DNA from: Candidatus Nanoarchaeia archaeon
GTDB lineage: Archaea; Nanobdellota; Nanobdellia; Woesearchaeales; DATDSP01
Direction: 5' to 3'
Assembly: GCA_035291205.1 (NCBI GenBank)
Contig: DATDSP010000082.1
Span: 1-28,495, forward strand
Length of the DNA: 28,495 nt
The notes beneath the pieces are model-generated. The model was given only the letters and a program-made list of their open reading frames with translations, was not told the DNA's origin and did not search any database. Positions within the stretch are counted from its first letter, which is position 1. Every line of letters starts with the position of its first letter. The position numbers were made by a program, and so were the translations under genes. Positions 1-28,495 of this stretch are shown here, one piece after another.

Positions 1-2
1 TA

Positions 3-560
3 ACTCCTTTAATAAAAAAACATTTAGAAAATGAAATCCCTCATAATCCACATGAAGTTCTGGCTGTTGTTGATGATAATGACAACATTATTGGAAAAAC
101 CACGCGCAAAGATGTTCATATAAACTGAATGCTTCACAGGGAAGCCTCAGTATTAATTGTGAATTCGCGAAATGAAATTCTTCTGCAGAAAAGAGCTGAC
201 AATGGGAAGCTGGACTACTCTGCTTCAGGACACTTTCCCATCAATGAAGATTATTCAGAAGGAGCTGTCAGAGAAATCAAAGAGGAGCTGGGATTGGATG
301 TAGATAAAAGAAAGCTTGTGAAGATTGTAAAACTCAGAATTGATTATTCAGGCAGATTTGTAAATAACCGATTCATAACACTTTTTGAAGTCAGAGGGGA
401 TTACAGCATAAATGACGTGGATTTGAATAAGGGCGAAGTTAGTTCGATCGGGTACTTTTCTGTTGCTGAACTTAAAAGAATCATAAAAAAAAATCCTGAA
501 AAGATGGGCAGGGGATTGCTGGAATCATTGAAAACGTACTTAAAGATGAGAAAAGTGTAA
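3..560 (+). pseudogene. NUDIX hydrolase (IPP-isomerase type 1-like) interrupted by an in-frame TGA at 126-128; 5' end lies upstream of the window
   Basis: The frame of ORF 129..560 is open from position 3 and reads ...EVLAVVDDNDNIIGKTTRKDVHIN*MLHREASVLIVNSRNEILLQKR. This is the typical N-terminus of Idi-like NUDIX proteins. The Nudix box GHFPINEDYSEGAVREIKEELG fits G-x5-E-x7-REUxEExG. Confidence 0.72.
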
Positions 561-570
561 TGTTATACTC

Positions 571-590
571 ACTTGCTATAACTTGCTATA
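571..590. repeat. 10-bp tandem duplication (ACTTGCTATA)x2
   Basis: Exact adjacent copies at 571-580 and 581-590. Confidence 0.7.
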
Positions 591-604
591 ATTTCTGTTA
601 AACT

Positions 605-682
605 GTGATGCGCTCATAAGTTACTTCCGCTCATCATCCCCGAAGGTCTGCTGGTGTTCACCAACTCCTCGCGCATTTTCAC
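605..682. repeat. GC-richer palindromic stretch between convergent genes
   Basis: GTGA-TGCGC (605-613) can pair with GCGCA (671-675) and TCAC (679-682). Inner hairpins are CC-CGAA-GG and TGGT-GTTC-ACCA. CGCTCAT occurs twice (611, 628). Confidence 0.4.
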
Positions 683-701
683 TTAACCGCTCGAAGAATG
701 C

Positions 702-1520
702 CTAAAGAATCTTGAAGTCAATGCAGACTCTGTGCATCCTGGGGGCAGGCTGTCCGCACTTAACAAAGCGTATCAATTTAAACTTTCTGTTTCTAAGGGC
801 GCGCCTTATCTTTTTTATTGAAGATTGAGGGATTTCTTCTTCCTTTGAAAAGTCGTAGAAATGTATTATTGCCCCTTTTTTCGATGCATTGAGTGCTGGC
901 TGGAGAAATGTCTCTCCTGTTTTTGGAAGGGGCATAATTATCCTATCAAATTTCTTTTTCAGCTGGGGAATTACTTTTTTGACGTTTCCTTTGTAGAGGA
1001 AAATGTTTTTGAACTTGTTCAGCTTGACATTTTCAACAGCATATTTGTGCGCATCAGGGTTTATTTCAATTCCAAAAATTTCTTTTGCTTTAGAATTTCT
1101 CGCAATTACAAGAGGGTAAGGGCCGCATCCGGAAAACATCACAAGCACGGATTCCTTTGGCTTTACAATGGAAGCGATTCTTTTGCGCTCATTGCTAAGT
1201 CTTGGTGAAAAAAAAACCTTGGAAACATCGAGCTTTATTGAAACTCCATTCTCACGATAAATTGTTTCTGTTCTTTTCTCACCACCAATGCACTTAACAC
1301 CCTGTATTCTGTGCTTTCCTTTATGGCCTCCTATTTTCTCAAACACTGTTTTTACATTCCTGTGCTGTTCAAGAAGTTTTTCTGCAATAATCTTCTTATC
1401 TCTCCTGAGAGTTTCAGGAATTTCAATAAGAAGTATGTCTCCGATTAAGTCATAGCTTTTTGGAATATTTACTTGTTTTGTTTTTTCTTCACTTCTCTCT
1501 CTACTTCCCACTAAAACCAT
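702..1520 (-). CDS. trm5: tRNA (guanine-37-N1) methyltransferase Trm5, probably Trm5a/Taw22-like and lacking the D1 domain
   Basis: Motifs P..YDLIGDI, ENG..IKLDV.KVFFSPRL..ER, MFSGCGPYPLVIAR, DRIIMPLPK and IIHFYDF. Length is only 272 aa. Confidence 0.9.
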   Translation of the reverse strand: MVLVGSRERSEEKTKQVNIPKSYDLIGDILLIEIPETLRRDKKIIAEKLLEQHRNVKTVFEKIGGHKGKHRIQGVKCIGGEKRTETIYRENGVSIKLDVSKVFFSPRLSNERKRIASIVKPKESVLVMFSGCGPYPLVIARNSKAKEIFGIEINPDAHKYAVENVKLNKFKNIFLYKGNVKKVIPQLKKKFDRIIMPLPKTGETFLQPALNASKKGAIIHFYDFSKEEEIPQSSIKKIRRALRNRKFKLIRFVKCGQPAPRMHRVCIDFKIL

Positions 1521-2545
1521 TTTTTCAGCCCTTCCTGAGAGTTTTTCTCATAAAAATCAGTTATTTCATCGGCTGTTTTTTCCACTCTTTCCCTTGAAAA
1601 ATCGTGTTCATCAACAAGAATATGCATCATTCTTTCCTTGCTGGGTTTCTTCCATTCAAGGCGATAATCTTCAGTTACTTCAATTTTCTCAAATATTTCA
1701 AAAACCTCTCTCCATCCAAAATTAAAAGAATCGTCCCATTTCACTTTTTCAAATAAAGAATCAAAATCTGAAGGATATTCACTAACAAGCTTAAGTGCTG
1801 TTTTCGGGCCTATTCCCTTTATTCCTCCGTAATTGAAATCTGTTCCTGTAAGCATTCCCAGAACAATAAGCTGTTCATGGCTTATCTTTAGATTTTTAAG
1901 GTTTTCATCCAATACAAAAATTTCAGGACTTATTGAATCGTAGCCAAGTTTTCCTGTTTTTTTCTTTCTTCCAGTTATTGAAAGGTTCCTGACAAGTTTT
2001 TTTGCCCCAAACAGGAAGCAGTCAGCATCCTGTGAAGAAACCGCATAAGCATCTCCTTTTTTTGTCATAAATGATGCTTGAGCTTCCCCTTCTGAAGGAG
2101 CCTGAACTGTTGGAATGCCCATTGCAGAAAGAAGTGTTTTTGCCTCTCCCACCATTTCAGGAGTAAGCCTTGATGTTCTTGAGGCATATTTCTTCATCTG
2201 TATAATATCTTCTTTTTCAGATGCTTCTTCAAATTTTTTTTCTGCCACAAGCTTGAGCTCGTGCCTTCTTTTCTGCTCCTTCTTTTTCAATTCAGGAGAT
2301 TTGCCATCAAAAACATACACCATCCTAATCCCCTTCTGCATCAGATTGGATGTTCTTGAAAAAAGCCCCGTGAGATGGCTTGTAACACTTCCTTTTGAAT
2401 CCGTAAGAAGGCTTCCGTCATTAGATCTTATTGTTGAAAGAAACTGAAAAAGGTGATTTGAAGCATCTACTGCGGTTACCTTTCCAGCGAGCTCGTTGAA
2501 GCTGATTTCATTCCCCTTAAACAAGTCAATTATTTTAACTCCCAT
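1511..2545 (-). CDS. fen: Flap endonuclease 1
   Basis: N-terminal MGV, DASNHLFQFLSTIR, VYVFDG, APSEGEAQ, SQDADCFLFG, H3TH motif GTDFNYGGIKGIGPKTA and C-terminal PIP box QEGLKKWF. Confidence 0.97.
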   Translation of the reverse strand: MGVKIIDLFKGNEISFNELAGKVTAVDASNHLFQFLSTIRSNDGSLLTDSKGSVTSHLTGLFSRTSNLMQKGIRMVYVFDGKSPELKKKEQKRRHELKLVAEKKFEEASEKEDIIQMKKYASRTSRLTPEMVGEAKTLLSAMGIPTVQAPSEGEAQASFMTKKGDAYAVSSQDADCFLFGAKKLVRNLSITGRKKKTGKLGYDSISPEIFVLDENLKNLKISHEQLIVLGMLTGTDFNYGGIKGIGPKTALKLVSEYPSDFDSLFEKVKWDDSFNFGWREVFEIFEKIEVTEDYRLEWKKPSKERMMHILVDEHDFSRERVEKTADEITDFYEKNSQEGLKKWF

Positions 2546-2560
2546 TTTAAGCCACGGAAA

Positions 2561-3526
2561 TCATTCTATTTTCATTACCTGAACATTCTGAAATTCGGGG
2601 TTTGAAAGGAGATTTTTTGCCTTTTTACTCAACTCACCCGTAGTCAAAAAAAGAACAGGTAGTTTTCTTATCTGCCCTTGGACAAACGCCGAGCTGAGGT
2701 CTAAATCGGAACAGCTTTTTTTTGACTTTGCCTTACAATAATAAGAAACTGTTCCAACTGCACTTGGAACCTTGATGATGAAATCTGCTTCAGAATTTTT
2801 CTTTACCAAGTTTTTTTCAACAACTTCCATGCTGTTGCTTCTGAAATACTGCTCTATTTTCATGAAAAAATCGAATTTTTGAGTTTTTTCTTTTATAATT
2901 TTTCCATTTTTTTCTGGATTTTCATATTTTTTTGATTTTTCAGTCTTTTCAGGAGTGTCGTTCTTTGATTTTTCAGTCTTTTCAGTAGCGTCAATTTTTT
3001 GAATCTTAAGCTCGTCGAAAATTTTTGATGAATCTCCAGTTTTTTTCTCTAAAGAATTTGACAGTATTGCCTTCACTATTTTCTTCACATCCTTCGCTTT
3101 CTCAATTTCAAGAATTTTCAGCTCCTCATCATTCACAAGATACCATTTCCATGCTTTTTCCTGTTTGTTATTTTTTGTTATAACTATTTGAACTGCAAAA
3201 TCCTTTAATTTTTCAGCAATTTGCCTTTGAGACAAATCCAACTCAGAATCGCACAGCACTTTCTTGTCAGCAAGCAAGTGGCAGAATTCTTTTTCCTTAT
3301 CAGGAAGCTTATCCATAAAGAACTGAAGTTTTTCTTCTTGACCTTCAACAAAGTAAATGGGGAAACCTCCTATTTTTATTGAAGATGCCTGTATTATTTT
3401 TTTTTCAGAAAGATCAGCGAGGTAAGCCGATGCAATCAAAATAGTTGTTTTTAACTCCCGTGCAATCTGAGCAGGCTTGACAGGCCCTTTTTGTTTTATT
3501 ATTTCAATTATTTTTTCCATTGACAT
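2561..3526 (-). CDS. Uncharacterised protein: N-terminal winged-HTH, Lys/Glu-rich linker, C-terminal restriction-endonuclease-like fold
   Basis: 321-aa ORF packed between endA (1-nt gap) and fen (15-nt gap). N-terminus IIEIIKQKGPVKPAQIARELK is wHTH-like. C-terminus ADFIIKV...YYCKAKSKK...LPVLFLTTG resembles a PD-(D/E)xK scaffold. Confidence 0.7.
   Translation of the reverse strand: MSMEKIIEIIKQKGPVKPAQIARELKTTILIASAYLADLSEKKIIQASSIKIGGFPIYFVEGQEEKLQFFMDKLPDKEKEFCHLLADKKVLCDSELDLSQRQIAEKLKDFAVQIVITKNNKQEKAWKWYLVNDEELKILEIEKAKDVKKIVKAILSNSLEKKTGDSSKIFDELKIQKIDATEKTEKSKNDTPEKTEKSKKYENPEKNGKIIKEKTQKFDFFMKIEQYFRSNSMEVVEKNLVKKNSEADFIIKVPSAVGTVSYYCKAKSKKSCSDLDLSSAFVQGQIRKLPVLFLTTGELSKKAKNLLSNPEFQNVQVMKIE
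2931..2985. repeat. Intragenic 22-bp direct repeat, 33-bp period (encodes EKTEKSK twice)
   Basis: TTTGATTTTTCAGTCTTTTCAG at 2931-2952 and 2964-2985. Confidence 0.8.
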
Positions 3527-3527
3527 T

Positions 3528-4061
3528 TTAAGGCCTCGTCCATCTTATTTCATAGTATGTGACATCCTGTTCATCATCAACAACACCAATAAGCAGCCTT
3601 TTTTTTGTGCTGTGAGCAACCCTGTTTTTTGCTGAAAACTCATACCATGTGTGATGCTCTGACTCATGCACAGGGTAAACAATCCATTTTGCGTGGTCCT
3701 CTCCAGGCTTCACTCCTCTTTCATACACCCTGAAGTCAGCGCCAAACTTCAAAGCAGTTTTTATTATGTACCCCCTGTTTCTTATGTCCCTGAAAACAGA
3801 GTATCTTGTCCAGAAGTTGGGTTCAAATTTCTGGGATTTTTTTACAAATGCATCAAATTCTATCTTTTTGTTTTTACTATTAAGAATGTCAATTCTTTTC
3901 TTTTCAAGCAGATAAAGACCTTCCAAGAGTGAAAGCTGAACCCTGCCGTCTTCAAGCAAATAGCCATACCTGCTTTGATTGTAAAGTTCCCTTGCCGAAT
4001 CCGAACTTTCTGTAAGTATTCTTTCACGAGAAAAGATTGCCTTGACTGATTCTTTTGTCAT
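3528..4061 (-). CDS. endA: tRNA-splicing endonuclease, single-unit (alpha4-type size)
   Basis: QLSLLEGLYL, KFGADFRVY (catalytic Tyr), GEDHA (His) and HSTKKRLL (Lys). The start is placed at ATG 4061 (MTKES) because a TATA box lies about 24 nt upstream; the ORF track extends to 4142. Confidence 0.95.
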   Translation of the reverse strand: MTKESVKAIFSRERILTESSDSARELYNQSRYGYLLEDGRVQLSLLEGLYLLEKKRIDILNSKNKKIEFDAFVKKSQKFEPNFWTRYSVFRDIRNRGYIIKTALKFGADFRVYERGVKPGEDHAKWIVYPVHESEHHTWYEFSAKNRVAHSTKKRLLIGVVDDEQDVTYYEIRWTRP

Positions 4062-4083
4062 ATATCTTATGAACAGCCATACA

Positions 4084-4092
4084 TTTATATAA
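4084..4092. promoter_or_regulatory. TATA box shared by divergent endA and rnz
   Basis: TTTATATAA reads as a TATA box on both strands and lies about 23-24 nt from both ATG 4061 (minus) and ATG 4115 (plus). Confidence 0.55.
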
Positions 4093-4114
4093 TTTTTTAT
4101 GTTTACAGCGGTAA

Positions 4115-5011
4115 ATGATTGAAATAACTTTCCTGGGAACAAGCGCTATGCAGCCTACAAAAGAAAGAAATACTGCTTCTTTTCTGCTAAATTACAAAGG
4201 AGAAACTTTTTTGTTCGACTGTGGTGAGGGAACACAGAGGCAGATGAAAATTGCTGGATTAAGTGTGGGGGATGTTGACAAAATTTTCATAACCCACTGG
4301 CATGGAGACCATGTTCTTGGGCTTCCAGGACTTATTCAGACAATTGCCTCAGCAAACCCTGAAAAAATAATTGAGATATACGGCCCGAAAGGAACCAGGC
4401 AAAATATGAAAAAATTATTTGAGATATTTGCATTCAGGGAAAAACATAATTTGTTTATAAAAGATGTTAAAAAAGGGAAAATTCTTAACACAGAAAAATA
4501 TTTTGTTGAAACGCGACCCTTAGAGCATGGCATACCTTGTGCAGGATATTCATTTGTTGAAAAAGACAGGAGAAGGATAAATCTCAATTATATAAAAAAA
4601 ATAGGAATTCCTGAAGGGCCTCTTCTTGGAAAACTCCAAGATGGAAAATCAATAATTTTTAATGCAAAAAAAATAACTCCAAAGGAGTCTACTTATTTAG
4701 TAAAAGGGAAAAAAATAACCCACATATCCGACACTTTATTTTGCGGTAATTCATTAAAGCTTGCAAAAAATTCTGATGTGCTGATATGTGAGTCGTCTTA
4801 TGCTGACAGCCTGCTGGATAAGGCAGAGGAATATAAGCATATGACTGCAAGACAGGCTGCGATGCTGGCAACACAATCAAATTCAAAAGAACTTATATTA
4901 ACACATTTCAGCCAAAGATACAAGACTATTGAAGAGATAAAAGAAGAAGCTGTTGAGGGATTTAAAAATTCTGTTTGTGCGTATGATTTTATGAAAAAAA
5001 AAATTGAGTGA
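4115..5011 (+). CDS. rnz: Ribonuclease Z (tRNA 3' processing)
   Basis: FLGTSAMQPTKERN, FDCGEGTQRQ, THWHGDHVLG (HxHxDH), exosite GIPEGPLLGKLQ, HMTARQAA and LTHFSQRY. Confidence 0.97.
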   Translation: MIEITFLGTSAMQPTKERNTASFLLNYKGETFLFDCGEGTQRQMKIAGLSVGDVDKIFITHWHGDHVLGLPGLIQTIASANPEKIIEIYGPKGTRQNMKKLFEIFAFREKHNLFIKDVKKGKILNTEKYFVETRPLEHGIPCAGYSFVEKDRRRINLNYIKKIGIPEGPLLGKLQDGKSIIFNAKKITPKESTYLVKGKKITHISDTLFCGNSLKLAKNSDVLICESSYADSLLDKAEEYKHMTARQAAMLATQSNSKELILTHFSQRYKTIEEIKEEAVEGFKNSVCAYDFMKKKIE

Positions 5012-5164
5012 AGTGATTGAAATTTGATGTTGTAAAACTTGTTATTGTAGTGGGGTTTTTTGATTCTTTTTATCAGAAGAATTTGTTGTATTTTATAAAT
5101 ACACAACCACAAGAGAGATTTTATCCGTGCTTTTTATCTACATGCCAAAAAATTTTTTACCACC

Positions 5165-5374
5165 TTATTTTGCGGCAAGCTTAATGTCCCCTGCTTTTAT
5201 TGTTTTTCTTCCAGCATGCGACGCATATCTTACTGCATTCGAAGCAATTTCCTCAGCAATCCCCTCAATAACATCCTTAAGAGCTTCTTTTGCTGAATCA
5301 GAAACTCTTTCAGCTCCAGCGTGCTTCATTATTTTTTCCATTGTTGCAAGAGGTATAAGCTTTTTTGAAGTCAT
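5165..5374 (-). CDS. Archaeal histone (HMf/HMt family)
   Basis: 69 aa with IPLATMEKIMKHAGAERVS and HAGRKTIKAGDI, the histone-fold signature. Confidence 0.95.
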   Translation of the reverse strand: MTSKKLIPLATMEKIMKHAGAERVSDSAKEALKDVIEGIAEEIASNAVRYASHAGRKTIKAGDIKLAAK

Positions 5375-5406
5375 TCAAGTCACATTACCTTTAATCATAC
5401 ACAAGG

Positions 5407-5415
5407 TATTTAAAT
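5407..5415. promoter_or_regulatory. TATA box in the histone/hjc divergent spacer
   Basis: TATTTAAAT lies about 22 nt before hjc ATG 5437. On the minus strand it is preceded by an A-rich BRE-like run and points to the histone gene. Confidence 0.45.
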
Positions 5416-5436
5416 TTTTTCAATTTAACAGGCAGA

Positions 5437-5826
5437 ATGACAAGAAAAAGCAAAGGAACAAATGCTGAAAGGGAGATTGTTAGAATGTTCTGGCAGAATG
5501 GCTGGGCCTGCTTCAGAAGTGCCGGCTCAGGCTCGATGAGGTTTCCAGGGCCTGACATAATTGCTGGAAATAAAGTGAGAAAAATTGCGATTGAGTGCAA
5601 AACAACAAAGGGAACCTCAATTTACCTCGATGACCATGATGTGAGTCAGATTAAAGAATTCTCCGATTCATTCGGAGCCGAGCCATGGGTTGGTGTAAGA
5701 TTTGACAAAGTGGGTTGGTTTTTCCTTAACCTAGAAGACATTGAAAAAACAGGAAAAGGGTATAAGCTTGATTTGTTTGGTGCAAAGAGAAAAGGGCTGA
5801 GTTTTGAAGAGCTCATACAACAATAA
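5437..5826 (+). CDS. hjc: Holliday junction resolvase Hjc
   Basis: KGTNAEREIV, RSAGSGS, PDIIAG and IECK (PD-(D/E)xK catalytic motif). Confidence 0.93.
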   Translation: MTRKSKGTNAEREIVRMFWQNGWACFRSAGSGSMRFPGPDIIAGNKVRKIAIECKTTKGTSIYLDDHDVSQIKEFSDSFGAEPWVGVRFDKVGWFFLNLEDIEKTGKGYKLDLFGAKRKGLSFEELIQQ

Positions 5827-5856
5827 AAATCAATCATTATTTCACCTACAAAAAAA

Positions 5857-5871
5857 CGAAAGATTTAAAAA
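5857..5871 (+). promoter_or_regulatory. BRE-TATA promoter upstream of tfe
   Basis: CGAAAGATTTAAAAA; a near-identical motif precedes trmB (6970) and the Tat lipoprotein (25777). Confidence 0.55.
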
Positions 5872-5936
5872 ACAAAAATACCAATATTGGTTTTATAAAG
5901 ACCAGTTGTGAATTCTGGTTTAGAAAAGTGATTTAA

Positions 5937-6443
5937 ATGAAAATTTCAAACAAAGTAATAGAAGAAATGATAAGTGAGGTTGCAGGAGAAGACACGCTGG
6001 TAGTGGTGAAAACCCTAAAGAACAAGAAGAACGTTTCGGAATTCAAGCTTGCAGAAGATATTAACAGGGAAGTAAATGAAACAAGAAATATGTTATACCG
6101 CCTCTATTACGTTAATTTGGTTACTTTCATAAGAAAGAAAGACAAGAAAAAAGGATGGTATATTTATTATTGGACATTTAACAACAAAATTTTGAAATAT
6201 TTGATTGTTAATGTAAAAAAGAAAAAACTTGAAAAATTGAAAGAGCGTCTTGAAAGAGAGAAAAAAAGCAATTTTTTTATCTGCACAAACAAATGTATAA
6301 GACTTGATTTTGAGCAGGCAATTGATTTTGAGTACAAATGCCCTGAATGTGGCCAACTTATGTTTGAGGATGACAATTCCAATAAAATAGGGCAATTGGA
6401 GAAAAATATAAAAGAATTAGAAAAAGAATTAAAAAAATCCTAA
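5937..6443 (+). CDS. tfe: Transcription factor E, alpha subunit
   Basis: wHTH with RNMLYRLY and KKKGWYIYYW, followed by a zinc ribbon C-x3-C...CPECG. Confidence 0.9.
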   Translation: MKISNKVIEEMISEVAGEDTLVVVKTLKNKKNVSEFKLAEDINREVNETRNMLYRLYYVNLVTFIRKKDKKKGWYIYYWTFNNKILKYLIVNVKKKKLEKLKERLEREKKSNFFICTNKCIRLDFEQAIDFEYKCPECGQLMFEDDNSNKIGQLEKNIKELEKELKKS

Positions 6444-6447
6444 TACT

Positions 6448-6645
6448 TTATTTTCTTCTTCTGATTATTGCCTTTTCAATTTTAATTTCTTCCTTAATCA
6501 TTTTCTCAGCTATTTTTTCGACATGCGATTCCATATTTGCAACTCTTCGCTCCATAAGCACAAGAACTCTTAAGCTGTAAACAATTGCTGCAAGAACCCC
6601 TATTATCACGCTGAGAATTATTTGTTCTATTGAAAGACCTGCCAT
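6448..6645 (-). CDS. Small single-pass membrane protein with basic/coiled C-terminal tail
   Basis: 65 aa with one hydrophobic helix (IILSVIIGVLAAIVYSLRVLVLM) and a GGAGG-like ribosome-binding site upstream (CCTCC at 6651-6655 on plus). Confidence 0.7.
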   Translation of the reverse strand: MAGLSIEQIILSVIIGVLAAIVYSLRVLVLMERRVANMESHVEKIAEKMIKEEIKIEKAIIRRRK

Positions 6646-6790
6646 TTTGACCTCCTTTTTTGTAAAATTAAAAAATATGAATTGTTTTGTTTCTTAAAAT
6701 TTATTAATAATTTATTATTTATATTATATTTAAATAGTTTTCCATAATCCGTATGTAAATATCTTCCTTAAAGTCAAAACTCCATAAAAC

Positions 6791-6865
6791 AATTTTACCG
6801 ACGAGCGTTGCAAGGTTTTGTTTCTGAAGGAACGCAGCTCCACCTTCACTCCCGTCGAGAATTTT
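6791..6865. repeat. Nested hairpin related to the palindromic element family
   Basis: CGACG (6799-6803) pairs with CGTCG (6853-6857), GAGC with GCTC, and GTTTC-TGAA-GGAAC (6820-6833) gives a CTTCAG loop on the minus strand. Confidence 0.4.
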
Positions 6866-6969
6866 TAAGATGCCGCCCCCTACCACAATCTTTGCCGAAT
6901 TGATGATAAAAAACACATATTCAAACATATTTCAAACGTGTTTTTATCACTAATCAATAGCAAATAAGC

Positions 6970-6984
6970 CGAAAGATTTAAATA
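6970..6984 (+). promoter_or_regulatory. BRE-TATA promoter upstream of the TrmB-family gene
   Basis: CGAAAGATTTAAATA. Confidence 0.55.
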
Positions 6985-7054
6985 CTCCTTCTTGTTTTTA
7001 ACTTTAAAATTAAAAAAAAGGTTTGTTTAAAAGATTTGGCAGCAGAGGGATACG

Positions 7055-7855
7055 ATGATTGTACAGAAAGAATTTTTGCATAAATTAAAGGATTTTGGCA
7101 TTAACAGCTATGAATCAAAGCTTTGGACAGCTCTTCTTTCAAGAGGGGTTTCAACTGCTGGTGAATTAAGTGACATTGCAGATGTTCCAAGATCAAGAAG
7201 TTATGATGTTCTTGAGTCCCTTGAAAAAAAAGGTTTTATTGTTATGAAGGTTGGCAAGCCAATAAAATACATTGCAGTCCCTCCTTCAGAAGTTCTGGAA
7301 AGAGTGAAAAAGAGAATAAAAGAAGATTCTGAACAACACACAAAAATTGTCGATGAATTAAATGGTAGTGAAATATTAAATGAACTGACGTTGCTTCATT
7401 CACAGGGAATTGACCTTGTTGATCCTTCTGATGTCACTGGAAGCATCAAGGGAAGAAACAACATAATGAATCATATTGAGTCTGCAATCAAGAATACTGA
7501 AAAAAATGTTTTAATTGTAACTTCTGAACAGGGGCTTGTAAGAAAATTGGAAATTATTAAAAAAGTGCTTGATAGAAACAAGGGAAAGAAAATTGAAATT
7601 AGAATAATTGCTCCCTTAACAAAAGACTCACAAAAATTTGTGCGGGAATATAAAAGTTATTGTGAAATAAGACACACTGACAAACTCAAAGCGAGGTTTT
7701 GTGTTGTAGACGGCAAGGAAATGATTTTTATGATAACAGATGATGAAGAAATTCACCCTAGTTATGATACTGGTATCTGGATTAATTCAAAATTCTTTTC
7801 TGGGGCGATAAACCATGTTTTCAATGAAAGCTGGAATAATTTAAAGAAAAACTAG
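7055..7855 (+). CDS. TrmB-family transcriptional regulator / chromatin protein
   Basis: FGINSYESKLWTALLSRGVSTAGELSDIADVPRSRSYDVLESLEKKGF (TrmB wHTH), a coiled linker and a C-terminal effector-like domain (RFCVVDGKE). Confidence 0.9.
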   Translation: MIVQKEFLHKLKDFGINSYESKLWTALLSRGVSTAGELSDIADVPRSRSYDVLESLEKKGFIVMKVGKPIKYIAVPPSEVLERVKKRIKEDSEQHTKIVDELNGSEILNELTLLHSQGIDLVDPSDVTGSIKGRNNIMNHIESAIKNTEKNVLIVTSEQGLVRKLEIIKKVLDRNKGKKIEIRIIAPLTKDSQKFVREYKSYCEIRHTDKLKARFCVVDGKEMIFMITDDEEIHPSYDTGIWINSKFFSGAINHVFNESWNNLKKN

Positions 7856-7955
7856 TTTTGCTTTGTTTTTGTTTTTTTTCTTGTAGTATTAAGTATGGTA
7901 AGGACTGTGTTGATTGTGGTGGTAAAAAAGAAGCGTACACTAATTTTTAAATGCT

Positions 7956-7978
7956 CCCCCCTGGTTTCGCTTGGAAAT
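7956..7978 (-). promoter_or_regulatory. ORB-like origin recognition box with G-string
   Basis: Minus strand reads ATTTCCAAGCGAAAC-CA-GGGGGG, resembling the archaeal ORB consensus TTCCAnnnGAAAC...GGGG. Confidence 0.65.
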
Positions 7979-8016
7979 GTGTTGTTTTGAATTAGTAATT
8001 GTTTTAGGTTAAGGAT

Positions 8017-8095
8017 TGTTTTAAATGAACAGAGGTATTGCATTGATGACCGTTCTGATTAATGACTGTTTTAAATGAACAGAGGTATTGCATTG
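8017..8095. repeat. 29-bp exact direct repeat, two copies, 50-bp period
   Basis: TGTTTTAAATGAACAGAGGTATTGCATTG at 8017-8045 and 8067-8095. Confidence 0.9.
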
Positions 8096-8531
8096 GTGAG
8101 CGGAACAGACATTCAAAATATTCTTCTTCGCAGAGGAGGTCACCAAAAAAGCTTATGCTCGCAATATTGATGACAACTACAGACCTGCCAATGTAGATTT
8201 CCCACTTAACTTGACAGCACCTATGATTGGTAACTTTTTTATATAGATGGTTGTTTTATAATTTATAATTATTCTATAAAATAATAATGTTAATATATTA
8301 TAAATTATGATTGAAAATATTTTAATATGAACGGTAATTAATAATAATAGTTTTCAATATAGAAAATAATGTTTTATTGTTTTCTTCTCATTTTTCCAAT
8401 ATGTTATAGTTTATGCGTTTTTTACAACATTTTTAATACACAATACACATTACTTTATTTTTATTAGTAATTCAACAACAAACAAGAGTAAAGAAAACAA
8501 CACCATTTAACAAAAACAATCAAATTCATGT

Positions 8532-8593
8532 TTTCCAAAGGAAATCACACACCCCATTTACTCCCTATTAAATGCATATTTCCCAAAGGAAAT
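8532..8593 (+). promoter_or_regulatory. Two mini-ORB-like boxes
   Basis: TTTCCAAAGGAAAT (8532-8545) and TTTCCCAAAGGAAAT (8579-8593), about 130-190 bp upstream of cdc6. Confidence 0.65.
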
Positions 8594-8723
8594 TATGTAT
8601 TAGCACAAAGAAATCACGGAAAAACATGTACAAAAAGTAAAATACAACTTTCTTTTAAACATATTTAAACCAAATCTTTCCTTAACAATAAATTATATAA
8701 ACCACTCAACAAGCTGTTTTTTC

Positions 8724-9953
8724 ATGGTTGAAAAAGGATTGGTAGATTTTTTTGAAAAAAAATTGGACAAAGAGTCTGTGTTTCTTGACAAAAAATTACT
8801 TCAGGGCTCGTATACTCCAGATACAATAAAACACAGAGACGAACAAATAAATCAGATAGCGAATATACTTTTTCCAATACTTAAGCTTGAGAAGTGTTCG
8901 AACATATTTATATATGGAAAAACAGGCACGGGAAAGACACTTACAGTAAAATATGTATGCCACGAAATTTCAAAGGTTTCAATCAACCAACAAATTCCTC
9001 TTAAAATAGTTTATGTAAATTGCAAGCTTAAAAAAATTGCTGATACAGAATACAGATTGTTGGCGCAGCTTTCAAGGGAGTTTGGAAAAACAATCCCCCT
9101 CACAGGACTTCCAACAGACGAGGTTTACAGAATTTTTTTTGAATCAATAGATTCGAGAAAGCAGTACATCCTCCTAATACTTGATGAGATTGACCAACTT
9201 GTTAAAAAAGCAGGTGATGAAATTTTGTACAGCCTTACAAGAGCAAACACCGAGCTTAATCAGTCTCAAATTTCAATAATAGGAATATCAAACGATCTTG
9301 TTTTTGCAGACAACCTCGACCCCAGAGTTAAGTCATCTTTAAGCGAGGAAGAAGTTCTGTTTCCACCATATAATGCACTCCAAATAAAAGAAATTTTGAA
9401 GCAAAGAACAGCCATAGCATTTAAAGAAGGAACCCTTGACGAGGGGGTAATAGAAAAATGTGCTGCATACGCTGCTAGAGAGCATGGAGATGCAAGAAGA
9501 GCAATTGAACTTTTGCGCGTGGCAGGGGAAATTACAGAAAGGAAAAATGAGCTGAAGGTTTCTCTCGAACACCTCGATGAAGCAGAGGAAAAACTTGAAA
9601 AGGACAGAATTGTGGATATTGTTTCCAGCCATCCAAAACAATTTCAGGCAGTTTTATATTCAATAATCTATACAACAAACAGAACAAAAAAAATATTTAC
9701 AGGAGAAATATATAATTTTTACAAAATTCTCTGTGCAAAAACAAATATCCGGCCCTTGACACAAAGAAGGGTTTCTGATGTTGTAGCTGAATTTGATATG
9801 TTTGGGATAATAAATGTAAAAGTAATTTCTAAAGGCAGGCACGGAAGAACAAGAGAAATTTCACTTGCAATACCAAGTTCAACAAAAGAAAGAATTAAAA
9901 AAATACTTGAGGAATCTCTGGAAATTAAAGATGGAACAGGAGATATTAACTAA
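8724..9953 (+). CDS. cdc6: Orc1/Cdc6 replication initiator
   Basis: Walker A GKTGTGKT, Walker B LILDEID, LDPRVKSSL, FPPYNA, HGDARRAI and C-terminal wHTH ISKGRHGRT. Confidence 0.97.
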   Translation: MVEKGLVDFFEKKLDKESVFLDKKLLQGSYTPDTIKHRDEQINQIANILFPILKLEKCSNIFIYGKTGTGKTLTVKYVCHEISKVSINQQIPLKIVYVNCKLKKIADTEYRLLAQLSREFGKTIPLTGLPTDEVYRIFFESIDSRKQYILLILDEIDQLVKKAGDEILYSLTRANTELNQSQISIIGISNDLVFADNLDPRVKSSLSEEEVLFPPYNALQIKEILKQRTAIAFKEGTLDEGVIEKCAAYAAREHGDARRAIELLRVAGEITERKNELKVSLEHLDEAEEKLEKDRIVDIVSSHPKQFQAVLYSIIYTTNRTKKIFTGEIYNFYKILCAKTNIRPLTQRRVSDVVAEFDMFGIINVKVISKGRHGRTREISLAIPSSTKERIKKILEESLEIKDGTGDIN

Positions 9954-11418
9954 AAAAAAAGAAATAATCCATTTTTTAATCGAAAAAAACGTTCTGGTAG
10001 AAGAAAAATTCCTCGAAAAACTTGACGACACATCAAAACTTAACAGCATTTATTTTCAGATTAAGAATCAAAGAATTCATCCTGAAAATCTGAGCGAAAT
10101 TTTTGATATTAAAATTGAAGACGAAAACAAAAACAAAGATGAGTTGAGAGAAGAGGACGTCAAAGTACTTTTTTCCTATGAAGAAAAAGATTTCAAAAAA
10201 AGGGAAGTGGGGAATTTTGTTTCGTATTTCAATTCAAGGTATAAATCAATAGAAAGGATGCTCAGGCAAAGGCAGGAGCTTGAAGGAGTAACAACAATTT
10301 CCCGGGTTATTGGGAAAAAAGACAGAGACTCGGTTTCAGTTATAGGTATGGTAAGTGGAAAAAGAATATCAAAAACAGGCAGCATACTCCTGACTGTTGA
10401 GGACATTACTGGAGAAATAACTGTAATAATTAACAAGAACAGACAGGATCTTGCTGAAATCGCAAAATCAATAGTTTATGATGAAATAATAGGTGTTATG
10501 GGAACAAATGGAGGGGGAGTGATTTTTGCAAACAACATAATTTTTCCAGGTGTGCCTTCAAACAAAGAGTTAAAAAAAAGCAATGAAGAAAGCTATGCTG
10601 TTTTTCTTTCAGATCTTCACATCGGTTCATCAAAATTTCTTACAGACGAATTTTCAAGATTTCTTCAGTGGATAAGGGGAGAAACTGAAAATGAAAATCA
10701 TCGCAGTATAGCAAAAAAGGTAAAATATGTCTTTGTTGTAGGTGACCTCGTTGATGGGGTAGGAATTTATCCACGGCAGGAAAGCGAACTTGAAATTAAG
10801 GATATCTATGATCAGTATTCTGAATGCGCGAGGCTTCTTGAAAAAATACCTTCACATATTAAACTGATAATGTGCCCTGGAAACCATGATGCTGTAAGAA
10901 TTTCAGAACCACAACCCGCATTTATGAGGGAATTTTCAGAACCCATCTTTAATCTTAAAAATGCGTTGCTCGTTTCAAACCCTTCTGCCGTTACAATTGG
11001 AATAAAAAATGAATTTCCAGGATTTGATGTGCTTATGTATCATGGCTACAGTTTTGATTATTATGTTGCAAATGTCGATTCGATAAGAAGTCAGGGAGGA
11101 TATGATCGGGCAGATCTTATAATGAAATTTCTTCTTCAGAAAAGGCATTTGGCTCCTGCCCACACGTCAACACTTTACATTCCAGATTCAGCGTATGATC
11201 CCCTTGTTATAGAAAAAATTCCTGATTTTTTTGCAACAGGGCATATCCATAAATCATCAGTTTCAAATTACAAGAATATAACTCTTCTTTCAGGAAGCTG
11301 TTTTCAGGCAAAAACAGCATTTCAGGAAAAAGTAGGGCATCATCCTGAACCATCAAGAGTTCCTGTGATAAACCTGCAGACAAGAGAAATAAGAATATTA
11401 AAGTTCGGGAAGGACTAA
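9931..11418 (+). CDS. polD1: DNA polymerase D small (proofreading) subunit DP1
   Basis: OB fold followed by calcineurin-like motifs SDLHIGS, GDLVDG, GNHD, HG and GHIH. ATG 9931 (MEQEIL) is preferred over the ORF-track start at 9865. Confidence 0.95.
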   Translation: MEQEILTKKKEIIHFLIEKNVLVEEKFLEKLDDTSKLNSIYFQIKNQRIHPENLSEIFDIKIEDENKNKDELREEDVKVLFSYEEKDFKKREVGNFVSYFNSRYKSIERMLRQRQELEGVTTISRVIGKKDRDSVSVIGMVSGKRISKTGSILLTVEDITGEITVIINKNRQDLAEIAKSIVYDEIIGVMGTNGGGVIFANNIIFPGVPSNKELKKSNEESYAVFLSDLHIGSSKFLTDEFSRFLQWIRGETENENHRSIAKKVKYVFVVGDLVDGVGIYPRQESELEIKDIYDQYSECARLLEKIPSHIKLIMCPGNHDAVRISEPQPAFMREFSEPIFNLKNALLVSNPSAVTIGIKNEFPGFDVLMYHGYSFDYYVANVDSIRSQGGYDRADLIMKFLLQKRHLAPAHTSTLYIPDSAYDPLVIEKIPDFFATGHIHKSSVSNYKNITLLSGSCFQAKTAFQEKVGHHPEPSRVPVINLQTREIRILKFGKD

Positions 11419-11419
11419 A

Positions 11420-11905
11420 ATGAAAAAAAATGCAGAAAACAAAGTGATTGTTGTTTTGGGATATAAAACCGAAGGAAAATCAATCCAGACATTGGAGAGC
11501 AGACTCGACACAACAATTAAATTTTCCATAAAAAACAGGATAAACAAAATATGCCTGTCAGGAGGGAAATCCAGGAATACAACAGAAGCCGAGGCTATGA
11601 AAACTTATCTTAAGGAAAAAGTGAAGGGCAAACAATTGATTACTGAAAAAAAATCAAAAGACACACTTCAGAACGCAGTATTTTCAAGGAGAATTATTGA
11701 TAAAATGAGAGCAGGAACAATTATCATAGTAACTTCGTACCTACATGCCCCACGGGCAAAATTAATTTTTAAAAAAATATTCAAGAACCACAATCTGATT
11801 TTTGTTCCGTCTGAGGACAAAAAATCATTCTTCCAAAACATATCAATTTTTTTAAAGGAAAAATTACTCACAGCCAGAATTTACTTCGGTGGGATAAATG
11901 GTTGA
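11420..11905 (+). CDS. YdcF/ElyC/SanA-like (DUF218) protein
   Basis: VVLG, RL, LSGG, EAEAM, E..S.DT.QNA and IVTS..H.PRA motifs. No evident N-terminal membrane anchor. Confidence 0.85.
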   Translation: MKKNAENKVIVVLGYKTEGKSIQTLESRLDTTIKFSIKNRINKICLSGGKSRNTTEAEAMKTYLKEKVKGKQLITEKKSKDTLQNAVFSRRIIDKMRAGTIIIVTSYLHAPRAKLIFKKIFKNHNLIFVPSEDKKSFFQNISIFLKEKLLTARIYFGGING

Positions 11906-14900
11906 ATGCAGTCAAGAAAATAAAAAATATTTTGAAGCACTAGACTTGAATCTTAAAAGCGCATATGTCTTAGCTGAAGAAGCAAGAAAAAAAGGATTTG
12001 ATCCAGAAACATTTGTGGAAATCAGGCTGGCAAGAGATATGGCTGAAAGAGTTGAAAGCCTAATAAGTTCAGTTGCTCCCCAGATAATGGGCTCAGGAGT
12101 CACAAAAAGAATAAGGGAGCTTGAATCTATTTACGGTGCTCTTGACTGGAGAGTTGCCCTTGTACTTGCTGAGGAAGTTGCAAAGGAAAAATTCTGTAGC
12201 TTTAAAACAAAAAAGGAAGCAATGGAAATGGGCATAAGAACAGGATTCGCATATCACACTGTTGGCATTGTTTCCGCTCCCCTTGAGGGTTTCATAGAAT
12301 TGGACATCAAGAAAAGAAAAGATGGCAGAGATTATTTTGCAGTAAAATACGCAGGGCCGGTAAGGGGAGCAGGCGGAACAGGAGCTTCGGTATCAGTTAT
12401 TATTGCTGATTATGTCAGGAAAAAGATGGGTTATGATGTTTATGACGCTCAGGAAGATGAAATAAAAAGAAGCATAACAGAACTTTCAGATTATCATGAA
12501 AGAATTACAAACCTTCAGTACAATCCTAGTGAGGAGGAAATATCTTTTATAATTCAGAATATTCCTGTCGAAATTGACGGTGATCCTACTGAAGACATAG
12601 AAGTCAGCAACAACAAAGACATTAAGAGAATAAACACCAACCTGATACGAGGAGGGGTCTGCCTTGTTGTTTCTATGCTGGCGCTGAAGGCCCCTAAATT
12701 ATGGAAAGAATTAAGCAAATGGGGGAAGGAATTTGGGCTTGAAGAATGGGAATTTCTTAAAAATTTTATTGAGATTCAGAAGAAGAATAAGGCAAAGAAA
12801 TCAGAAGTTAAAGAGGAAAAGCAAAAAATTTATCCAGATTACACATACATTTCAGATCTTGTTGCCGGAAGGCCGGTTCTTACTTATCCTCTGCGCCAAG
12901 GAGGGTTTCGCCTAAGATACGGAAGAACCAGAACAACAGGATTTTCAGCATCAGCAATACATCCCGCAACAATGATTGTTCTAAACAAGTACATAGCGAT
13001 AGGAACGCAGCTTAAGATGGAGCGACCTGGAAAAGCAACTGTTCTTTCAGTCTGCAGTTCAATAGAAGGCCCGGTGGTAAAGCTCAACAACGGGGATGTG
13101 CTGAAGCTGGAAACAGAATCAAAGGCAAAACAATATAATGATATGGTAAAGGAAATAATTTACTTAGGAGATATACTAATCAGCTATGGAGACTTCCTTG
13201 ACAGGGCACATCCTCTTGTTCCCGCAGGATACTGCGAAGAATGGTGGATTCAGGATTTGGAAAAGGCAATAGTAGATTACTTTGGGAACCTTGATTTGGA
13301 GAAACTTTCTGAATTTGCCGACCTTCCAAGAAATGAACTTCACAAAATTTTAAGAAACCCTTTTGAAATCAATTTTGAAACAGCCCTGATTCTCTCAAAG
13401 AAACTTTCAATACCCCTCCACCCAAAATTCACATATTATTTTAAGTCGATTTCTGCAGAAGAATTTAAAAAAGTTGTAAAATGGCTTACCCGCGCAAACA
13501 TTAAAAGAAATAATGACGAGGTTGAAAAAATCATTCTTCCTTACAGAAATTATTCTGAAGAAAAAAGAATTATAGAACTTCTTGGAATTCCGCACATAAT
13601 TTCAGCAAATGAGTTTGTAATAATCGAAAAAGAAGATGCCAATGCAGTAAATTTTCTTTTTTCTGCAGGCGAAGTCCAATCAGAGGATGTGTTTGAAATT
13701 ATTTTAGTGAAATCAGGTATCAAAGTGATGGATAAGTCAGGCACTTTTATTGGGGCAAGAATGGGGAGACCTGAAAAGGCAAAAATGAGAACACTTACAG
13801 GAAGCCCCCAAGTTCTTTTTCCAGTTGGTGAAGAAGGAGGAAGACTGAGATGTTTTCAATCAGCTCTCGAAGCAGGAAAAGTCAAAGCAGATTTTTCGAT
13901 GTATTACTGCATTTCCTGCAGAAGGCAAACAGTATACACTGCCTGCGAGAATTGTGGTGAAAAAACAGAAAAAAAATTTGTCTGCAGGACATGCGGTATA
14001 ATCGACACGGAGTGTCCGCACAACCCTGTAAGATATTCATCAATAACCCTTGAAATCAAACATTACTATGAAAAAGCGCTTGAAAAGTCAGGAATTCAAA
14101 AAAGTCCTGATCTTGTAAAAGGTGTGAAAGGTACGTCAAACAAAGATCACATCCCTGAAAATCTTACCAAAGGAATTCTTCGGGCAAAACACAAAATATA
14201 TGTAAACAAAGATGGTACTATACGGTATGATATGACTGAGCTTCCAATAACCCATTTCAAACCATCTGAAATAAGGACATCTCTTGAAAATTTGCGCGCG
14301 CTCGGCTATGAACACGATATCTATGGAAGGACATTAGAAAACAAGGAGCAGATTCTTGAACTCAAACCACAAGATATTATTCTTCCTTCTTGCCTTGATA
14401 ATCCTGAAGAACCATCAGATGAGATTTTATTCAGAATTGCAAATTTTGTCGACGACCTTCTTGTTAATTTTTACAATCTTCCCACATTTTACAACTTAAA
14501 GTCAAAAAACGAATTAGTAGGACATCTTGTCATCGGGCTTGCACCCCACATCTCAAGCGGGACAGTCGGAAGGATAATAGGATTTTCAGAGGTGCAGGGG
14601 TGTTATGCTCATCCTCTCTGGCACGCTGCATTAAGAAGGGACTGCGACGGGGATGAAAACTGCGTAATTCTCCTTATGGACGCGTTGCTTAACTTTTCCA
14701 GGCTTTACCTTCCAAACAAAAGAGGGGCGCGTACAATGGATGCTCCATTAGTTTTAACTTCTATTTTGAATCCTTCTGAAGTTGATGATATGGTCCACAG
14801 ACTTGATGTTGCCTGGACTTACCCTCTTGAATTGTACAGTGCAAGTCTGCAGTACAAAAACCCATGGGATGTCAAGATAGAATTGCTGGGAAACAGGCTT

Positions 14901-15395
14901 GGAACAGAAAAACAATATGAAAAAATGGGATTCACACATTCGACATCAAACTTGAATTCTGGTGTGAGATGTTCTGCATACAAAACTCTTCCGAGCATGG
15001 AAGATAAATTGAAAGGGCAGATGATTCTTGCAGAAAGAATAAGGGCTGTTGACGAGTCCGATGTTGCTAAATTGGTAATAGAAAAACATTTTATTAAAGA
15101 CGTAAGGGGAAATTTGAGGAAATTCTCAACACAGCAGTTTAGATGCGTTAAATGCAACACGAAGTACAGAAGAACCCCTCTTGCAGGCAGATGCACCAAA
15201 TGCTCAGGAAACCTCCTTTTTACTGTTTCACAAGGCTCTGTTGTTAAGTACCTCGAGCCCAGCATAAGCCTTGCTGACAAGTACGGTGTTCCAAACTATA
15301 TTAAACAATCACTCCAGCTTACACGAATGAGAATTGAATCTGTTTTTGGAAAAGAAAAGGAAAAACAAGAAGGGCTTGGGAAGTGGTTTGGCTAA
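11898..15395 (+). CDS. polD2: DNA polymerase D large subunit DP2, no intein
   Basis: GIVSAPLEG, YAGPVRGAGGT, RYGRTR, RMGRPEKA, RYDMTELP, catalytic RRDCDGDE, zinc fingers and C-terminal PIP box QEGLGKWF. Confidence 0.98.
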   Translation: MVECSQENKKYFEALDLNLKSAYVLAEEARKKGFDPETFVEIRLARDMAERVESLISSVAPQIMGSGVTKRIRELESIYGALDWRVALVLAEEVAKEKFCSFKTKKEAMEMGIRTGFAYHTVGIVSAPLEGFIELDIKKRKDGRDYFAVKYAGPVRGAGGTGASVSVIIADYVRKKMGYDVYDAQEDEIKRSITELSDYHERITNLQYNPSEEEISFIIQNIPVEIDGDPTEDIEVSNNKDIKRINTNLIRGGVCLVVSMLALKAPKLWKELSKWGKEFGLEEWEFLKNFIEIQKKNKAKKSEVKEEKQKIYPDYTYISDLVAGRPVLTYPLRQGGFRLRYGRTRTTGFSASAIHPATMIVLNKYIAIGTQLKMERPGKATVLSVCSSIEGPVVKLNNGDVLKLETESKAKQYNDMVKEIIYLGDILISYGDFLDRAHPLVPAGYCEEWWIQDLEKAIVDYFGNLDLEKLSEFADLPRNELHKILRNPFEINFETALILSKKLSIPLHPKFTYYFKSISAEEFKKVVKWLTRANIKRNNDEVEKIILPYRNYSEEKRIIELLGIPHIISANEFVIIEKEDANAVNFLFSAGEVQSEDVFEIILVKSGIKVMDKSGTFIGARMGRPEKAKMRTLTGSPQVLFPVGEEGGRLRCFQSALEAGKVKADFSMYYCISCRRQTVYTACENCGEKTEKKFVCRTCGIIDTECPHNPVRYSSITLEIKHYYEKALEKSGIQKSPDLVKGVKGTSNKDHIPENLTKGILRAKHKIYVNKDGTIRYDMTELPITHFKPSEIRTSLENLRALGYEHDIYGRTLENKEQILELKPQDIILPSCLDNPEEPSDEILFRIANFVDDLLVNFYNLPTFYNLKSKNELVGHLVIGLAPHISSGTVGRIIGFSEVQGCYAHPLWHAALRRDCDGDENCVILLMDALLNFSRLYLPNKRGARTMDAPLVLTSILNPSEVDDMVHRLDVAWTYPLELYSASLQYKNPWDVKIELLGNRLGTEKQYEKMGFTHSTSNLNSGVRCSAYKTLPSMEDKLKGQMILAERIRAVDESDVAKLVIEKHFIKDVRGNLRKFSTQQFRCVKCNTKYRRTPLAGRCTKCSGNLLFTVSQGSVVKYLEPSISLADKYGVPNYIKQSLQLTRMRIESVFGKEKEKQEGLGKWFG

Positions 15396-15661
15396 TATTT
15401 TATGAAAAAATCCACAAACTCTTTTTCTTCAGTAGAGGAATTTATTTCAAATTTTTTAACAAACGCGAGCAGAGGGCCTTTTTTACATTGTGCAACAAAT
15501 GTTTTCAAATTTTTTTCATCGCCTTCTGCAACCACCTCAATTTTGTCCAAATCAACATTCCTGACAAAACCCTTTATTTTAAGTTCAGTGGCTTTTCTTC
15601 TTGCAAAATCCCGGAAGCCAACTCCCTGAACTTTTCCTTCTATAATTATTTGCGCCCTCAT
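15392..15661 (-). CDS. acyP: Acylphosphatase
   Basis: GKVQGVGFR phosphate loop and GFVRN (catalytic Asn); 89 aa. Confidence 0.95.
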   Translation of the reverse strand: MRAQIIIEGKVQGVGFRDFARRKATELKIKGFVRNVDLDKIEVVAEGDEKNLKTFVAQCKKGPLLAFVKKFEINSSTEEKEFVDFFIKY

Positions 15662-16074
15662 ATTCTTGACTTAATCGCTGTTTTTGAACCGCAGGCCATA
15701 CATTTCTTGTAAGTCAATCCATTCTCCTTTATGAGTTTTGTATCAGGTTTTCCACATTCATTGCACAAAACAAATTCTTTTGTGTACTCATCAATTTTTT
15801 CATTTATCCTTGAAGCAGAAACCTTCGTGCCTATTATTAAGAGTCCATTTGCAAGCTCTCCTGGAGTAGCGAGTTCCCTTAAAACAAACTTGAGAAGATG
15901 TTCAGGCTCCCTGCCAAGGGTGCTGACAATCTGGGAAAAATTGCTGATTACAGTTTTATTTCCCTGAATATGTCCTCTGACATGAGGAATTTCAAACCTC
16001 TCTGATTTCGCAGCAGTGGTCTCGGGCAGTTCAGTGTATGCTTTTTCAAGCAGGCTTTCGTATTCAGTTTCCAT
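15658..16074 (-). CDS. eif2b: Translation initiation factor aIF-2 beta
   Basis: YESLLEKAY, ERFEIP, GNKTVISNF and zinc ribbon CNECGKPDT...CMACG. Confidence 0.95.
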   Translation of the reverse strand: METEYESLLEKAYTELPETTAAKSERFEIPHVRGHIQGNKTVISNFSQIVSTLGREPEHLLKFVLRELATPGELANGLLIIGTKVSASRINEKIDEYTKEFVLCNECGKPDTKLIKENGLTYKKCMACGSKTAIKSRI

Positions 16075-16180
16075 CTCATTGAAAAACAGCGGTTAATTTA
16101 TAAATGTTGCTGGAAATAGAGATTAAAAATAAGAAAGTGTCATCAAAAATTATTTAAACTAATATCTATACCTTTTCTAG

Positions 16181-17044
16181 ATGTTTGAGCTTTTGTTTAA
16201 CCCAAAAAGAGCCGAGGAAAAACCCCTGTTTGTTTTTTTGTTTGCGATAGCAGTCCACTCGCTGGCAGTCATATTCGGCCTTCTTTTTTTCAAAAAATAT
16301 TCAAGTGTTGTTGTTGTATTCCTCACAGTGATGGCATTCATACCTCTTCTTTACAGGACAATGTTTTCAGAGGCAAAAAAAGGAACATCTTCCAATGATG
16401 AGAGGGAACTCGCGAGACAGCATTCCAGGGCATATTTCTTCCTGATACTCATCTTTGTAGGTGTTTTTTTATCAGCAGCTTCATGGTTTGTTTATTTTTC
16501 ATTCAAGGACCCGGCGACTGTGAAAACCCTGTACAAGGTGCAGACCGATGCAATAGCAAGCATAAATTCAGGCGCCACATCAAACTTTGGAGCAACGACC
16601 AGCATGTTTATGAAAATTTTGATGAATAACTTCAAAGTTCTTGTTTTCTGTTTTTTGTTTGCAGTTATCTTCGGACTTGGGGGTATTTTTATTTTGACTT
16701 GGAATGCGACAGTTGTTGGTGCAGCAATGGGCAATTATGTAAAGTCAAATTTTCTTTCGGCAGTGCCGCACGGTTTTAATATTCTTATTTTCTTACAGAT
16801 TTATGTCTTGGGGTTTGTAAGGTATATGATTCACGGCATTCCAGAAATGCTGGCTTATTTCGTAGGAGCTGTTGCAGGGGGAATGCTTTCAGCCGCATTT
16901 GTGAAAAAATATTTTTCAAAAGAAGAATTATCAGACAAAATAATTCTTGATGCAGTGAACGTGATGATAATAAGCCTTGTTATTTTGGTGCTCGCGGCCA
17001 TAATTGAAGTTTACATAACACCTGCATTATTTAAGAATTTTTAA
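16181..17044 (+). CDS. Stage II sporulation protein M (SpoIIM/DUF95)-like polytopic membrane protein
   Basis: Multiple TM helices with motifs ILMNNFKV, NATVVGAA, HGIPEMLAYF and AAIIEVYITP. Confidence 0.85.
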   Translation: MFELLFNPKRAEEKPLFVFLFAIAVHSLAVIFGLLFFKKYSSVVVVFLTVMAFIPLLYRTMFSEAKKGTSSNDERELARQHSRAYFFLILIFVGVFLSAASWFVYFSFKDPATVKTLYKVQTDAIASINSGATSNFGATTSMFMKILMNNFKVLVFCFLFAVIFGLGGIFILTWNATVVGAAMGNYVKSNFLSAVPHGFNILIFLQIYVLGFVRYMIHGIPEMLAYFVGAVAGGMLSAAFVKKYFSKEELSDKIILDAVNVMIISLVILVLAAIIEVYITPALFKNF

Positions 17045-25137: not shown

Positions 25138-25720
25138 GCGCATCAATTGTTTTCTCTAAATCCTTACATTCAAGAGAGGATGCAAGCTTTTTTCTGAGAT
25201 CCTGTCTGGGAACCAATTCTCCACTTACATACTGCGAGACAGCTTTTCTTGAAACTCCGAGTTGTTTAGAAAGCCATGACTGATTTCTGCCAAGTTCATT
25301 GAGTCTTGCTCTGATAAGTTCTCTGAATTCTTTTCTTTTTTTTGCAACTTCTGCTTTTTCATCGTATAGTTTTTCTTTTTCGTTGATGTAATCTTCCAAA
25401 GAAGTGTAAAATCCTTTGTTGAATCTTTTGTAGTCATGATATGAATCAAATCCCATTTCTTTAAGCTTTGTGTAGGTGTAGGTTGTTGAATATGAAACTC
25501 CAGCTAATTTGGCAATTTCGCTGACTCTTGTTCCTTTGTTGTACAGAGTGCATATTAATTCTATTTTATTAAAAACTGGCGGGTTTAATACCTCTGACTT
25601 TAGTCCGACAGTTTTTAATTCCAAAAACTCGCGATTAAGCGAGGAGCGTAAAACCGCAGGCTTTAGCCTGCGGATAGCTCCGAACAGCGAGTTTTTGTTA
25701 TCTTCTGAAATTTTTTTCAT
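25121..25720 (-). CDS. Double-HTH transcriptional regulator (N-terminal HTH, GF.SY..Y linker, C-terminal XRE/Cro HTH) carrying an in-frame palindromic insert
   Basis: VSEIAKLAGVSYSTTY and LNELGRNQSWLSKQLGVSRKAVSQYVSGELVP. A minus-strand TATA (TTTATAAT, 25748-25741) favours ATG 25720 over 25738. Confidence 0.8.
   Translation of the reverse strand: MKKISEDNKNSLFGAIRRLKPAVLRSSLNREFLELKTVGLKSEVLNPPVFNKIELICTLYNKGTRVSEIAKLAGVSYSTTYTYTKLKEMGFDSYHDYKRFNKGFYTSLEDYINEKEKLYDEKAEVAKKRKEFRELIRARLNELGRNQSWLSKQLGVSRKAVSQYVSGELVPRQDLRKKLASSLECKDLEKTIDALTKSS
25565..25697. mobile_element. Miniature tandem-hairpin palindromic element inserted in-frame in the HTH gene
   Basis: Perfect 11-bp IRs ATTAAAAACTG/CAGTTTTTAAT (25568-25578, 25609-25619) and CAAAAACTCGC/GCGAGTTTTTG (25622-25632, 25687-25697). 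Inner hairpins are GAC-TTTA-GTC and CCGCAGGC-TTTA-GCCTGCGG. Flanking TTTTATTA/TTTTGTTA are 129 bp apart. Confidence 0.65.
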
Positions 25721-25740
25721 GGCTTTTCTGAAAGGCATCT

Positions 25741-25790
25741 ATTATAAATTTATTTCTTTCCAGTAGTAACAAAAACAAAAGATTTAAATA
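25741..25790. promoter_or_regulatory. Back-to-back promoters for the HTH gene and the Tat lipoprotein gene
   Basis: Minus-strand TTTATAAT (25748-25741) and plus-strand AAAAGATTTAAATA (25777-25790), each 20-25 nt from an ATG, suggesting leaderless transcripts. Confidence 0.55.
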
Positions 25791-25814
25791 CGGGTTGTTT
25801 TTAGCTACTCTGTG

Positions 25815-27140
25815 ATGGCAATAAATCGCAGAGATTTTCTTAAACAAACAAGTTCAATTTTAGCAGGTTTAGCTACTGTTGGTCTTGGATCGCTTACAGG
25901 CCTTGCAGGCTGTGCTGGTGGAGGAGGTGGAGGCGCGTCTGGAATCAGTGCACCTCAACAAACTATTGAGCAAACTATTGCTCAAAAGTCATATTATAAG
26001 TTGGTTGATAGTCCTGAAAAAGTCATCGTAGATTCACAGCAGTATAAAGGATATTATACTTCTGTCTCTCAAGTAGGCAATTATTTGACAGGAACATTAA
26101 CTAATGAGACCTTGAGAGGAAAATATTCAGCAAGAAGTAATTTTCCATTTTCTTTTGTTGATAAGAATCGCAATGTAATAAATCCTGAGGTGTATCACCT
26201 TAGTCCCTCATTTCCTTATGGACAAGGAAGCGCCAGCCAATGGGTTATCCCGCTCCAAAATCTTCTGAGTAACGGCCCAGGACCTTACACCCTTGCTTCG
26301 ATCAACTACTATAAGGATGATGAAGATACTGGTACGATCAGCATTACTGAGGTTGTTAATTTCTCAATACCATTGAACCTAACTAAGGTTCACAATGCAT
26401 TGCCTCAAAATACAGCGCCATCACACAGGCAGAATAATGCACAGGCACTTGCAGATGCCACATCTGTTCTTGTTCGATACATTGCAAAACCCGTTATACT
26501 TTCTAATCGTCTTGGTGAACAAAAAGAAATTTCACCTATTACCTTATCGCCGTTGCACGCGTATGAAAATGACCCTGGTAAAAATAACGACCTTGTTCAT
26601 CGCGCTAGCCGGCTTTATGTTCATGGAACTCAGGTTTTTAAGGTTTCACCATTAGAGTACGTTAACCAAATTATCATTGACGAAATCATGTTTGGTCTTG
26701 GGCAAGCATCAAGTGATGGATTGTTGCGCGCACGCGTATCCACTGAGGGGGCTGACCTTATAGGTATTAATGATAATAATGAGCAGCTGGCGAAAGATAT
26801 GGGGTTTATGCTCGTGGATGTGCATGAACTTACACATTTTTTAGATTTTTTTAACAGAATACCATCTGAGCAACAATTTAAATCACTTAGTTTTGATATA
26901 CATGGAAATCTGTTGCCTGATGCCACTTTAGACGAATTCGTTAGTCTTTATGCTAAAACAGATCCCATAGAAGACTTGGCCGAAACTTCAGGTTTTGCTG
27001 TAGTCTTTGGCGAAAATGTTAGATTACGTGCGAGGGTAAATCAAAAACTTAGACAGAAATATGATTTTGTTAGTGATGGTATTCTTGGTGGAAAAGAATT
27101 TACTGTTCGTGACATTCAGGAACTTGCTGAAAAATCATAA
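25815..27140 (+). CDS. Tat-exported lipoprotein with C-terminal HExxH zinc metallopeptidase (gluzincin-like) domain
   Basis: Twin-arginine NRRDFLK, hydrophobic core, lipobox LAGC and Gly linker. C-terminal VHELTH plus FVSLYAKTDPIEDLAE (third ligand Glu). Confidence 0.8.
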   Translation: MAINRRDFLKQTSSILAGLATVGLGSLTGLAGCAGGGGGGASGISAPQQTIEQTIAQKSYYKLVDSPEKVIVDSQQYKGYYTSVSQVGNYLTGTLTNETLRGKYSARSNFPFSFVDKNRNVINPEVYHLSPSFPYGQGSASQWVIPLQNLLSNGPGPYTLASINYYKDDEDTGTISITEVVNFSIPLNLTKVHNALPQNTAPSHRQNNAQALADATSVLVRYIAKPVILSNRLGEQKEISPITLSPLHAYENDPGKNNDLVHRASRLYVHGTQVFKVSPLEYVNQIIIDEIMFGLGQASSDGLLRARVSTEGADLIGINDNNEQLAKDMGFMLVDVHELTHFLDFFNRIPSEQQFKSLSFDIHGNLLPDATLDEFVSLYAKTDPIEDLAETSGFAVVFGENVRLRARVNQKLRQKYDFVSDGILGGKEFTVRDIQELAEKS

Positions 27141-27162
27141 AAAGAGTTTTATTCCTGATATT

Positions 27163-28209
27163 CTAACTTAGCTTCGGGTTAAGTGTATAAGTCATTCCAA
27201 CTTCAATTTTCATAGTTGTTTTGTAGCTGAGAGAGTCCTTCTTAATTAAAATGTCATAACTTCCTGTTTCCAAGTCAATAGAGGCGTATCCTGAAGCAGG
27301 GGTATTTCCACGGTACTTTTCATTTATGAAAATAGAAGCATCTCCTGGATTTGAAGCGATATCAAGAGAACCGTAAACAGGCGCTTTTTTAACAGGCGCT
27401 GTTGGCTGTACTGGTGTGGGAGTTGTTTCTGTAGCAGTTGTTCGTGTTGTCGGCTGTGTTGTTGTTGGTGTGGGAGTTGTTTCTGCTTTTGGATTCACCT
27501 GTAAACTTGTTGAAGATATCCGTGCAATTCCATTTTTCGTTTTTGCAATTATTGTGTAGTTAGTTGTTTGGCTTGGGCAGACTTTTGTCGAACCCTCAAA
27601 TATTCCTGTTGGCAAAGGTTGATCCTGGTGTCCGAAATTGGTTGTTACAATCTCTACATCAATAACACTCCAGTATAAATTGCTGCATTGCCCCTGTGCT
27701 ACAGGATTTGGATTTGCATAAAAATTCTTAATGCTTGGTTCTAAAACCTTAGGTTGTGGTGTGGTGACTTGTATGGTTGTTGTTGCTGTTTTGTTTGTTC
27801 CTTGTTTTGTTGTTGCGGTTATTGTGTATGTTGTTGTTTGTGTTGGGCATGTTTGCATTGCGTTGCTGAATTCCCTTGATCCTGGGCTTGTGGGTGAGTT
27901 TATGCTGCCGAAGTTGGATGCTACACTGTCAGCTTTTTTTACTGTCCAGTATATGTAGGTGCATTCTCCTGGTTTTATTGTGCTGGGTTGCACTGTGAAT
28001 GTTTCAATAACCGGCAAATCTTGTTGTGCAGGCTGAGATGTAACGACTTGTTGTGCGGGCTGAGGCGCAATGACTTTAATTGGTTCAGAAATATTAGATT
28101 GAGCAGGTGGTTTACTTGGCCCACCAAAACCGCCAGAAGCAAAATGTGTTGTTAAAATAAAAACAAGCAATGAAATAAGTGTTGCAGAAACCAACCTTTT
28201 GTTTTGCAT
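27163..28209 (-). CDS. Secreted/surface protein: signal peptide, two Ig/PKD-like beta-sandwich repeats, Pro/Thr-rich linker, C-terminal PEGA domain
   Basis: Repeats PVIETFTVQP..GEC..YW...CP..TTTYTITA and PSIKNFYANP..GQC..YW...CP..TTNYTIIA; linker TTPTPTTTQPTT; PEGA-like GSLDIASNPGDASIFINEKYRGNTP. ATG 28209 (MQNKR) is preferred over 28227. Confidence 0.8.
   Translation of the reverse strand: MQNKRLVSATLISLLVFILTTHFASGGFGGPSKPPAQSNISEPIKVIAPQPAQQVVTSQPAQQDLPVIETFTVQPSTIKPGECTYIYWTVKKADSVASNFGSINSPTSPGSREFSNAMQTCPTQTTTYTITATTKQGTNKTATTTIQVTTPQPKVLEPSIKNFYANPNPVAQGQCSNLYWSVIDVEIVTTNFGHQDQPLPTGIFEGSTKVCPSQTTNYTIIAKTKNGIARISSTSLQVNPKAETTPTPTTTQPTTRTTATETTPTPVQPTAPVKKAPVYGSLDIASNPGDASIFINEKYRGNTPASGYASIDLETGSYDILIKKDSLSYKTTMKIEVGMTYTLNPKLS
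27412..27485. repeat. Intragenic 20-bp direct repeat, 54-bp period (ETTPTP twice)
   Basis: TGGTGTGGGAGTTGTTTCTG at 27412-27431 and 27466-27485. Confidence 0.8.
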
Positions 28210-28272
28210 TCTCCATCCTCTTTTCATTTTATAAAGGACATATCTTTATCTCATATAAAAATCTTTACGTAT

Positions 28273-28495
28273 GTGGGGCTAATATGAAACCCTGCCCAGC
28301 ATCAATTCCGCAGCTCGTAGATAAAACAATCTGGCTCGTCGCGAGGGGTTGCTCCCCAACCGTTTCGTCAGTTGACGCCGATGTGAGGAGGGATGTGCTT
28401 CGCAATCCCTCTTAACGCGCTCGCCTTGATTAATGTTCGTAGGGCGAGCGCGTGCAGCTGAACGAAGTGAACGCTGCACATCGCTTGTCAACGGG
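28273..28495. ncRNA. Unidentified GC-rich multi-stem structure (candidate ncRNA or palindromic element), possibly truncated by the window end
   Basis: Outer stem GTTGAC..CGATGT/ACATCG..GTCAAC (28371-28384, 28478-28492) encloses three hairpins, one with a perfect 11-bp stem (28415-28425, 28443-28453). No family signature was recognised. Confidence 0.35.

Follow-up and report, generated by a model that had tools for sequence, protein, structure and literature searches.

A two-hairpin repeat inserted in frame in five genes of a Woesearchaeal archaeon: a probable archaeal counterpart of coding palindromic elements

Rickettsia provides the textbook oddity of selfish palindromic DNA that has spread in frame into housekeeping genes. 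The Rickettsia elements, known as RPE, were described as in-frame palindromic elements by Ogata et al. (2000), as summarised in PMC10969869. The element analysed here was found within a helix-turn-helix (HTH) regulator gene of a Candidatus Nanoarchaeia archaeon, in a window (the whole stretch of DNA that was analysed) of 28,495 nucleotides. It resembles the RPE in being a short (about 100-150 bp) palindromic repeat of a small genome that lies in frame in unrelated housekeeping genes, in the conserved peptide that it would add to proteins whose homologues are free of the insert, and in its modelled insertion points, which are outside the folded core. It differs in that the host is a DPANN archaeon and not a bacterium, in that its ends, its oriented TTAT and its left-end similarity point to mobility of the IS200/IS605 type, and in that only ~15% of its copies are genic, with an open frame that is specific to the version of this genome.

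The PATEs (palindrome-associated transposable elements) of Haloquadratum walsbyi derive from IS200/IS605 elements, and strain-specific insertions of PATEs have been reported (PMC3119063). As described there, PATEs are archaeal and transposase-free, with near-terminal palindromes and a short conserved flanking oligonucleotide, all of which apply to our element as well; they also form homogeneous high-copy families without target duplication (PMC3119063), the latter being a model assumption for the Woesearchaeal element. One-hairpin forms of 56 bp, which are present in our genome, are comparable to the ‘terminal-only’ PATEs of about 52-56 bp that the same text ascribes to deletion between the two palindromes (PMC3119063). 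In contrast, in-frame translated copies were not met in the available part of the Haloquadratum account (PMC3119063). Unlike the PATEs so described, our element has hairpin feet at 1-2 nt from TTAT, without a long linker, only its left end resembles an insertion sequence of the relatives, and its cognate transposase was not found in this genome.

The REP/REPIN (RAYT), Correia, ERIC and BOX repeats, none of which is archaeal to our knowledge, are likewise structured short repeats that spread in compact genomes. REPINs, however, are inverted pairs of REP, whereas the two related hairpins of our element are in direct order, and the Correia and ERIC repeats differ in having terminal inverted repeats with TA duplication. 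Some bacterial short repeats are located within genes or have promoter- or terminator-like ends (PMC10969869), and in a census of archaea, a Woesearchaeal genome was among those richest in MITEs (PMC11602168).

Boundaries, architecture and host gene of the insert

The original prediction held that a block of two hairpins lies wholly within the regulator ORF and is free of stop codons in the regulator frame, and the ORF list and the sequence indeed agree on both points (Table 1). The size and bounds of the block, in contrast, had to be revised. The 8-bp near-direct repeats that were thought to bound an element of 129 bp, namely TTTTATTA (25564-25571) and TTTTGTTA (25693-25700), are present, yet the true bounds are the two TTAT, 132 bp apart; judged from the sequence, the near-repeats are a chance overlap of the A/T-tract feet of the stems with the true TTAT...TTAT boundary. 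Only a net insert of 132 bp agrees at once with the conservation of a block of 136 bp, with the preserved reading frames, and with the gap of 44 columns in two homologues of the regulator. Keeping the frame in five genes requires a multiple of three, and 136 minus one TTAT is 132. By the multi-copy alignment and the 44-column gap, the 43 extra residues of the earlier version were also corrected to 44. Removal of the 132 bp in silico produced a regulator that reads MKKISEDKIELIC..., with one residue fewer than in the earlier version, and the homologues align over this junction.

Table 1. Features of the element and of the regulator gene, in coordinates of the window
Feature	Position	Strand	Details
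Conserved 136-bp block	25566..25701	+	Starts TTATTAAAAAC, ends GTTTTTGTTAT; the gene reads the reverse complement
Net insert	25570..25701	+	132 bp = 44 codons, giving residues 8-51 of the protein of 199 aa: NKNSLFGAIRRLKPAVLRSSLNREFLELKTVGLKSEVLNPPVFN; assumes insertion 3' of target TTAT
Left TTAT	25566..25569	+	Presumed target tetranucleotide; coding strand ATAA, read G-AT AA-A
Right-terminus TTAT	25698..25701	+	Invariant in all copies and all relatives
Hairpin 1	25568..25619	+	Outer stem 25568-25582 / 25605-25619; inverted repeat I2, 15 nt, 93% complementary
Hairpin 1 interior			Encloses GGGTTTAATACC and small hairpin GAC-TTTA-GTC
Hairpin 2	25622..25697	+	Outer stem 25622-25632 / 25687-25697 (I5, 11 nt, 100%)
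Hairpin 2 inner stems	25654-25662 / 25665-25673 (apical)		Middle stem GGAGC/GCTCC; apical stem I11, 9 nt, 100%
Two-HTH regulator gene	25121..25720	-	199 codons + stop; ATG 25720-25718, starts MKKISED
Longer ORF form	25121-25738	-	205 codons from upstream in-frame ATG at 25738
TATA-like box TTTATAAT	25741..25748	-	~25 nt 5' of ATG 25720; from the sequence itself

When folded as RNA, the segment 25555-25710 was predicted to form two adjacent hairpins at -51.6 kcal/mol, as compared to a mean of -31.2 for shuffled sequences (z = -5.6), none of the 200 shuffles being as stable. The regulator copy has one private change, a G to A at element position 119, which converts L to F in the peptide. A search of the curated RNA families of Rfam 15 gave a best match of 20.9 bits against a gathering score of 70, and this candidate origin was dismissed; a tRNA scan of the window found none. 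An assembly artefact at the regulator locus was ruled out by homology on both flanks and by Logan contigs of two independent metagenome runs, in which both flank-to-element junctions were crossed at flank depth.

The regulator contains an HTH_28/HTH_7 domain at residues 57-102 and an HTH_3 domain at residues 142-191, as detected by Pfam in the numbering of the 205-aa form. The public gene call for this protein, P0001, has the same MKKISED start as the shorter form. The TATA-like box was assigned on the basis of the spacing rule for archaeal promoters, and is likely the promoter of a leaderless regulator transcript. Given the start at ATG 25720, the element would begin 19 nt, i.e., six codons and one base, past the start codon; the regulator frame enters it at the second base of codon 7 and is stop-free throughout. 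Two homologues, P0007 (170 aa, 40% identity over the aligned portion) and an ORF of the relative G120 (186 aa), each align on both sides of the insert with an exact gap of 44 columns in its place; thus, as was anticipated in the original prediction, homologues span the junction without the extra segment. The N-termini of these homologues (MAKKLSEE and MAQRITDEE) align to MKKISED, and their following residues align to KIELICTLYNKG. Since they match the seven residues 5' of the insert, the start codon of the regulator is placed upstream of the element, as originally proposed, which excludes a true start downstream of it. Inspection of the regulator sequence showed that the stretch from the element to the first HTH is free of ATG, GTG and TTG codons in frame. 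There was no synteny between the P0007 locus and the window. A scan of metagenome contigs for close relatives of the regulator or an empty site returned fragments that were 38-42% identical at best, and among 200 other genomes of the order, only four had matches, all of them distant. In the structure model of the regulator, residues 50-199 had pLDDT values of 77-94, and residues 1-49 were below 50.

The repeat family and its transposition class

The genome assembly that was searched for further copies (780,641 bp in 91 contigs, 63% complete, 38% G+C) contains 31 copies of exactly 136 bp, which have 0-4 differences from the consensus and a mean pairwise identity of 98.3%. In addition, there are one copy of 133 bp, two one-hairpin forms of 56 bp, and several truncated forms, and 19 of the 182 contig ends stop inside the element. 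Beyond the shared ends TTATTAAAAAC and GTTTTTGTTAT, the flanks of the copies are unrelated to each other, except that the TTAT flank is found in the same orientation at every copy, the flank consensus being W-TTAT on the left and TTAT-TT on the right. Three copies in the gat gene cluster of contig C72 have private substitutions in common, which suggests local hopping. The locations of the copies relative to genes were also recorded. Four copies coincide precisely with a TAA stop codon, as seen when the element was removed in silico, and the terminus of the element re-creates the stop; it is to be noted that TTAT is the reverse complement of ATAA, the context of these stop-codon insertions. A copy in GatB, one codon 5' of the stop, replaces the last residue by a tail of 12 residues. 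At least six copies are found 2-40 nt upstream of a start codon, where a TATA-like box is created or made complete by the end of the element, GTTTTTAATAA. The remaining copies are in spacers, which are AT-rich.

The family extends to other genomes of the lineage. Of 60 genomes from the order, 8 had copies of 136-138 bp with 73-84% identity, and diverged copies are present in at least 10 other Woesearchaeota genomes overall, the MAGs ERP125453_co1_177 and BLK3-3.bin.38 being among the element-rich ones, while a pattern scan of 185,579 species genomes gave matches only in Woesearchaeota/Nanoarchaeota records. A number of the matching records carry the label ‘uncultured Methanosarcinales’, and in a number of them hairpin 2 contains additional nested hairpins. 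In an alignment of 15 copies, both sides had changed with the pairing kept in 13 of the 42 consensus base pairs of the two hairpins, and such compensatory changes indicate that the hairpins are under selection. The count of G-U pairs, about 16 on the plus strand versus 9 on the minus, did not decide which strand is the functional one. The element versions of the other genomes have not kept the open frame, and the idea that the whole family is built to be translated was therefore found to be unsupported. Other genomes also contain copies in small accessory genes that are likely disruptive, and one C-terminal replacement in an MGMT-like gene.

Several features of the element bear on its mode of transposition. 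Every copy has TTAT at its left flank and its right terminus, in one orientation, which fits the IS200/IS605 mode, in which integration is 3' of a fixed tetranucleotide and the right end of the element carries a similar one. Palindromes are sub-terminal at both ends, there are no long terminal inverted repeats, and the two hairpins fill the element. Because it is non-palindromic and always in the same orientation, the TTAT argues against symmetric cut-and-paste (DDE) transposition with target duplication; a classical MITE, with DDE transposition, terminal inverted repeats and target site duplication, was rejected on this ground, and also because inverted repetition of the ends is limited to the short A-tract/T-tract feet of the stems. 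Over its first 60 nt, the element is similar to the left ends of insertion sequences of the IS200 type in two relatives, G043 and G015, for which only 1 of 500 and 0 of 500 shuffled sequences scored equally, whereas the right ends are unlike. Both insertion sequences start after TTTATT and carry GGGTTTAATACC followed by a hairpin, like hairpin 1; the one in G043 is 544 bp long, of the IS200 type, and present there in two copies. The lead to this likeness of the left end was one of the matches, all of them short, that BLAST of the element versions returned against ten Y1 loci of relatives. Taken together, the TTAT flank of fixed orientation, the sub-terminal hairpins and the IS200-like left end suggest a PATE type derived from IS200/IS605, and it is with moderate confidence that we regard the element as an IS200/IS605-derived, non-autonomous, PATE-like element. 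The 63%-complete assembly yielded no Y1 (HUH) transposase (PF01797), and a match to a TnpB zinc-ribbon in the genome was below the cut-off. Among the relatives, a Y1 transposase was detected in 3 of the 8 that bear the element versus 11 of the 52 without it.

In-frame copies, phase bias and rival explanations

A protein search with the regulator surfaced unrelated proteins of the same genome that have only 44-45 residues in common with it, and in this manner, the other in-frame copies that had been envisaged were indeed recovered, in four further genes. These are GatC, with an in-frame insert after residue 9; Rpe (ribulose-phosphate 3-epimerase), with an insert after residue ~58 that is the 133-bp copy, its 3-bp deletion, the sole indel among the genic copies, keeping the frame; a DUF763 protein, split over two contig ends such that the upstream half covers Pfam positions 1-164 and the downstream half 163-319; and a PMT_2 glycosyltransferase, with an in-frame insert after residue 189. 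Insert-free homologues were checked for the regulator, Rpe and DUF763. No second copy of any of the five host genes was found in the 63%-complete assembly. A search of 1.84 billion representative proteins with the peptide returned 14 matches, nearly all of them from this organism, and this near absence of matches elsewhere indicates recent events and not protein segments that have been kept for long. A diverged copy was also seen in a CYTH-like host, P0003, for which no contig was traced.

The insert in Rpe was placed on a known fold. When Rpe was compared with its best PDB match, 4nu7, residues 4-56 and 108-257 aligned, and the 51 residues between them (57-107) faced only 6. The protein has 268 aa, as compared to 204-263 aa for all 120 homologues listed, none of which has the extra length, and its conserved positions D36, H114 and D227 are intact. 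Three contigs on record, including one of an ENA assembly, carry the same 133-bp allele, which lies shortly 3' of rpiB. A structure model built from an alignment of 54 sequences had a pTM of 0.82 and a pLDDT above 90 in the barrel, while the insert, with a pLDDT of 40-57, extended helix 2 and looped back to strand 3, an excursion that we take to be on the face of the TIM barrel away from the active site. Overall, the models of the regulator and of Rpe are compatible with the insert being a tolerated terminal or surface appendage.

The distribution of the copies over strand and phase was also analysed. The element has one open frame on each strand, which is TTA-TTA-AAA on the strand written TTAT... 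and AAC-AAA-AAC on the opposite strand. In a census of TTAT/ATAA sites in ORFs of at least 150 codons, divided into five strand-and-phase classes, the open class that is used by the copies (coding strand xAT-AAx) comprised 15.1% of the sites, the other open class 5.0%, and the three classes that bring a stop codon 79.9%. The five mid-gene copies without exception belong to the class of 15.1%, the probability of which is 0.151^5, or ~8e-5, and, conditional on orientation, 0.27^5, or ~0.0014. With the extended target AATAAA, the result was similar, the share of the class being 0.15, and 0.23 given orientation. Long ORFs contain 73% of the TTAT sites, yet only 5 of ~34 copies are mid-gene, and none of the insertions found in this genome puts a stop codon within a gene body. 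The phase bias and the scarcity of mid-gene copies together make up the pattern that is expected if stop-bringing insertions were purged and translatable ones tolerated; in contrast, loss of the insert at the RNA or DNA level ahead of translation would not be expected to leave such a bias.

These results lead us to consider it likely that the 132-bp element is translated in frame, contributing 44 extra residues, and that it is a non-autonomous IS200/IS605-type element of Woesearchaeota. The original view of an archaeal analogue of coding palindromic elements is thus supported by the multi-copy nature of the repeat, the insert-free homologues, the four additional hosts and the phase bias. In the course of events that we propose, transposition of the IS200/IS605 type (Y1/HUH) would most likely be both the source and the mobiliser of the two-hairpin element, and each insertion, 3' of TTAT and in one orientation, would lengthen the site by 132 bp without truly duplicating the target. 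In the regulator, the element would have landed in codon 7, on the strand and in the sole phase without a stop codon of the element; the gene would retain its own promoter and start codon, and the ribosome would read through, adding the 44 residues between the first seven residues and helix 1 of the N-terminal HTH. GatC, Rpe, the DUF763 protein and the PMT_2 glycosyltransferase would have followed the same course. The phase bias and the single-copy status of the host genes form the case for translation. It is to be noted that the stable hairpins 19 nt past the start codon of the regulator could hinder translation, a point against read-through.

It is unlikely that the insertion has instead inactivated the regulator and the other four genes, leaving very young pseudogenes whose frames are open by chance. 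The copies are only 0-4 bases from the consensus, and in copies that young (98% alike), an inactivated gene would show no decay yet; nonetheless, the presence of five of the five mid-gene copies in the 15% open class (P ~8e-5) is hard to explain without selection for read-through. Likewise, the family does break small genes in other genomes, and the insert is of low model confidence in the regulator and in Rpe, but GatC and Rpe are core genes without a second copy in the assembly, which at 63% completeness could miss intact second copies or a transposase, and Rpe has kept its conserved positions, with the lone genic indel being 3 bp long.

Two further explanations would yield a protein without the 44 residues, or a mixture of genes with and without them, and both had been raised as alternatives in the original prediction. 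Removal of the element from the mRNA before translation, by a bulge-helix-bulge motif and splicing endonuclease or by other RNA processing, is very improbable, even though the element RNA is strongly structured, with the structure conserved, and archaea do splice a few protein-coding transcripts with EndA. In a scan of four genic copies for this motif, which has two bulges of 3 nt and a 4-bp helix between them at the splice sites, none spanned the element, and weak motif matches occurred at about the frequency in shuffled sequences, with an excess of at most about twofold, seen in two of these copies. Different host genes could not have in common a motif formed by exon pairing, no Rfam family matched, and if the insert were removed, its phase would not matter, yet five of five copies are in the open phase, at a probability of ~0.001 given orientation. 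The second explanation, in which a Y1 transposase excises the element precisely as a reversible DNA switch, such that filled and empty alleles are mixed, has a mechanistic basis in that excision of the IS200/IS605 type reseals the donor precisely; the element has features of this class, and strain-specific insertions are reported for PATEs (PMC3119063). Four metagenome runs from groundwater and soil (2015-2016) were screened for the empty junction, and their Logan contigs, which break in the repeat, contained no empty-site contig or skip joint, at a depth of 7-9x and with the proviso that contigs drop rare variants. The locus was found in no RNA run. In addition, the transposase was not found in this genome, and an open phase would be unnecessary. 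Thus, while excision is mechanistically possible, we regard such a switch as improbable.

Meaning for the genomes of Woesearchaeota

No earlier description of this element family, or of in-frame copies in archaea, was found in the literature searched. The family adds an archaeal member to a class already known, that of short palindromic repeats found in frame within genes, and it probably descends from IS200/IS605. It also has practical consequences. At 19 contig ends, the assembly is broken by the element, which also creates chimeric ‘proteins’ in public databases, where unrelated proteins match through the 44-residue peptide; in Woesearchaeota genomes, it can lead to wrong annotation of starts, stops and domain boundaries.

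A broader reading, which we consider a long shot, is that the family has been moulded so as to do no harm at any site that it enters. Its open frame would serve as a tolerated linker of 44 residues, its ends would re-create TAA stops and TATA-like boxes, its hairpins and U-tracts may end transcripts, and a Y1 transposase acting in trans could excise it, all of which would make it a reversible, genome-wide modifier of protein termini, loops and expression. If this were true, the element would be more than junk in tiny DPANN genomes.

Regardless of that reading, the spread known from Rickettsia is now also seen in a reduced DPANN genome, where it includes GatC and Rpe, and the strand-and-phase filter offers a direct readout of selection. 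If the link to IS200/IS605 is true, the family would provide a simple natural system in which single-strand transposition is set against coding sequence.

Shortened, composite and tandem forms

Departures from the full-length, 136-bp two-hairpin element were found both in the genome of the same organism (G000) and in its relatives. The one-hairpin and truncated forms of G000 (Table) apparently arose by deletion between two similar stem feet, and relative G056 contained at least 14 matches to hairpin 1, the left hairpin, alone. Longer composites were present in the Woesearchaeota MAG BLK3-3.bin.38 (L055, L064, L067, L070, L073 and other extracted loci), in which additional hairpins were nested within hairpin 2 and the conserved right terminus GCTCCGAGCGGCGAGTTTTTGTTAT was retained. 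In metagenome run X1, one contig linked window position 25703 back to 25566, and two tandem copies must therefore exist somewhere in this metagenome; the summed word depth across the element (window 25566-25703) was ~250 times that of the flanks.

Proposed relatives of the element and a second repeat family

The compact IS200-type insertion sequences of two relatives, proposed as kin of the element, carried a Y1 transposase as their sole gene. Their two ends bore identical hairpins, and TTTATT occurred both in the left flank and at the right terminus. The element family itself interrupted an MGMT-like gene in another Woesearchaeota genome, replacing its last 26 residues, and seems to have broken two small accessory genes in other genomes of this group. 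This Woesearchaeota-specific repeat was also present in MAGs titled 'uncultured Methanosarcinales archaeon' (CAYJTR01, CAZHJH01, CAYHXI01, CAZGZA01), one of which matched G008, a genome of the window's order; the title is probably wrong for all four.

Another hairpin repeat family, unrelated to the 136-bp element, was observed at window 20952-21119. It is ~123-168 bp long, with the outer stem GGAAAACCTAA / TTAGGTTTTC, and has ~25 copies in the genome at 94-98% identity, those on contigs C17, C24 and C87 adjoining or overlapping copies of the first family.

Element copies and compact IS200-type insertion sequences by position (L, extracted locus; C, contig of G000)
Feature	Genome	Position	Remarks
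Element at interrupted or apparently broken gene	other Woesearchaeota	L090:3467-3603
Element at interrupted or apparently broken gene	other Woesearchaeota	L066:621-756
Element at interrupted or apparently broken gene	other Woesearchaeota	L080
Element, gat cluster	G000	C72, inside GatC	in frame
Element, gat cluster	G000	C72, 2-8 nt upstream of GatB start
Element, gat cluster	G000	C72, one codon before GatB stop	yields 12-residue tail ITKTRCS.LSAG
One-hairpin form	G000	C18:4906-4961	56 bp
One-hairpin form	G000	C50:17942-17997	56 bp
Truncated form	G000	C68:2258-2332	75 bp
Compact IS200-type sequence	G043	L125:1922-2465; L126:1922-2465	544 bp; two identical copies
Compact IS200-type sequence	G015	L111, ~1400-2000

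Copies near start and stop codons

The three copies in the gat cluster (L012 and neighbours) had private substitutions in common. Four further copies (C58, C63, C68, C74) were positioned exactly at a TAA stop codon, which the element re-created. At other sites in G000 (C6:12077, C18:4906, C45:4256, C55:2321, C29 and C30), a start codon followed 19-40 nt downstream of the element end. Because the end GTTTTTAATAA of these upstream copies resembles an archaeal TATA box, the element may preserve or supply the promoters of the genes that follow.
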